From IMG/VR virus record IMGVR_UViG_3300023084_000004: a stretch of DNA of 64,000 nucleotides; one strand, written 5' to 3'. The stretch is from a virus. A program made the position numbers and the translations under genes. Positions 1 through 64,000 of the stretch are shown here, in pieces (position 1 is the stretch's first letter; each line of letters starts with the position of its first letter). The notes beneath the pieces were generated by a model. That model was not told the DNA's origin. It made no database searches and saw only the letters and a list, made by a program, of their open reading frames with translations.

Positions 1-2995
1 ACATATCAATGTCAATAGTAACTGGATTTGTTGTTGTATCGTATGCAGCATCATAAGGTGGAGAAATAACTCCATCACCTTGATATTTGTAGAAGTTACT
101 TACTGCATTACGGAAACCTGAAGCATAAGGTTGATTAATGATTTCAACATTTGCATTACGACCGAGTGTTCCAACTTTAGCATCTGATGTTGTTGGGAAG
201 ATCGAAGCTCCAGTACTTGTTTTATATTTAAGATCCATAGAATAAGTTTTAACTGCAGGTGTTAAAATCTTTTGATTAAATGGAACAGCTGCATTAAAAG
301 ATGGATCTTGAATATTTGCTAATGAGAGATCATTAAATGGATCAACTACAAAACCGTTTTTAAATCTGTTTAAACCATTTTCATCTAAAACATTTAGATT
401 TTGTGTTTCTGATTCTAATTGGTTTAATGAAATATAATAAGCCATGTTATCAATCTTCTTCTCTAAAGAATGAAGATCTTTCATGGTATAATTTTTAATT
501 CCTGTAGAACGTGCTTTAATCGCGTATTCTCTTTTCTTCGCAGTATTAGCAGCTGCAGAACTGAGTGCAGGGAAACCAGGAATATTAACTTCAGCAACAA
601 CAAGTTTATCTGTTTCTACTCTAGGAGGTGAAGGCTCTTTAGCTTCTTTACCTTTTATTAAACTTATTTCTCCATAAGAATCACATACGATTGCATCGAT
701 TCTTGACAAATAATATTCAATATCTGTTGTTGCACTTGCTGCTGAGGCAGGCACTAATGGAGAACCTAGATCTGAAAAACTAATTGGATATGCACCAACT
801 GCGGTTGTTACCGTACCAGCAGAAGCTGGAGTAGTATCGTTATAATCTACTACAGAATCTTTATTGATATATGCTCTAAAGTCAAAGCATTCTCTTAGAT
901 TAAATCTATTACCTACAGAAGAAGTATATACTGGAATATCATATTTGTCTAATGAGTTAGGATAACTGTTTATTGTAAAATAAAATTCTCCAGAAGATGT
1001 GCTTACTTGGAAAACTTTTAATTTAATAGTTAAAACTCCATTTGCAGGAAGTGGTCTTCCTTGGATATATTCCATATATGAAATATCATAGTAAGTATCT
1101 TTCTGATTATTTTTAAGTACAAAACTGTTTGTATAATCATCACCGCTTGCATCTTCTATACTTGTAATAGCAAATACATCAGGAAAACCTAAACTGTATT
1201 TAGTTGTCGAACTTGTAAAGTTAACTTTAACGTATGGTTCTGCAACTGTTTTATTATAGGGATCAACACCTGCAATCGAACCAATTAATCTTTTATTATA
1301 GAATAATGTAACGTTTGTTGCTGAACTTGCAGCAGGATCTAAATTAATTGTGAGTTGACTATTATTAAGTGCAAGTGAAGTACTTAAAACTGGAATTACT
1401 GTATTTGTATTATCAACAACAAGAATATCATTTTGGTGAACATCAAAATCTTCACCAGGATTTGCTGTAAGTGTTATAACATTACCTGTTTGTGTTGCCG
1501 CAATTTGATCTCTTACTGGAATCAATGTATCTGTTGTTCCAAATACACTTCTCATACCAGTATTAAAGAGTAAAGATTTTCTACCTGCTTCTCTTATTCT
1601 TGGATCAACTTCAATATAACCAGAGCCATCGCTGAGTCTTGCAATATTTGATATTGTATTTGATCCTGTTAAAGTAACTGCTGTTAAATAAACTCTTGTA
1701 GGTGTAACGTTAATTGCAATAGCGGTACCAATATTACTTCCACCACTATTTTGCACATTAACAGGTGTCCAATCAATATCTACTGTTCCATTAATAGAAA
1801 CAACTGAAAGATAATTTCCATAATCAAATGAAACTGATTGAGCATTTTGAGTTTCTGTTGAACTAATCTGATCAATTGTAAATGAACGTTCACCAGAATT
1901 TTCTACTCTATAACCTTTTACGTATGCTGTACCTGTTCCTAATAAAACATTTACATTACCATCTCTATCATCTGTAGATAATGGAAATTGTTTTAAAACG
2001 TAGTTACCTGATTCTTCGTAAGTGCGTCTAGCAAGTTCTTCACCTAATACATTATATTGAGAAACGTCTCTTAAAGTAATAGCGTTTCCGTTTTGGTAAC
2101 GAATAAGTGTAAAGAAATCAGCGTCAACATCGGCATCTGCTGTATCTAAAACAACAAGATTTGGAATTAGTTTTAATCTATCAGCACCAGGCGCATTTTC
2201 GTTACTTGAACCGTTTGCATTATCATATAAACTATTATCTTGTAACGCATTAGTAGTTGATTCTGTTACTGAATAACCTACAGATACTGCATCAGGCGTA
2301 TTATTATATTTGGATACAACTAATATTTGATCTTGAGCAAATAAGAAATGACCTTTTTGGAAAATAACACCAGGAGCGGATTGAATACCAAAAGATCTTC
2401 CTACATGATTTGCAAGAGATGTTACAGCTAAACCTGGAATGCTTTGTGTTTCTGAAGCAAATACGGTATTTGTAACACCAACTTTATATTTGTAAAGTGT
2501 GACGGTTAATGGCTCACCAGCTCTAAATTCTGTATCTGATGTAGCTGAATTAACAGGTGTTAAATAATTAATATAAAAAGTATTTAGATCTGGTGGTCTT
2601 GTTTCAAAACCTCTTGAAGCAGAAATAATTTGAGCTCTTAATCCAGAGTTTGCACCAGTAACTTCGTAAACATAATCAAGTTCTAATTCTTGACCGAGAA
2701 TAGTTTCTGTAACTCTTCTGCTAATATAAGACGTTGGATCGAACCCTGTAACGTCAATAAGTTTTACGAATCTAAGATCATCAAGATTTGTAAAAGAACA
2801 ACCTTTAACAATACTACCTTCTTTAAAGATATTATCGCCAAATTGCTCCACTTGATTTTGGAGCATTGATTGTAATTGTGTTAATTCCCTTGCCTGTACA
2901 GCAAACCCAGGTTTAAAGAGCACACGATAGTATTGATTCTCGAGATCAAAATCGTCGAAATATGGTGATTGGTTTAGGTTTGTGTTAATAGGCAT
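1..2995 (-). CDS. Large virion structural/baseplate-associated protein (DUF4815/VrlC-like), 3'-truncated by window edge
   Basis: Not in ORF track because it has no stop in the window. ATG at 2995 reads MPINTNLNQSPYFDDFDLENQYYRVLFKPGFAVQARELTQLQSMLQNQ, the typical N-terminus of this T4-like family; lies next to gp8. Confidence 0.85.
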   Translation of the reverse strand, partial: MPINTNLNQSPYFDDFDLENQYYRVLFKPGFAVQARELTQLQSMLQNQVEQFGDNIFKEGSIVKGCSFTNLDDLRFVKLIDVTGFDPTSYISRRVTETILGQELELDYVYEVTGANSGLRAQIISASRGFETRPPDLNTFYINYLTPVNSATSDTEFRAGEPLTVTLYKYKVGVTNTVFASETQSIPGLAVTSLANHVGRSFGIQSAPGVIFQKGHFLFAQDQILVVSKYNNTPDAVSVGYSVTESTTNALQDNSLYDNANGSSNENAPGADRLKLIPNLVVLDTADADVDADFFTLIRYQNGNAITLRDVSQYNVLGEELARRTYEESGNYVLKQFPLSTDDRDGNVNVLLGTGTAYVKGYRVENSGERSFTIDQISSTETQNAQSVSFDYGNYLSVVSINGTVDIDWTPVNVQNSGGSNIGTAIAINVTPTRVYLTAVTLTGSNTISNIARLSDGSGYIEVDPRIREAGRKSLLFNTGMRSVFGTTDTLIPVRDQIAATQTGNVITLTANPGEDFDVHQNDILVVDNTNTVIPVLSTSLALNNSQLTINLDPAASSATNVTLFYNKRLIGSIAGVDPYNKTVAEPYVKVNFTSSTTKYSLGFPDVFAITSIEDASGDDYTNSFVLKNNQKDTYYDISYMEYIQGRPLPANGVLTIKLKVFQVSTSSGEFYFTINSYPNSLDKYDIPVYTSSVGNRFNLRECFDFRAYINKDSVVDYNDTTPASAGTVTTAVGAYPISFSDLGSPLVPASAASATTDIEYYLSRIDAIVCDSYGEISLIKGKEAKEPSPPRVETDKLVVAEVNIPGFPALSSAAANTAKKREYAIKARSTGIKNYTMKDLHSLEKKIDNMAYYISLNQLESETQNLNVLDENGLNRFKNGFVVDPFNDLSLANIQDPSFNAAVPFNQKILTPAVKTYSMDLKYKTSTGASIFPTTSDAKVGTLGRNANVEIINQPYASGFRNAVSNFYKYQGDGVISPPYDAAYDTTTNPVTIDIDM

Positions 2996-3010
2996 ATCGT
3001 ATTACTTTCC

Positions 3011-4885
3011 TTAAAATTCCAATACAAACTTAAATTCTTCTCTTGATAGGTCTGTTCTTGCTAATGGGAAGAAATCTTCCATGAAATAAACCTCACCTGT
3101 TCTTTGAACATAGTTTGAAAATACAACATTAGATGCTACTGGACTATTTATAGTAATTGTTTGACCTGTATCGTTTCTAAGTTGTAATGTTAAATCTAAA
3201 GAGGTATCTCCATTTCCTGAGTCTGGATTACTTTCATAAGGACCCATATATTCTGCTAAATAAGCCGTATTCGCGCTTTCATCTACTTCATGAACTTTAG
3301 CAGAAAAAACTACTTCATTATCAGAATTTAATTGAGTTACTGTTGTATTTGCGGTTAATCTATCTATATCGTCTGTTGTGATGGCAATTCTATTATCAAA
3401 AATTGTTGGTGTTGATGTATGAAAACTTGGTGATCTTACAATTCCAACACCTGTATAAGTATTTGTATCTCCAATTCTAGTATTATCATCGGCAGAAATA
3501 TAAGCATAAAAACTAAAATGCTTACATCTAAATTCTTCTAATACGTTATATGTATGTCCACCATCTGGTGATAAACGAGGTCTTATGACTGCTCTTACGT
3601 CAGTAGTTGTTGTATCTTCAGGATCAAAATCATAAGCTGGATCAACAACTTCTGCTGTAATATTATCATAACCACTACCTTGATTTAATACAGTGATTGA
3701 AGTGATTTGTCCATTTTGAATTTGTGGAATACCAACTGCTCCTCTTCCATTTCCTTTAATATCTACTCTTGGGAAAATACTAAATGAAGCATTTCCAACA
3801 ACACCTGAAGCAACTGCATCTCTTTCTGTTATATATGTTCCACCACTAGAATATGCAGTAAATCCAGTACCGTCTACATTTGTACTTAATCCTCTATCTG
3901 CCTTTAAGGCAAATGTATCTGCAGATAAAACTTGTACGTAATAGTTATTTCCATTTAATTCTGTCATTCCTACGACATTACTAAATGTAATTGATTGGCC
4001 ATTTACAAACCCGTGTTCTACTGAAGTACATACAACTGGATTTGCTTGAGTTGCAAAAGTTATTGCACCTCGTGTTTTACCATAAATTTTTTCATTACCT
4101 ACTCGTATTTCAGCGTTACCAGTATTTTGATTATAAAAATAATATTGTATTTCAAATAAATTTGCAACGCCATTTGGATTTACTGTGTAAATATTTTGTC
4201 CAACGTAATAACCTGTAATAGGACTCCAAGTTGAAAAAGGATCTACTAACATAGTGCCATCATAAAATGGAGATGAAATTAATCCACCCGTTTCTTTAAC
4301 ATATCCAGAATTGTCTAATGGATTAGTAACAACAATATCAGATAATTTTGATCCTTGACCTAAAGTTGGATTAGTATTAAAAGTTCCAATAATTGGTACA
4401 TAACCTAAAGCATTATAAGCTTCGAATTGTAATTCACTAATAACATACATATATTTCCATACGTACCCATCAGCTGTTTCATAAACTTGGTTTGTAGTTG
4501 TTGGATTATAATTAGGAGGTGATGTTACTGTTGCGCCATTATTATTATTCAAACATTTATAAACGCGATAATCACCAGTTTCATTATCGTTAGGTCCAAC
4601 AACAGCATAGAATTTTTGATCTGTTAAATCTACTGTATCATCATATTCAACATACACTTGACCAACCTGCCAAGGATGATATCTAATCATAAAATGAATA
4701 TCATTGATTTCAACTTTTTTGCCAAACAAAGTTCTTTCTAAAAATTCATTTTTAGAAAATTTAGAATCTACTGGATCGAAAGAATCGATAGCGGAAACAA
4801 ACAAGAAATAATCATTGTTATTAATATCATCAATGAATAATCTTGTGATATCCGTTTTAAAATTGTTAGATAATACTTCTGGCAT
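3011..4885 (-). CDS. gp8: Baseplate wedge subunit gp8 with an inserted beta-rich domain
   Basis: PWQVGQVYVEYDD, YRVYKCLNNN, TADGYVWKYMY motifs; C-terminal EEFKFVLEF. Confidence 0.85.
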   Translation of the reverse strand: MPEVLSNNFKTDITRLFIDDINNNDYFLFVSAIDSFDPVDSKFSKNEFLERTLFGKKVEINDIHFMIRYHPWQVGQVYVEYDDTVDLTDQKFYAVVGPNDNETGDYRVYKCLNNNNGATVTSPPNYNPTTTNQVYETADGYVWKYMYVISELQFEAYNALGYVPIIGTFNTNPTLGQGSKLSDIVVTNPLDNSGYVKETGGLISSPFYDGTMLVDPFSTWSPITGYYVGQNIYTVNPNGVANLFEIQYYFYNQNTGNAEIRVGNEKIYGKTRGAITFATQANPVVCTSVEHGFVNGQSITFSNVVGMTELNGNNYYVQVLSADTFALKADRGLSTNVDGTGFTAYSSGGTYITERDAVASGVVGNASFSIFPRVDIKGNGRGAVGIPQIQNGQITSITVLNQGSGYDNITAEVVDPAYDFDPEDTTTTDVRAVIRPRLSPDGGHTYNVLEEFRCKHFSFYAYISADDNTRIGDTNTYTGVGIVRSPSFHTSTPTIFDNRIAITTDDIDRLTANTTVTQLNSDNEVVFSAKVHEVDESANTAYLAEYMGPYESNPDSGNGDTSLDLTLQLRNDTGQTITINSPVASNVVFSNYVQRTGEVYFMEDFFPLARTDLSREEFKFVLEF

Positions 4886-4937
4886 TTTATAAGCTCATTG
4901 AAAAAATTTGATTGTTAGTTTTATTTATCTTCATTCT

Positions 4938-7367
4938 CTAAGCTACTCTAATCTTCCGCCTAGGATATGTTTGTCCTGTTGCTGGTCTAGAAGTATAAGT
5001 TATACTTCTTGGTTGCTTTGTTTTTCCTGCTGTTCCCATTCTTATTGACCAAGGTAACCAAACTCTTGTGTTTGGAGTTGTGCCCATAATTCCACTGCCT
5101 GAATAATAATATTCAGTTTCACTTAATATAACAATATAATTAGCCATTGCAGCGTGGTTCGAACAAATATAATAATAGAGCCCTGCAGGTACAGTGTCGG
5201 TGGCCCAAATCATAAATCCTGATTGAGTTCCATTATTTGTTACACCAGTATTATAAGCATCAGCAGAACCTTGTACTACACTTCCTTTGTATTGTTTAAT
5301 ATACATAGGATGTCCTGTTGCATTAATACTAAAAGTGAGTGTATCACCTTTTCTTATAACTAATATTGGATCATTAGTACTACTAAATGTTTCTGCTCCA
5401 ACAGTTCCTGTAAAGGTATAAGCCGTAGTTCCGTTAGCTCCTACAGAAACTGCCCAGTTATCGTTATAACTGTTTCTATCTTGTACTCTTTCTGTTAACT
5501 GTGTGCGTTGAGTCATAGTTTGGTTTACAAGGTAGCTACCTTGTAATCTATGTCCCCACATTTCTGTGCCCGCTGCAGGAAAACTTGTTTTACTTACTGC
5601 ATTACCACTACGATCTTTTCCTAAATCTTCTACTAATGGAAGAGGGTGTTGAGAGAAAGTACTTCTTATCATGGTTCTTAATTCTGCGATACTTGGCCAA
5701 GATGCTCCGCCTTCTCCATGATAATAATGATCAAGCATTAATGCGACTGCACCAACCACATTTGGACATGCCGCTGAAGTTCCAGAAAATGTTCCCCACT
5801 CAAATCCATTTGAGTCAGTTTTAACATTATAAACAGATGTCGCACACCATGAACCTCTTCCTTGTCCTATTGCATCAATCGCTGGACCTCTTGCGGGATA
5901 ATGCTCCATTAATGGGTTTGTTGTACTAAACTGATATGATGAAACATAAAATGAATAGCGATTACCGAGATACTCACACCTATGAGTATATTCTGTACCA
6001 GTTACAGGAGCATAAGTGTTTTCAGTAGCAGTAACTTTATTACTGCCAGTGGATTCGTTTAAGTCATAGTAAAAATAATTTGAATCCATAAAGATTTGAT
6101 TATTATACTGAGGCTGGTCTGTTCTTGCAAAAACAACTGGAGAATTACCAGATGCGAAGAACATATAAATCCCGTTAACACCATTAAAGAAATTTAAAAC
6201 AGCATCCCAAACAGTATCCCTAGAAGAGTTTGAACGAAAAGTTGCGATTCCCCACTTATCAGTTCCATTAGCACCAGTCGTGTTAACAACATTGAATCCG
6301 TTGTCTATGAAATCTGAGTAATCACTTCCCCAACCACCACCTGGTCTAGTTACTGTTGTTTGATTTCCATCATCATCAAATGCGTTAAAAGAAGAAATTT
6401 CTTCGATAGGTATAATATTCTCAGCTCTTACATCATCAGCGTAACCCCAAGAATTGTTTACGATAGTAGCGTTTCGTTTACCTGTATCTGGGTTAACTGG
6501 TTTTGCTTGATGCCATGCAAGAATTGCTGCATAAATTGATAATTCATTATCATAAGTCGCATCAGCATAATAAAGGTTTGCGTTTTTTGCCCAACCACAA
6601 TAAGTACCTGCTGCAACTGATGCACATCCAAGTGCGTGTGTACCAAAGTCTGTCCAACCATTTGTGACTTGATTATTTCTTACGTTGGTTACTCCCGCAT
6701 CATAATCACCCCAATCAACAGCAACAAATCTAAAATTATTAGATGCGTCTTTGAAATCTGGATGTGCTTGAGCCCACGATGGCTGTTCAAGAGCACCACC
6801 ACTAGGGTCTACAATAACAATATCAACAGTGCTTCCATCAAAATTATGAGATATAGTCGTATTTGTTGATGCGTAAGTATCTTCTTGAGTTCCACCACCA
6901 AACTGAGCGTTATTAAAGAAACCTAAAGGCCTTCCATTTGGTGTTGGTGCTGTTGTATTTGTATCCCAGAAAAATTTAGCTGGAATAAAATCAGTTCCAT
7001 CAAAAGTACTTGAAGGATAAGAAGTGTCGAAGTATGTTTCAACAGTCGTTTTACCGTTACGATTTTGTGGGTTATAACTATAAAGTACTTTATCTTGTTC
7101 GACATTTACACTAACAACATCATCTCTTTCTGAAATAGTATTCGCTTCTTCTTCGGTAAATTTAAATACACATATTCTATGAAACATGCTAGGATTAGCA
7201 ATACATTCAAATCCTTGTGAATTTAAATCTTCACAAAAAGCGTCGCAGTCGGTTCCTTCGCTTAAACGGATTGAGTGATTTTTTCTACCATTAGAATCTG
7301 CTTCATGAGGAATAACTCTATAAAGTTCTTCTGGTGGTAAAAATTTTAATGACTCGTCGATTGCCAT
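4938..7367 (-). CDS. Subtilisin-like S8 serine protease with I9-like propeptide and C-terminal cupredoxin-like domain
   Basis: Triad motifs VDIVIVD, HALGCASVAAG, FSGTSAACPNV; oxyanion-hole ASGN; C-terminal GHP...YYYICSNHAAM. Confidence 0.85.
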   Translation of the reverse strand: MAIDESLKFLPPEELYRVIPHEADSNGRKNHSIRLSEGTDCDAFCEDLNSQGFECIANPSMFHRICVFKFTEEEANTISERDDVVSVNVEQDKVLYSYNPQNRNGKTTVETYFDTSYPSSTFDGTDFIPAKFFWDTNTTAPTPNGRPLGFFNNAQFGGGTQEDTYASTNTTISHNFDGSTVDIVIVDPSGGALEQPSWAQAHPDFKDASNNFRFVAVDWGDYDAGVTNVRNNQVTNGWTDFGTHALGCASVAAGTYCGWAKNANLYYADATYDNELSIYAAILAWHQAKPVNPDTGKRNATIVNNSWGYADDVRAENIIPIEEISSFNAFDDDGNQTTVTRPGGGWGSDYSDFIDNGFNVVNTTGANGTDKWGIATFRSNSSRDTVWDAVLNFFNGVNGIYMFFASGNSPVVFARTDQPQYNNQIFMDSNYFYYDLNESTGSNKVTATENTYAPVTGTEYTHRCEYLGNRYSFYVSSYQFSTTNPLMEHYPARGPAIDAIGQGRGSWCATSVYNVKTDSNGFEWGTFSGTSAACPNVVGAVALMLDHYYHGEGGASWPSIAELRTMIRSTFSQHPLPLVEDLGKDRSGNAVSKTSFPAAGTEMWGHRLQGSYLVNQTMTQRTQLTERVQDRNSYNDNWAVSVGANGTTAYTFTGTVGAETFSSTNDPILVIRKGDTLTFSINATGHPMYIKQYKGSVVQGSADAYNTGVTNNGTQSGFMIWATDTVPAGLYYYICSNHAAMANYIVILSETEYYYSGSGIMGTTPNTRVWLPWSIRMGTAGKTKQPRSITYTSRPATGQTYPRRKIRVA

Positions 7368-7370
7368 CTA

Positions 7371-9050
7371 TTAAGTCTCTAATGTTAATGCTGTTATATC
7401 TACTTGTACGGTTCCTGTCGAACCACTTAAATTTGTTACTGAAACTGGAACAGTTGATTCACTGTTTCCTACCCAGCCAAATACGCCTGGTGTAACTTTA
7501 ACAGTGGTTGCACCACCTGTAATAAATTCTGCGATTACACCAGATCCTTCAGCCGGATCTTGACCTTGTGTTCTACTTGCATCAGCTGTTCTTGATGCAA
7601 CTTCATCATAGATACGTACCCATGCTGCTTTATCAGTTGTAACTTCATATAAAACATATGATTTACCGATATCTGCAAAAGCAACATTACCTGCTGCACC
7701 GTCTGCAATTGAAGCCGTTGTTTCTGTTTCTGTATTACGTGTAGCAGAACTTCCGCCTCCGCCTCCACCACCTGCGGCAGCTTCAACAACGATTGTTCCT
7801 GTCATTCCCGAATGTGATGCACATTGATATTTGTAATTGCCAGAAATTGATGCTGGTATCTTCCAGAATAATGTTCCTGAATAAGTGCCTTGAGCATTAG
7901 CTTCTTCGTATATGTTACCTTCTTGTAAAGCAACTAATCCTGTATTATAATCTGCTCCACCGCTTGTTTGAATTTTAAGCGGGTGTGTACCACCTGAATC
8001 GAAAGACATATCAAATCCAACAGTTGTACCAGCTTTTACGTAAATAGTTGGATTGTCTGTTGTTCCATATTGGTCAAAACGATATGCGGATGTACCATTT
8101 GCTGATACTGTTAATACTGTTGCTGCATTACGGAAACTATTTTCAAATAACGCTTTATCAGCTGAATCTGCTGGTTGTTGGTCTATATCTGCGAAAGATG
8201 GAGTGAATGTTACGTTTCTCCATGTACTATCATTTGGGAAATAACTTAGAATATCTCCACTTTGTGGATTTGTAATTGTCGTATCAGTAATGTCAGTCAT
8301 AGCAACTGAGCCACCACTACCACCTGACTGTGCTACCCAAGCGTAATCTGAACCATTCCAAGAAAGTACATAGCCTGATGTTGGATTACTTTGATTTAGA
8401 TGCGCGTCAACGTCAGAATTAGAATACATTGTTGGTAATGTAGCAAATTCTAAAGCATTACCTGCTGAATTTACTCTTGCGTATTGAAGAGCTGAACCTA
8501 ATGTTCCTGGTGTATCACTTAAACCTACAAAACTTGAAGATCCACTACCACCACCGCCTGTTGCAGTAATAGTAATAGAATCATTAGTATCACTAGTTGT
8601 AATTTGAATTCCAGTACCCGCAATGAATGTTAGAGTATCATCAGCTGAATCTGCTTCAATATCATTTTGGCCAGAAACTGATATTGTTGTAAATGCTGAG
8701 GTTACCGAAATTCCACTAATGTCAGAATAATTCGCAAGTTGTTGCCATGCTCCGTTGTGAGCATAATAAAGTTTTCCAGTATCATGTGCGTGTCCTATTG
8801 CACCATGATATGTACTCGCATCAACAGCTTCAAGATCTGCTATTGTATCATAATAGAATGATATTTTATGAGAGGCTCCTGGAAAATCAAGTTCTCCTTG
8901 AGCATTAAACATTGAAGTAGCGTTAGTAGCGCTACCTAATGCGAAATATAATTCATTAAAGTTATCGTTTGTTTTATCGAATGCATTACGTATTGGATCT
9001 CCTGATCCATCGTTTGCTGATGCTCCGATATTAATTATTTGCTTGGCCAT
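7371..9050 (-). CDS. Tail fibre/baseplate protein with gp9/gp10-type N-terminus and cupredoxin-like domain
   Basis: N-terminus MAKQIINIGASANDGSGDPIRNAFDKTNDNFNELY; Gly/Ser linkers; THP...YKYQCASHSGMTGTIVV. Confidence 0.75.
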   Translation of the reverse strand: MAKQIINIGASANDGSGDPIRNAFDKTNDNFNELYFALGSATNATSMFNAQGELDFPGASHKISFYYDTIADLEAVDASTYHGAIGHAHDTGKLYYAHNGAWQQLANYSDISGISVTSAFTTISVSGQNDIEADSADDTLTFIAGTGIQITTSDTNDSITITATGGGGSGSSSFVGLSDTPGTLGSALQYARVNSAGNALEFATLPTMYSNSDVDAHLNQSNPTSGYVLSWNGSDYAWVAQSGGSGGSVAMTDITDTTITNPQSGDILSYFPNDSTWRNVTFTPSFADIDQQPADSADKALFENSFRNAATVLTVSANGTSAYRFDQYGTTDNPTIYVKAGTTVGFDMSFDSGGTHPLKIQTSGGADYNTGLVALQEGNIYEEANAQGTYSGTLFWKIPASISGNYKYQCASHSGMTGTIVVEAAAGGGGGGGSSATRNTETETTASIADGAAGNVAFADIGKSYVLYEVTTDKAAWVRIYDEVASRTADASRTQGQDPAEGSGVIAEFITGGATTVKVTPGVFGWVGNSESTVPVSVTNLSGSTGTVQVDITALTLET

Positions 9051-9088
9051 AGCATTTCCTCTAAAATTCTAAATTAATATTTATTTGA

Positions 9089-9940
9089 TTATGCACCGCG
9101 TTGTTCTCTTGTACTTAACCCAAAAATATATGGGAAAGCCGGTGTATTAAAATCACCATTTGCAAAAGTTAAAAAATACGCGTAAGTTCCAGTTGGATAA
9201 TCAGGAGTTGACGCAAGGTATCTTCCATTATATTCGTCAAGATCTCCTAATCCATCTACAAACTCATAATCGTTTATAAAACTTCCTGCCGGTTCTTGAG
9301 CATATGTAAATCCTCTACCCGTCGCTTCTGTTGCAAGAGTTCTCCAACTACTTAACATTTGTCTTACTAAACTTGTATTATCTGCAGGATCCGCATAACT
9401 GTATGGTCCATATAAAGGATAGCCATCAAAACACCAACCTAATATTTTACTGTGTCCGTCAGGATGTCTAAAATTATCTCCTGAATAATTGCTATCATTA
9501 TAATAAGAATTTGAACCATAAAATTTTGCGTTATTCCAACCGTTGATTAAAAATGAACCTGAGTGATAATGATACTCACCATTTTCCTCAGGATGTCCAC
9601 CACATGCATCTACACCATACGCAGATTCATTAAATACTGCATTATATGTAAAACCTTGAGGTGGTTGAATTTGTGATCCTGGTAAAGGTCCAGGTGCAGC
9701 ACTTGGATTAAATAATACAACACCATTATTAGCGATACCCATTGCTCCTAATGTTGTCAAATGAGGATTAGACGTATTTTGTCCACCTCTATATTCAAAC
9801 TGAAAATCGTGAGTTTGATCTGAAATAGTATTACCACCACCAAACCCACTGCGAGGAGTTGTACCATCATTAGTTAATACAGTAACTCCTGCTCTTGCTG
9901 GATAAGGATCTCCATCTGATTGTATTCTCATTACTGCCAT
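9089..9940 (-). CDS. YHYH-domain protein
   Basis: GIANNGVVLFNP, DACGGHP, GEYHYH, GWCFDGYPLYGP, DLDEYNGR motifs. Confidence 0.85.
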   Translation of the reverse strand: MAVMRIQSDGDPYPARAGVTVLTNDGTTPRSGFGGGNTISDQTHDFQFEYRGGQNTSNPHLTTLGAMGIANNGVVLFNPSAAPGPLPGSQIQPPQGFTYNAVFNESAYGVDACGGHPEENGEYHYHSGSFLINGWNNAKFYGSNSYYNDSNYSGDNFRHPDGHSKILGWCFDGYPLYGPYSYADPADNTSLVRQMLSSWRTLATEATGRGFTYAQEPAGSFINDYEFVDGLGDLDEYNGRYLASTPDYPTGTYAYFLTFANGDFNTPAFPYIFGLSTREQRGA

Positions 9941-9941
9941 A

Positions 9942-12284
9942 TTAAGTTACCGTAATTGTTGTTGTACTTGGATAATTACCAGTTGTATTACTTACACCCA
10001 TAGTTTCGGGATCAGATCCAGCCACACCAGTCCACCCACCATTGTTAACGTGATCTGCAGTTACTGTTGTTGAATCAACAGTAAAGTTTGTTACAGATGC
10101 TTCTAAATCTACTAAGTTTGCAATATCTAATGGTGAACCTGATCCATCATCATTAAACATTCTCAAGAATCTTGGTTTAGTATTGAAGTTAACTAATGTT
10201 TTGTAAATAAAATCACCAAACATTTTTGAACCAGCTAGGTGAACATTTTGTTTTAATAATTTTTCATATTGACTTTTATCAAGAGTTGATTTAATTTGAT
10301 ACGAATACTCTTGATAAAAATCGCTGTCTTGTACTCTTTGACCAGATTGATAATATACATCTTCGCCATCGGCAGCTAATGTTTTTTGATAACCATTTAA
10401 GTGTGAACTATAATCTGACCAATAGCCTGATGTTCTTCCCTGTGAAGACGCACTAATTATTCCAACCGCTTGAATTTCTCCAGTTGAATCAACGATTTGT
10501 ACATCTGCTCCATCAACATAACCAAAACCAGAATTTTCAATGCCTACTGTTGCAATTCTACCTGTTGCAAATTGTGTTTCAGTATTCATTATTGCATTAT
10601 CACCAAGAGGTCTTGTGTTATAATCAATTTCTTTACCAATTACATCAATTTCATCGCCATTGGCTCTTATAATTGGATTAGATCCAGAGAAGCCATAATA
10701 ATCAAATGGAATAACACTTATCCATCCTTGTTCTGTATTTGTTTTTGTTATTTCACCTTGTATACCAGTTGTTTTTTCTGTAATAATTTCATTTAAGTTG
10801 AAAACACCAGCATCACCTGGATCTGTAAATCTTAATATTTGATTTCTTCTATCAAAGTTAATAAAGACATCGTCTTTTACTCTTGCAAAAACGTCATTTG
10901 TATACTCATCACCAGGATTTACATTAATGAATCCTGTAATTTTACCAATTGTTAAATCTTGAATATCAAATGCATCTTCTAATGCTGTTGATAAATTAAC
11001 TGGTGAAGCAGTACCTGACATAGGAGCAGTAGCTTCATAATCAGGAGCATTAATTAATGTTGGTAAAAATGGTGCTAAAGGATCTGTAATTACAGATGCA
11101 ACAGAAGTATTTGTTAAACCTTCTACGATAACATCATTAGGATTTGATGTATCAGGAAAAAGTGCGCCGGGTGAACTTGAATTTAAATCACCGTATACAT
11201 CAAAAGTTAAAGAGACATTTGGATTTCTGTCGAGCGTTTGAATTGCTCTATCAGCTCTAAAATTTGTTCCTGTTGTTACATAAACACCAATTGCGCTAGT
11301 ACTTTGACCAACTACATATCCTTCTGTTCCTGCTGTGTCTTGTATTCTTTCATACGGAGTAAATTCTAAATCTTCATTATCTAAAACAAGAGTTTGATTA
11401 CTTACAATAAGTCTTGTCGTATTAACACTATACCCATATCCACCGTTTTCTAATTCATATTCAATTTGTCCTGTAAGTTTATCTTGCAATCCAGTAACAA
11501 TAACTTCACCGCCAGCTCCATATTCTGAATTAAGAGAATACTTATCACCAATTTTATTTCCTGTTGTCCCTCTTATTTCATTATCTAAATCAATTGTAAT
11601 CCCATTAAGCGAACCATTTATTCTACCAAATGAAACAACTTCACCATTAATGTTTGTAAAAATATCGTCGTATTTTTCAAATTGTCCTTGAACTTCATCG
11701 ATATAAATGATAGGTGTTTTAATACCATTTAAAATAATAAAGTTAATTTTAGAAACTGCAGCTTTTGCTTCTGAAGCTGAACCTGTAATATTACGTGATA
11801 TTAAATCTGCGTATGTATATTCAACATCGGTTTTTGATAAAAAGTAATTATCATTAGGAAACATTTGTAAGTAAATACCTTGTTTCCAAACACTGTTAGA
11901 AACTTTAAGCATCCTTTTAGCAGGATAGATAATATCAGTATCATATTCTCTATAAAAAATAGAGAAAAATAATTCTATACCTGCGGGAGTTCCTTTGCGT
12001 CTATAAAGATCTAAAATATTTTTAACGAGAATATTTACTACATTAGTTTGTAATTTAAGGTCTGCAAGATATTTCTTTTGAAAGAATATAAGCATTGACT
12101 TAAGAGTTGTATCAACATCTTTATATTCGAACATTCTTCTCGAATTATAATGAGATTGTTTTGAATCACTCTCAAGCCATTTATAATAATCTCTAGCAAG
12201 TTGTACAAGCTCAGGACCATCTTCCCTATAGATATTAGGAAATTGCTGATTGATAAAAAATGCTATATCCTTTTGTACATCCAT
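9942..12284 (-). CDS. gp7: Baseplate wedge initiator, gp7-like
   Basis: LYRRKGTPAGIELFF, QDSDFYQEYSYQIKS, HLAGSKMFG motifs; position after gp6. Confidence 0.7.
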   Translation of the reverse strand: MDVQKDIAFFINQQFPNIYREDGPELVQLARDYYKWLESDSKQSHYNSRRMFEYKDVDTTLKSMLIFFQKKYLADLKLQTNVVNILVKNILDLYRRKGTPAGIELFFSIFYREYDTDIIYPAKRMLKVSNSVWKQGIYLQMFPNDNYFLSKTDVEYTYADLISRNITGSASEAKAAVSKINFIILNGIKTPIIYIDEVQGQFEKYDDIFTNINGEVVSFGRINGSLNGITIDLDNEIRGTTGNKIGDKYSLNSEYGAGGEVIVTGLQDKLTGQIEYELENGGYGYSVNTTRLIVSNQTLVLDNEDLEFTPYERIQDTAGTEGYVVGQSTSAIGVYVTTGTNFRADRAIQTLDRNPNVSLTFDVYGDLNSSSPGALFPDTSNPNDVIVEGLTNTSVASVITDPLAPFLPTLINAPDYEATAPMSGTASPVNLSTALEDAFDIQDLTIGKITGFINVNPGDEYTNDVFARVKDDVFINFDRRNQILRFTDPGDAGVFNLNEIITEKTTGIQGEITKTNTEQGWISVIPFDYYGFSGSNPIIRANGDEIDVIGKEIDYNTRPLGDNAIMNTETQFATGRIATVGIENSGFGYVDGADVQIVDSTGEIQAVGIISASSQGRTSGYWSDYSSHLNGYQKTLAADGEDVYYQSGQRVQDSDFYQEYSYQIKSTLDKSQYEKLLKQNVHLAGSKMFGDFIYKTLVNFNTKPRFLRMFNDDGSGSPLDIANLVDLEASVTNFTVDSTTVTADHVNNGGWTGVAGSDPETMGVSNTTGNYPSTTTITVT

Positions 12285-12306
12285 TAGTACATTCTCTTTT
12301 TAAAAA

Positions 12307-14181
12307 TTAATAACTTCCACCACTAGAGACTGAGCTTAATGAGCCTATAGTAGAACTTGAAGTAATATTGCTTGGTGATGTTTCTTCTTCTAACGTCATA
12401 TTTACAACAACATCGTTATCTCTTATTATAAACACTCGTCCTTGTGGTGCTTTAATATCAGCATTACGAGGTCTTACCATAATTTTAATTCCAGAACCGT
12501 TATAAGATTCTACAACGAAGTTTGTAAGTTTAATTAAACCTGTATTATAATCAACTACTCCGGCTTTCGGATTTACAATCTGTGGATTAGTTGCGTCATC
12601 TGTGACAGTCATCATATTTCCTACACCATCATCAGACAAATAAACGCAAACTCCTGCGATATCAAATGGACTTGATTTAACTGCTGGTTTAAAATCTGAA
12701 AAACCATTTGCTGCTCTATATGGGTATGGCTTTATTAATGGTGTTTCAAATTTAAATGATGGAGCTGCTTCTACATTAACAACAGGTGAATATTCTATAA
12801 TAGGTTGAATAACAATATCATTACTTTGAATACCAGAATCCACATCATCGATTATACCTGAAAGTTTAGATTCTCTTAATGTTCTATTAAAGTTTTCAAG
12901 CTTATCGTCGGAATATGTTTGTATTGCGTTTCTAATAAGTTGTTCAAGCTCACCAGGACTTTTATCTGTTAATTTATTACTATATGTTGCATTTACAGTA
13001 ATATCAGCATAATAGAATTTAGTTTGAACAAAGAATGGTTCAATACCTAATGGGCTTTTATCTGAAAGATATTTAATATAAGCATTCGCAAGCGTAGAAG
13101 ATATAAGTGTTGTATTATCTGATATGTAAACTGATATCGCAACTTTACCGTATTGAGGCGGATCAAGTTCTTCACCACCGTAAGCAGATACCGCAGTAAT
13201 TTCTGGGAATGCTTGTTGTAATAAAACTTCATAATCACTATTAGTTACTGCACGTTCTTGAATTTGTAAAGCTTTAGGAGCAAAGTATCTAATTGATTCC
13301 ATACTTTCTCTTTCTTCACCACCCTGTGCCGCTTCAATTGTTTCAATACTAATTGTAGCTCCATCAATAAAAGATGCTGAGAAACTATTTGCACCATTGG
13401 CTTCAGCACCTGAACAAATACGATATCTTACACGAACATCTTCGTATTCTTCTGGCTGCAAACCAAATTCATTTTTACCAAAATAAATTGAGTATCTATC
13501 ATCAAGATAAGGTTCTAAATAGAATACTGGGTCTGTCGCTTTAACACCATAAATGGTTGTTGCTCTTGTAAATACGTTTTGGTCTTCAGTTGCTTCTGCG
13601 TCGACGAATACAACAAGTGAATCCGTATCAACTTCATTATTTGTAAGTTGAACTCTTAATACGCCATCTTCATCAACAATAAATCCTTCTCTTTGGAATG
13701 ATGAAAGCATTTGTCCTTCTAAAATTTCTACGTCTTCTGCAATATAAACACCAGGTGCTGTACGTCTTGCAACGTATGATTTATCTGTTACAAAATTAAA
13801 TAAATCACCTTGGAAGTTTGAAGTAAAATTTGAATATGTAGGAATGGTAAGTGTTGATGCAGTTTCATATTCATCTGTAATTGTTACACGAACTTTTGCT
13901 CTTGCGCTTTTGCGTGATCTTGGAATATAGTTTAATTCTTTTGCATGAGAAACGATTGAGTTCTTTAAGACGGCCGAGTCAAGAAACATTTCGTTAAGAG
14001 CCATGTTAGTATAAAAGTTATTTTGGAAAGTATTAAATGCTAGAACATCGAGAAATGCACTGAGGTTAGAACCTTCAAAATTATAATCTTTAAATTGAGT
14101 TTGTGTACTGAGATAAGTTCTCAGTTGTGTTTTAATTGAATCGAAATCCAATTCTGTTATAGGTGTTTTTACGCTGGCCAT
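12307..14181 (-). CDS. gp6: Baseplate wedge subunit gp6
   Basis: ELDFDSIK...FKDYNFEGSNLS, QERAVTNSDYE, PPQYGKVAIS. Confidence 0.92.
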   Translation of the reverse strand: MASVKTPITELDFDSIKTQLRTYLSTQTQFKDYNFEGSNLSAFLDVLAFNTFQNNFYTNMALNEMFLDSAVLKNSIVSHAKELNYIPRSRKSARAKVRVTITDEYETASTLTIPTYSNFTSNFQGDLFNFVTDKSYVARRTAPGVYIAEDVEILEGQMLSSFQREGFIVDEDGVLRVQLTNNEVDTDSLVVFVDAEATEDQNVFTRATTIYGVKATDPVFYLEPYLDDRYSIYFGKNEFGLQPEEYEDVRVRYRICSGAEANGANSFSASFIDGATISIETIEAAQGGEERESMESIRYFAPKALQIQERAVTNSDYEVLLQQAFPEITAVSAYGGEELDPPQYGKVAISVYISDNTTLISSTLANAYIKYLSDKSPLGIEPFFVQTKFYYADITVNATYSNKLTDKSPGELEQLIRNAIQTYSDDKLENFNRTLRESKLSGIIDDVDSGIQSNDIVIQPIIEYSPVVNVEAAPSFKFETPLIKPYPYRAANGFSDFKPAVKSSPFDIAGVCVYLSDDGVGNMMTVTDDATNPQIVNPKAGVVDYNTGLIKLTNFVVESYNGSGIKIMVRPRNADIKAPQGRVFIIRDNDVVVNMTLEEETSPSNITSSSTIGSLSSVSSGGSY

Positions 14182-14182
14182 C

Positions 14183-14599
14183 TTACCTTATCCTTGTTAA
14201 AATTAAATCCAAAGTGACTGGAATATCTGAATTTCTTACATAAAATCTTATTACTACATCTACTCTATTATCGTCAATACTTGAACTTACAGTTACATCA
14301 ATTAACTGAGCTCGAGGCTCATAAGTTTTAATTGTAGTTTCTACTCTGCTTTTAATAAGATTTAGTGTTCCTGGTGTAATATTTTCAAATAGTAAACCTC
14401 TTATGCCTCCACCAATATATGGTTGCATCAATCTTTCACCAGGATCTGTGAGTACTAAATTTTTTATAGATTCTTTAACGGCGTCTTCATCTTTAATAAG
14501 CGCTAAGTCTTTAGAGATAGGACTAATAGTCAGATCTTTCTTAAAATCTGAATATAAGTTCTGCTTTTTAGTAGCAGGTGTTTTAATATCTATTGTCAT
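14183..14599 (-). CDS. gp25: Baseplate wedge subunit gp25
   Basis: SIKNLVLTDPGERLMQPYIGG, YEPRAQL. Confidence 0.9.
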   Translation of the reverse strand: MTIDIKTPATKKQNLYSDFKKDLTISPISKDLALIKDEDAVKESIKNLVLTDPGERLMQPYIGGGIRGLLFENITPGTLNLIKSRVETTIKTYEPRAQLIDVTVSSSIDDNRVDVVIRFYVRNSDIPVTLDLILTRIR

Positions 14600-16158
14600 A
14601 CTACTGGCAACTCTCTTAAGTCTAAATGAATATGCTCGTCATATTCTACAACTGTTTTAAAACCATGTTTATAAGCAGCTTCAGTGAATGCATTAACATC
14701 ATCCATGTCCTTTTTAATATCTATAACCAAACCGCTCAAGTGACTGTTATCTGGATCATTTTCTTGTGCTTCATTCCATTCTTTACTTACCCAGCCATCA
14801 ATAATTTCGTATGTTCCACCTATATCATCTCTTATTCTTGTCAGATATACTTTTACATCTAAATCAATTTTAAGATAGGCATTGATTCCGACATTATCAT
14901 TATGAAATGGATCATCTTCCCCACGTGCTACTTTTAACCATTCGTGTGTTCCTTCATATACTTGACCACATTTTGGAATGTTTTTATATTCAGCAGCAGT
15001 TATAGGTTTAATAGTAACAGGTTGTTCTCCTGTAGGAGTAATTCTTCTTCTACCTTCATCTTCCCAAAGCGCTCTTAAACTATTTATGGATTCTTGTCGT
15101 TTTTCTTCTGAAAACCTTATGCCTCCATTTCTTATAGCTGTTGATGAATTAACATTTGAAATTGCTTTTAATCTATTAACAATGCGCGAATATCTAAATC
15201 CATAATCGTCCATTGGTTTTTTAATATCTCTAAGTAATAATTCTATATTTGCAGCTAATGCGCAGAATCTAAACACCATGAATTGGATTTGTTCTAAATT
15301 TGGATTTTCAAAAAGACTTACCGCATAGTCAATTAGATTAGATAACTTTCTTTTAAGTTGGTCTTTATTTTCTTTTGTAAAGTTTTGACACTGAAGTTCT
15401 TTAATTGTCATTATTGCTTTAACGCCTTTAGCTTGGCCTGCTTTGATTTCACCTACTATTGCTTCAATATCAAAATTAGAAAGAGCATCTTCAACTTCTT
15501 GTATAATTTTATCGACAACTTCTAGAATTTTATCTTTAATTTCTTTAATGATTTTGTCTATAATCTGTTGTGCTGTGAGCTCTGTTAGTCCGTCATATGA
15601 ACGAATTTTATCAATAAATGCCATCGCATCAGCAATAATTGCATTGACTTCATCAAGTAAATCATAGAAAGATTCTATTTGTTGAAAGATATTTTGCATG
15701 GATTGACAAAAGCCACCCATGATACTTTGCGCAAATGAATCTTTATAATATGCATCGAGTGTTCGAGCAAGTTTTACATAATCTCTTTCATTGACTATTC
15801 CATCAGGCGTATAATTTTTAACATTTAAAAAATCAGCACCTTCTAAATTTGTAATATTACCAGAGTTCCATCTTTTTTCTAAATCAGGAAAATCTCCTAA
15901 AGCACCTTGCATACGATTACGAAATGATCCATTTAAATAATTAACTGAATCATAGAAAGCATTACCAAATTTATTTTCTGCAATTTGAATCGGATTATTT
16001 TCCGCTTCTTTAAGCATATTATCAGCAAGTTCTTGTGCAAATACATCAATTTGGTTTAAAGTATATGCACCTTCGGAATTTACCGTAGGCCCAGTATTAG
16101 ATAATAATAATCTATTTCTTACTGTTTGATCTGTATTGTCTACACAAGTCCCTGCCAT
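14596..16158 (-). CDS. Baseplate-associated protein with C-terminal peptidase M15 (peptidoglycan hydrolase) domain
   Basis: C-terminal SHLSGLVIDI and HIHLDLR zinc motifs; helical N-terminal part; lies between gp5 and gp25. Confidence 0.7.
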   Translation of the reverse strand: MAGTCVDNTDQTVRNRLLLSNTGPTVNSEGAYTLNQIDVFAQELADNMLKEAENNPIQIAENKFGNAFYDSVNYLNGSFRNRMQGALGDFPDLEKRWNSGNITNLEGADFLNVKNYTPDGIVNERDYVKLARTLDAYYKDSFAQSIMGGFCQSMQNIFQQIESFYDLLDEVNAIIADAMAFIDKIRSYDGLTELTAQQIIDKIIKEIKDKILEVVDKIIQEVEDALSNFDIEAIVGEIKAGQAKGVKAIMTIKELQCQNFTKENKDQLKRKLSNLIDYAVSLFENPNLEQIQFMVFRFCALAANIELLLRDIKKPMDDYGFRYSRIVNRLKAISNVNSSTAIRNGGIRFSEEKRQESINSLRALWEDEGRRRITPTGEQPVTIKPITAAEYKNIPKCGQVYEGTHEWLKVARGEDDPFHNDNVGINAYLKIDLDVKVYLTRIRDDIGGTYEIIDGWVSKEWNEAQENDPDNSHLSGLVIDIKKDMDDVNAFTEAAYKHGFKTVVEYDEHIHLDLRELPVV

Positions 16159-16159
16159 G

Positions 16160-18088
16160 TTATCCCTCTATGATATTTCCGTTTGCATCGACAGTTTGTG
16201 AAGTACCACTATCAACCGTTATTGTATCGGTATTTCCAGTTTGTACTGAACCATCTGAATTAAAGCTAAGTAAATTATCTAATCCTTCTATTATGTCATT
16301 TCCAATACTTGCTATTGACTCAAAAGGATTTGTTAAATTAGATAATATTGAACTTTTTTGTCCATCTGATTTTGCAGTATCGCCAGGAGGAGACGACCAA
16401 CCTGAATTATATCCCATTGCAAAATAACCTTTTGGTTGTATTGTTGTAGCTGCACTAACAGGTTCTGGTATTTGAACTCTTGCAATACCATATCCACCTT
16501 GTGTTAATGGGTTTGGAATTCCTATTACAGAGAAAGGACTTGTTAATACACCAGCAAAGAAATCAACTATATTTCCATTAGGTGATGGATATGCATATCC
16601 TGAGAATATATTAACTGGTAATGGCGGAACAGCTAATAAACTCTGTGTAGGTGGTGTTAATAAAGGTATTGTTGGTAATGCAATAGAAGGTGCAGATATA
16701 CCAACCAGTCTTCCAGGTCCAGGTGCGCAAGGACTTCCTGGTGCTGAACTAATGGGTAGAGGTGCAGCCAATATCGATGTGTTTACTGTTCCAAAGTTTC
16801 CAACTAATGTTGTTGACGCACTAATATTTGCAGTTTCGATATTACCAGTTGTTGCTGTAAGAATACCGGCATTAACAACTCCTGCATTCCATAATCCTGA
16901 GAAACTTCCATTGGCTGATAATATACTTACAAATGGTGTTGTTAAACTAAAACCAGGCGTTCCTGTAATTGATCCAGATAAAGGTGAAGGTGGTATTAGA
17001 CCTGTTGCTGTTAATACCATATTCGATGCCTGAGCATGAATATCTCTTAATGTTGTAAATTTAATACTCTTATTTGAATATACATCATAATTCATTAATG
17101 CTGTATTTTTAATATTTGCAGATACAAAATTTAATTGTTTATCTGCTTCAAATTGAATTTCATCTTTTGCATAAAGCGTCATTACATCTGCGTTTGCTTC
17201 GAGTTTTAATGTTGCACCTCTTGCTTGTAAACTTTGTCCAGAAGTCATAAACAAGTTCTGACCAACATTAAATTCAGAGTTACCATGCACTAAGAGTTTA
17301 TAATCTCCCATAACCTCTTCGGTTTTATTACCTTTTACATATACATGCGCATTACCATTAATAGTAACTACTTGATGTCCTGAAGATTCATGTTTTGTTC
17401 CAATATTAATTTCGTATCTATCTGCTTCTGCTCTTTCTGTAACTGTGCCGCGAGAATCAATTTGAATAAATGCACCTGAATCATGATGAATCATAATGCG
17501 CTCACCACCAGGTGTATCATCTAATTCGATATGATGTCTTGCTGTTTCAATAACTCTATTATATGGATATTTTGCATTATATGCTGAAGAAGGCTGAGAC
17601 CATGTTTGATCACTACCAGCTATGTTTTGATTTTGAACGGCATTAATACTTACATCTCTATGATATGTTTCATCGATATGTTCTGCTCTTCCAGATTTTG
17701 ATCTTTGGTGCTCACCAAAATCTTCTGGTGTAAAACCTTTTGCAAGAATATCGCCATTTTCTAAAGGAATAACTCCATAACCATCTCGTTCTGGATCCAT
17801 CTCATCATAATATTGTGTTGGAATCATTCCTAAAATAAGAGGATGCTGAGCTTCATCACCATCTAAAAACATACCAAACACAAAAGCATTTAAAGGAGGT
17901 AAAGGATCATCAGCAGTATAAGCACCACTAACACAAATTGCCCAAGGCAAATCTGTTGTGGCTACTTCTTGGTGTGTTCCATGTGCACCAAAAGCACGTA
18001 CTCGCACACGACCTTGGAATGACGGATCATTATTATCTTCAACTACTCCAATGAAAAACATTGGATTTCGTATTCCCATTCCTCTCAT
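16160..18088 (-). CDS. gp5: Baseplate hub spike gp5 (OB-fold plus beta-helix; no lysozyme domain recognised)
   Basis: FIGVVEDNNDP..QGRVRVRAFG, LPWA, YPYNRVIET..HHIELDDTPGGER. Confidence 0.9.
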   Translation of the reverse strand: MRGMGIRNPMFFIGVVEDNNDPSFQGRVRVRAFGAHGTHQEVATTDLPWAICVSGAYTADDPLPPLNAFVFGMFLDGDEAQHPLILGMIPTQYYDEMDPERDGYGVIPLENGDILAKGFTPEDFGEHQRSKSGRAEHIDETYHRDVSINAVQNQNIAGSDQTWSQPSSAYNAKYPYNRVIETARHHIELDDTPGGERIMIHHDSGAFIQIDSRGTVTERAEADRYEINIGTKHESSGHQVVTINGNAHVYVKGNKTEEVMGDYKLLVHGNSEFNVGQNLFMTSGQSLQARGATLKLEANADVMTLYAKDEIQFEADKQLNFVSANIKNTALMNYDVYSNKSIKFTTLRDIHAQASNMVLTATGLIPPSPLSGSITGTPGFSLTTPFVSILSANGSFSGLWNAGVVNAGILTATTGNIETANISASTTLVGNFGTVNTSILAAPLPISSAPGSPCAPGPGRLVGISAPSIALPTIPLLTPPTQSLLAVPPLPVNIFSGYAYPSPNGNIVDFFAGVLTSPFSVIGIPNPLTQGGYGIARVQIPEPVSAATTIQPKGYFAMGYNSGWSSPPGDTAKSDGQKSSILSNLTNPFESIASIGNDIIEGLDNLLSFNSDGSVQTGNTDTITVDSGTSQTVDANGNIIEG

Positions 18089-19503
18089 TATCCCTGTCCT
18101 CCCATACGACCCGATCTAGTATCTGAACCAGCACCAGCCCAACCAAACTTATATAAAGATAAAGTTGTTGTAAGTTGATCTTCTGTACACTGATTTACTA
18201 CATGAGTCACTAAATATTTTCCACTTAATTGAGGGTTATCTTCAATTTGATTTGAACCTTGATTTAATTCTCGTATTCTTACATTTATTACATCACCCGC
18301 ACCAACGTCAAGGCGGCCGTCAGTTGTTGCAGTTACTGCAGTTGAGTGCATGTGATGATTATACATAACTCTTCTTGCAATAATATCTCTAAAATGTTTA
18401 TCTTCTGGAAAACTTATTGAATTTGAAAAATCTCTGTAATCTCTTATCATCATATATTGTTTTGCGTTTTCATCTGTAAATGTATCATTGGCATATTGTT
18501 GAGTATGAATATCTGTAGCCCAACTACTCTTATTACCAGTTACATCTGTAAACTGAGTTCCTTGTCTAGAATCATTGTATCCATAATTATATCTTCTTGC
18601 ATGATGCTTAAGTAAGTCTACTTCTATGATTGTATTTCTATATGCACCATTTACTAATGATTGTGCTGGATTTGATCTTTCACTATTTTTAAATGAAGAA
18701 AATGATCTAACTTGTTCTTCCGCATTTTCTGGATCCATATCAACTTGAGCACTATAATTAAATTGACTTGTTCTTCTTTGAGATGCGCTGATACCTCTTT
18801 CATATAACCATTCGTCACTTACACAATAAAATCCGTCCCATCTTTCAAAAAATCTCCAAGAAGAAGATGATGAGTTAGTATTTGAATGCGCTCTTTTTAA
18901 AAGAAAACCAATTGCCTCCGTAGGCATATAGTCTGGTATAATAACATTAGTATTTCCTTCTGTATCTTGAAGAATAAATTTTCTTTCGCGATTACCTTGA
19001 AGACTCCAAACTTGAGTACCTTCGGGATAAGTTTCAACTCTTGAAGGACTATAGTCTACTAATCTACTAATATATTGTTCAAATACTTCTTTGCACATAG
19101 TAGATATTTTTTTATCTCTAAATGCTTTTAAAACACTTCTTTTAAATCCGGCCCAACTTTGTGAGCTTATCCAGTGAATTGTATATGTTGTACCTTTATT
19201 AGTATTTGATGCAGCGACATCATTAATCTTATGAACTTGTGCTTTAATTTCTCTTTTTGTTTGTAAATCAGCACATAAAAATTCTAATTCTAAACTTTCT
19301 TCACCTCTTAATGGAAGGCCTTCTAATAAACCTTCATTATCTAATACAGTTATACTTCCAGATAATGAAACACTACCTATTCCATGTTCAACATGCCAAG
19401 CACCAATAATTGTACTAATATCATGAGACACGGCATTTTCTGCTCCATAAGGAGTAAGTATAGCTTTTGTTATCTCACAATATGAAGGACTAAAATCTGA
19501 CAT
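18088..19503 (-). CDS. Baseplate hub protein, gp27-like
   Basis: Position before gp5; GRLDVGAGDVINV and LSGKYLVTHVVN C-terminal motifs of hub proteins. Confidence 0.6.
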   Translation of the reverse strand: MSDFSPSYCEITKAILTPYGAENAVSHDISTIIGAWHVEHGIGSVSLSGSITVLDNEGLLEGLPLRGEESLELEFLCADLQTKREIKAQVHKINDVAASNTNKGTTYTIHWISSQSWAGFKRSVLKAFRDKKISTMCKEVFEQYISRLVDYSPSRVETYPEGTQVWSLQGNRERKFILQDTEGNTNVIIPDYMPTEAIGFLLKRAHSNTNSSSSSWRFFERWDGFYCVSDEWLYERGISASQRRTSQFNYSAQVDMDPENAEEQVRSFSSFKNSERSNPAQSLVNGAYRNTIIEVDLLKHHARRYNYGYNDSRQGTQFTDVTGNKSSWATDIHTQQYANDTFTDENAKQYMMIRDYRDFSNSISFPEDKHFRDIIARRVMYNHHMHSTAVTATTDGRLDVGAGDVINVRIRELNQGSNQIEDNPQLSGKYLVTHVVNQCTEDQLTTTLSLYKFGWAGAGSDTRSGRMGGQG

Positions 19504-19508
19504 AATTT

Positions 19509-19769
19509 TTATTCAGCGCTAATATTAGCAACAAATTCTTTAGTTATTTGACTTGTGTATCTGTTATCGAATAAGAAAATTTCTTTTTTGTTTTCGTTTA
19601 ATGCGTTTTCATAATCAAATAACCTATAAGGTTTCCATTCTTCAGGAATAATACGTTTAATAATAATTTTACGACCTTGTTCTGTACGCATAATAACACG
19701 GTCTTCTCTACGTAAATAAATCGTTCTAAACGATTCAGGTGCTAAAATAATTTCGTCTACTGCTGCCAT
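19509..19769 (-). CDS. gp53: C-terminal half of gp53 (in frame with the upstream half)
   Basis: YRLFDYENALNENKKEIFLFDNRY resembles the gp53 C-terminus; follows the upstream ORF as TAA-CAG-ATG in the same frame. Confidence 0.6.
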   Translation of the reverse strand: MAAVDEIILAPESFRTIYLRREDRVIMRTEQGRKIIIKRIIPEEWKPYRLFDYENALNENKKEIFLFDNRYTSQITKEFVANISAE

Positions 19770-19772
19770 CTG

Positions 19773-20147
19773 TTATACCTGCCTTACGTAGTAAATAATA
19801 TTTTCATCATTATCAGGATCTCTTAACCAATCAATAACATCCTCGCCAACCTCTCCAGATAATTCTGTGTATTTTTCTACAAGGTAATCATTAAATGTTT
19901 GAGGATCCATTGGCCATTCATGATAAGGATCAACAATGTTATTTGCCATATAAACTAACCAAACATAATCAACAGAACCATAATAGAATCTTGCGACATC
20001 TTCAGCGCGCTCACCTTCTTTTACAGTATAAGGATAATACACATAAGGATTATTTGCAATTGCTCTTTTAAAGGCTGTTCGACGAGTAATATCACGTACT
20101 CTTCGACCTTGATAATTAATTATTGGAAATTTTTCGAAGTATTTCAT
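19773..20147 (-). CDS. gp53: Baseplate wedge gp53, N-terminal LysM-like half
   Basis: MKYFEKFP, YTVKEGERAEDVARFYYGSVDYVWLVYMANNIVDPYHEWP. Confidence 0.88.
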   Translation of the reverse strand: MKYFEKFPIINYQGRRVRDITRRTAFKRAIANNPYVYYPYTVKEGERAEDVARFYYGSVDYVWLVYMANNIVDPYHEWPMDPQTFNDYLVEKYTELSGEVGEDVIDWLRDPDNDENIIYYVRQV

Positions 20148-21292
20148 TATGGGTTTCCTGTTCCTGTTGAAGTAGTTGCTGGTCGTACTGGGTTACCTAC
20201 TTCTTGAAAATCACTTTCATTTGGAGTTTCAGCTGACGCTGTTGTAACTCCAGAAGGCAATAATTGTTCATAATCATCTGCAGTTTGAATAGAAAGTTCT
20301 TTAAATGATATACTAAGCGTAATAGAAGCTGGTACACCACCTTTAATAATTCCTACTTTAGCACCACCACCAGTATAATCTACTGTTACATTATCAATCA
20401 TACATCTTTTAAATCTCATGAAGTGTTTTTCTTGCACACCTAATAAGCTACATTCAACAACAGAAGGATATTTTAAAAATGCTTTATCTAATCCTTGAAC
20501 TCCTCCAATTCCTTCAGTTCGTGGTAACATTTTAGATTTTAAGAAGTTTACAATATTTGTAATTTGATCAGTATCTGCTTTATTTGCTGGAAATAAATCC
20601 CATTCAAAAGAATACTCTCTTAAGTTAACGCCTTCAAATGCTAATGTTTGTTGAGGATTAACAACACGACCAGTAACAGCACCTGCAGTTTTTGCAAGAT
20701 CTCCACTTAAATATTTTCGTGCAAGATATGAACCAATAGCCATTGCTTTACCAGTGTCAACATTCATTGCATCAGAAATAGCACCAGCAAAAGCATTACC
20801 AATTCCATTTTGTGCAGCGTTTTGACCATACGCGAGCGCACTACTCAATGCTTGACTTGCCATTTCACCAATATTTTTCATTGCTTGGCCAATATCTTGA
20901 CCACCTGTTGCTCCAGCAAGGCCCGCAGTTATTCTTTCAACAACGAAATCTCTTTCAAATGCAGTAACTTGTGTACCCGTATTATCTCTTAAAGTTCTAG
21001 GAAATGGAAGTTCAATTGAGCCTGTATTGCTATTTGTTACAGAATTTCTTTCTGGTACTAGTCCAAGATTTCTATTAGATTGAAATCGTGTTGTACTTGT
21101 TGTTGAACCATCATCATTATTTGTAGTAGTGGTACCTAAAGCTGTAGTAGAAGCTGCAAATTTTTCATAAGAATAATCTTGGAAAATCATTTGAAATCCA
21201 TGAGGCAATGGTTTACTAGGAAACGAAAAGGTTGTTATCCTTGAATCATTGGAGCGCCTGAAGCGCACTATTTCTGGCATATTGTTAGACAT
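20147..21292 (-). CDS. gp48: Baseplate tail-tube cap gp48
   Basis: NPQQTLAFEGVNLREYSFEWDLFP, FKRCMIDNVTVDYT, LSISFKE. Confidence 0.85.
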   Translation of the reverse strand: MSNNMPEIVRFRRSNDSRITTFSFPSKPLPHGFQMIFQDYSYEKFAASTTALGTTTTNNDDGSTTSTTRFQSNRNLGLVPERNSVTNSNTGSIELPFPRTLRDNTGTQVTAFERDFVVERITAGLAGATGGQDIGQAMKNIGEMASQALSSALAYGQNAAQNGIGNAFAGAISDAMNVDTGKAMAIGSYLARKYLSGDLAKTAGAVTGRVVNPQQTLAFEGVNLREYSFEWDLFPANKADTDQITNIVNFLKSKMLPRTEGIGGVQGLDKAFLKYPSVVECSLLGVQEKHFMRFKRCMIDNVTVDYTGGGAKVGIIKGGVPASITLSISFKELSIQTADDYEQLLPSGVTTASAETPNESDFQEVGNPVRPATTSTGTGNP

Positions 21293-21301
21293 AGAATTCT
21301 C

Positions 21302-21313
21302 TTTTACGTAAAA
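21302..21313. repeat. Perfect 12-bp palindrome TTTTACGTAAAA in the gp48/gp4 divergent intergenic region
   Basis: Read directly. Confidence 0.5.
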
Positions 21314-21331
21314 TTATTTTCCAATAGTTTT

Positions 21332-21366
21332 AATAAATAACATTGGATATCTTTCAATTATTTATA
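21332..21366. promoter_or_regulatory. Back-to-back late (gp55-type) promoters: AATAAATA (+, 21332-21339, towards gp4) and TATAAATA (-, 21359-21366, towards gp48)
   Basis: Match to the T4 late consensus TATAAATA at the strand switch. Confidence 0.7.
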
Positions 21367-21387
21367 TGGAGTAGTGAGAAGAATATT

Positions 21388-21846
21388 ATGGCTTATAAGG
21401 GTAGATTTCGCCCAAAGAATCCTGCAAAGTACAAAGGAGACCCGACGCGCATAATTTATAGATCTTTATGGGAATTTAAGTTCTTTAAATTTGTTGATGA
21501 GCATCCTGATACAATATGGTGGCAATCAGAAGAAGTAATTGTTCCATACAGATCACCTATAGATAGTAGGATACACAGATATTTTCCAGATGTGATAGTA
21601 CATAAAAAGAGTCCTGATGGTAAACTACAAACTATTATGATTGAAATTAAACCATATAAACAAACATTACCACCAGATCCAAAAAATAGAAATAATACTA
21701 AAACAGGAAGAATTTCAAGAAGGTATCTTAACGAAGTTAAAGCTTTTGGTGTTAATGACGCAAAATGGAAAGCAGCAAGACAATTTTGTGCAGATAGAGG
21801 TTGGGAATTTGTGATTATGACCGAAAAAGAATTAGGAGTAAGATAG
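21388..21846 (+). CDS. gp4: Head completion nuclease gp4 (TnsA-like)
   Basis: MAYKGRFRPKNPAKYKGDP, YRSLWE, HRYFPD, IEIKP; start moved to MAYKG. Confidence 0.92.
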   Translation: MAYKGRFRPKNPAKYKGDPTRIIYRSLWEFKFFKFVDEHPDTIWWQSEEVIVPYRSPIDSRIHRYFPDVIVHKKSPDGKLQTIMIEIKPYKQTLPPDPKNRNNTKTGRISRRYLNEVKAFGVNDAKWKAARQFCADRGWEFVIMTEKELGVR

Positions 21847-21847
21847 T

Positions 21848-22540
21848 TTGGTAGTAAAAACAGTAGAACAAATACTTGCAGAAGCAGAAGGGATCTCTGG
21901 TAATCCTCGTGGTGCTTCAGTATTTACTGATATATTAGCCAAAGGTATTAGAGCCGGAGAGGTACCAGCGCGTACTAAAGGTGCACGTGAATGGTACAGA
22001 AATGCTGCACAAAGTATTAGTAGAACAGGAAGTGCAGCATCTGGTGTTTCAGGTGAAGCATTCATAACTTCAGCTTCAAGAGATAGAGAGCGTTCTAAAG
22101 CTGCAACAAGATTTATGGTTGGAAACATGTATACGTTTGCGTATGATGCTAAACACAAAGAAACACTACCTTATTACGATATGTTCCCTTTAATTTTTCC
22201 AATAAATAAAGCTAAAGGCGGATTTCTTGGAATTAACTTTCACTATTTGCCACCAATGATGAGAGCTCAATTAATGGATGCTCTTTATGGTGCAGTGAAC
22301 AATAAAAAATATGATGAAACAACAAGATTAACTGTTTCATATAATATTTTAAATACTGCTTCGAAATATAGATTTTTTAAACCTGCAGTAAAACATTATT
22401 TAACAAAACAAATAAGATCCAAGTTAGTTTATATTAATCCGTCAGAGTGGGATATAGCTTTATTCCTACCGTTAGCAAGGTTTGCAGGTGCAACTAAACA
22501 AAAAGTATATGCTGACACAAGAAAAGCAATACGAGGATAA
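21848..22540 (+). CDS. gp2: DNA end protector gp2
   Basis: YDAKHKETLPYYDMFPLIF, FLGINFHYLPP. Confidence 0.92.
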   Translation: MVVKTVEQILAEAEGISGNPRGASVFTDILAKGIRAGEVPARTKGAREWYRNAAQSISRTGSAASGVSGEAFITSASRDRERSKAATRFMVGNMYTFAYDAKHKETLPYYDMFPLIFPINKAKGGFLGINFHYLPPMMRAQLMDALYGAVNNKKYDETTRLTVSYNILNTASKYRFFKPAVKHYLTKQIRSKLVYINPSEWDIALFLPLARFAGATKQKVYADTRKAIRG

Positions 22541-22544
22541 TTGA

Positions 22545-23315
22545 ATGTCGTTTAATATTAGTCGCTTTAAAACAACTTTGGATAAATTTGGTGGTCCAGG
22601 TCGTTCATCGTTATTTGAAGTAAGAATACCAGTTTTTAAAGTAGAAACATCGTCAGGTATTACTGAAAGAGATTTTTCTTTCTTTTGTTCAGGTGTTAAT
22701 TTTCCTGGTATTAATATTGAAACAGGTCAATTCAGTGCAGTAGCACAACTCACAACACAGTTTCCCTTAGAAATGTCTAGTCAACCTATTAATGCTACAT
22801 TCATGGTAGATTCAGATCATCAAGTTTTACAATTTTTCCATAACTGGATTCAAAGAGTATTGAATTATAGTAGTTCAGGAAACTCATTTTCAGCAATTGA
22901 TGGAGATTTAGATATTGGCCAAATGCCATTTGAATTAGGTTATAAAGATGATTATGCTTGTACAATGAATATAAGACATTATTCAGTAGAAAGTACTGGT
23001 ACTAAATATTATGAAGTAATACTTGAAAATTGTTTTCCATACGCTGTTGGAGACTTAGACTTAAACTGGCAAAATACTGATTCTTATTTAACTATGCCAG
23101 TAACATTTGCATATGATAGAATACGTTATAGTGGTGATAAAACTGGTATACCATCAAGAAGAAGTAATGGTGGGATTTTAGAAACATTATCAAATTTAGC
23201 CGGATTAGTAGACGTATTAAAACAAACTGCAGATCAGGGTAGACCAACCAGTATTCAAGATGCAATTAATAGATTAAGCAGAATTCGTAATTCGTATGAA
23301 AGATTGGGTGGATAA
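22545..23315 (+). CDS. gp54: Baseplate-tail tube initiator gp54 (tail-tube fold)
   Basis: CSGVNFPGINIET, LENCFPYAVGDLDLNW; position. Confidence 0.75.
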   Translation: MSFNISRFKTTLDKFGGPGRSSLFEVRIPVFKVETSSGITERDFSFFCSGVNFPGINIETGQFSAVAQLTTQFPLEMSSQPINATFMVDSDHQVLQFFHNWIQRVLNYSSSGNSFSAIDGDLDIGQMPFELGYKDDYACTMNIRHYSVESTGTKYYEVILENCFPYAVGDLDLNWQNTDSYLTMPVTFAYDRIRYSGDKTGIPSRRSNGGILETLSNLAGLVDVLKQTADQGRPTSIQDAINRLSRIRNSYERLGG

Positions 23316-23352
23316 TCCAAGAGATTAAAATTATATTATAGGAGAATATATT

Positions 23353-24054
23353 ATGGCGTTGCCAAAAATTGATTTGCCAATTATGGAAATTGAACTTCCA
23401 TCTACTGGTAAAAAAGTAAAATATAGACCGTTTACGGTTAAGGAAGAAAAAATTCTTCTTGTAGGTCAATCATCAGAAGATCCTGCACAAGAAATTCTTG
23501 CGGCAAAACAAGTAGTAAATAACTGTTTACTTGAAACAGATATTTCAACTCTTGCAATGTTTGATTTAGAATATATTTTGCTTATACTAAGAGCTCGGTC
23601 AGTAAATAACATAATTGAATTTAATATTAAAGATTCAGATACAGGTGAAGAAGTAACATTAAATTTAGATATTGATAATGTGAGTTTAACAAGACCGGAA
23701 GGTCATGAACGTGATGTAGTTATTAATGATACTTATAGATTAGCTTTAAAGTATCCAACTATTGATGAATACGTTAAAATGGCTCAAATGGATGAAACAG
23801 ATCCATTAACAAATTATTTAATGTTATGTACTTGTTTAGATTATGTAGCTTCAGAAGATGAAGTACACTATTTTAAAGATTACAGCCAAGAACAAATTGA
23901 CGAGTTTATGGATGATTTAAGTGGTGAGGTAATTCATGGAATTCAAAAATTCTTTGAAACAATGCCAAGACTACGACATGAAATGCCATACACAAATAAA
24001 AATGGTGATAAAAAAACATTTGTTATCGAGGGGATGCGAAGTTTTTTTACATAA
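23353..24054 (+). CDS. gp26: Baseplate hub subunit gp26
   Basis: MALPKIDLP..LPSTGKKVKYRPFTVKEEKILL, FFETMPRL. Confidence 0.92.
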   Translation: MALPKIDLPIMEIELPSTGKKVKYRPFTVKEEKILLVGQSSEDPAQEILAAKQVVNNCLLETDISTLAMFDLEYILLILRARSVNNIIEFNIKDSDTGEEVTLNLDIDNVSLTRPEGHERDVVINDTYRLALKYPTIDEYVKMAQMDETDPLTNYLMLCTCLDYVASEDEVHYFKDYSQEQIDEFMDDLSGEVIHGIQKFFETMPRLRHEMPYTNKNGDKKTFVIEGMRSFFT

Positions 24055-24230
24055 TGCTGGTCCATTTGAGACTTGAAAATTATTATCAAATTATTTTCAG
24101 CTTGGCCCAGCATCATAAATACAGTATAGACGAAATAGAAAGGTTAATTCCTTACGAAAGAGATTTGTATTTTGAAATGTTGGTTAACTGGATACAAGAA
24201 CAAAATGACAAGGCTAAAAACAAAGGTTAA
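24054..24230 (+). CDS. gp51: Baseplate hub assembly catalyst gp51 (58 aa)
   Basis: Not in track. TAATG overlap with gp26; LENYYQIIFSLAQHHKYSIDEIERLIPYERDLY. Confidence 0.88.
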   Translation: MLVHLRLENYYQIIFSLAQHHKYSIDEIERLIPYERDLYFEMLVNWIQEQNDKAKNKG

Positions 24231-24237
24231 ATAAAAA

Positions 24238-26112
24238 ATGTCACCAGAAACAGAAGCTATTATAGAACGACTGAAAGCGGAAGGCGATCTGCTGCGTAAT
24301 AGTGGAACTAATTCTATTAAAGAAGTAAAAGTCGAATTAGGTAAGTTTAACAGTGTTTTTACAGAACTTAATAAAAGCTTTGATGGTTTAAAAGATGTAG
24401 CTAAAGGGCAATCTGAATTAGCAAAACAAGATGCTAAATTAAGAGCAATGTCTGAAAAAGAACGACAAGCCTTTTATGATAAAGAAGCGCAAATGGCTCA
24501 GCGTGAACAAGAGCTTAGAAATCAAGATTTAGTCAAACAAGAAAAAGACCGACAAGCACGAAAGAGACAAGATAATTTCATTTATAAAAAAATGGATGGA
24601 TTATTTAGTTGGTTTGGAAAAATGTTTAGTATGATCGGTAAAATTCTATTAGTAGGTGCACCATTCTTATACAATTTTGCTGTTGGATATCTAAATGAAA
24701 AATTTGGATTAGAGTTACCAGATATTGCAACAGGAGCTAAAAACTTTGCAACTTTTCTTAAAAATACAGATTGGGATGCAGTTGGAAATGCTTTAAAAAT
24801 AATTGCAGGTGTAGGTGTTGCGGCTTTAGCGTTTAGAGGTGCAATGGTTGCTGCGACGGCAGCATTGGCAGCAGGAAGATTTTTAGGTTCCATACCCGGC
24901 CGGTTGGCTGGCCGCCCGCGTGTACCAACAGTTAATCCAGGTGTTCCGCCAACTCCACCGAGAGGAGTTCCTACTACTCCAAGAAACTTTACATTAGATG
25001 CTGATGGTAATCCTATTAGTAATAAAACGGGACAAAGATTAACCGGTGCCGCTAGAAATACTGCATTGAGAATAGCAGCTGAGGACGCTGCAGCAAATAA
25101 AAGACCGGGCTTCTTAGCTAGACAAGCTTCAAGATTGCGAGGTCCAGGCCTGGTTGCAAAAGGTGCAGGTTTTCTTGGTGGTGGTTTAACAGCAGCAGCT
25201 GTATTAGGTTTATTTGATGAAGAGAATCTTAGTGCAGATGCATTAGAAGCAGAACTTTTAGCGCAAGCAGATAGAGGTAGTTTATTAGATCAAGCCGGTG
25301 ATGTTTTAGTTGATACAACAATAAGTACTGCAGTTGGAGCTGGTACAGGTTCATTATTTGCAGGTGTAGGTGCTTTACCTGGTGCAATATCAGGAGCAAT
25401 CTGGGGATTTGGTTCTTCTATTGCTACTAAAGCCGGTGAGGCCTGGAGAGATTGGGGTGATAGAGGTATTGATACATTACCTAATACAGTTGAACAAGCT
25501 ATAAGAAATCAAGGTGAATTCACAGAAGAAACAACCGCGCAACAAGTTATTGATGCTTTAACAGCAACTAATGATGTAGCTAATCAGTTCCTTAGAGATA
25601 CCGCAGAGGAATTCAATGGTATGAATTCTGAAATTGAAAGACTTGAAGCTATAAAAGCCGCGGGTGCAGCAAATGGAATGTTTAATGTAGGTACTGATGG
25701 TAGATCATTTACAGTCGGTGAAGGTCGTTTAGATCGCATGATTGAAGACGCGAAAGAAGAAAGAGATCTTTTACAATCTCAAAGAGAAGCATCTCAAAAT
25801 GTTATTGACAGAAGACTTGAAGAAATACAAAGACAACAAGCTGCTATTGATGAATATAATAGACAATTAGCAGAATATAATGAAATTCAAAAACAAAGCC
25901 AAGACGCTTTAGCTGAACAAATGGATTCATTGGCAAGTGGAGCCGGTGGTAATCCTATTATGAATAATTATTATACTCAAGGTGGAACAAACGTATTCAA
26001 TAATACAAGTATGAGTAAGACTAGTGCAAGTAACGTAACTTCTTACGCACTAGGATATGGCGGTGGAAGTAATGGCGGACCAGGATTTATTGCAATACCT
26101 GGTTTAGTTTAA
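24238..26112 (+). CDS. Tail length tape measure/baseplate hub, gp29-like
   Basis: Coiled-coil and Ala/Gly-rich hydrophobic segments; position after gp51. Confidence 0.6.
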   Translation: MSPETEAIIERLKAEGDLLRNSGTNSIKEVKVELGKFNSVFTELNKSFDGLKDVAKGQSELAKQDAKLRAMSEKERQAFYDKEAQMAQREQELRNQDLVKQEKDRQARKRQDNFIYKKMDGLFSWFGKMFSMIGKILLVGAPFLYNFAVGYLNEKFGLELPDIATGAKNFATFLKNTDWDAVGNALKIIAGVGVAALAFRGAMVAATAALAAGRFLGSIPGRLAGRPRVPTVNPGVPPTPPRGVPTTPRNFTLDADGNPISNKTGQRLTGAARNTALRIAAEDAAANKRPGFLARQASRLRGPGLVAKGAGFLGGGLTAAAVLGLFDEENLSADALEAELLAQADRGSLLDQAGDVLVDTTISTAVGAGTGSLFAGVGALPGAISGAIWGFGSSIATKAGEAWRDWGDRGIDTLPNTVEQAIRNQGEFTEETTAQQVIDALTATNDVANQFLRDTAEEFNGMNSEIERLEAIKAAGAANGMFNVGTDGRSFTVGEGRLDRMIEDAKEERDLLQSQREASQNVIDRRLEEIQRQQAAIDEYNRQLAEYNEIQKQSQDALAEQMDSLASGAGGNPIMNNYYTQGGTNVFNNTSMSKTSASNVTSYALGYGGGSNGGPGFIAIPGLV

Positions 26113-26140
26113 AAAAAAGAGGACCGAAGTCCTCTTTTAA
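26111..26140. terminator. Bidirectional intrinsic terminator AAAAAAAAGAGGAC-CGAA-GTCCTCTTTT
   Basis: Perfect stem with A/T tails between convergent genes. Confidence 0.85.
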
Positions 26141-26141
26141 A

Positions 26142-26675
26142 TTAAGCGACTAATGTCGTTTTAACATTCTCTAAATAAGATCTTACAGATTCTGGTGAAG
26201 TTTCTCCATAAGGATCTGTTTCACAATCATCAGATTTACCAGGCTCAATAAACATCTTTTCAACAACACCATCATTTACAACCATAGCATATCTCCAAGA
26301 ACGCTTACCGAAACCAAGATTATCTTTTGCAACTAACATATCCATACCTGCGGTAAATTCGCAAGAACCATCAGGAATAAATGTGATATTTTCTGCTCTT
26401 TGATCATTTTTCCAAGCATTCATAACAAAAGCGTCATTACAAGAAATACAATAAATTGCATCAATACCTAATGCTGCAAACTCCGGCATTAATGCGTTAT
26501 AACCAGGTACCTGAAAATTAGAACAGGTTGGAGTAAAAGCACCGGGAAGAGAAAAAGCTACAACTCTTTTTCCTTTAAAAAAGTCATCGGTAGTTTTATG
26601 AACCCATTCAAATTCGGCGGTATCAACATTGCGTTGTCTTAGTTTGAATGTTACTTGTGGTAAAGTTTTTTCCAT
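26142..26675 (-). CDS. Peroxiredoxin (Prx5/PGdx type)
   Basis: SLPGAFTPTCS, SCNDAFVMNAW, GFGKRSWRYAM; start at MEKTLP. Confidence 0.92.
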   Translation of the reverse strand: MEKTLPQVTFKLRQRNVDTAEFEWVHKTTDDFFKGKRVVAFSLPGAFTPTCSNFQVPGYNALMPEFAALGIDAIYCISCNDAFVMNAWKNDQRAENITFIPDGSCEFTAGMDMLVAKDNLGFGKRSWRYAMVVNDGVVEKMFIEPGKSDDCETDPYGETSPESVRSYLENVKTTLVA

Positions 26676-26704
26676 AATAAATTTCCTTTCAAAACATGTT
26701 ATAA

Positions 26705-26734
26705 AATCGGGAGAGCATTGCACTCTCCCGGATT
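26705..26734 (-). terminator. GC-rich hairpin GGGAGAG/CTCTCCC between hsp20 and peroxiredoxin
   Basis: Inverted repeat followed by T-run on the minus strand. Confidence 0.6.
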
Positions 26735-26738
26735 AAAA

Positions 26739-27185
26739 TTAACCTACTAAGAATTCTTTCTTATTGTCAATTTTGATTTTTTGTGGTCTTTTCTCTTCAG
26801 GAATAATCCTTTCGAGTCCAATGACCAACAAACCATTTTTGAAGTTAGCACCAACTACTTTTAAGTCGTCAGCTAATGTAAAACTACGAGTAAATTTCTT
26901 TTGAGAAATTCCTTTATGTAGTACTACGGCTTCATCATCAGCTTTATCAGTATCAACTGATTTTACTGTAAGAACATCTTCTTTCACTTCAATATCAACA
27001 TCATTAATGTCAAGACCAGCTAATGCAAGTTCAATAGAGAACTTATCGCCGTCTTTATTTCTTTTGATGTTGTAAGGCGGGAAGCCTTGTGATTGATGTA
27101 CTTGTGGGAACTCCACTAATCTGTCAAACATTCTATCGAATCCGACAGCAAAAGGGGTTAAGTGGTTTATATTTAATCCAGTCAT
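26739..27185 (-). CDS. Small heat-shock protein Hsp20 (IbpA-like)
   Basis: VGFDRMF, FPPYNI, IELALAG, LHKGISQKKFTRSFTL, GLLVIGLERIIPEEKRP; SD AGGAGA before MTGLN. Confidence 0.95.
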   Translation of the reverse strand: MTGLNINHLTPFAVGFDRMFDRLVEFPQVHQSQGFPPYNIKRNKDGDKFSIELALAGLDINDVDIEVKEDVLTVKSVDTDKADDEAVVLHKGISQKKFTRSFTLADDLKVVGANFKNGLLVIGLERIIPEEKRPQKIKIDNKKEFLVG

Positions 27186-27279
27186 TTTTTTATCTCCTAT
27201 TAAGCTAGATATTAATATTTGAAGGTATTTACCCTTCACCTTTTCGTATACCCTTTCGGCGTATACAAAACTATTTATT
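27183..27279 (-). promoter_or_regulatory. hsp20 late promoter (AATAAATA) and structured 5'UTR with three hairpins, ROSE-like
   Basis: Hairpins read directly; third hairpin pairs with the SD. Confidence 0.55.
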
Positions 27280-27424
27280 CAACTTCTTTATTATTCGCAA
27301 TAAAATTTTTAATAAAATTTCGTACTTCTCTAGATGCAGAAGTATCGATATCTTTACAAAGTTGAATGAATTCTTTCTTTTGTTCTTTGTTTATTTTCAC
27401 TAATAAAGTGTCATCTTTTTTCAT
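27275..27424 (-). CDS. Small ribbon-helix-helix DNA-binding protein (49 aa)
   Basis: Not in track. MKKDDTLLVKINKEQKKEFIQLCKDIDTSASREVRNFIKNFI has the strand-helix-helix pattern of CopG/Arc proteins. Confidence 0.65.
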   Translation of the reverse strand: MKKDDTLLVKINKEQKKEFIQLCKDIDTSASREVRNFIKNFIANNKEVE

Positions 27425-27453
27425 AATTTTGTCACCTAATTGTCACATAGTTG

Positions 27454-27461
27454 TATAAATA
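27454..27461 (+). promoter_or_regulatory. Late promoter TATAAATA
   Basis: Exact T4 late consensus upstream of SD AGGAGA and ATG 27497. Confidence 0.7.
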
Positions 27462-27496
27462 AAAAGTATATACAATATATTTACAGGAGAAATACA

Positions 27497-27862
27497 ATGC
27501 TAAAACAATTCTTTAAAAAACTAGACAAACTCATGAAAGCTGGTCGTTTTCATAAAGTAGCTAATAAGTATTTAGCAACCTTTCTCATTGTTCCTTCATT
27601 AGCTTTTGCAGATGAAGTTAATATTCGTAATATTGACCATACAACTATAATGACTAAAGATGCAATGATCATATTAGACAAAAAAGCTGGTAAATTTTGG
27701 AATGCAAATTTAGATTGCGAACTTCCAATTACTACCGACTCTAAAGTCAATTTTAAGACTGCCACAAGGACAATCAAAAAAGGTTCAGAACTAACATTTA
27801 TTATTGGTTCTAAACAAAAAGATGAGCACCTATGTAGAGTTATAACTCTAGCGGCGCTTTAA
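27497..27862 (+). CDS. Hypothetical exported protein
   Basis: SD AGGAGA; basic N-region, hydrophobic core and SLAFA/DE signal-peptidase-I-like site. Confidence 0.6.
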   Translation: MLKQFFKKLDKLMKAGRFHKVANKYLATFLIVPSLAFADEVNIRNIDHTTIMTKDAMIILDKKAGKFWNANLDCELPITTDSKVNFKTATRTIKKGSELTFIIGSKQKDEHLCRVITLAAL

Positions 27863-28374
27863 TCTCCAGTACTTCCTATTCCTCCAGCGCGGCTTGTTCG
27901 TTGCGCTGGTTTCTTACTTGTTTCTTGTATAGAATACGATAAATTCTTTTCTAATTTACATTGAGCTAATCGCTCACCACTTACAACTCGTACTATTGAA
28001 TCAGATATATTTGTTAAAAGTATATGTGTTTCATGGAAATAATCACTATCAATAATACCTACACCATTTGTAAGAACTAAACCTTTTTTAGCTGCTACAC
28101 TACTACGTACATACATTTTAAGTACGTGATCTGGTGGTATGTTAAAAATAAGACCAGTGGGAACAAATGCTCTATGAGCAGGATGAAGAAGAAACGCAGT
28201 TTCTCCTTGAATTTCTTTTGTTAATACTTCTGTTTCTCTATTAACAGAATTAAATACTCGAATCTTTTGTCCTACTTCAAAGAAAGATTCGACGTCAAAG
28301 CATGCGGACTCTTCGGTAGCGAGAGCCGGAAGTTTTACTTTTGGAGATGACTTATAAACTAATAAAGTGCTCAT
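27859..28374 (-). CDS. dut: Trimeric dUTPase
   Basis: VPTGL, YVRSSVAAKKG, NGVGIIDSDY, GERLAQ, RAGGIGSTG. Confidence 0.92.
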   Translation of the reverse strand: MSTLLVYKSSPKVKLPALATEESACFDVESFFEVGQKIRVFNSVNRETEVLTKEIQGETAFLLHPAHRAFVPTGLIFNIPPDHVLKMYVRSSVAAKKGLVLTNGVGIIDSDYFHETHILLTNISDSIVRVVSGERLAQCKLEKNLSYSIQETSKKPAQRTSRAGGIGSTGD

Positions 28375-28477
28375 TATATAACCTTCAACTATTTCTAGGA
28401 TCTTGTTGCTGTTTTTTCTTTTCCTCTAATTTTTCTTTATTTAGAGGACAAGGTTGCTGTTCTTGCCTAGTCATTAT

Positions 28478-28506
28478 ATTATAATACATTCTTTACAGAA
28501 TGTCAA
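28478..28506 (-). promoter_or_regulatory. Sigma70-type promoter TTGACA-N17-TATAAT (dut)
   Basis: Exact consensus. Confidence 0.75.
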
Positions 28507-28911
28507 CTATTTTTTACCAATATTATACTTTACTGTAAGATCCCAGTCATCTTTCTCTTTAAATGCAATAATCTTAATTTGATTAAGAGAAGCAACTGGT
28601 TCTTTTGTTTTAGCTGGGTCTACTACTTTAATGAGTTCCCATTCTTCTAATAAGTTTACTATCGTATTGCGTCTTGCGTGGTCTTCTTCTGTAAACGTAT
28701 TGTGCTTACCATCTAAAATAAACAATTCTTTAAAATGAAGAATTGAATATCTTCCTTTTTTATGAAGAATATGACATGACTGAAAAAGTTTCTTTTCTTT
28801 ACGAGAAGAAATTCCAATACGAGTTAATGTCTCTTTAATTTTTAAGAAGGAGTCCGGTGTTGGTAAAGTAACCTCTACACCCACTCCTCTAAAAATATCT
28901 TCGTTTTCCAT
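28507..28911 (-). CDS. regA: Translational repressor RegA
   Basis: PDSFLKIKETLTRIGISS, LFQSCHILHKKGRYSILHFKELF. Confidence 0.97.
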   Translation of the reverse strand: MENEDIFRGVGVEVTLPTPDSFLKIKETLTRIGISSRKEKKLFQSCHILHKKGRYSILHFKELFILDGKHNTFTEEDHARRNTIVNLLEEWELIKVVDPAKTKEPVASLNQIKIIAFKEKDDWDLTVKYNIGKK

Positions 28912-28987
28912 GATTTATATTCACCTTTATAATTTTAATTTGTGGCATGGTATATAACCATTCATTTTTATTTATTTTATTTAAGTT

Positions 28988-29380
28988 TTAGCCACCGATG
29001 AAAAGACGATCATGTACCGTTTGTAATTGTTCTTTAGATAATACCTTTAAATATTGTTTCGCAACAGTTCTATTACATTGATATACTTCTTGTATTGCAT
29101 CAAGATCTTTGTTTTTATCTGCTTTATGCCATTTAGAAAATCTTTTTCTTTTTCTTAAGACAGACCTATAATAGTCGAATTGAGCACCAAGGAATAATTC
29201 ATGACGTTGATTCATTTCATTAGCATGTAATATAGTATCTTCGAAATTTGCGAAGCCTCTGTTGACGATATATGCGTTATATGTTTTTTCTGTAATTTCT
29301 GGATTATCACTATTTCGAATGAGATCTTCTTTACTAAAAGAAGCCGCATTCATAAAATCAAACGGACTTATCTCTTTCAT
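28988..29380 (-). CDS. gp62: Clamp loader small subunit gp62
   Basis: PFDFMNA, YNAYIVNRGF, ANEMN, RKRKRFSKW. Confidence 0.92.
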   Translation of the reverse strand: MKEISPFDFMNAASFSKEDLIRNSDNPEITEKTYNAYIVNRGFANFEDTILHANEMNQRHELFLGAQFDYYRSVLRKRKRFSKWHKADKNKDLDAIQEVYQCNRTVAKQYLKVLSKEQLQTVHDRLFIGG

Positions 29381-29555
29381 TAATTACGTCCTCTAATTGA
29401 ATCATTATGTCATTAAAGTCTTTTGCGCATTCTTCGCACATAAGCACTTCATGTCTACCTTCAAGTGTGTCAAGCTTAATCGTATATTCTTCACCTCCTC
29501 GCATACGTTTAGCGCAATTGAAACACTTTTTACCATTACTTAATATGCTTACCAT
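29358..29555 (-). CDS. Small CxxC/CxxC zinc-finger protein
   Basis: CFNC...CEEC; overlaps flanking genes. Confidence 0.6.
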   Translation of the reverse strand: MVSILSNGKKCFNCAKRMRGGEEYTIKLDTLEGRHEVLMCEECAKDFNDIMIQLEDVINERDKSV

Positions 29556-30508
29556 CAGACAAACTCCGATTCCATCATTACCTCAGTTAAGAATGCAACC
29601 ATATTAATTTCTTGATCTGCTACAAAGTTTGCTTTGTACATATAGTCAGCAAGTGTAACTATGAAACCTGGTTGTGTACGGAATTCGACTTTAGATGAAG
29701 CCATATCATAGATACGACGAAACATTTCGTTCATATCCTGGTCTGAATTTTTTGCAACCCATTTGCGCATTTCAGTAAAGTTTTTAGCTTTAAGGAAACC
29801 AAAAAGTTCGTCAAGTGCTTCTTGTTTAAGATTAACGAATATACCTTCGTCAATTCTTCCTGATGCTGCATAGGATTGTAGTTCTGTTAATACTCTTCGA
29901 AAATCAGGAAAATGTTTTTCAATTACTTTTGCTACGACACTTTTGTCATAAGGAACATTTTCTTGATCGAGAATAGCTGTTACTCTTTTAAAGAACTGCA
30001 TTGCAAGCGCAGGTCTTTGAGATTGTTCAATAGTAAAGTCCACTTCAGAAAGACGAGATCGAAGTGGAGAAATGATTCTATTCTTAAAATTACATGTAAA
30101 GATAAAGCCGCAATTGGCTGAATATTCTTCGATGAAATTACGAAGAGCAGGTTGAACGTTTGCTGCGTTCAAATAATCTGCTTCGTCAAAAATGACATAC
30201 TTTCGACCTGTACCTGTGAGAGATACAGCAGAAGCGAAAGTAGAAATATCATATCGAATAGAATCGATGTTAACATTAAGTGAACCATTTTTAATAATAT
30301 AATCACAACCAAGTTCTTCGAGCATGGCTTTTGCGATTGTAGTTTTACCTACACCTGGTCCACCTGTTAATAATAAGTTTGGAACGTTTCCGTCTGATAC
30401 GAATTTGCGGAAAGTTGTTTTGAGTTGCTCTGGAAGAATTGTGTCGTCAACTTTTTGAGGACGATATTTCTCGACCCAGAGTACTTCATTGTTTTTTGCT
30501 TCAATCAT
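29555..30508 (-). CDS. gp44: Clamp loader large subunit gp44
   Basis: LWVEKYRP, GGPGVGKTT, IFDEADYL, FPDFRR. Confidence 0.97.
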   Translation of the reverse strand: MIEAKNNEVLWVEKYRPQKVDDTILPEQLKTTFRKFVSDGNVPNLLLTGGPGVGKTTIAKAMLEELGCDYIIKNGSLNVNIDSIRYDISTFASAVSLTGTGRKYVIFDEADYLNAANVQPALRNFIEEYSANCGFIFTCNFKNRIISPLRSRLSEVDFTIEQSQRPALAMQFFKRVTAILDQENVPYDKSVVAKVIEKHFPDFRRVLTELQSYAASGRIDEGIFVNLKQEALDELFGFLKAKNFTEMRKWVAKNSDQDMNEMFRRIYDMASSKVEFRTQPGFIVTLADYMYKANFVADQEINMVAFLTEVMMESEFV

Positions 30509-30545
30509 AGATCACCTGTTACATAATATAAAAAAATCGAAAGGC

Positions 30546-30569
30546 GGGGGAAGTCATTGACTATCCCCC
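30546..30569 (-). terminator. Strong hairpin (GGGGGA..AGTC-AAT-GACT..TCCCCC) upstream of gp44; terminator or processing site
   Basis: Inverted repeat; T-run follows a few bases later on the minus strand. Confidence 0.5.
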
Positions 30570-30595
30570 TATCTCGAGAAAGGTTGGTAATCTTA

Positions 30596-30886
30596 TTAAT
30601 CGACTACCTTGTCAGCCAAAGGACCTTGAGCTGGCACATCTACATCCACATCTTTTTCACCTACACTAGGATCTTGCTGTGGAGCATTCTGACGTAGAAA
30701 AGCTTCGATTTTATTCCTAAGCATTCCAACACCGGCTAACTCATTTCCTTGGAACCCGCCACGTTGAGAGACAATGTCAATCAATTGTAGAACGGTGCTA
30801 AGATCGTTGAGATTAATCACGACCTTCTGCTCTTGGCCTTGAGGTTGGCCAAAGTTACCATTTACTGTTTCATTCATATGAATCAC
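30596..30886 (-). CDS. Hypothetical protein
   Basis: ORF in operon order; SQRGGFQGNELAGVG segment. Confidence 0.65.
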   Translation of the reverse strand: MIHMNETVNGNFGQPQGQEQKVVINLNDLSTVLQLIDIVSQRGGFQGNELAGVGMLRNKIEAFLRQNAPQQDPSVGEKDVDVDVPAQGPLADKVVD

Positions 30887-30891
30887 CTTTT

Positions 30892-31548
30892 TTAATTATA
30901 AGTTGACTTTGAATCAATTGCCACAAAATATGTGACACCTTTGCCCCTGAATTGTGAGATACCTTTTGCGCAAAGAGTAACCTCATAATCTAGCGGTAAG
31001 AGCTTCAAGTTATCAGTTTTAATAATAAACTTGAAGGTATCGTCAGTTTCACCGATTTCAACGCCAAAGTCATCTGCGTTTTCATTCGAACTGTCGATAG
31101 CTTTCAGAAATACTTTGCCGCTTTCGCCTACAAAAGCAATTTCCGAAAATTGTAGTACCCCTGCTGCCTTCAATACAGAAGACAAATCTCCTTGTGATAC
31201 ATTCACAACAACATCTTCGGAAGGAAGAGTAATTTCCTTCTCTGGAGGAGTGTGTATCATGGAGATATCGGCGTAGACGTACTTAGTACGACGTTTACCT
31301 TCAGAGATAATAAAGTATTTATCTTCGAATTCAACGTCGGGATCATTATAAAGACTCAAAATTGAAAGAAATCTTGAAAGATCGTATACACATGCATCAG
31401 ATGGAATTTCATCTGGAATATCTGCAATTGCAATTAGAGTCTTTTCTGGAGTGATAGTCTTTAAAACATTACCTTCTTTAAACAAAATAGATTTGTTAAT
31501 AGAGCTAAAGCTTTTCAAGACCGTCAAGGTTTCGTTAGAAAATTTCAT
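30892..31548 (-). CDS. gp45: Sliding clamp gp45
   Basis: MKFSNETLTVLKSFSSINKSI, VYDLSRFLSILSL. Confidence 0.95.
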   Translation of the reverse strand: MKFSNETLTVLKSFSSINKSILFKEGNVLKTITPEKTLIAIADIPDEIPSDACVYDLSRFLSILSLYNDPDVEFEDKYFIISEGKRRTKYVYADISMIHTPPEKEITLPSEDVVVNVSQGDLSSVLKAAGVLQFSEIAFVGESGKVFLKAIDSSNENADDFGVEIGETDDTFKFIIKTDNLKLLPLDYEVTLCAKGISQFRGKGVTYFVAIDSKSTYN

Positions 31549-31581
31549 TATATAGATTCTCCGATATTAAAATACTGGTAT

Positions 31582-31610
31582 ATTATATACCAAGTGAGGT
31601 TAAATGTCAA
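31582..31610 (-). promoter_or_regulatory. Sigma70-type promoter TTGACA-N17-TATAAT (gp45)
   Basis: Exact consensus. Confidence 0.75.
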
Positions 31611-31614
31611 CTGT

Positions 31615-32475
31615 TTATTTGCCTTTTGTATATGTTTTCTTATTAGAAGAAGCATTGGCTGTTGCAGTAACACCAAGTTGTCCTAATGCTGCCATATTAC
31701 CTTTAAAGATATATGTACCAACATGATTGATTTGCATCCAAGGACACATCCATACTGAAAGTCCCATTTCTCTTGATTTCTTACAAAAGAAATAGTCTTC
31801 AGATAAGTACCTATTCGTTTCAGGATCAATAATACAATCAAAGAATGCTGTAATATTTCGCGATCCATCAAAGTTTTCAGTACGCGCATGGTCTGGTTTG
31901 TATGATAGTTCTGGATAATTATCTCTAAATTTTTCAAGAGCTTCTCTTGGAATAAGCATAAATCCAGTTCCTGCTTCTGATACTTCAACAGGTTCACTTA
32001 CTTTAAATTCTTTAGTTCCTTTTACAGGATTAAAAACAAAGTCAGAAGTAAATTGCTCAAGGTTAAAAGGATTTTCATTTGCGAATCCAAGTTCTGCAGC
32101 CTTTGCAATTTTTTCCCAAGCAATTGTTTTCTTAGGATAAGGACCAGTTACAATATCATATTTTTCTGGATCAGAAGTTTGAATACCTAAAAGTGCTAAC
32201 GCATCTCTAGGATTAAACCCAATATCACTATCAATAAACAATAAGTGAGTACAATCAGATCTCATAAATTCATCTGCAATATAGTTACGAGCTCTTTGTA
32301 CTAAACTTTCATTAAATAAGAAATAATATCTCATTGGTATTTCATATTTAGTACATAACATACTCAAATCGTTAGTTGATTTTGTAAATAAACCTGAACA
32401 TTGTCCACCATACATTGGTGCACCAACAAACAGTTTATAGTTTTTGAGATCAGTAACGGGTATTTTAAGTTCCAT
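31615..32475 (-). CDS. GT-A fold (GT2-like) glycosyltransferase
   Basis: ESLVQRARN, HLLFIDSDI (DxD), GTGFMLIPR, LSEDYFFC, HVG. Confidence 0.7.
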   Translation of the reverse strand: MELKIPVTDLKNYKLFVGAPMYGGQCSGLFTKSTNDLSMLCTKYEIPMRYYFLFNESLVQRARNYIADEFMRSDCTHLLFIDSDIGFNPRDALALLGIQTSDPEKYDIVTGPYPKKTIAWEKIAKAAELGFANENPFNLEQFTSDFVFNPVKGTKEFKVSEPVEVSEAGTGFMLIPREALEKFRDNYPELSYKPDHARTENFDGSRNITAFFDCIIDPETNRYLSEDYFFCKKSREMGLSVWMCPWMQINHVGTYIFKGNMAALGQLGVTATANASSNKKTYTKGK

Positions 32476-32484
32476 AATATATCC

Positions 32485-33087
32485 TTAATCTAAATCAAAT
32501 TCTGTTCTGTGTAATAGTTGTAATCTGAGAGTATCGATAAGAATATCCCATGAACTATCATGCTTTTTAAATGCTTCTTCCCATTCTGGTAATACGAAAT
32601 CATTTCTTTCTGGAAGATTTAATTTTGCGTCAATCCACGTGCGGGTGTCACGCACGAGATAGTATTTACAATATTCATAGAAATGTTGTTTTTTTCCTTG
32701 AGAATCAAAAAGACGTGTCATAATGACTGGATCAAAAGCATTTGATCTTGTCCACCAATATTTAACATTTGAATCGATAATAAAATTATGAAAGTCATCT
32801 ACAAATTCTTTTACAGTTAAATCAGTTTTTAAAGGTTTAACTCTATCACGTACTTCTTTATCTTGTGATTGCCAAAATTCAATAACAGAATTTTCTACTT
32901 TATAACCATAATTTTCTACTTGATCTTTTACTGAAAGTTTCCATCTTCGAACTGCATTAATATCTTTAACAGTATAAGGTCGCTTTTCAAATCTATCAAA
33001 ATCAAATACGAAAGCAGAAACATCAACTACAGCACAATCCATAGGTTCAGTGCCCATAGTTTCAAAATCAAATATTAAATGTTTCAT
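32485..33087 (-). CDS. dexA: 3'-5' exonuclease, DexA-like (DEDDh)
   Basis: IFDFETMG, WTRSNAFD, VRDTRTW, HDSSWD. Confidence 0.8.
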   Translation of the reverse strand: MKHLIFDFETMGTEPMDCAVVDVSAFVFDFDRFEKRPYTVKDINAVRRWKLSVKDQVENYGYKVENSVIEFWQSQDKEVRDRVKPLKTDLTVKEFVDDFHNFIIDSNVKYWWTRSNAFDPVIMTRLFDSQGKKQHFYEYCKYYLVRDTRTWIDAKLNLPERNDFVLPEWEEAFKKHDSSWDILIDTLRLQLLHRTEFDLD

Positions 33088-34277
33088 AGGAATGCCTCAA
33101 GTGTATCATGCTTTTCAATATAGTCTGCGGTTTGAGTATTATTATACTGCATTACGTAGTCTGTGTCAACCATTTGTAGCTCATTATTTAAATATTTTTT
33201 TACTTCTGTCGCCATGTCTGTTGCCGTTTGAACGGGAACATTTTGACAAATATGGTTGAAAGATTTTTTCGGATTGAGTAACTCGAAGTCCAAAGGTAAA
33301 CCCATGATTGCCATAGCTTCTCTGTAATTAATATAACGATCATCGTCAGGATGAGTAAGTTTGACAGGATAATGCCCAACAAAAGCACCGATAAAGTCTT
33401 TAGGAACAATGGTACCTCTTCGCATAATGTTTCCACCAGCTTTGAGCTTCTCATATCTGTATTTACATTTCTCAACTTCTTTTTCATATCCATGTTTTTC
33501 CATCCATTCGCCGACTTGAGCATAGTCATGCCCGTATCTTTCTATGTATGCATATACGCATTGACCTCTTGCACTTTGAGGTTCTACCATATCAGAAAAT
33601 TCTTTATGAGTAATTCCACCATGAATATGTTCTAAAATATATTTGTAATATAAATCATCTTGAGATGGAATTTTTGGATTAATACATTCAGTTTGGAAGT
33701 TAGAACCTCCTGCGCTTCTTATAACATCTTCAATAGCTGGTCGTTCTTTATTATAATATGAAAGTAATGGAGTTTTTTCGCCGCGCCAAAAGAAATAGAA
33801 TGAACGTTCTCTTACTTGAGATGAACCATGTAATAACGATTTAGTTCTATAAACAGTCATTGTATAACCTTGTTCAAGACCAATTCGTCTCATTTCATTT
33901 CGTATATTTTCACCAATCTTACCAGCAAAACCTGGAGCGTTTTCACCCCAAAATACTTTTGGTTTAATTTCACCAAGAACATATTTTGCTGTTTCGATAA
34001 GCCATTTATTATTTGGATTATGATCTCCAAATCCTTGAGAAAGCATACTTAATCCAGCACAAGGACATACAGAAGATATTACATCAACACTCTCTGTAGG
34101 TTTCTCTCCTTTGTCTAGGACATAGTAAGGAACGTCGCTATAGTAATTAAGGATATGAGAATCGTTGTCCTTGAAGGCCTCGTATGACATCATATAGGTT
34201 GGTTTTTCACCAAACGCATTGACTGATCCAATAGTTTCACCACCTATAAGTGGTACGATAGAAGCGTGTTTAATCAT
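33084..34277 (-). CDS. C5-cytosine methyltransferase-like protein with atypical motif I
   Basis: VCPCAGLS (motif IV), WGENAPG (VI), QVRERSF (VIII), CQNVPV (X); motif I reads IVPLIGG instead of FxGxG. Confidence 0.75.
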   Translation of the reverse strand: MIKHASIVPLIGGETIGSVNAFGEKPTYMMSYEAFKDNDSHILNYYSDVPYYVLDKGEKPTESVDVISSVCPCAGLSMLSQGFGDHNPNNKWLIETAKYVLGEIKPKVFWGENAPGFAGKIGENIRNEMRRIGLEQGYTMTVYRTKSLLHGSSQVRERSFYFFWRGEKTPLLSYYNKERPAIEDVIRSAGGSNFQTECINPKIPSQDDLYYKYILEHIHGGITHKEFSDMVEPQSARGQCVYAYIERYGHDYAQVGEWMEKHGYEKEVEKCKYRYEKLKAGGNIMRRGTIVPKDFIGAFVGHYPVKLTHPDDDRYINYREAMAIMGLPLDFELLNPKKSFNHICQNVPVQTATDMATEVKKYLNNELQMVDTDYVMQYNNTQTADYIEKHDTLEAFL

Positions 34278-35277
34278 TTAAAAATTTACTCACTGATACT
34301 AATGATGAATTTATGACTTGGTGCATATCTAAATAGACATACATTCCGCATCTTCCTATAAAAGTGACTTTAGAGTTTTCGATATCTCGATATTGCTTGT
34401 ATCTTTCACGATTAATACCATCTACATCATTTATGGGATAATATCTTTCCATGTTATTGTCTTTATAATCACATGGTTCCTCATAAGTTACTGTAGTGGT
34501 TAAGTCGTTTTTACCATGTTCTGGAATGTTTTTCCATTCTGTTACTCGAGTATATGGTCCATCGTGTGTAAAATTGACTGTTGCGGTAGGAAGCACTCTT
34601 GTTTGTGGAATACTCATTGTATGAAACTTGAGTGATCTGTAAGGTAATTCTCCAAAGCAATAATCATAATATACATCAATTGGCATAGAATTAAATACGT
34701 GATCGTATTCATCTTCCATACTCTTGTTAAACTCTGTTGAAAGTTGCACTGTTATATTCTCATGATTTAAAATATTTTCAAAAAGTTTTGTATAGCCATC
34801 TTTTGGCATATACTGATATTTATCTTTCGGAAAATAGTATTCGTTTAGATCATCACGAATAGGTACTCTTGCAATAATACCAGGATTTAATTCATCGAGC
34901 TCTTTACCCCACATTTTTCTTGTATAAGGTCTAAAGAAAATATCAAGCACATTTTCTTCACCAACAATTTCTTTAGTTTCTTTATTTACAGGTAAAGTAA
35001 CATATTGTCCATCATTTAATAAGGCTTTTACTTTATGCTTATATTCTACCCATTCACCATATTGCATTAACCAGTTTACAACTTTTTCATTATCTGTATG
35101 AAATAAGTGTGGACCATATTTGTGTACACGAATACCATTTTCATCAGTATAATCATAAGCATTACCTGCAATATGATTTCTTAAATCAATAACATGTACT
35201 TTATGACCAGCATTTGCAAGTTCTCTTGCGTGAACTGCACCCGCAAATCCTGCGCCAACTACTAAATAATTTTTCAT
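34270..35277 (-). CDS. glf: UDP-galactopyranose mutase
   Basis: VVGAGFAG, IAGNAYD, HKYGPHLFHT, YQYMPKDGY, LPYRSL, YTRVTEWK, RYYP, GRCGMYVYLDMHQ. Confidence 0.95.
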   Translation of the reverse strand: MKNYLVVGAGFAGAVHARELANAGHKVHVIDLRNHIAGNAYDYTDENGIRVHKYGPHLFHTDNEKVVNWLMQYGEWVEYKHKVKALLNDGQYVTLPVNKETKEIVGEENVLDIFFRPYTRKMWGKELDELNPGIIARVPIRDDLNEYYFPKDKYQYMPKDGYTKLFENILNHENITVQLSTEFNKSMEDEYDHVFNSMPIDVYYDYCFGELPYRSLKFHTMSIPQTRVLPTATVNFTHDGPYTRVTEWKNIPEHGKNDLTTTVTYEEPCDYKDNNMERYYPINDVDGINRERYKQYRDIENSKVTFIGRCGMYVYLDMHQVINSSLVSVSKFLND

Positions 35278-36365
35278 GCGTTTAATACTATTTCAAATTC
35301 ACTTCTTGTTTTTTCTTTATCTAGAGGATGATGCTTATATAGTGCATCGCGTTGACCTTGAGCAAATTCTTGTAATTGTTTCACATTCATAGCTTCAATA
35401 TCTTCAGCAATACGTGTAGATAAGTATTCATCCTGATAGTAAACAAATAATTCTTTAGGATCACCAATAAGAATACTTCCTGCATCAGCAACCTGTAAAG
35501 GCCTTGCTCTCCACCAACCAGATCCTGAGTGGAAATATCCAGGCATTAAACATCCCCATTGTTCTGCATATACTTTACACATTTGGTCTTCAGTAAGTCT
35601 TTCTGATTTTTCTTCACCGCGCTTTGCACCATAGATATTCATTGGCCACTCTTGAATGTTTTGAAGTTTCAACCATTTTCGAGTTTTCTTTTGTACTAAC
35701 GAAGCAAAGTTCCATTCTAATTTTTTATCTTTTACTTCTACTCCACCACCAAAAAGTGTTGATACACCAGAAAGAAAATCATTATCTGGAGTACGATTAT
35801 AGTGATAAGGGTTAGGATTGAAACGATATATTTTATCAGGATTCCAACCGAGATTGAGCAAACTTAAATCACCAAGATCAAATGCAGAAATTAACAATCT
35901 GTTTTCTTTATTTAGCATAATATCACATGCTGCTACAAAATTGTCTTTGTATTTTTTCAGAGTGTTAATATCATATTGTGTACATTGAAGATCTAAAAGA
36001 TATTGTCTAAATGCTTTGTCTTCTGGTTCATCAAGGTTTCCACGAAATCCTTGAATACCACCATAAATCTGATCAACCTGCCAATCGTCAAATGCAAGAA
36101 TAGCATCTGGTCTTTGAGATAGTGCGTAACATCCAGAATATAAATTTTGACAGAAAGATTGTGGACTATGCATATAAAAGATTACTTCATCATAGTGTGA
36201 AATATCTTCGCCTAATGCTACTTCTCTTTGCTCAACTTCATATCCCATTTCTCTAAGACAACGTAATACTGCATATTGAGAAGGTACTACTTGTAATTGC
36301 TGTCTTAGAAAAAAGTCTTCAGTACACTGAGCTTTGTTCATTCCAGTGATTAATATTTTTTTCAT
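35274..36365 (-). CDS. GT-B glycosyltransferase resembling T4 DNA beta-glucosyltransferase
   Basis: VVPSQYAVLRCLREMGYEV, DISHYDEVIF and WWRARPLQVADAGSILIGD align by eye with remembered T4 BGT segments; similar length. Confidence 0.65.
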   Translation of the reverse strand: MKKILITGMNKAQCTEDFFLRQQLQVVPSQYAVLRCLREMGYEVEQREVALGEDISHYDEVIFYMHSPQSFCQNLYSGCYALSQRPDAILAFDDWQVDQIYGGIQGFRGNLDEPEDKAFRQYLLDLQCTQYDINTLKKYKDNFVAACDIMLNKENRLLISAFDLGDLSLLNLGWNPDKIYRFNPNPYHYNRTPDNDFLSGVSTLFGGGVEVKDKKLEWNFASLVQKKTRKWLKLQNIQEWPMNIYGAKRGEEKSERLTEDQMCKVYAEQWGCLMPGYFHSGSGWWRARPLQVADAGSILIGDPKELFVYYQDEYLSTRIAEDIEAMNVKQLQEFAQGQRDALYKHHPLDKEKTRSEFEIVLNA

Positions 36366-37144
36366 AATTTAACTATATCCTCAAGTGTGTGTTTTGGATT
36401 CATAAACATAGAATTGAAAGGTACTTCAGATTTTGCATTATCACCTTCTCTTCTTTCTCCATATTTTACTTCAAATAATGGACCGTTTACTCTTAAAAAT
36501 TCTTCAATGTATTCTTTAACTGTATAAGACTGTCCTGATCCAAGCGGTTCATAATCTGACATTGCAGCCGGTTCATAAATTGCTTTTACAATTGCATCTG
36601 TAAGATCTTCTACGTGAACATAATCTCTTACTGGAGTACCATCTTTAGTATCATAATCAGATCCAAAAATTGTAAATGTTCCTGATTGAATTGCATTTTG
36701 AGTTGCTGCATATAATCCTTCAGGATTGTTAGGTACTCCACCTCCAACATTATAAAATCTAAAAATCGTATATTCTTTACAAAGTTGTTTTACAATATCT
36801 TCTGCAACTACTTTTGATCTTGCATAAGGTGATGTTGGATCAAATGCCGCTCCTGTTGAAGCAAATATAAATTTAGCATTTGGAAATGCATCAATTACAT
36901 TTTTAGTTCCATTAATGTTAGTATTATAATATTCAAATGGATTCTTTACGCTTTCACCAACTTTAACTAATGCTGCTAAATGTACAACTACATCTACTGT
37001 TGGATTAGTAGGATTAGAATATTTTGTAATATCCCAATCTTTAATATCGTAAAAGACCGCTCGAACATTGCGTTCACTTAACTTTTTTCTTAATACTGAA
37101 CCGATATATCCATCGGCACCTGTTACTACAACTTTTTTATTCAT
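36362..37144 (-). CDS. galE: UDP-sugar 4-epimerase (GalE-like extended SDR)
   Basis: VTGADGYIGS, HLAALVKVGESV, SPYARSK (YxxxK), FRFYNV, DGTPVRDYVHVEDL. Confidence 0.9.
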   Translation of the reverse strand: MNKKVVVTGADGYIGSVLRKKLSERNVRAVFYDIKDWDITKYSNPTNPTVDVVVHLAALVKVGESVKNPFEYYNTNINGTKNVIDAFPNAKFIFASTGAAFDPTSPYARSKVVAEDIVKQLCKEYTIFRFYNVGGGVPNNPEGLYAATQNAIQSGTFTIFGSDYDTKDGTPVRDYVHVEDLTDAIVKAIYEPAAMSDYEPLGSGQSYTVKEYIEEFLRVNGPLFEVKYGERREGDNAKSEVPFNSMFMNPKHTLEDIVKL

Positions 37145-37152
37145 AATTTTCT

Positions 37153-37181
37153 ATTATAACACAATTAAACTGAAATGTCAA
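37153..37181 (-). promoter_or_regulatory. Sigma70-type promoter TTGACA-N17-TATAAT heading the galE-GT-glf-MTase-dexA-GT unit
   Basis: Exact consensus; genes downstream overlap or abut until the next promoter at about 31610. Confidence 0.75.
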
Positions 37182-37617
37182 CAAATTCGTAATCAACTAA
37201 TGCTTCTTTAAAAAGCTCTTTTGTATTATCAAAAGATTCAATCCATCTTTCTGGAACATCTATCATTGAAGGCATTACAATACGTTTAGTACCAACTTGA
37301 ATAACACCTTTTGCACATTCTGAACAAACTGGTAATCCCCAAACATATAATGTACTATTATTTAGTGAAATTCCATTATAAGTCGCATTATATATTGCGT
37401 TTTGTTCAGCATGAACTACAAGTTTATACTTTTCTTCTCTATTTTCATATCGATCTAAAGTATCTTCAATGTTGCGTGGAAAGCCATTATATCCAGTTGC
37501 AAGAATGCGTCTTTCGTCAGAAACGAAAACTGCACCAATTTGTTTACTTGGATCTTTACTCCATGTTGAAATTTCTCTTGCTAAACCGAGAAATCTTTTA
37601 TCCCACTTGACGCTCAT
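37165..37617 (-). CDS. cd: dCMP deaminase
   Basis: SKDPSKQIGAV, TGYNGFP, VHAEQNAI, PVCSECAK; start at MSVKW. Confidence 0.93.
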   Translation of the reverse strand: MSVKWDKRFLGLAREISTWSKDPSKQIGAVFVSDERRILATGYNGFPRNIEDTLDRYENREEKYKLVVHAEQNAIYNATYNGISLNNSTLYVWGLPVCSECAKGVIQVGTKRIVMPSMIDVPERWIESFDNTKELFKEALVDYEFVDISV

Positions 37618-38272
37618 TAATGTAGTCTTGTATAAAGTTGAAATGTCTTTCGTAGACATGAAAATTAGAAGCGGTCCAAATTAAATCACCAACTTCTACA
37701 CCTAGATCATCTGCAAGTTTTGATTGAACATAACGTGCCCATGCATAATCATTATTATAACCAAAAACAGCATCATTAGATCTCATAATATAATGAGATA
37801 TTAATTGCTTATTTCGAATATAGAATGTATTTGCGTAAGTACACATAAAGTCATTCATATTATTAGCATTATAATCTGTATGCATACTTGGACGATTGTA
37901 GATCATTGTTGCTCTACGAGAGTTATGATTCCTAGATAATTCTCTTAAAACGTTTTCGTATTGATTACCATTTTCTTTAGTAAAAATACACCAACCATAA
38001 TTTGAATTAATGAATCCATTATCATCAGAAACATCTAACCAAATTTGTGGAGTTTTACCAGGAATATCATTAACGTTTAATGAACAGCTTTTATACCATT
38101 GAAGTTCACGTTCAATATATTCATAAGCTGGTTTACGAATAACATAATCCTCGTCAGCAATAAATGTCGCACCAAGTACTTCAATTGTTTTAGCACCTGT
38201 ACGATCAATAACCCAATCACCTTGAAGATAATCGGTTACAATTTGATTACGTATATCTTTTACTTTTAACAT
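37598..38272 (-). CDS. gp42: dCMP hydroxymethylase (T4 gp42 type, thymidylate-synthase fold)
   Basis: DRTGAKTIEVLGATFIADE, RELQWYKS, DIPGKTPQIW, INSNYGW, RPSMH, DFMCT (catalytic Cys), RSNDAVFGYNNDYAW with Asp at the dCMP-specificity position (Asn in ThyA). Confidence 0.9.
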   Translation of the reverse strand: MLKVKDIRNQIVTDYLQGDWVIDRTGAKTIEVLGATFIADEDYVIRKPAYEYIERELQWYKSCSLNVNDIPGKTPQIWLDVSDDNGFINSNYGWCIFTKENGNQYENVLRELSRNHNSRRATMIYNRPSMHTDYNANNMNDFMCTYANTFYIRNKQLISHYIMRSNDAVFGYNNDYAWARYVQSKLADDLGVEVGDLIWTASNFHVYERHFNFIQDYINERQVG

Positions 38273-38475
38273 TAAAACTCCTCAGCCCATTCTGCAAAAT
38301 CCTCATGCAGAAAATCAAGATCATCTACAAAAGTTCCATAGGATTCCATAGCATCATCAATAGATTCACCTTCTTCAAGCTCATAATATTTGACCCAGAA
38401 TTTACCAGCAACTGCAACTTCTTCTTCATTTGCTTCTGGATCTACTACTTCAATAACACAAACTTTTCTAGGCAT
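38272..38475 (-). CDS. Very acidic small protein
   Basis: 21 D/E versus 4 K/R in 67 aa by manual count. Confidence 0.65.
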   Translation of the reverse strand: MPRKVCVIEVVDPEANEEEVAVAGKFWVKYYELEEGESIDDAMESYGTFVDDLDFLHEDFAEWAEEF

Positions 38476-38729
38476 TAAATGGTCTCCAATAGTGTTTCAA
38501 TATCATCAAGTTCAGCTACAACTGCGGGTAGATTTTGTTTATGATAAATCCTAGCCATTTTACGTAGAATATTTTTAGGAATATCTACATCTTCGGCTAA
38601 AGCATTAATTGCTTCTTTTTGAAAAGAACGTTCGGCTTCTACTCGAGTAAATGAATTACTCATTTCTTCCATAGCACCTTTAATTCTTTTTTTATCTTCA
38701 TCACTTGAAGGAATAATCACATTACTCAT
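38475..38729 (-). CDS. dsbA: dsDNA-binding protein, T4 DsbA/GapR-like
   Basis: Helical pattern ending ILRKMARIYHKQN..ELDDIETLLETI. Confidence 0.65.
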   Translation of the reverse strand: MSNVIIPSSDEDKKRIKGAMEEMSNSFTRVEAERSFQKEAINALAEDVDIPKNILRKMARIYHKQNLPAVVAELDDIETLLETI

Positions 38730-39073
38730 TATTTAATTCTCCTATTGTATACATCATTATTAGTATTTTGTCCTGGAATTTTACCACGACAATATGAAAC
38801 AAAAAATGCAGAATAATTAATTAAATCTTTTGCTGAATCTTCGAGTGATTCGAAATTTGGATTATAGTCATCACTTTGCATTGCTTCCATAACTGATTTC
38901 ATACGGAGCATTTTTGCATTCATAACATCATAGATTGAATCAATACCACGAGGGTAGTAATCTGCTTGTTGAACAGTTGAATTTGGATTTTGATAATCGC
39001 GAGATTTTTTCAACTGTAAGTCGATACATTCTTGAAGAACGTTGACTGCTTCGGGATTGGTTTGTTTACTCAT
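38729..39073 (-). CDS. DUF1599/nucleotide-modification-associated all-alpha pyrophosphatase-like protein
   Basis: LQLKKSRDY, KMLR, ESLEDSAKDLINYSAF. Confidence 0.7.
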   Translation of the reverse strand: MSKQTNPEAVNVLQECIDLQLKKSRDYQNPNSTVQQADYYPRGIDSIYDVMNAKMLRMKSVMEAMQSDDYNPNFESLEDSAKDLINYSAFFVSYCRGKIPGQNTNNDVYNRRIK

Positions 39074-39096
39074 AAGATCTCCATAATATAGACACT

Positions 39097-39125
39097 ATTA
39101 TACCACACTTTTTCGCAAAAGTAAA
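39097..39125 (-). promoter_or_regulatory. Sigma70-type promoter TTTACT-N17-TATAAT
   Basis: GTTTAC -35 as in T4 early promoters. Confidence 0.6.
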
Positions 39126-39144
39126 CTGTTTTTTTCAATTATTT

Positions 39145-39378
39145 TTACGGAAGTCTTGGTGCTTCAGGTGTGTGAAAGTACTTATCAATCATTGCAATTT
39201 TATCATTATAATCTGCAATAATAGCAAGTTCCTTTTCAATTGTTTCCATAACGTCTGGATGTTCTGCGACACCCACATTATTTTCTAATAGAACTTCAAT
39301 ATTAATTCTATGTTTAGCAACGTGTGCTTCAAAATGCTGTTTTGATACAGCAAGTAATTCTTTTCTAAATGTTTTCAT
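39145..39378 (-). CDS. Hypothetical protein
   Basis: ORF; VGVAEHPDVMETIEKEL segment. Confidence 0.65.
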   Translation of the reverse strand: MKTFRKELLAVSKQHFEAHVAKHRINIEVLLENNVGVAEHPDVMETIEKELAIIADYNDKIAMIDKYFHTPEAPRLP

Positions 39379-39387
39379 AATATATCC

Positions 39388-39801
39388 TTAAAATAAATCT
39401 TGAAAGATACCATGATTATCTTCATGGCTTGGAGCAGTCCACCCCTCAGGTTTTACAAGATCTGGTACGCCCAGTGGATTGGGTCTTGTTTCTTTAACAC
39501 CTACTTCTTTTGCCATATTTGCTTTGAGAACTGTATCCCAAGCTTTATGTGCATCAATACCATAGGCATCTAATGTACCAATTGCAACAACACAAAGATC
39601 AATTAAACCATCTACGATTTCTTCTGCATCTTCATTATTGAATGCTTTTCTTGTTTCGTCGAGTTCTTCTTGGAGAAAGTTAATTCTAAACTTTAAAAAC
39701 TCTTTAAGCTTTTCATCGTCTTGCATACTATATCTAACCCATTCACGAGTTTGATATTTAGTCTGCATGTCATGAATATCTTGTACCCAATCTTTACTCA
39801 T
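39388..39801 (-). CDS. MazG-like/PRA-PH nucleoside triphosphate pyrophosphohydrolase
   Basis: FLQEELDE, EEIVDGLIDLCVVAIG, VLKANMAK, DLVKPEGW. Confidence 0.85.
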   Translation of the reverse strand: MSKDWVQDIHDMQTKYQTREWVRYSMQDDEKLKEFLKFRINFLQEELDETRKAFNNEDAEEIVDGLIDLCVVAIGTLDAYGIDAHKAWDTVLKANMAKEVGVKETRPNPLGVPDLVKPEGWTAPSHEDNHGIFQDLF

Positions 39802-40018
39802 TTTCAAAATACTCCATTAGTTCGTTATATCCACCAATATTTTTATCTTCAACTACTATCTGCGGAAATGTTCTTGCAGATGGAAATTTTTCAAAAAATT
39901 GCGGTGGAGTATAATCCTCATTAAGCATTAAGTATTCATACTCAACACCTTTTTGCTCGCATAATGTTTTAGCCATATTACAATATGCACAAGACTCTTT
40001 ACCGTATATAGTAATCAT
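39794..40018 (-). CDS. nrdC: Glutaredoxin
   Basis: CAYC, RTFPQI, IGGYNEL. Confidence 0.9.
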   Translation of the reverse strand: MITIYGKESCAYCNMAKTLCEQKGVEYEYLMLNEDYTPPQFFEKFPSARTFPQIVVEDKNIGGYNELMEYFENE

Positions 40019-40305
40019 TATACTAATTTAAGTCCTGGGCCTGTGGCTAATTCAATACCTGAAGTTGCTCTTACAACTTCTTTTACAAGTTCTTCACCAG
40101 GTTCCGCAACAAACATTACGTGTGCTTCACCAATAACAAAGTCTTGTCTTTTTGCGTAAGGTACAAATGGAACCATTCCAATTTTACCTTCACCGGCCGG
40201 CACTAAAAGAATTGCATCTTTTAATGTATAGAATCCTTTATCAAAAACGACTTTGGCGATTATTTCTTCTCCAGTCGAGAGTCGTACGATTTGTATATCT
40301 TTCAT
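40018..40305 (-). CDS. Hypothetical protein (Sm-like beta fold)
   Basis: IVRLSTGEEIIAKV N-terminus common in T4-like phages. Confidence 0.6.
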   Translation of the reverse strand: MKDIQIVRLSTGEEIIAKVVFDKGFYTLKDAILLVPAGEGKIGMVPFVPYAKRQDFVIGEAHVMFVAEPGEELVKEVVRATSGIELATGPGLKLV

Positions 40306-40335
40306 AAGATAGTCCTTTTTAATTTAATTTCAGCT

Positions 40336-40364
40336 ATTATAACACAGTTTATTTGAAATGTCAA
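40336..40364 (-). promoter_or_regulatory. Sigma70-type promoter TTGACA-N17-TATAAT
   Basis: Exact consensus. Confidence 0.7.
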
Positions 40365-41134
40365 CCTTTTTCTTTAAATAAAGATTCGACATTAAAGTTT
40401 TCATATTGTTCTGGCATTGGCATTGGTTTTACCCAAGTGATTTCTCTATTATATGGATTATATGTTTCACCTTTAAAATAATCTTCCATACAAACAAGTT
40501 CACCAGGAAACTCTTTATACATTTTAGCCATTTCTTCATACCGTTCAACAAGACCACGAATTAATGGAAATGCTCTTTCGTTCTCACCAAAGTTTGGTTG
40601 ATCTTCTAAATCAACAGTAATTCTATAAGGTTCATCTTCTTTACCCATTGTTGCTAAATGAATTTGTCTTTGATTTTCAGTCATGTTTCGAAGATAATCT
40701 CTTACATTTCTTTTAAATCCAGTACCACCAAAGTTTCCATCTTGTCTTACTGCAACCCAACTTTCACATTGAGCTCTAAAATCTCTTCTATAAAGATAGT
40801 AGATTCTATCTACTGCATTCAATATTCTACTTACATGTTCTTCATTTCTTACTTGAATTGGAATTAATTTAAAACAACATGGGTGTCCGGCTTCAAGTTG
40901 TTCTATAAATCTTTCATGACTTATACAAGCTTCTCTTTCTACAGGATCCTGATATTTTTCCATCTCTTTCCAAGGTGAATTAATCAATTGCCATTTTGCT
41001 CTTGCTTCACCTAGATCATAAGGTCTTGGATCACTAAACATTTCACCTTTATAAGGCACACCATATTCTTCTGCTTTTTTTAATGTAAACGACGTACTCG
41101 CTGTACGATAATTTGCGATAATTGCTATTCTCAT
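40361..41134 (-). CDS. Sulfotransferase-like P-loop protein
   Basis: IIANYRTASTSF (PAPS-binding loop-like), YKGEMF, CFKL, YYLYRRDFRAQCESW (3'-phosphate motif-like), LVCMED. Confidence 0.5.
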   Translation of the reverse strand: MRIAIIANYRTASTSFTLKKAEEYGVPYKGEMFSDPRPYDLGEARAKWQLINSPWKEMEKYQDPVEREACISHERFIEQLEAGHPCCFKLIPIQVRNEEHVSRILNAVDRIYYLYRRDFRAQCESWVAVRQDGNFGGTGFKRNVRDYLRNMTENQRQIHLATMGKEDEPYRITVDLEDQPNFGENERAFPLIRGLVERYEEMAKMYKEFPGELVCMEDYFKGETYNPYNREITWVKPMPMPEQYENFNVESLFKEKG

Positions 41135-43677
41135 GTGAAAAAATCCTCGATTGTATTTACTTTTTCTGATTTCCAGCCAAGAGGTTCGATAATGTTCTCT
41201 ACTGGACTGAGAAATACTTTTGAGAATTGTGTATCATAATCAATATACTTGTCTAAGCCGAGTTCTTTCGGAAGTACACCAGGAAATGAAATCATATTCT
41301 CACGTATTGGATTCGGTACTTTAAGGTATAAGAATTTAATCTTATCACCTGACTGAATCTTTTCATATTTCTTATTCAACTTATGCTGTTCAAGGAAGTG
41401 ATTATAAAGAATACATCCTCTTACATGCATAGGGCAACCTTTTTTGTATAGGTTGACTTTGTCCATATATTTATTGATATTGTCTGTGCCTGAAGTTTTA
41501 GCAATTTCTTCAGGTGGAAGTTTTCTAAATTCAGTACGGAAGTTAGCAATAAATTTTTGTGTTGCTTCTTCATCACCACCGAGTATTACTTCAAATATAT
41601 CTTTCATCTTATCACGACAAACTTGTGGTGTCGATGATCTTACTGATTCAAGACCAGTAACAGAAACTTTTGGTTTTTCATAATGAACACCTTCACTATT
41701 AAGTGTATTCAAAATGTATCTTTTCTTTGCGATAAAGATAGAACGATCAGTAATCTTTTCTCGTTTCATTACCATCGCATTACGATAAGCACCCATGTCA
41801 GATCGAAGCTTTTCATAACCAGCTTCAATAACTTGTTCAATCTTTGTAGAACAAACTTTGTCTAAGAATTCTTCACCTTGCTTACGGTCAATGTCTACTG
41901 TACCAAATACTTCTTTTACTAATGGACTAAAGTTTACATAAATCGAATCGGTATCGATATACACAATATAATCTTTATTTTCTGTGTTGAGTATCTTATT
42001 GAGATATTCATTTACAGATTTTTGAGCATATCGAATACTTAATTGACCAGATGTAGTAATTGCTTCCGCCATTTCGTTAATATAATATAGGAAGTAGATA
42101 TTTGCTGTTGCGCCATAAAGAGAGTTCATAGCAATCTTGATTGACATTTGAGAATTATGAAGTTGATTCATTTCTCGTTTGAGTCTTTTCTTTTCAGCAG
42201 GATCTGTTTCAATCTCGAATTGCTGTTCGACTGCAATCATTTGTTTCTTAATTACAGAACGATTATTATAGTATTCGTCAATGATACTTGGAATAATACC
42301 AACCTTATCGTTTCTAAAACAGACACCATTTGCAGCAACAGACATATTTGGATTTGTATTTTTAAAATCACCATTGAGTACCATGTCTTGTGTTACTACT
42401 TCTCTTTCCTGCGGCATATATGTTTCAGGTGACATATTGTATTGCAACATAAGATGTGGATATAGAGAGTTTAAGTCAAATGATACAACCCACGGATACA
42501 TTCCAGGTTTTGGATCTTTTACATAACCACCTACAAGTTCACCTTGACGAATTCCAGGAGAGTCTTTAATAGGAGGCACAACTTTATCTTTAATTAATCT
42601 ACGATAGATAGTTGATTCCCAAATTCCTACAGTACCAAACGCATCACCAAAGTTTACACCACCACCATAAGCAACTGTCATAACTAACGCGAGAAGAGAT
42701 GTTTCTTCTTCCATTCTTTGAATGAGGTGTGTATCTTTTAAGTTATAGTCAAGATAGAGTTGTGGGTTTTCATCATATAATGCAGTCAATGAGCCATATT
42801 CAGAATAATCAAGTTTCTTTTCACCAAGAATAACATGAGCAATATGGTCAAGTTTATATGATTCTTGTGGACCATACTTATAACCAAACTTTTTAAAAGC
42901 ATCCATGTAGTCAATTACAGACATACCAGAAATTTTGTACGTTGATTGTACTTTACCAAATACTTCACGACGTCTTTGATCAATCAATTTCCAAGGTGAA
43001 AGTTTCTTTGCAGATTCTTCACCAAGTAGTCTTATGATACGTGTTACGATATATTGAATATCAAAGTATTCAACGTTCCAACCAGTCACGATGTCTGGAT
43101 AGTCAGCGGTCCATAGTTTAATAAATCCTTGGAGAAGTTGAACTTCAGTATCGAACTGCGCAAAAACAATGTCATCAGGATCAATACCAGTTATTGTTTT
43201 TGTTTTATCGTATTCTTTACGACCAAGTAGGAAATATTTTTTAGACTTAGATGATTTATATGCGATAGAAGTAATTTCATTATTTGCTTGTTCGATATCA
43301 GCAAATCCATCACGAATATCAACCTCGATATCGAAAGATACGATGTTAACATCTGAAATATTAAATCTTACTTCTTCTGGATAATGTTCTTGAATAAATT
43401 GAGTAATGAAGTTTGTTGAACCATATACTTCAAAACCTGCTACACCTTTGTACTCTTCAACAAAGTTTTTAGCTTCTCGCATTTCACCAAATTTTTGAGG
43501 ATGGAGAGATTTACCACCAATCAACGACTTGAAATCACCACCTTTCTTAGGTGTATGCAAATAAAGCGTAGGCTTAAATGGAACACGATACGAAAAACGT
43601 TTACCGTTCTCGTATCCTCGCCATAAAATATTCTTACCGTAACGTTCTACGGAAGTGTAAAATGAAGTCATTGTCAT
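41131..43677 (-). CDS. gp43: DNA polymerase gp43 (family B), no intein evident
   Basis: FDIEV, SFDLNSLYPH, KIAMNSLYG, YIDTDS, KKRY. Confidence 0.98.
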   Translation of the reverse strand: MTMTSFYTSVERYGKNILWRGYENGKRFSYRVPFKPTLYLHTPKKGGDFKSLIGGKSLHPQKFGEMREAKNFVEEYKGVAGFEVYGSTNFITQFIQEHYPEEVRFNISDVNIVSFDIEVDIRDGFADIEQANNEITSIAYKSSKSKKYFLLGRKEYDKTKTITGIDPDDIVFAQFDTEVQLLQGFIKLWTADYPDIVTGWNVEYFDIQYIVTRIIRLLGEESAKKLSPWKLIDQRRREVFGKVQSTYKISGMSVIDYMDAFKKFGYKYGPQESYKLDHIAHVILGEKKLDYSEYGSLTALYDENPQLYLDYNLKDTHLIQRMEEETSLLALVMTVAYGGGVNFGDAFGTVGIWESTIYRRLIKDKVVPPIKDSPGIRQGELVGGYVKDPKPGMYPWVVSFDLNSLYPHLMLQYNMSPETYMPQEREVVTQDMVLNGDFKNTNPNMSVAANGVCFRNDKVGIIPSIIDEYYNNRSVIKKQMIAVEQQFEIETDPAEKKRLKREMNQLHNSQMSIKIAMNSLYGATANIYFLYYINEMAEAITTSGQLSIRYAQKSVNEYLNKILNTENKDYIVYIDTDSIYVNFSPLVKEVFGTVDIDRKQGEEFLDKVCSTKIEQVIEAGYEKLRSDMGAYRNAMVMKREKITDRSIFIAKKRYILNTLNSEGVHYEKPKVSVTGLESVRSSTPQVCRDKMKDIFEVILGGDEEATQKFIANFRTEFRKLPPEEIAKTSGTDNINKYMDKVNLYKKGCPMHVRGCILYNHFLEQHKLNKKYEKIQSGDKIKFLYLKVPNPIRENMISFPGVLPKELGLDKYIDYDTQFSKVFLSPVENIIEPLGWKSEKVNTIEDFFT

Positions 43678-43701
43678 AATCTACTTTTGTAAGAGGGTAC
43701 C

Positions 43702-43730
43702 ATTATAACATAGGTACCCGAAAATGTCAA
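43702..43730 (-). promoter_or_regulatory. gp43 promoter TTGACA-N17-TATAAT with -10 box bracketed by GGGTACC/GGTACCC
   Basis: Read directly. Confidence 0.75.
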
Positions 43731-43736
43731 CTGCTT

Positions 43737-43792
43737 TATGCACTTTTATGTACGTAAAAGTGTAACTTGTATGCACTTATATGTACGTAAAA
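43737..43792. repeat. Two near-identical 23-bp quasi-palindromic direct repeats (TATGCACTT[T/A]TATGTACGTAAAA), 33-bp period
   Basis: Copies at 43737-43759 and 43770-43792. Confidence 0.8.
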
Positions 43793-43797
43793 ATGCA

Positions 43798-45510
43798 TCA
43801 TGCAGCAATTTCACTAAAGTTTTTCACTTTATCAAATCGAATTGCAGTATCAAATTTATCTGCAAATTGGTCTCCTCTATGTGATATCACAAAGATATTA
43901 TCATCTGAGTTCAAACTATGTAATGTTTCAATCAGACTTTCAATACCTACACTATCAAGTGCACCATCAAGAGTTTCATCGAGTATTAAGAGGTTAGTGG
44001 ATACTGAGTTACGTAATTTTGCAACAGATCTCCATGCTAACATAATTGATAGAGTAATACGAAGTTTTTCACCTTCACTAAATGATGCGTAAGAGAAATT
44101 ATCTCTAAATCGAGATCGTATTACTTCATTAAAGTTTTCATCTAATTGGAAGTCAACAAAAAGATCAAAGGCCGCAAGATACTTATTAATCAGTTTATTC
44201 ATTACTGGAATATATTGACTAATGATACGAGCTTTAATTCCACCATCTTTAAGTATTGCTGAAACAACACCAAGTACGTCATATTCTTCTAAAAGTTCTT
44301 TACGTTCTTTAACAAGTTTTTCCAATTTTGTTTGAAGTTTATGTAGTTGTGTAGTATCTACTTCTTCTACTTCACGTTCAGCATTCTCAAGTTCATGTTT
44401 AAATGCAAGTAAAGCATTCTTAGACATTTTAATTTCTGCACGTATTTCTGAGATCTGAAAATTTAATGTTTGTATTTTGTCTTCTACTTCACTAATTTCG
44501 TCTATACGAGTTTGGTAGTTTGAAATTGATGTATTCACTTCATCAAGCTTTTCGTCAATAAGAGATTTCTTTTCTGATCTTTCATCTACAACTTTTTCTT
44601 TAAAGTCATGCGCAATACCTTGTTTACAAGTTGGACAATTGTCATTATCATGATAGAAGCTGAGTTCTTTATCAATATTACGTCGTGCAATTTCCATATC
44701 TTGTCTCATAGAATTTGCTTTATCGAATTCTTCTTTAACTGTTTTCTTATCAGCTATTTCTTCATATTTTTCTTTAATCTCACTATCAATAACAGAAATA
44801 GATTCTTGTTTTGATTCAATTTCAGAAATATGGTTATTCATCTTAGTACGAATCTTATCAACCTCAGTTTCTTTAATCTTACGAATAGCGTCATTATTTT
44901 CTTGTACTAAAAGAATATTGGCTTCAGTTACTTCGTTCTTATATTCGTTTTCATTAATACTATTTTTAGTCTTATTGATTTGTTCTTTTGCAAGAATACC
45001 CATTGTACTAAACACTTGAATATCAAGTAAGTCTTCGATAATTTCTCTTCGTTGTTGAGCCGGTAATTCCATAAAAGGAACATAGGTTGCACTACCAAGT
45101 ACTACAATCTGATTAAATGATTTATAATTAATACCAAGTATATTGTTTTCAAGGTATAATTGATAATCACGTTTAGCAGCATCTTGATCAATCATTTGGC
45201 CATCTTTATAAATCTCAAAGACATTTGGTTTCATACCTCTACGAATCATGTAGTTGTTTCCACCTGCAGCAAAAAAGATTTCAACTAATAATCCTTTTTG
45301 ATTAATAGAATTGATAAGTTGAATTTTATTTACTTTACGAAATGGCTTGCCATATAAACCATAAACAATCGCATCGAGGATTGTACTTTTACCTGAACCA
45401 TTAGATCCACTAATTAAAGTAGTTGGCTTATCACCGAGTTCTATTTCTGTAAAGGTATTTCCTGTTGATAATATATTTTTGTATCTTACTTTCTTAAAAT
45501 TAATTCGCAT
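43798..45510 (-). CDS. gp46: Recombination ATPase gp46 (Rad50/SbcC-like)
   Basis: GSNGSGKST, CPTC hook, FSEGEK, LILDETLDG. Confidence 0.97.
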   Translation of the reverse strand: MRINFKKVRYKNILSTGNTFTEIELGDKPTTLISGSNGSGKSTILDAIVYGLYGKPFRKVNKIQLINSINQKGLLVEIFFAAGGNNYMIRRGMKPNVFEIYKDGQMIDQDAAKRDYQLYLENNILGINYKSFNQIVVLGSATYVPFMELPAQQRREIIEDLLDIQVFSTMGILAKEQINKTKNSINENEYKNEVTEANILLVQENNDAIRKIKETEVDKIRTKMNNHISEIESKQESISVIDSEIKEKYEEIADKKTVKEEFDKANSMRQDMEIARRNIDKELSFYHDNDNCPTCKQGIAHDFKEKVVDERSEKKSLIDEKLDEVNTSISNYQTRIDEISEVEDKIQTLNFQISEIRAEIKMSKNALLAFKHELENAEREVEEVDTTQLHKLQTKLEKLVKERKELLEEYDVLGVVSAILKDGGIKARIISQYIPVMNKLINKYLAAFDLFVDFQLDENFNEVIRSRFRDNFSYASFSEGEKLRITLSIMLAWRSVAKLRNSVSTNLLILDETLDGALDSVGIESLIETLHSLNSDDNIFVISHRGDQFADKFDTAIRFDKVKNFSEIAA

Positions 45511-46571
45511 TATAATTCCATAGCTTCATGATATAAGTCATCAATTGTCTTTTTAATTTTTAATTTATCAACTTGAGTTTCAAGAGATTCAATATAGTTG
45601 TGTAGTATTTCAGTAGTGTCTTTTGTTTCATCAAGAATCTCATCAACACCTGCTGTTTCAAGATTGAGATTATCATCAATTGCTTTTACATCAACTGCTC
45701 CACATTCACTTATTCTACTCATAAACATATCGTATAGGTAAGCGTTTGTACGATTCTTAATAATAATTTTTACAAAGGTGTCTTTATATCTATCTACATC
45801 GTATGAAGCAACATCATCGACTGTCCAGTGTTCATCATCATAATCTATTTTAAAGAATACTCGATTTGGATTTTCTATTTTTTCCATTTTACGAGTTTGA
45901 GTATCAAACACATGGAAACCTCTACTACCATTGTAGTCAGACCATGTCATTTCATAAGGTGCACCAAGATATTCTATATTGCCATATCGAGATGGATGAT
46001 GAAAATGGCCTGAGTATACATCTTCAAATTGTTTAAACACATCTACTTCTAAACCATGTGTGCATAAAGCACCTCTCATCATTTCGAATCCTTTGACTTC
46101 TAAATGGCCCATTACAACATTTGCATCAGATTCTTTGATGATTTTAAAGTTTTCTTCTGCGTTCTCTTTACTAATCCAAGGAAGCATAAGGAACTTTGTT
46201 CCGTCGATTTCTAAATGTTCTGCAATATCTTGATAAAGAGTAAAAGATGGATATTCTTGTAATAAGAGATTCATGCTGTTAACATCATTCATATTACTAT
46301 AATAAGTATCATGATTACCGATGAGCGCATGAAAATTTATATTACGTTTTGCTAATTCATCAAATAAAAATTCTTTTCCTTTTTGTAGACTTACGTAATT
46401 GATATACTTCCTACGATCAAAGGTATCGCCGAGATCGAATACTGTTGTAATACCATGTTCATCGATATAAGGAAAAAATACCTCTTGGAAAAATTTTCTT
46501 TGAACTTCATGAAAAACACGACTGTCTCCTCTAGCACCGATGTGAATATCGGTTACAATTGCTATTTTCAT
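45510..46571 (-). CDS. gp47: Recombination nuclease gp47 (Mre11/SbcD-like)
   Basis: TDIHIG, LGDTFDRR, GNHD, SGHFH. Confidence 0.97.
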   Translation of the reverse strand: MKIAIVTDIHIGARGDSRVFHEVQRKFFQEVFFPYIDEHGITTVFDLGDTFDRRKYINYVSLQKGKEFLFDELAKRNINFHALIGNHDTYYSNMNDVNSMNLLLQEYPSFTLYQDIAEHLEIDGTKFLMLPWISKENAEENFKIIKESDANVVMGHLEVKGFEMMRGALCTHGLEVDVFKQFEDVYSGHFHHPSRYGNIEYLGAPYEMTWSDYNGSRGFHVFDTQTRKMEKIENPNRVFFKIDYDDEHWTVDDVASYDVDRYKDTFVKIIIKNRTNAYLYDMFMSRISECGAVDVKAIDDNLNLETAGVDEILDETKDTTEILHNYIESLETQVDKLKIKKTIDDLYHEAMEL

Positions 46572-46572
46572 A

Positions 46573-47202
46573 CTACTCCTTGACTGCGGCTGTATTTAAA
46601 TCTAATACATCTGTATTTAAATCTAATACAACGTCATCATCAGTCTTTGTCACTCTAACACTGTGATCTTCAGTTTGTTTTAAAGCGGAAAGATATTTTG
46701 CTAACATTCCTCTTTGTTTTACAATCTTAGTTTTCTTTTTCAGTGCTCTTTCATATTTAACACGTGATACTACCTTATTAAAAGTAATACCTTGAAGGTG
46801 TTCATATTCATGGATAAAACATCTTGCTCCATATCCTTCTACTTTACCTTCTTGTGGTTGCATATTTTCATCAAACCATTTTGCAATGACGAAAGCTGGA
46901 CGTTTAATTTGCATAAACACATCTGGAAAACTTAGACATCCTTCAACTTCATTAATTTCTTCTGAACTTACTGACACAATTTCTGGATTAATTACCATGA
47001 TTGCAGTTTCAGCATCTTCACCCATAACAAATAATTTATAGTCAAGTCCAACTTGACATGCAGAAAGACCGAGACCTTTCTTACTAATCATAAGTTCTAC
47101 CATGTCTTTCTTAAGTTGTACTGGATCAAATCCAGGATTCTCAAGATCAACATCCTTTAACTCCTTCGCCAAAATTGGGTCTGGAAAATATACTAGTTTC
47201 AT
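46573..47202 (-). CDS. def: Peptide deformylase with extended C-terminus
   Basis: GLGLSACQVG, EGCLS, HEYEHLQG. Confidence 0.92.
   Translation of the reverse strand: MKLVYFPDPILAKELKDVDLENPGFDPVQLKKDMVELMISKKGLGLSACQVGLDYKLFVMGEDAETAIMVINPEIVSVSSEEINEVEGCLSFPDVFMQIKRPAFVIAKWFDENMQPQEGKVEGYGARCFIHEYEHLQGITFNKVVSRVKYERALKKKTKIVKQRGMLAKYLSALKQTEDHSVRVTKTDDDVVLDLNTDVLDLNTAAVKE
46590..46630. repeat. 21-bp tandem duplication encoding VLDLNT twice at the PDF C-terminus
   Basis: CTGTATTTAAATCTAATACA twice. Confidence 0.85.
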
Positions 47203-47624
47203 AATTTACCTTCTTCTCTCATCTGTTTACGAATTTTAGTAGCAGAGATTTTATGGACATCCGCTCCTAAATCATGTTCTGTAAAAGTATAACCAACACC
47301 ACGTCCATAACTAATATCGACAATGTTTGGGACCACAAGGATCATATACTCTTTACCTTCTGTGTATCCTGCATCTCCGAGACCTTTCTTAATCCCATCA
47401 ATAACAGCAATTTCTCCAAAGGGATTGTCGGTCTGATCTGTTGTACGACCAGCTCCTGCATCTCCTTCATATCCATAAACTTCACGTACCATTATAACAA
47501 CTTGTCCGGTAATTGTCAAGGCTTTTTCAAATAATTTTGTGTGACCATCGTGCCACGGTTGCCATCTTCCTAACATTTGAACTGTTGGCTTCTTATAATC
47601 AAATGCGTCTTCTGGGTTAAACAT
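47199..47624 (-). CDS. HxGH nucleotidyltransferase (cytidylyltransferase-like)
   Basis: MLGRWQPWHDGH, ISATKIR; start at MFNPE. Confidence 0.8.
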   Translation of the reverse strand: MFNPEDAFDYKKPTVQMLGRWQPWHDGHTKLFEKALTITGQVVIMVREVYGYEGDAGAGRTTDQTDNPFGEIAVIDGIKKGLGDAGYTEGKEYMILVVPNIVDISYGRGVGYTFTEHDLGADVHKISATKIRKQMREEGKL

Positions 47625-47838
47625 CCTTTTGTACTCCAAATTTAATGTACTTATACCATACACGTTCGTGATAATAATATAAGATCATTTTAGTAGCAAC
47701 CTCAAATCCGGCGATCATACCAGCCCAATCTACTTGTCCTGTAATTAACCAAGCAAGTAAAAAGGTATCTGTTGTTGCTAAGACTCTCCATGTTAATGTT
47801 TTTGCGACATGACGTTTTGCACTTACCTTCTCTGCCAT
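47617..47838 (-). CDS. DUF2061 small membrane protein
   Basis: RHVAKTLTWR, EVATKMILYYYHERVW. Confidence 0.88.
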   Translation of the reverse strand: MAEKVSAKRHVAKTLTWRVLATTDTFLLAWLITGQVDWAGMIAGFEVATKMILYYYHERVWYKYIKFGVQKDV

Positions 47839-48257
47839 TGTGAAAACGCCTTTTCTAAAATTGGTTCAAGTTTTAATTCTTCTTGAGGTCTAAATGAATC
47901 TACTATGTAATCAATACTATCAACATCAGGAGCTTCAAAGACTTTATTCGTATCTTCAAATCTACCTTCATCAATAGTATTCATCCAAATAACATAATCA
48001 GGTTCAAATTCATCTCTTGCCTTTTGAAAAGGACAAACGAAATCTGCAATAGCAATTTTACCTGCCATAGAAACTCCGTCTGCAAGATGTCTCATTCGAG
48101 CAGCTTGTCTCATTCTGCCTTCATCTGAGAAATCCCAATCATTATATTTTTCTCTAACTGCGTCTGCATTAATCCAAACACCTTCAACCAAATCTGCTAA
48201 TGGTTGTGATAACGTACTCTTGCCCGAGCCAGGTAGTCCAAAGACCAGTACTTTCAT
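47823..48257 (-). CDS. Adenylylsulfate kinase-like (CysC-like) P-loop kinase, short form
   Basis: GLPGSGKST, NADAVR, WDFSDEGRMRQAARM, ADFVCP. Confidence 0.75.
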   Translation of the reverse strand: MKVLVFGLPGSGKSTLSQPLADLVEGVWINADAVREKYNDWDFSDEGRMRQAARMRHLADGVSMAGKIAIADFVCPFQKARDEFEPDYVIWMNTIDEGRFEDTNKVFEAPDVDSIDYIVDSFRPQEELKLEPILEKAFSQWQRR

Positions 48258-48752
48258 TTAGTCTCCCTCTTTATTTTTGTTTAATTTCCTTTCAAAGTCA
48301 TCAATAAATTCGCTGATATATTCAGGTGGTTCTTGCATTTGTATGTCTTGTCCACTACTATCATTGATGATTGATTGAGTAAGCATTTGTTGAGATGCTT
48401 TAAATTTGATATATGTTTGTTTCTTTTCTTTTTGAATTCTTCTTAAGAATGCATACCATATAATTTGAGTAAAGTATGCGAAAGGATTTTGAGATTTATC
48501 TGGATCGAAATTGTGTATGTATTGTAAACAGTTTTCAATTCCATCAGAAATCATTTCCTCTTTATATGAGTAGCCCGAAAAGTTTGGCTTAGTTGCAAGT
48601 CTTGTAGCAATAAGTAAAATACATTTACCTACATACTCAGGAACTTGTGGATTTCTATCTCCACTTTCTTCAGCTTCTTTACAGGCATTTCTATAATCAA
48701 TTAAGGCTTGTAATAAGTCCTTGTTATTGACATAGTTGCGTTTCTTTGCCAT
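48258..48752 (-). CDS. gp55: Late-transcription sigma factor gp55
   Basis: NYVNNKDL, NFSGYSYKEEMISDGIENC, NPFAYFTQI; start at MAKKR. Confidence 0.97.
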   Translation of the reverse strand: MAKKRNYVNNKDLLQALIDYRNACKEAEESGDRNPQVPEYVGKCILLIATRLATKPNFSGYSYKEEMISDGIENCLQYIHNFDPDKSQNPFAYFTQIIWYAFLRRIQKEKKQTYIKFKASQQMLTQSIINDSSGQDIQMQEPPEYISEFIDDFERKLNKNKEGD

Positions 48753-48783
48753 GTCACGTTCTCCATGTATAAAATTTCTGTAT

Positions 48784-48812
48784 ATTATAACATATTTTGA
48801 GTAATATGTACA
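48784..48812 (-). promoter_or_regulatory. gp55 promoter TGTACA-N17-TATAAT
   Basis: -10 exact, -35 near-consensus. Confidence 0.55.
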
Positions 48813-48867
48813 CCTTTTAGTGAAAAATAAAGGTATAAATTTATTTTCATTTTTTTGCAAAAAAGGG

Positions 48868-48896
48868 TTGACATTCTCAAAAATTCAGTATATAAT
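48868..48896 (+). promoter_or_regulatory. Consensus promoter TTGACA-N17-TATAAT pointing antisense into the uvsW 3' end
   Basis: Exact consensus with upstream A/T tracts; no + strand ORF follows. Confidence 0.7.
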
Positions 48897-48926
48897 TAGG
48901 TTATCCGGCTTAAAGATATATTAGTA

Positions 48927-50420
48927 TTAAATTTCTACAGTAAATATCTTAAAAGGAAATTCTTCCGCTCCGTAGATTTCAATTCTTTTCTTAAAATGTT
49001 TTAAAGTATAATTTTCAAAACTTCCCACAGAAAGATCATCTGTAATATCATATAAAGTAGCCTCATTAGAATCATCAGCCTTTCTTAATGTTCTTCCAAT
49101 AGACTGGAGAACCTTTATCTCAGACTTCGATCCTGAAGCAAAAATTACATTATCTAATCTTCTTAAATTCACTCCAGTCGAAAACACTCCATAACTTGCA
49201 AGTATATCATGTCGTTTTTGTGTATCATTTTCCACCAGTTGTCGAATATGTTCACGTTCTTCTCCTGAAGTTCCACCGTATATAAAATGAAGTTCACGTC
49301 CGTCTTTGCGCAGCAAAGGTTCTAATAATTTACCATGCTTTTCTACAAGATCAAATAATATCAAATTATTCTGACCTTCCAGACTATGAACTAAGTTCTT
49401 AATAAAATTATTTCTTTTTTCGTGATTAACAATAAACTCTCTTTCAGCTGGCCATTTTTTTACTTTATCTTTGACCTTATTAATCGCATCTTTAAATGTT
49501 TTACGAGTATCGTTATTGTGTGATAGAACGATTGCTTTAACTTTAAAATTTGCAACCGTTCCTTTGTCCATAAGTTCTTTTGTATTAATTATCTTTTTGA
49601 CTTGACCAAAGCAACCTTCTAATACTAATCTATGTGTCTTACTTTCAGATGATTTCAATGTACCAGTAAATCCATGTCGGTACTCACAGTTCGTAAGTTT
49701 TTCCATAATTGTTGTTAATGATTTTGCTTGGAAAGTATGAGCTTCATCTCCCATTACAACTCTAAATTGATCGAACCATTCTTTAGGTTGTTTTACTAAT
49801 GATTGCCAAGTACTAATAACAATAGGTGCTTTTGTGTTCTTATCAACTCCACCTTGAATTGTGTATATAATATCTGATTCACAACCATAATCAACAAAGT
49901 CTCCAGCCATTTGATGTACTAATCCAATTGTAGGAACAATAATTAAAGTACGATGACCAAATGCTTGATAATAGTGTTGTTGAATTAAATAAATGATTAA
50001 TGATTTACCAGAGGAAGTAGGACTTAAAGAAAGAGAACGTCTTTTACGTAATGCATTGACGACGTATTCGTTTTGGTAGTCTCTTGGAGTAAACTTACAA
50101 TTGATTTCTTTTGCAAGTTGTATACCGTAATCGTCATCAATTTGTTCATCTAATCCGATATTATCTGGTGCATTCAGAGTATAACCTCTATCATCACAGA
50201 ATTTTTTGAGGTGTGGAAAAAGACCAACATAGAGTTTAGGTCTCATTGGTTGATATAAATGAATGTATCCATCCCAAACGCGCATTTTAACTTTGGGGTG
50301 GAATTGCCAACCTTCAGGTCGGAAAGAAAAGTGTTGAGCGATTTCTTGACGAACGCCGCCATCGGCTGTCACTTTCATATGCACACTATTAATGTGTTCT
50401 ACATTAATCACTTCGCTCAT
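48927..50420 (-). CDS. uvsW: SF2 helicase UvsW
   Basis: PRDYQ, SPTSSGKS, GDEAH, GFTGT, LQSIGRTLRK. Confidence 0.96.
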   Translation of the reverse strand: MSEVINVEHINSVHMKVTADGGVRQEIAQHFSFRPEGWQFHPKVKMRVWDGYIHLYQPMRPKLYVGLFPHLKKFCDDRGYTLNAPDNIGLDEQIDDDYGIQLAKEINCKFTPRDYQNEYVVNALRKRRSLSLSPTSSGKSLIIYLIQQHYYQAFGHRTLIIVPTIGLVHQMAGDFVDYGCESDIIYTIQGGVDKNTKAPIVISTWQSLVKQPKEWFDQFRVVMGDEAHTFQAKSLTTIMEKLTNCEYRHGFTGTLKSSESKTHRLVLEGCFGQVKKIINTKELMDKGTVANFKVKAIVLSHNNDTRKTFKDAINKVKDKVKKWPAEREFIVNHEKRNNFIKNLVHSLEGQNNLILFDLVEKHGKLLEPLLRKDGRELHFIYGGTSGEEREHIRQLVENDTQKRHDILASYGVFSTGVNLRRLDNVIFASGSKSEIKVLQSIGRTLRKADDSNEATLYDITDDLSVGSFENYTLKHFKKRIEIYGAEEFPFKIFTVEI

Positions 50421-50423
50421 AAT

Positions 50424-50657
50424 TTATAACTTTATTGCTAATAATAAAAAGATTGCTAATAGTATCATGTTTGTGAAAAATATAAGTACCGCTAATATGG
50501 TATGATACCAAATCCATCTTGTCTTATATGCGTTTTCTAAATTCAAATCTGCAGGATCAATTTCGGATTCCATTGTAGGCAACGTATGCATCATTGCTTG
50601 ATCAATAGGATTTTCTGAAATAGGTCTTTCAAATAATTTAAGAATCCTTTCCCACAT
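50424..50657 (-). CDS. Small membrane protein
   Basis: C-terminal hydrophobic helix. Confidence 0.6.
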   Translation of the reverse strand: MWERILKLFERPISENPIDQAMMHTLPTMESEIDPADLNLENAYKTRWIWYHTILAVLIFFTNMILLAIFLLLAIKL

Positions 50658-50660
50658 TAC

Positions 50661-51098
50661 TTAATAATCTCCAGCTTGAAATTTCAAAATATCTATCATA
50701 TTTTTAACTACGAAATTTCGAGAATGTATAGTTTTAATTATATCTTCAAGGTAGTTTGCATTTGCTGTATGAAAATCAATTGTTAAACTTAACTTGATAA
50801 TATCTTTATCTGCTTGAATATATTTATCCATATCGTTCCGTAAAATTTTTAACTGGAACGGTTCCCAACCCATTTCGGCTAAAGTTTGTCTATCCATACT
50901 ACCATCATAGTATTCTCGCTTTAATCTTTCAAGCTCTTTATATTCAGCTTTTAATTTTTTAACGCGTAACACTTCCTTATAATAAAGATTATAATATTTA
51001 CTGTGTAAAAGTGGAATGCGTTTACTTTCACCGACTAAATTTGTTTCATCAATGGGCGCATCTTTTGCCCACATTTCAGAAATTTGATTTGTATCCAT
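50661..51098 (-). CDS. uvsY: Recombination mediator UvsY
   Basis: IPLLHSKY, YLEDIIKTIHSRNFVVKNMID..KFQAG. Confidence 0.92.
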   Translation of the reverse strand: MDTNQISEMWAKDAPIDETNLVGESKRIPLLHSKYYNLYYKEVLRVKKLKAEYKELERLKREYYDGSMDRQTLAEMGWEPFQLKILRNDMDKYIQADKDIIKLSLTIDFHTANANYLEDIIKTIHSRNFVVKNMIDILKFQAGDY

Positions 51099-51134
51099 AA
51101 TTTAAAAAACTCTTTTGCTTATATTAACATGTCT

Positions 51135-51163
51135 ATTATACCACATGTTAAAGCAAATGTCAA
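51135..51163 (-). promoter_or_regulatory. uvsY promoter TTGACA-N17-TATAAT with -10 box bracketed by TAACATGT/ACATGTTA
   Basis: Read directly. Confidence 0.75.
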
Positions 51164-51171
51164 CCCCTTAA

Positions 51172-51660
51172 TTACATCTTGTTGATTTTAAAGGAGTCAT
51201 ATCTCATTGTAACCGTTGCTTCTGCGTATACAACGTCTTGTTGAGCGAGGTCAAGTGATATAGGTGTTAAACCTATTGGAAATGCATTTGTAAATACAAA
51301 CTCTACATTTGGATTCTTATGAGAATTAAGTAGCATGATACTAATATCAGAAACTAAGCCTTCTTCAGTGGCTTGTAATTTATCATATTGTTCAAGATTA
51401 TCTGGTGTACCGATACCTTGTAGCCAATCAAAGATCTCTCTATAATTCTCCATATTTTCGTCGATAATAAAAGATAAATCCAAATCAGCAAAACGAATAT
51501 GATCAGGAACATTATAAAAAGCTCTTAATGGTGTTTGAGTTTCAACAGGGTTTGCAGTTACACCAGGTAACAAAACCTTTTGACTGAAAAATTCTACATT
51601 TGGAAGCCTTGATATTTTTATAGCGAAGCCGCCGGTAGATAAATAGTTATTGATAGTCAC
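51172..51660 (-). CDS. gp3: Tail completion/tube terminator gp3
   Basis: NYLSTGGF, LPNVEFFSQ, FIIDENMENYREIFDW, FTNAFP; AATAAATA late promoter at 51700-51707. Confidence 0.88.
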   Translation of the reverse strand: MTINNYLSTGGFAIKISRLPNVEFFSQKVLLPGVTANPVETQTPLRAFYNVPDHIRFADLDLSFIIDENMENYREIFDWLQGIGTPDNLEQYDKLQATEEGLVSDISIMLLNSHKNPNVEFVFTNAFPIGLTPISLDLAQQDVVYAEATVTMRYDSFKINKM

Positions 51661-51724
51661 TTATAGAAATTCCTATATAAAATAATTGATTACTTTTACT
51701 ATTTATTCAAAGTGAGGATATAGC

Positions 51725-52444
51725 ATGTTCAAACCCAAATCTTTTTCATACGAGCTCGACACTGAAGGTTTGTCGATTAATGAAGTAGCTGAGCTTAATA
51801 ATATACATTTCAATCGTAAAGATTATGACTGGTGGTATGAAGTATTACCAGGAGACGTTGTTGTTGATGTCGGTTGTGGTATAGGTGCTTTTGCAGCTAG
51901 TGCATTAGATAAAGGTGCAGAAAAGGTTTATATGATTGAACCGAATCGCAGACAATTAAAAACCGCAGTAAAAAATGTTTCAGATTATATTATTGATCGT
52001 ACTCAAAAAGCAGTATTTCCTATTCATGCCGCAATGGGTAGAACAGATATAGACTTATCTAATGTATTTAAAAGTTCAACACACATCGAATCAGAATTAG
52101 AACCTCGATTAATGACTTTTAACGAACTTACTGATACTCATAAAATTGAAAAAATAGATTTCTTAAAAATTGATGCAGCAGGCGCAGAATATAATATTCT
52201 ACATAAAGAATACTTTGATTATCTTTTCCATAATGTAAGACACATTGCAGTAAGATGCCATTTAACATCTCAATATGGTGGCTTAGTAAAATTTGAAGAA
52301 TGGAGAAAGTCAGTATTATTACCGTTTATGGAAGCAGGTAAAGTTAACTTTCAAGGAGATAATTGGCGCAAGATTGTATCAAGCCCAGTTTCATTAGATG
52401 CAATTCCTGCATCTTCATTCATGATTTATATTACAAACTGGTAG
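51725..52444 (+). CDS. FkbM-family methyltransferase
   Basis: VVVDVGCGIGAF, IEPN, IDFLKIDAAGAE. Confidence 0.85.
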   Translation: MFKPKSFSYELDTEGLSINEVAELNNIHFNRKDYDWWYEVLPGDVVVDVGCGIGAFAASALDKGAEKVYMIEPNRRQLKTAVKNVSDYIIDRTQKAVFPIHAAMGRTDIDLSNVFKSSTHIESELEPRLMTFNELTDTHKIEKIDFLKIDAAGAEYNILHKEYFDYLFHNVRHIAVRCHLTSQYGGLVKFEEWRKSVLLPFMEAGKVNFQGDNWRKIVSSPVSLDAIPASSFMIYITNW

Positions 52445-53159
52445 GATCCCAATCAATAGTATTTGTAATATACACCATAAAAGAACGACCTGGCTCCCAC
52501 TCTGCTTTTCTTAAAGCGATATCATTAAAAGCAAGATCGCGATCTTCGTGTTCTAAGAAATGAATTTTATTTTCGTCGAAGTGTCCGAGTATATTATCTC
52601 GAACATAGATCCATCGCCGTGGAGCTTCGGGAAAGGAATCAAGGTGAAACTCCACGGCAATGTGTTGAACGTTGTTCCTCAAAAATGGAACGTTCTCTAG
52701 AGAAAAAATGTCATACTCTCCACCTTCGCAATCGATTTTTAAAAAGTCGATCCATTCAATGTCATACTGTGTCATACAGTCTTTAAAAGACATTAAATTA
52801 AATTTTGCTGAAGGTCCAAATATGTTTTCGTAATGTTCTTCTTTACTACCAATAGCAGCATTGATAGGGACCACTGGTGTCTCTCCGTGGTCAATAAAAT
52901 AATCAGAGGTATTATCTAATAGAGTCTTTAAATGTTCTCTATTAGGTTCAATAGAATATATCTGTCGTGCTCCACCATCTAATGCTAAACAAGTAAAAAA
53001 TCCAACACAAGCACCAACATCAACACAAATATCACCATGTTGTGGTGCATAATACCATTCATAATCTTTTCTATGAAAGAATTCATGATACATTGTATTA
53101 ATATCATTTAAAGGTAAGTTAGATACTTTTAAATGCTTGTTAAGATATTTTCTAATCAT
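52431..53159 (-). CDS. FkbM-family methyltransferase, paralogue of the convergent gene
   Basis: ICVDVGACVGFF, IEPN, IDFLKIDCEGGE. Confidence 0.88.
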   Translation of the reverse strand: MIRKYLNKHLKVSNLPLNDINTMYHEFFHRKDYEWYYAPQHGDICVDVGACVGFFTCLALDGGARQIYSIEPNREHLKTLLDNTSDYFIDHGETPVVPINAAIGSKEEHYENIFGPSAKFNLMSFKDCMTQYDIEWIDFLKIDCEGGEYDIFSLENVPFLRNNVQHIAVEFHLDSFPEAPRRWIYVRDNILGHFDENKIHFLEHEDRDLAFNDIALRKAEWEPGRSFMVYITNTIDWDPTSL

Positions 53160-53320
53160 TACCAATTATGAATTACATTTGCTATAATAAAAAAGCATGT
53201 AGCAAAATTAACCCCGACGATAATAGTACGAAGCAAAGCCACATAATCATCATACGGCTCTGTCTTGTCATCGGAAAATCCGCCTAAAGCATATTTCCAT
53301 ATTGTCCATATCTTATTCAT
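53159..53320 (-). CDS. Small membrane protein (53 aa)
   Basis: Not in track. MNKIWTIWKYALGGFSDDKTEPYDDYVALLRTIIVGVNFATCFFIIANVIHNW; TAATG coupling. Confidence 0.65.
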   Translation of the reverse strand: MNKIWTIWKYALGGFSDDKTEPYDDYVALLRTIIVGVNFATCFFIIANVIHNW

Positions 53321-53495
53321 CGTTACGTCTGTGTGCTAATTCAAAATATCCATTAGGACCTACTTCATAGACATCTCCAATTTTAATATCGAGTTCGTCT
53401 AAAATCCAATGCTTATTATTTTCGTCTGTTTGTTTTATAATACGAAAGCCATTGTCAAATTGATTGATCATTAAATCACTTACATTTTTAAACAT
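53313..53495 (-). CDS. Hypothetical protein
   Basis: ORF in operon order. Confidence 0.55.
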   Translation of the reverse strand: MFKNVSDLMINQFDNGFRIIKQTDENNKHWILDELDIKIGDVYEVGPNGYFELAHRRNDE

Positions 53496-53496
53496 A

Positions 53497-54861
53497 TCAA
53501 ATTTCCTCTAAGTCAGATATGAATTGTTTTTTCGGACTGGTTTTTTGCCAGAAACGAAGTTGCTTTTCAGCTTCTTTAATTTGTTTTGCGAGTTCTACTA
53601 CCATCTCTTTAGTAAGACTCATAATATTTAACCTTAATAGTCTATCACCTTGTTCTTCAGATACAACCATTCCATTCTCTTTCATTTGAGCAATTACTTG
53701 TTTCTTAGTATTATTCTTAAACTCAATCTTATTATCAAGTACAAGTTCTATAAATTGTTTTTTCAGTTCTAACCAACTTACTTCATTAGTACATTCAGTG
53801 ATACGCTTATTGATACGAGTTTTAAGAATACTCATTTTATAATCGCAAAAATCTTTAACAACTCCTCGTGCATCATCATACTCACGAAGCTTACCATTAA
53901 AATCAATAACGGTTAAATTCTGCGCATAAGGTTTACTTAATTTAAATTTAGAAATAATTTTATTTTTATTCCAATTAGCAGAAGTGTTTTGCTTTAGTTT
54001 AACTTCAAACTTAAATCCATCTTTATCACAAAGATCTTCGTATGATACAATATCACCATCGTCTTCTAATCCATCTAATACTTTGACATAACTTTCGCGA
54101 TCAAAGCCGTATGGCACTTCGGTGATTTGGAGTTGTGTTTTACCACGCTTAGCATAAGTGCCATACACGGTATACTTATGACTTTCTTCTTTATTTTGTT
54201 CAACTGTACCTGAAAACTCTGGAAACTTTATTTGAATAGAATTTTCAATATTACCTGTTTGCAAATATTCTATACATGCCGCTTTAATACTTTCAGGACA
54301 ATGTGGTAGAATGTTTGTAGCGAATCCAGTTGCAATACCTTTAGTGCCATTAACAAGTACTAAAGGAATAACAGGCAGATAAAATGCAGGTGGCTCGTGT
54401 TCAGGATCTTCATGTACAGGACTTAAATCAATATCCTTAATATAAGTATTAAAGTTATTATGTAACCTTGTATAGACGTAACGTGGAGCTCCTGCTTCTT
54501 GAATTAAACGAGTACCAAATGAACCTCGTCCTTCAATAAGACAAATATTGTTATTCCATGTTGCGGCCATAAGTTGACCTGAACCAGCTGCCGAAGCTTC
54601 ACCATGATTATAACCATAATCAGAAATAATACCTGATACAGCTGATACCTTTTTAAAATCTTTCTTACTATTTAAAATTGATGAATACAAATAGAACCTT
54701 TGAACAGGCTTAAGTCCATCAATCATATTTGGAATTGCTCGAGATTCAACAGTATACATTGCAAATGATTTCCATTCATTTGCTGCTACCTTTGAAATAG
54801 GATAGTTATCTTCAGGATAACTTGTTACTTCTTCTTCTGCAAACATCGTTAAATCACTCAT
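53497..54861 (-). CDS. gp52: Type II topoisomerase subunit gp52 (GyrA/ParC-like)
   Basis: RAIPNMIDGLKPVQR, YNHGEAS, GAPRY (catalytic Tyr). Confidence 0.95.
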   Translation of the reverse strand: MSDLTMFAEEEVTSYPEDNYPISKVAANEWKSFAMYTVESRAIPNMIDGLKPVQRFYLYSSILNSKKDFKKVSAVSGIISDYGYNHGEASAAGSGQLMAATWNNNICLIEGRGSFGTRLIQEAGAPRYVYTRLHNNFNTYIKDIDLSPVHEDPEHEPPAFYLPVIPLVLVNGTKGIATGFATNILPHCPESIKAACIEYLQTGNIENSIQIKFPEFSGTVEQNKEESHKYTVYGTYAKRGKTQLQITEVPYGFDRESYVKVLDGLEDDGDIVSYEDLCDKDGFKFEVKLKQNTSANWNKNKIISKFKLSKPYAQNLTVIDFNGKLREYDDARGVVKDFCDYKMSILKTRINKRITECTNEVSWLELKKQFIELVLDNKIEFKNNTKKQVIAQMKENGMVVSEEQGDRLLRLNIMSLTKEMVVELAKQIKEAEKQLRFWQKTSPKKQFISDLEEI

Positions 54862-56683
54862 ACATAAATTCCTTTCTTAATTCTGAGTTTTTACCAAACA
54901 TCATTTCAAAATATTTAACGTCATCAACACTGACAACATCATAAACTGGATCATTAATAATTTTATTATATTCTTCTTCTGTTAATGAACCAAGACCTTT
55001 AATATACCTATGCTTCCAATCTGCATTAGAGGTTTTAAATTCAGAAGCTTCTTCATAAGTATAGAACCATTTAATGTCATTACCTTTAGCTGAAATCATA
55101 ATTGGTGTTCTTGTAATCTTAACTCTTCGTTCATTTAACAAACGAGGCCAGAATTTATAAAAGAATGCAATCAACAATGGACTAATATGTCCAATACCAT
55201 CATGGTCAGCATCGGTTAATGTTGCTATATACTTATAACTCATCTCATTAACACTATCTGGATTATTAATATCTAATCCTAATACAGCAATAAGCTCTGA
55301 CAATTCTTTATTCTTAAGTACATCAGCGGGCTTCATATCCCAAGTATTCATAATCACACCACGAAGTGGAAATGCTCCAACCTTATCAGGATTACGAACC
55401 TTTAATAAGAATCCCATAGCACTATCACCCTCTACAATTTTGAGTGTAGCGTCATCTTTATTAGCCGCAATATGTTTTGCAACTTTTACTTTACGTAATT
55501 TCTTTTGAGCTAATGTTGCTGCACGTTTATCAGCAGCAAGTTTCTTTGCTAATTGAGCTTCAATAATTGGATCAATTATATCAGGTGTATTAAGTATTTT
55601 ATTTGCTAACCATTCAGGAGTACGTACTTCACAACCTTCTATATGTTCTTTTACATTACCAGTTGGATTAGTAAGACGTTCTTTTGTTTGGCTATCAAAT
55701 TTTGGATTTGTAAAGTTACGTGCAAACATTACAAAAGTTAAACCACTTTTAATAGTAGTCTTAAGAACTTCAACTTTATGGCGTCTCTTAATTTTAGTTA
55801 CAAGTTCATCAATAATACTATTAATAAAATAATCTACGTATGTACCACCTTGTCTTGTATTCACACCATTAATATAACTATTTGTTCTGAAGCCATCTTC
55901 AGACGGTGCAATAAAATAAGATAAGTTGTCAGTCTTTTCTAAAATTACAGTATCATTAAAGAGTGCTGCATATTTTTTAAGATCATTTACGCGTACACGC
56001 TTTTTATTAAAGGAAAACTGAATTTCAGGAAAAGCCATTTGTAAAGATATAAGACGATCTTCGATAAGTGTAATTGTATCAAGTTCTTCTAAACTATCAA
56101 CTTCAAATAAACTAAAGTCAGGAGTAAACGATACATAAGTACCATTTCCTTGTTTTGATCCAAATAATACTTTGAGTGTATCAGCACCATCTTTACATTT
56201 TACTTCAATTGATTTTCCATTCGACCAAGTCTTACCAACGAACGTTGATGATAAAAAGTTTGTTGCGGCAGAACCAACACCGTTAGTTCCAATTGTAACT
56301 CGTTCATCATCAAACGAAGTTCCTGCATTTACTTTAGTCCAAGCAGCAACAGGACGTAGTATATCTTTACCTACTGTCTCGTCATGTATCTTATCTTGTG
56401 GAATACCTCTACCATTATCACTAACAGTTACAGTATCTCCTTCAATTGATACATTAATCTTATTCGCGTATTTAAAATTCGTACGTATTGCTTCATCAAT
56501 AGAGTTATCGAGTATTTCATCTACCATCTTTGATAATGCAGGTACGTATGTAGCTTTCTTCCATTCACCAAGAATAAACCTTTCGATTTCTTCTCGAGAA
56601 GAAGAGCCCATATACATACCAATACGCTCACGAACATGCTGTCGCGCAGTCAATATTCTAAATTGTTCTGTTGTTTGTGTCAC
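54854..56683 (-). CDS. gp39: Type II topoisomerase large subunit, fused gp39+gp60 (GyrB/ParE-like); GTG start
   Basis: EILDNSIDE, DNGRGIP, GTNGVGS, VEGDSA, LTDADHDG, YIKGLGS. Confidence 0.95.
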   Translation of the reverse strand: MTQTTEQFRILTARQHVRERIGMYMGSSSREEIERFILGEWKKATYVPALSKMVDEILDNSIDEAIRTNFKYANKINVSIEGDTVTVSDNGRGIPQDKIHDETVGKDILRPVAAWTKVNAGTSFDDERVTIGTNGVGSAATNFLSSTFVGKTWSNGKSIEVKCKDGADTLKVLFGSKQGNGTYVSFTPDFSLFEVDSLEELDTITLIEDRLISLQMAFPEIQFSFNKKRVRVNDLKKYAALFNDTVILEKTDNLSYFIAPSEDGFRTNSYINGVNTRQGGTYVDYFINSIIDELVTKIKRRHKVEVLKTTIKSGLTFVMFARNFTNPKFDSQTKERLTNPTGNVKEHIEGCEVRTPEWLANKILNTPDIIDPIIEAQLAKKLAADKRAATLAQKKLRKVKVAKHIAANKDDATLKIVEGDSAMGFLLKVRNPDKVGAFPLRGVIMNTWDMKPADVLKNKELSELIAVLGLDINNPDSVNEMSYKYIATLTDADHDGIGHISPLLIAFFYKFWPRLLNERRVKITRTPIMISAKGNDIKWFYTYEEASEFKTSNADWKHRYIKGLGSLTEEEYNKIINDPVYDVVSVDDVKYFEMMFGKNSELRKEFMYE

Positions 56684-56710
56684 TATACGTACTTCTCCAT
56701 TTGAGTTACC

Positions 56711-56739
56711 ATTCTATCACAGTTCTTTGTAAATGTCAA
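56711..56739 (-). promoter_or_regulatory. Topoisomerase promoter TTGACA-N17-TAGAAT
   Basis: Near-consensus. Confidence 0.7.
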
Positions 56740-56816
56740 CTGTTTTTTTCATATTAGATAAAAAACCTTAGATCTATTAATTATATGAATATTACGAAAT
56801 GATCTAAAAATAATGG

Positions 56817-56845
56817 TTGACAATTTCGAGAAACTAGTATAGAAT
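56817..56845 (+). promoter_or_regulatory. Early promoter TTGACA-N17-TAGAAT
   Basis: Near-consensus. Confidence 0.65.
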
Positions 56846-56909
56846 TACTTTAATGGAAACACCATATTCGATCTTAAATGAATTATTTTCACTTTTTTCA
56901 CAAAAAAGG

Positions 56910-56969
56910 TTGACATTTCATTTCAAACAACTTATAATGGTAACATAAATGAGGAAAAGGAGTTAATTT
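56910..56969 (+). promoter_or_regulatory. Early promoter/leader cassette 1
   Basis: TTGACA-N17-TATAAT-GGTAACATAAATGAGGAAAAGGA. Confidence 0.8.
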
Positions 56970-57221
56970 ATGTCACATCATGTAAATGAAATGTTAATGG
57001 AAAATTACTTTGAGTATGCTCAGCAGAACTTTGGTCTCAACGACGACCAAGCTGCAGACTATGCAAAAATGAGATTTGAAAATGAAGGTGAAGACTTATC
57101 AGAAAGTCAAATGAGAAGTCTGATAGGTGCTCCTAGCAGGGAAGAAGAGGAATACTGTATTTGTGGTGATAAACTGGTCGACTGCAAAGATGGTTATGAA
57201 CATATGACCAGTGGAGTATAA
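56970..57221 (+). CDS. Early acidic protein with C-terminal Cys/His motif (paralogue A)
   Basis: GAPSREEEEYCICGDKLVDCKDGYEHMTSGV. Confidence 0.75.
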   Translation: MSHHVNEMLMENYFEYAQQNFGLNDDQAADYAKMRFENEGEDLSESQMRSLIGAPSREEEEYCICGDKLVDCKDGYEHMTSGV

Positions 57222-57226
57222 TTGTT

Positions 57227-57463
57227 ATGAAATTTAATGTTAAAGAAGTTGCCAAAGATCTTGGCTTTGGTATGTTGTGTGTCGCAGGTACAATTGCTGT
57301 CACATTTGCAATCGTTTCCTTTATGGAATTGATTAATATGACAAAAGATAGTATTAGGATTGCATTAGCCATTCCTTTGTTCTTGTATTTTTCTTATATT
57401 TTTGGTGGACTTACGAGGTCTGTATTCTTTAAAGAAAAGGGCGGTTATTTCTACAAAGACTAA
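57227..57463 (+). CDS. Early two-TM membrane protein
   Basis: Two hydrophobic helices. Confidence 0.65.
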   Translation: MKFNVKEVAKDLGFGMLCVAGTIAVTFAIVSFMELINMTKDSIRIALAIPLFLYFSYIFGGLTRSVFFKEKGGYFYKD

Positions 57464-57489
57464 AAAGTCAACTTTTTTCAATTTAGTGG

Positions 57490-57548
57490 TTGACAAATCA
57501 TTTCAAATGAATTATAATAGTCATATAAATTAGGAAAAGGAATTAATT
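57490..57548 (+). promoter_or_regulatory. Early promoter/leader cassette 2
   Basis: TTGACA-N17-TATAAT-AGTCATATAAATTAGGAAAAGGA. Confidence 0.8.
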
Positions 57549-57779
57549 ATGGATGTAATGAAAGAACTCAATAGCTTAAGTATTCGTAAACCATTGACTG
57601 CCGAACAAGTGTCTTTATTAGCAGAATGTTCAGTACGTGATGGTGAGCAACGATACACTAAAGCTCAAATTAGAGATATGGTTGGAGCTCCAACTATTGA
57701 AGAAGAAGAAACCTGTATGTGCGGTGAACTTATTAATGAATGTGATGATGCATACTCACACATGACACACGGAGTTTAA
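57549..57779 (+). CDS. Early protein with C-terminal Cys/His motif (paralogue B)
   Basis: GAPTIEEEETCMCGELINECDDAYSHMTHGV. Confidence 0.75.
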   Translation: MDVMKELNSLSIRKPLTAEQVSLLAECSVRDGEQRYTKAQIRDMVGAPTIEEEETCMCGELINECDDAYSHMTHGV

Positions 57780-57802
57780 TCTTTTTAGAAAAGAAGTAAA
57801 TT

Positions 57803-59182
57803 ATGAAATATGAAGTAGAAACAAAAACCGTGATGGACGTAATTCAAGACACGATTGCAGGTGTAATTAATCCTGATCCAATTGGTCAAAGACCTCCAGT
57901 TACGAGTGGTAATAAAAAGAAACAAAATATTGTTGATTCTATATTAAAAGGATATTCCGTTGGTGCAATTACCGTTCGAAATATCGAAAACGATAAAGAA
58001 AATCAAAAAATCTATCCTGGTGTAAAATGGTTAGTGATTGATGGTGGTCACAGAATTCGTTCATTTAGAGATTTTCTAAAAGGATACTTTCCAACAAAGG
58101 ACGGTAAAATTTTTAGAACACTTACTAATGAACAGCGCGAAATTTTTGAAAATACTACACTTACCTTTTATGTGTATGAATGTACTAATGTTCAAGCAAC
58201 TGAAATTTTTAGGCGTTTAAACACAGTCACACCTGTAAATACTATTGAAATGGTTATGGCAAACGATGCTTCGAATGTAGCAAAACAAATTCGTAGTCGT
58301 GTAAAGTCATATTCAGAATATGATTATAATGACATTCATCCTATCTTTGAAACAAAATCAAATAAGAAAGGTAGTGAAAAGGCTGTACATTGGACTACTG
58401 ATATTAATCCAAGACGTAAATGGGATGAGTTTGTAGCAGTTGTAATATTAAAAGCTTTAGGTCGTGGTAATGTTGCTGCAGGTTTAGATGAAATTGAAAA
58501 ATTAGTAGAAGAAGATAAACCTCTTTCTTCTGATGTTCTTAAAACAGTAGATAAGTTTCTTGATGATGCTTTAAAGATTTCTAGAGAAATGAGTAAAAAG
58601 CTCAATACAGCAAACTTTGGTTCTCTTCATACTATTTGGTTTGGCTTACTTGAAAGACATGACTTTAAGATCAAAGACTATTCAGGATTCGCTAAAGAAT
58701 TCTTTAGAGTCAATTCAATGTTTAAAGGTGTAACTCCAAACAAATACGATACTGAACTTATTACCTTTAAAACAGGTGCACGTAATACATTGAAACAAGA
58801 TACAGATACAGTTAAAAAATTCGCAAGAATGGCTACTGAATATCCATCAAATCCTGCTGCTCAACATCAAGCTGCAGAAATGTATTTGAATGAAATGGAT
58901 ATCGATAAGTTTATTACGTCATTAGATAAAACAAGAACTATGAGTAAGGAAACAAAATTTGATATGTTAGCTGCTCAAGGGTTCACTTGCTTCCTAGATG
59001 GAGAACCATTAGATATTGATGATGCTATCTATGGGCATGATTTTGCACATGCCAAAGGTGGTAAGACGGATTTCCTTAATGGTAAAATCATTCGTAAATC
59101 ACATAACCAGGATATGGGAACACTATCATTCGATGAATACATTATGGTTCTCGAAATGAGAAAAAAGGCTAAAATTGCTTAA
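57803..59182 (+). CDS. DUF262 (ParB-like) plus C-terminal HNH nuclease, GmrSD/SspE-like architecture
   Basis: GQR, IVDSILKGY, VIDGGHR, FRRLN; C-terminal GHDFAHAKGG..LNG..SHN. Confidence 0.8.
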   Translation: MKYEVETKTVMDVIQDTIAGVINPDPIGQRPPVTSGNKKKQNIVDSILKGYSVGAITVRNIENDKENQKIYPGVKWLVIDGGHRIRSFRDFLKGYFPTKDGKIFRTLTNEQREIFENTTLTFYVYECTNVQATEIFRRLNTVTPVNTIEMVMANDASNVAKQIRSRVKSYSEYDYNDIHPIFETKSNKKGSEKAVHWTTDINPRRKWDEFVAVVILKALGRGNVAAGLDEIEKLVEEDKPLSSDVLKTVDKFLDDALKISREMSKKLNTANFGSLHTIWFGLLERHDFKIKDYSGFAKEFFRVNSMFKGVTPNKYDTELITFKTGARNTLKQDTDTVKKFARMATEYPSNPAAQHQAAEMYLNEMDIDKFITSLDKTRTMSKETKFDMLAAQGFTCFLDGEPLDIDDAIYGHDFAHAKGGKTDFLNGKIIRKSHNQDMGTLSFDEYIMVLEMRKKAKIA

Positions 59183-59197
59183 AATAAATTTGTAATA

Positions 59198-59239
59198 AAA
59201 TCAATAACTTAGATATGTGTATCTCTAAGTGGTTGATTT
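59198..59239. repeat. 15-bp imperfect inverted repeat AAATCAATAACTTAG / CTAAGTGGTTGATTT
   Basis: Read directly; 12-bp spacer. Confidence 0.75.
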
Positions 59240-59277
59240 CATTAACAAAAAAAAGTGAAAAAAAGTGAAAAAAACAG

Positions 59278-59336
59278 TTGACATTTGCTGGAGACTGTGG
59301 TAGAATGGTAACATAAATTAGGAAAAGGAATAAATC
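59278..59336 (+). promoter_or_regulatory. Early promoter/leader cassette 3
   Basis: TTGACA-N17-TAGAAT-GGTAACATAAATTAGGAAAAGGA; phased A-tracts upstream. Confidence 0.8.
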
Positions 59337-59678
59337 ATGTCAACGTATAAAATCCAAGAATCCTTTAATTGTAATGGCACGTGCCTACAAGGATACTATA
59401 ACGCTAACTACCATACCTTGGTAGAAATCTTAGGCGAACCTCACTACACTGAAACATCAGGCGACGGAAAAGTCGATGTTGAGTGGAATCTTAAAGTAAC
59501 AGACAATTTCACAGACGAGTCTTACGACGTAACCATTTATAATTGGAAAGATTATGATGGCGGAAATCACTGCCGCAATGCTTCTACATATGAATGGCAT
59601 ATTGGTGGTAAATCTAGAATGTCCGCAGTAGTTCTTAAAGACGCTCTAAACGAATTAATAATGGAGGAAGTAGCATAA
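59337..59678 (+). CDS. Early hypothetical protein
   Basis: ORF after cassette 3; GDGKVDVEW, YNWKDY, WHIGG. Confidence 0.75.
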   Translation: MSTYKIQESFNCNGTCLQGYYNANYHTLVEILGEPHYTETSGDGKVDVEWNLKVTDNFTDESYDVTIYNWKDYDGGNHCRNASTYEWHIGGKSRMSAVVLKDALNELIMEEVA

Positions 59679-59878
59679 TGAGTAGTTATTATGATGATCC
59701 GGATGTGCGTATCGCCGAAGCAGAAATGCGCAGAAATAAGAAGTCAGCTAAAAGGTTGGCTAAAATGAGAGCAGAAGATTTTGTTCTTTATGCAGATAAT
59801 GACGATTTTGATATAAGTGAAATCACAGGTCGTCACGATTATGGAATTGGTTTTAGCGACGATTATAAGTTATATTAA
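59678..59878 (+). CDS. Early hypothetical acidic protein
   Basis: TAATG coupling with SD GGAGG. Confidence 0.65.
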   Translation: MSSYYDDPDVRIAEAEMRRNKKSAKRLAKMRAEDFVLYADNDDFDISEITGRHDYGIGFSDDYKLY

Positions 59879-59880
59879 TA

Positions 59881-60033
59881 ATGGAAGTTGTTTCAATACT
59901 ATTAACAATGTCTTTGACTTTCGTATTCTTTATGCTTGTACTTAAAGCAGTGGTTGGAACTATAGAGTTTGCATACGAGAATGCATTTTTACTATTTTGC
60001 TTTTTCTGTGTCCTTGCTATAGTTCTCTTATAA
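59881..60033 (+). CDS. Small two-TM membrane protein (50 aa)
   Basis: Not in track. MEVVSILLTMSLTFVFFMLVLKAVVG...LFCFFCVLAIVLL. Confidence 0.5.
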   Translation: MEVVSILLTMSLTFVFFMLVLKAVVGTIEFAYENAFLLFCFFCVLAIVLL

Positions 60034-60075
60034 CAAAAAGTTATAAGCTTATAACAAAAAAGTATAAAGAAAAGG

Positions 60076-60136
60076 TTGACATTGACAAAAATTTGTGATA
60101 GAATGTACACATCAAAATGAGGAATGGATTAAAACT
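60076..60136 (+). promoter_or_regulatory. Early promoter/leader cassette 4 (diverged)
   Basis: TTGACA-N17-TAGAAT...AAAATGAGGAATGGA; preceded by the 16-bp palindrome GTTATAAGCTTATAAC. Confidence 0.7.
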
Positions 60137-60562
60137 ATGTTAGTTTCTTTCGCTGGTCCACGGGGTGGTAATCTTGATACAGGACTTCAGTCCTATGCAC
60201 TTCTAGCTATTCGTTCATTCGCAAAACAATTAGGCATCTCTCGCCTACGTACGAATATTCAAGTAAATCTTCACCACAAGCTATACGTTGACAAATCTAA
60301 CTGTAGTGAAGGTCTTTGTGAATCCGTGGACCAGCGACATTTTATTATTGATGTAGCACTTTATGGAAACTGGTTGTCAACACTAGCACATGAAATGGTA
60401 CATGTAAAACAGTTTGCACGAGGCGAATTAGATCCTCAGTTGACGCGTTGGAAAACTAAGAATCACGCGAATACTGATTATTGGGATCAGCCGTGGGAAA
60501 AAGAAGCACGACGTTTGCAGAACAAGATGCTCAATAACTTTATGAAGGAATTTGAATACTAG
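60137..60562 (+). CDS. HExxH zinc metallopeptidase-like protein
   Basis: TLAHEMVHVKQ and downstream PWEKEA. Confidence 0.75.
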   Translation: MLVSFAGPRGGNLDTGLQSYALLAIRSFAKQLGISRLRTNIQVNLHHKLYVDKSNCSEGLCESVDQRHFIIDVALYGNWLSTLAHEMVHVKQFARGELDPQLTRWKTKNHANTDYWDQPWEKEARRLQNKMLNNFMKEFEY

Positions 60563-60575
60563 AATAAAAGTTTTT

Positions 60576-60652
60576 GCGCTCTTAGTTCAGCTGGATAGAA
60601 CAACAGCCTTCTAAGCTGTGGGTCCCAGGTTCGAGTCCTGGAGGGCGCGCCA
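60576..60652 (+). tRNA. tRNA-Arg(TCT)
   Basis: Cloverleaf, TTCGAGT T-loop, encoded CCA. Confidence 0.95.
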
Positions 60653-60656
60653 AATT

Positions 60657-60741
60657 GCCGTGGTGGTGAAATTGGTATACACAGCAGACTTAAAATTTGC
60701 CTCCTTCGGGATTGAGGGTTCAAGTCCCTCCCGCGGCACCA
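60657..60741 (+). tRNA. tRNA-Leu(TAA)
   Basis: Cloverleaf with long variable arm, CCA. Confidence 0.95.
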
Positions 60742-60746
60742 TATAT

Positions 60747-60822
60747 AGGACTGTAGCTCAATGGTTAGAGCATCCGTCTTATAAGCGGAAGGTCGATGGT
60801 TCAACTCCATCCAGTCCTACCA
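60747..60822 (+). tRNA. tRNA-Ile(TAT)
   Basis: Anticodon loop CT-TAT-AA, A73, CCA. Confidence 0.9.
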
Positions 60823-60844
60823 ATGCATTGTTAAAGGTTAAATA

Positions 60845-61057
60845 ATGTTTGATGTAAAATTAGCAACAGACAAACCGTATATTACACTAATATGTAATCC
60901 ATACGAAGATAAAAGTTCAATCAATACACGAATAACGATTGATGTAATGGAAAAAGATTTGAGTCGAGATGATATGATTAAAGTCCTAGAAGACTTTATG
61001 AAAGCAATGGGCTATCATTTTTCTCCAGGCGAACATTTAGGATATGAGTATGAGTAG
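60845..61057 (+). CDS. Hypothetical protein
   Basis: ORF with SD. Confidence 0.6.
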   Translation: MFDVKLATDKPYITLICNPYEDKSSINTRITIDVMEKDLSRDDMIKVLEDFMKAMGYHFSPGEHLGYEYE

Positions 61058-61256
61058 ATATATAGTTAGACTTGAAGAGGACCCAGATACCGGAGAACCG
61101 ATTCTACCTATTCCTGATGAACTATTAGTGCAAGTGGGTTGGAGCGAAGGTGATGAATTAATTTGGGAAGAAACCTTACTGTGTGAAGAACACGGAGAGT
61201 ATCATGGTTATACTTTAAGGAAGAAAGAGGTGAGTGATGAAAACGAACGCGATTGA
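61050..61256 (+). CDS. AbrB/MazE (SpoVT-like) swapped-hairpin domain protein
   Basis: GEPILPIPDELLVQVGWSEGDELIWE. Confidence 0.7.
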   Translation: MSRYIVRLEEDPDTGEPILPIPDELLVQVGWSEGDELIWEETLLCEEHGEYHGYTLRKKEVSDENERD

Positions 61257-61335
61257 AATTGAGCGTCAGAAGTCTGTGGGTAGGCGACTAATGGACAAAT
61301 ATTCCGGAGCACTCTCTGGTCTTGCTAAGCGATAG
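61237..61335 (+). CDS. 32-aa peptide resembling the C-terminal helix of Doc-partner antitoxins
   Basis: Not in track. SD GAGGTGA; MKTNAIEIERQKSVGRRLMDKYSGALSGLAKR. Confidence 0.6.
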   Translation: MKTNAIEIERQKSVGRRLMDKYSGALSGLAKR

Positions 61336-61344
61336 AGGCGAGTA

Positions 61345-61614
61345 ATGAAAGCAGAACTTGAAATTGATATGTATACTGATATAGATCCTGAAGGTATTCG
61401 TCGGACATTGTTTATAGGTGAAGGTTCGTGTGAACCAAACTTTCAAGATGTTGAAAGTTGGGAAGAAACTGTTAAACGCACTATTGGATACTACAGTATT
61501 CCTAGTTATAACACTATCGCACCGGGTGATGTAGAAGAACTTGAAAAAATAGTTGCTGGTTTAGAAAAAGCTGTTGCACTGTTTAGAGAAAAAATAGAAC
61601 AGCACAAAGAGTAA
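61345..61614 (+). CDS. Hypothetical acidic protein
   Basis: ORF with SD GAGG. Confidence 0.6.
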   Translation: MKAELEIDMYTDIDPEGIRRTLFIGEGSCEPNFQDVESWEETVKRTIGYYSIPSYNTIAPGDVEELEKIVAGLEKAVALFREKIEQHKE

Positions 61615-61703
61615 CAAGAGAAGTGGAAGTCCGATGTACTTAGGCCGGACAGTGTGATAGTGGGTTGCGCCGAATTTACTGGTTGGTTCTATCACACACC
61701 TAT

Positions 61704-61793
61704 GGAGAAGTGGCAGAGTGGTTGAATGCACTTGACTTGAAATCAAGCGAAGGCGAAAGTCTTCCGTGAGTTCGAATCTCACCTTCTCCGCCA
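61704..61793 (+). tRNA. tRNA-Ser(TGA)
   Basis: Long variable arm, G73, CCA. Confidence 0.95.
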
Positions 61794-61797
61794 TATA

Positions 61798-61874
61798 CTC
61801 GGTGTAGCGCAGTCTGGTAGCGCAATTGCTTTGGGAGCAATGGGTCGGGAGTTCGAATCTCTCCACCGAGACCA
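61798..61874 (+). tRNA. tRNA-Pro(TGG)
   Basis: Cloverleaf, C1-G72, CCA. Confidence 0.95.
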
Positions 61875-61890
61875 CTAAGAGGAAATGGAA

Positions 61891-62073
61891 ATGAGTAAAA
61901 AAAGAATTCCATTAAAAGGTGGAGACGAAGTAGATGCTCTTACCAGTGCAAGAAAGTTTTATTGCTATTTGTCAAAGCCAGGTGTAGTAAAAAAAATTAA
62001 AAGAAAATATAACAAAAGGTTTAGAAAAGATGGAAAGGCAGAAATCAAATCCAGTAGCGAAGAACATAAATAA
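61891..62073 (+). CDS. Small basic hypothetical protein
   Basis: RIPLKGGDEVDALT...KKIKRKYNKRFRK. Confidence 0.6.
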   Translation: MSKKRIPLKGGDEVDALTSARKFYCYLSKPGVVKKIKRKYNKRFRKDGKAEIKSSSEEHK

Positions 62074-62164
62074 GTTCAATAAACCTGTTACGCACGTTGA
62101 TCGCAAAAAGGCCGCGTCACGTGGTTATATTAAACATAAAGGAACATTGAATAATAATGGATAA
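62030..62164 (+). CDS. Small basic hypothetical protein (44 aa)
   Basis: Not in track. NPVAKNINKFNKPVTHVDRKKAASRGYIKHK. Confidence 0.45.
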   Translation: MERQKSNPVAKNINKFNKPVTHVDRKKAASRGYIKHKGTLNNNG

Positions 62165-62336
62165 ACTTATTGGTGAACTTAAGGAAAAGCTTCTTATACA
62201 AGAGAATGAATTGAATAAGCTACGAGCTGATGTTGGACTTTATAAGAAAATGGTCGAAGAAGAAAACCAGCAAAAGTACGATGCTTATAAAAGAATTCAT
62301 GAGCTTCAAACAGAATTAGAAAAACTAAAAAACTAA
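62157..62336 (+). CDS. Coiled-coil hypothetical protein (59 aa)
   Basis: Not in track. MDKLIGELKEKLLIQENEL...; SD AAGGA. Confidence 0.55.
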   Translation: MDKLIGELKEKLLIQENELNKLRADVGLYKKMVEEENQQKYDAYKRIHELQTELEKLKN

Positions 62337-62516
62337 ATGAGATTGTTAGTAGAAAATTATGGGGATGTTAAAATTTTTTCTGAACGTCCTTATGGTTATA
62401 AAAGATATATTGTAGAATGGCCTGATAGAACTCAAATGTTCAGTGGATTATGGTATAGTGAACAAAAAGTCCGCGAATTAGTTGAAATCAGATTGCATTT
62501 TGCAAAAGGAGATTAA
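62337..62516 (+). CDS. Hypothetical protein (59 aa)
   Basis: Not in track. MRLLVENYGDVKIFSERPYGYKRYIVEW; abuts previous stop. Confidence 0.55.
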   Translation: MRLLVENYGDVKIFSERPYGYKRYIVEWPDRTQMFSGLWYSEQKVRELVEIRLHFAKGD

Positions 62517-62517
62517 C

Positions 62518-62593
<76 letters not shown>

Positions 62594-62606
62594 TATTTAA
62601 TAATGT

Positions 62607-62682
62607 GGGGCTATAGCTCAGTTGGGAGAGCGCCTCGTTTGCACCGAGGAGGTCGCAGGTTCGACTCCTGTTAGCTCCACCA
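62607..62682 (+). tRNA. tRNA-Ala(TGC)
   Basis: G3:U70 identity pair, CCA. Confidence 0.95.
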
Positions 62683-62692
62683 GTGGAATATT

Positions 62693-63469
62693 ATGAAAAA
62701 AGAAGAATGTTACATATTTGATGTTGATGGTACACTTACACGATCTAGAGGTGTAATCGACGAACAGTTTCACGAGTATCTTCTTAATTTCGCAGAATCA
62801 AATGACATATATTTGGTGACTGGTAGTGATAGACAAAAAACAATCGAACAGATTGGTGTAAAGCTTTATGATAAGTGTCTTGGTGTTTACCAGTGTAATG
62901 GAAACGAGTTATGGTATAGAAATAGGAGAATAAAAACTAATCCTTGGAAACCATCTTATGAGCTCGAGCATTTCCTTAAAAATAAAATTCATCATAGTCG
63001 TTATCCTTTTAAAACCGATAATCACATAGAAGTACGCACAGGAATGGTTAATGTGAGTACAGTAGGCAGAGCTGCAGATAAAAAACAAAGAAAAGATTAT
63101 TATGATTGGGATAGAATAAATCTCGAGCGTAAAAACCTATGTGATGATATTAACAGAAAGTTTAAAGATCTTCATGCAACAGCAGGTGGAGAAATAAGTA
63201 TAGATATAGCTCCTAAAAAAGCAGATAAGTCTCAAGCCGCTTATGATTTATATAAGCAATATGAGTTCTTAACTTTTTTCGGAGATAAATGTGATCATGG
63301 CGGGAATGATTACTCAATTGCTCTTGTAATTGAACTTGGTAAAATGGGTATAGTACATAGAGTAAAATCTTGGGAAGATACATTCGCGTTATTAAGAACA
63401 ACAAAAAGATTAGAGGAACTTGGCTATGAAAATAAAAAACAAGCGGGAACGACAGCTCCGAGCATTTGA
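62693..63469 (+). CDS. HAD-IIB phosphomannomutase, eukaryote PMM-like
   Basis: FDVDGTLT, VTGSD, IEVRTGMVNVS, GGEISIDI, FFGDK..GGND. Confidence 0.8.
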   Translation: MKKEECYIFDVDGTLTRSRGVIDEQFHEYLLNFAESNDIYLVTGSDRQKTIEQIGVKLYDKCLGVYQCNGNELWYRNRRIKTNPWKPSYELEHFLKNKIHHSRYPFKTDNHIEVRTGMVNVSTVGRAADKKQRKDYYDWDRINLERKNLCDDINRKFKDLHATAGGEISIDIAPKKADKSQAAYDLYKQYEFLTFFGDKCDHGGNDYSIALVIELGKMGIVHRVKSWEDTFALLRTTKRLEELGYENKKQAGTTAPSI

Positions 63470-63593
63470 GCGCTTAAGAGAATCAAAGTTTTTCCCTAAA
63501 ACAAATAAAGCAGGTCACGAACGCACTCAAGAGAAGTGGCAAGAGCGAAAAGATAAAGAGTTAGAAATACTCAAAAAGAGGTGTAGTATATGA
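63426..63593 (+). CDS. Small basic hypothetical protein (55 aa)
   Basis: Not in track; overlaps PMM end. Confidence 0.45.
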   Translation: MKIKNKRERQLRAFERLRESKFFPKTNKAGHERTQEKWQERKDKELEILKKRCSI

Positions 63594-63769
63594 GTACAGA
63601 CGGAAGAATTAAATACACTTACAATCATCCCGTAAAAGAAGGAGTTGTATTGGAAGTGGTAGGAACAGAAGAAAGAGTTGAAGGTGATACAACTCTTGTT
63701 CGTAGAGTTGATGGATACATTATTGATATTCCAACCGCGAACATTACTAATAAGGAACAGTTAAGTTAA
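63590..63769 (+). CDS. Hypothetical protein (59 aa)
   Basis: Not in track. ATGA overlap; SD GAGGTG. Confidence 0.55.
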   Translation: MSTDGRIKYTYNHPVKEGVVLEVVGTEERVEGDTTLVRRVDGYIIDIPTANITNKEQLS

Positions 63770-64000
63770 TGATTAAAAGCGAAAAAGGTGAAAAGAAACT
63801 AGATTGGTATGTAAAATGGATTGCATCTATTCTAGTACTTGTATCTATTATAGCAAGATCCTCAGGCCCAGAGTATCGAGAAATTGATATGTATGTTGGT
63901 ACTGTTGGTATTGCTATGTGGTTATGGGTATCGCTTTTGTGGGAAGATAGAGCACTCATTCTATTGAATGGTGTTTCTTTTTCGCTACTTACTATTGGCC
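63769..64000 (+). CDS. Membrane protein, truncated by window end
   Basis: LDWYVKWIASILVL..., WEDRALILLNG; TAATG coupling. Confidence 0.6.
   Translation, partial: MIKSEKGEKKLDWYVKWIASILVLVSIIARSSGPEYREIDMYVGTVGIAMWLWVSLLWEDRALILLNGVSFSLLTIG

What the first reader, a model, noticed from the sequence alone, without database searches (positions are those of the whole stretch)
31615..38272. Candidate new DNA hypermodification: furanose-sugar (galactofuranosyl or arabinofuranosyl) hydroxymethylcytosine
Seen: a gp42-type dCMP hydroxymethylase (catalytic Cys in DFMCT, dCMP-selecting Asp in YNND) and dCMP deaminase lie directly upstream of a consensus promoter (37153-37181). That promoter heads an overlapping gene run: GalE-like epimerase, GT-B glycosyltransferase with T4 beta-glucosyltransferase-like segments, UDP-galactopyranose mutase, C5-MTase-like protein, DexA, GT-A glycosyltransferase. 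Established: T4 makes hm-dCMP with gp42 and glucosylates hmC in DNA with BGT using host UDP-Glc; GalE plus Glf convert UDP-Glc to UDP-Galp to UDP-Galf; some T4 relatives carry arabinosylated cytosines. Inference: this phage builds its own furanose donor and transfers it to hmC. That would give Galf-hmC (or Araf-hmC if the epimerase/mutase act on pentoses), a base I do not know to be described. It would plausibly evade glucosyl-hmC-specific type IV nucleases.
Basis: partly seen in the sequence, partly recalled or inferred. Interest (0 to 1): 0.93.

Follow-up and report, generated by a model that had tools for sequence, protein, structure and literature searches.

The report
Phage galactofuranose DNA sugar-coating cassette
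An uncultured T4-like phage most likely makes 5-hydroxymethylcytosine and hangs the five-membered-ring sugar galactofuranose on it in its own DNA, a chemically unproven variant of T4's sugar camouflage that can be tested in cultured phages carrying the same genes.

Summary
Observation largely confirmed. The window encodes a T4-type dCMP hydroxymethylase (D143/C146/D169/D177, not the D169N 5-hydroxylase type), dCMP deaminase, GalE, a GT-B protein whose closest solved fold is T4 beta-glucosyltransferase, UDP-galactopyranose mutase and a C5-methyltransferase. Evidence for a DNA target: in relatives the same slot between deaminase and methyltransferase holds T4 alpha-glucosyltransferase orthologs or other GT-plus-donor cassettes; the GalE-GT-mutase trio also follows TET/JBP dioxygenases; distant GT homologs are fused to C5-methyltransferases. 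GalE never occurs without the mutase (0/32), pointing to UDP-Galf. Best reading: Galf-hmC (0.6); chemistry unshown. Corrections: DexA and the GT-A gene have their own promoter and the GT-A is a lineage core gene; a mutase-free GT clade exists; type IV evasion is not assured. Galf on 5-hydroxycytosine is already proposed for Rhizobium phage RL38J1 (PMC13326640), with an unrelated GT. This scan noted the same idea in at least eight other genomes. The methyltransferase's role beside hmC synthesis is unexplained.

The parts
37598..38272 (-). T4 gp42-type dCMP hydroxymethylase (ThyA-numbered D143, C146, D169, D177): makes hm-dCMP
   Evidence: diagnostic residues per PMC13326640
37165..37659 (-). 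dCMP deaminase (second ATG near 37617 may be the true start)
37153..37181 (-). Perfect sigma70-type promoter with extended -10 heading galE-GT-glf-MTase
36362..37144 (-). GalE-like UDP-glucose 4-epimerase (YxxxK intact): UDP-Glc to UDP-Galp
35274..36365 (-). GT-B glycosyltransferase (phrog_14998), remote relative of T4 beta-glucosyltransferase; predicted DNA galactofuranosyltransferase
34270..35277 (-). UDP-galactopyranose mutase (Glf): UDP-Galp to UDP-Galf
33084..34277 (-). C5-cytosine methyltransferase-like protein, motifs IV, VI, VIII, X kept, atypical motif I; fixed partner of gp42 in this lineage; role unresolved
33141..33169 (-). Second perfect promoter, inside the MTase 3' end, serving DexA and GT-A
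32485..33087 (-). DexA-like 3'-5' exonuclease; probably a neighbour, not part of the sugar pathway (25/80 loci)
31615..32475 (-). GT-A-like protein (phrog_1574); lineage core gene before gp45, present in phiM12 and DLP6 without the module
39388..39807 (-). PRA-PH/MazG-like nucleotide pyrophosphohydrolase; candidate dCTPase, travels with the module
38729..39073 (-). Nucleotide-modification-associated domain 1 (DUF1599, weak) protein, upstream of gp42 in 54/80 loci

Best explanation
A T4-like phage of unknown host makes hm-dCMP with gp42 (shown by homology and diagnostic residues), incorporates hmC during replication (inferred from T4), makes UDP-Galp with GalE and UDP-Galf with Glf (enzyme families shown; activity inferred), and its BGT-fold glycosyltransferase transfers galactofuranose to the hydroxymethyl group of hmC in DNA (inferred), probably with inversion like BGT, giving beta-D-Galf-hmC (weakly inferred). 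galE-GT-glf is one of several interchangeable 'GT plus donor' cassettes that plug in between the deaminase and the methyltransferase. The C5-methyltransferase most likely methylates cytosines that escape replacement, since no T4-type dCTPase was found (inferred, about 0.6). Purpose: protection from host nucleases.
For: gp42 has D143/C146/D169/D177 here and in all 69 related copies read in full; RL38J1 control has N169. GT model pLDDT 95; top hits T4 BGT in two searches (Foldseek E 3.7e-7; Z 17.2, rmsd 3.6, 289 aligned), T4 AGT next; profile match to the BGT family, probability 95.7%, E 9e-9, R288/Q291 on BGT R269/E272. Slot replacement: of 32 MTase-anchored loci with enough upstream DNA, 31 have gp42 and 14 hold T4 AGT orthologs (35-42% identity, E 1e-90 to 1e-102) where the window has galE-GT-glf; others hold a BGT-like GT with epimerase and UDP-Glc dehydrogenase, or a GT4-like gene. 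The GT-glf pair, mostly with galE, follows a TET/JBP gene in 17 of 19 loci of another clade and in phage C48C1, which has no gp42. 14 of 20 long GT homologs are fusions to a C5-MTase domain, beside D177-type synthases. Of 116 GT loci, 75 have Glf adjacent; GalE in 32, never without Glf. The Glf-free clade shows fixed changes in the two segments matching BGT's donor loops. Family essentially virus-only: 1 hit in 185,579 genomes. Aeromonas phage 25 and Erwinia FBB1 have gp42, GT and Glf and no detectable AGT or BGT. GGCC and CCGG are not avoided (O/E 1.44, 1.27, weak).
Against: No chemistry. Fold scores to BGT lead non-DNA GT-B enzymes by only 1.5 Z (glycogen synthase 15.7). About a third of GT loci lack adjacent Glf; one 125-kb contig has none; the label changes at least 6-8 times on the tree, and actinophage GTs about 82% identical to DSL-LC01 occur with and without Glf. 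A distant homolog sits in the arabinose cluster of Morganella phage Rgz1 with a D169N synthase, so the family is not donor-fixed. The donor-loop changes rest on one clade. No hm-dNMP kinase or gp56 dCTPase was found in the window, and only one kinase in four 70-83% complete relatives. Locus counts are not dereplicated.
Confidence: 0.6

Rival explanations
1. Same acceptor (hmC in DNA) but another sugar: galactopyranose, GalfNAc, L-arabinofuranose or glucose.
For: The GalE-like protein has Ser where E. coli GalE has the Tyr299 gatekeeper (alignment; meaning from memory), which may admit N-acetyl sugars; mutases accept L-Arap (from memory); Glf-free GT clade; Rgz1 homolog among arabinose genes; HexNAc and epimerase-dependent hexoses on hmC are known.
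Against: GalE never occurs without Glf (0/32), so Galp alone is unlikely to be the end donor; Glf keeps the His of the Galp-type YGPHxFH motif in nearly all copies (the Arg of GalNAc mutases is from memory); no UDP-Xyl or pentose-donor enzyme found in the cassette.
Confidence: 0.25
2. The cassette glycosylates something other than DNA (virion protein or host surface glycan), and sits by gp42 by accident.
For: Glf and GalE normally serve envelope glycans; non-DNA GT-B enzymes score nearly as well structurally; virion glycosylation is known in other phages (from memory).
Against: Slot shared with true T4 AGT orthologs; fusion to DNA C5-MTases; coupling to TET/JBP; almost no cellular homologs; the profile match is to BGT.
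Confidence: 0.07
3. The sugar goes on a different base or product: hmU from deaminated hm-dCMP, or a base first reworked by the C5-MTase-like protein acting on hmC.
For: Some phage deaminases next to D177 synthases deaminate hm-dC (bioRxiv 10.1101/2024.12.05.627091); one fusion locus has an hmU-kinase helical domain; the TET clade lacks a detectable C5-MTase; the MTase is the most constant partner of gp42 (31/32) and keeps its catalytic Cys.
Against: T4-type AGT in the same slot is an hmC enzyme; the deaminase is missing in many loci (56/80); Aeromonas 25 and FBB1 have GT and Glf without this MTase; its closest isolate homolog, in S-TIM5, has the same odd motif I and no gp42 or GT of this family.
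Confidence: 0.08

Closest known systems
T4 glucosyl-hmC pathway (gp42, gp1, gp56, cd, alpha-GT, beta-GT/CAZy GT63, Pfam PF09198)
   Same: gp42 ortholog (E 9e-67) with the same four diagnostic residues; GT-B transferase with BGT as nearest fold and profile; relatives carry true AGT in the same slot.
   Different: GT is below family detection (no PF09198, 11-12% structural identity); phage supplies its own donor via GalE and Glf; no gp56 or gp1 found in the window; a C5-MTase is a fixed partner.
Rhizobium phage RL38J1 / Pootjesviridae Gal(-Glc-Glc)-5-hydroxycytosine (PMC13326640)
   Same: Phage-encoded UDP-galactopyranose mutase (34% identical); galactose on C5-modified cytosine; UDP-Galf proposed as donor.
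   Different: Acceptor there is 5-hydroxycytosine (D169N synthase); mutase is far from the GT; its gp215 GT shows no similarity to this family; Galf is proposed, not shown, in the text I could read.
RB69/DLP3 arabinofuranosyl-5-hydroxycytosine (PMC13326640)
   Same: Furanose sugar on cytosine, phage-built donor, GT-B transferases.
   Different: 5hoC not hmC; D-Araf from arabinose-5-phosphate, no mutase or GalE.
TET/5mYOX + C5-MTase + GT clusters (bioRxiv 10.1101/2023.12.21.572611)
   Same: Epimerase-coupled GTs adding diverse sugars to hmC; C5-MTase in the cluster.
   Different: There the MTase feeds TET; here no TET was seen and hmC comes from gp42; the paper never mentions a mutase or furanose.

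Membership tests
T4 gp42 dCMP hydroxymethylase | Catalytic Cys, Asp at ThyA 177 (dCMP), acidic residue at 143, Asp at 169 | tested here: met
T4 gp42 dCMP hydroxymethylase | Makes hm-dCMP | not testable with these tools
   needs in vivo or in vitro assay
5-hydroxy-dCMP synthase (RB69 gp48, RL38J1 gp216) | D169N | tested here: not met
   window has D169; controls RL38J1 and Rgz1 have N
T4 beta-glucosyltransferase (GT63, PF09198) | Pfam PF09198 or direct sequence match | tested here: not met
   no Pfam hit, no PDB sequence hit
T4 beta-glucosyltransferase (GT63, PF09198) | GT-B fold nearest to BGT; conserved UDP-binding Arg motif | tested here: met
T4 beta-glucosyltransferase (GT63, PF09198) | Catalytic base equal to D100 | tested here: inconclusive
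   D94 is nearly invariant and follows the matching strand, but no residue-level superposition was available
T4 beta-glucosyltransferase (GT63, PF09198) | UDP-glucose donor, hmC-DNA acceptor | not testable with these tools
   context points to UDP-Galf instead
UDP-galactopyranose mutase (Glf) | FAD-binding fold plus PF03275 with conserved active-site Trp, Arg, Tyr | tested here: met
UDP-glucose 4-epimerase (GalE) | Extended SDR, GxxGxxG, Ser/Thr, YxxxK; best hits GalE | tested here: met
   substrate range untested
RL38J1-type Gal-5hoC system | gp215-type galactosyltransferase with D169N synthase | tested here: not met
MTase-TET-GT clusters | TET/JBP dioxygenase beside the MTase | tested here: not met
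   no TET hit in the 80 GT-anchored loci or the 52 MTase-anchored loci; rest of genome not held
C5 DNA methyltransferase | Motifs IV (PC), VI, VIII, X | tested here: met
C5 DNA methyltransferase | Motif I FxGxG for SAM binding | tested here: inconclusive

The most novel reading that the evidence does not exclude
Beyond Galf-hmC, the C5-methyltransferase-fold protein, which stays with gp42 whatever sugar cassette is present and is fused to this GT family in other phages with no TET in view, acts on hmC itself through its catalytic Cys (exchange to 5mC at chosen sites, or coupling a group to the hydroxymethyl carbon), giving a new DNA-editing chemistry and a two-tier cytosine code.
Probability: 0.12. 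Interest if true: 0.85.

Novelty: new variant of a known kind. Interest (0 to 1): 0.57.

Why it matters
If true it adds an undescribed base (Galf-hmC) and a new DNA glycosyltransferase family of about 600 clusters at 50% identity, spread over aquatic T4-like phages, Tulanevirus, an Erwinia phage and actinophages. It shows a swappable sugar slot in one fixed scaffold, a direct view of how phages vary DNA camouflage. It is cheap to test because cultured phages carry the GT-glf pair. A second hmC-tagging enzyme with a different donor could serve 5hmC mapping, as T4 BGT does. The gp42-plus-methyltransferase pairing poses an open mechanistic question.

Tried and rejected
No whole genome held. Direct sequence and profile searches of the GT against PDB gave nothing credible. 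Single-sequence hhalign to BGT was weak; AGT and RL38J1 gp215 gave nothing. PF09198 search without a positive control was uninformative; repeated with T4 as control. No IMG/VR relatives of the Rgz1 GT. Two papers I wanted (the 2013 NAR survey of base-modifying systems; the 2012 S-TIM5 paper) were not held, so S-TIM5 cytosine methylation is from memory only. RL38J1 supplement not held. Dinucleotide bias was uninformative. The GT tree is the quick version with long-branch warnings. Rejected: 5-hydroxycytosine acceptor (D169 kept); GT-A as second sugar step (present before gp45 in phiM12 and DLP6, which lack the GT; DLP6 has no gp42 match, phiM12 only a weak one), though a role is not excluded; Araf as first choice. 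Ten literature searches found no chemical report of Galf-hmC; the library omits most subscription journals.
Full report
Setting. The window is part of an AT-rich (about 33% GC) T4-like myovirus; its gp43 is at best 45.7% identical to cyanophage S-RIM12. Host unknown. The region lies on the minus strand between gp43 and gp45. The same gene order is found in three other assemblies.

Observation. All eight genes exist with the stated identities. The promoter at 37181-37153 is a perfect consensus; the window has 11 such sites against 0.04 expected. One correction: another perfect promoter at 33169-33141 precedes DexA and the GT-A gene. The GT-A gene also sits before gp45 in phiM12 and DLP6, where the GT family is not detected. 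The pathway proper is therefore gp42, deaminase, galE, GT, glf and the methyltransferase, with a PRA-PH pyrophosphohydrolase upstream.

Acceptor. PMC13326640 gives diagnostic positions (ThyA numbering): D177 for dCMP, acidic 143 for hydroxymethylation, D169N for 5-hydroxylation. The window enzyme and all 69 related copies read in full have D143, C146, D169, D177; RL38J1 and Rgz1 controls have N169. So hmC, not 5-hydroxycytosine, is predicted.

Transferase. The 363-aa protein has no Pfam or PDB sequence match. Its AlphaFold model (pLDDT 95) is GT-B; T4 BGT ranks first in Foldseek (E 3.7e-7) and in the exhaustive search (Z 17.2, rmsd 3.6, 289 aligned; AGT 16.2; glycogen synthase 15.7). The margin is small, so fold alone does not prove a DNA target. 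Profile-profile comparison with a BGT family alignment gives 95.7%, E 9e-9, over the C-terminal domain, placing R288 and Q291 on BGT R269 and E272 (their role in UDP binding is from memory). D94 is nearly invariant and lies where BGT has its base D100, by motif position only.

Four context tests point to DNA. (1) Anchoring on the methyltransferase, 31 of 32 loci with enough upstream DNA have gp42, and the slot after the deaminase is variable: T4 AGT orthologs in 14 (35-42% identity), this GT in 3, a BGT-like GT with epimerase and UDP-Glc dehydrogenase, a GT4-like gene, or a four-gene unknown block. The window's galE-GT-glf fills that slot. (2) In another clade, including cultured phage C48C1, GT-glf, mostly with galE, follows a TET/JBP dioxygenase instead of gp42. 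(3) Fourteen of 20 long homologs are fused to a C5-MTase domain, three with a UDG domain too; three such loci also hold PRA-PH, a thymidylate-synthase homolog and a deaminase, with no TET called, and the two synthases read have D143/D169/D177. (4) One hit only among 185,579 prokaryote genomes, on a short MAG contig.

Donor. Of 116 GT loci with downstream sequence, 75 have glf adjacent; galE is in 32 and never without glf, as expected if the mutase is the committed step. GT and glf are adjacent in Aeromonas phage 25, Erwinia FBB1, C48C1 and DSL-LC01. Against a fixed donor: a 13-member clade lacks glf (98% support, quick tree; none in a 125-kb contig). That clade has fixed changes at positions 22-28 and 287-290, the segments matching BGT's donor loops; RxRP becomes RxRV. 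This fits a donor switch but is a single event. Actinophage GTs occur with and without glf at similar identity; actinobacterial hosts often make UDP-Galf themselves (from memory; Corynebacterium has Glf in the control). A distant homolog lies in the arabinose cluster of Rgz1. Counts are not dereplicated.

Methyltransferase. It keeps motifs IV, VI, VIII and X; motif I is atypical but shared with S-TIM5 (31% identity), which lacks gp42 and the GT. No gp56-type dCTPase was found in four 70-83% complete relatives, with T4 as weak positive control, so replacement of C may be partial and the enzyme may methylate the remainder. PRA-PH could equally be the dCTPase, in which case the enzyme would lack its normal substrate. 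This is the open point. It is not required for the sugar step: phage 25 and FBB1 lack it.

Comparison with the literature. T4 glucosyl-hmC is the working model. RL38J1 carries galactose on 5-hydroxycytosine and a mutase, with UDP-Galf proposed, but uses another acceptor and an unrelated GT. Epimerase-dependent hexoses on hmC are known from TET clusters, with no mutase mentioned. I found no chemical report of Galf-hmC. BrxU cuts all tested sugar modifications, so escape from type IV enzymes cannot be assumed. Earlier notes of this scan reached the Galf-hmC idea in at least eight other genomes; they are not independent support.

Verdict. A new variant of a known kind: predicted Galf-hmC made by a BGT-related, unnamed GT family in a swappable cassette. 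DNA target about 0.9, Galf given that about 0.7, overall 0.6. Interest 0.57.

Noticed in passing
L001:7580-11027 (phage C48C1) and L101-L119: TET/JBP followed by (galE)-GT-glf with no C5-MTase detected in C48C1: may give a galactofuranose analogue of base J (Galf-hmU).
   Followed up: partly
P0172, P0176, P0179, P0198, P0229, P0262 and others; L142-L145: C5-MTase-(UDG)-GT fusion proteins of 750-1400 aa beside PRA-PH, a dCMP-type synthase and deaminase, no TET called; two carry inteins.
   Followed up: partly
L148-L199: A fixed gp42-deaminase-[slot]-MTase scaffold with at least five different sugar cassettes; L186/L188/L193 hold four genes of 289-387 aa with no Pfam match.
   Followed up: partly
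window 40361-41134; L159-L161: The unassigned 257-aa gene after gp43 has homologs inside the sugar slot, next to AGT or the GT4-like gene; an APS-kinase-like gene lies at 47823-48257. Possible sulfation of the DNA sugar.
   Followed up: partly
L088:4941-6008 (Morganella phage Rgz1): Distant member of the GT family inserted in an arabinosyl-5-hydroxycytosine cluster; also hit in two Providencia phages.
   Followed up: partly
L090 (Aeromonas phage 44RR2.8t): Has hmC-type gp42 but no detected AGT, BGT or this GT family; its glycosylation, if any, is unexplained.
   Followed up: no
L087, L004 (Gordonia BlueNGold, DSL-LC01): Actinophages carry the GT, a second divergent GT-like gene, MazG, a C5-MTase and a D143/D169/D177 synthase with deaminase: likely unrecognised hmC glycosylation.
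   Followed up: partly
window, 11 sites from 28478 to 57518: Eleven perfect TTGACA-17-TATAAT promoters, several sharing TTGACATTTCA and GTTATAAT; two lie inside the 3' ends of coding genes.
   Followed up: no
window 38272-38475: Acidic 67-aa ORF coupled to gp42, no PHROG match.
   Followed up: no
window 26142-27239, 39794-40018, 46573-47202: Peroxiredoxin, Hsp20, glutaredoxin and peptide deformylase; Pfam also finds a phosphomannomutase-like and two FkbM methyltransferase ORFs among the window's other genes.
   Followed up: no
L073:13888-15051, L074:14203-15366: Homolog of RL38J1 gp151 (proposed second glucosyltransferase, E 1e-31) near GT-glf: possible Gal-Glc extension on hmC.
   Followed up: no
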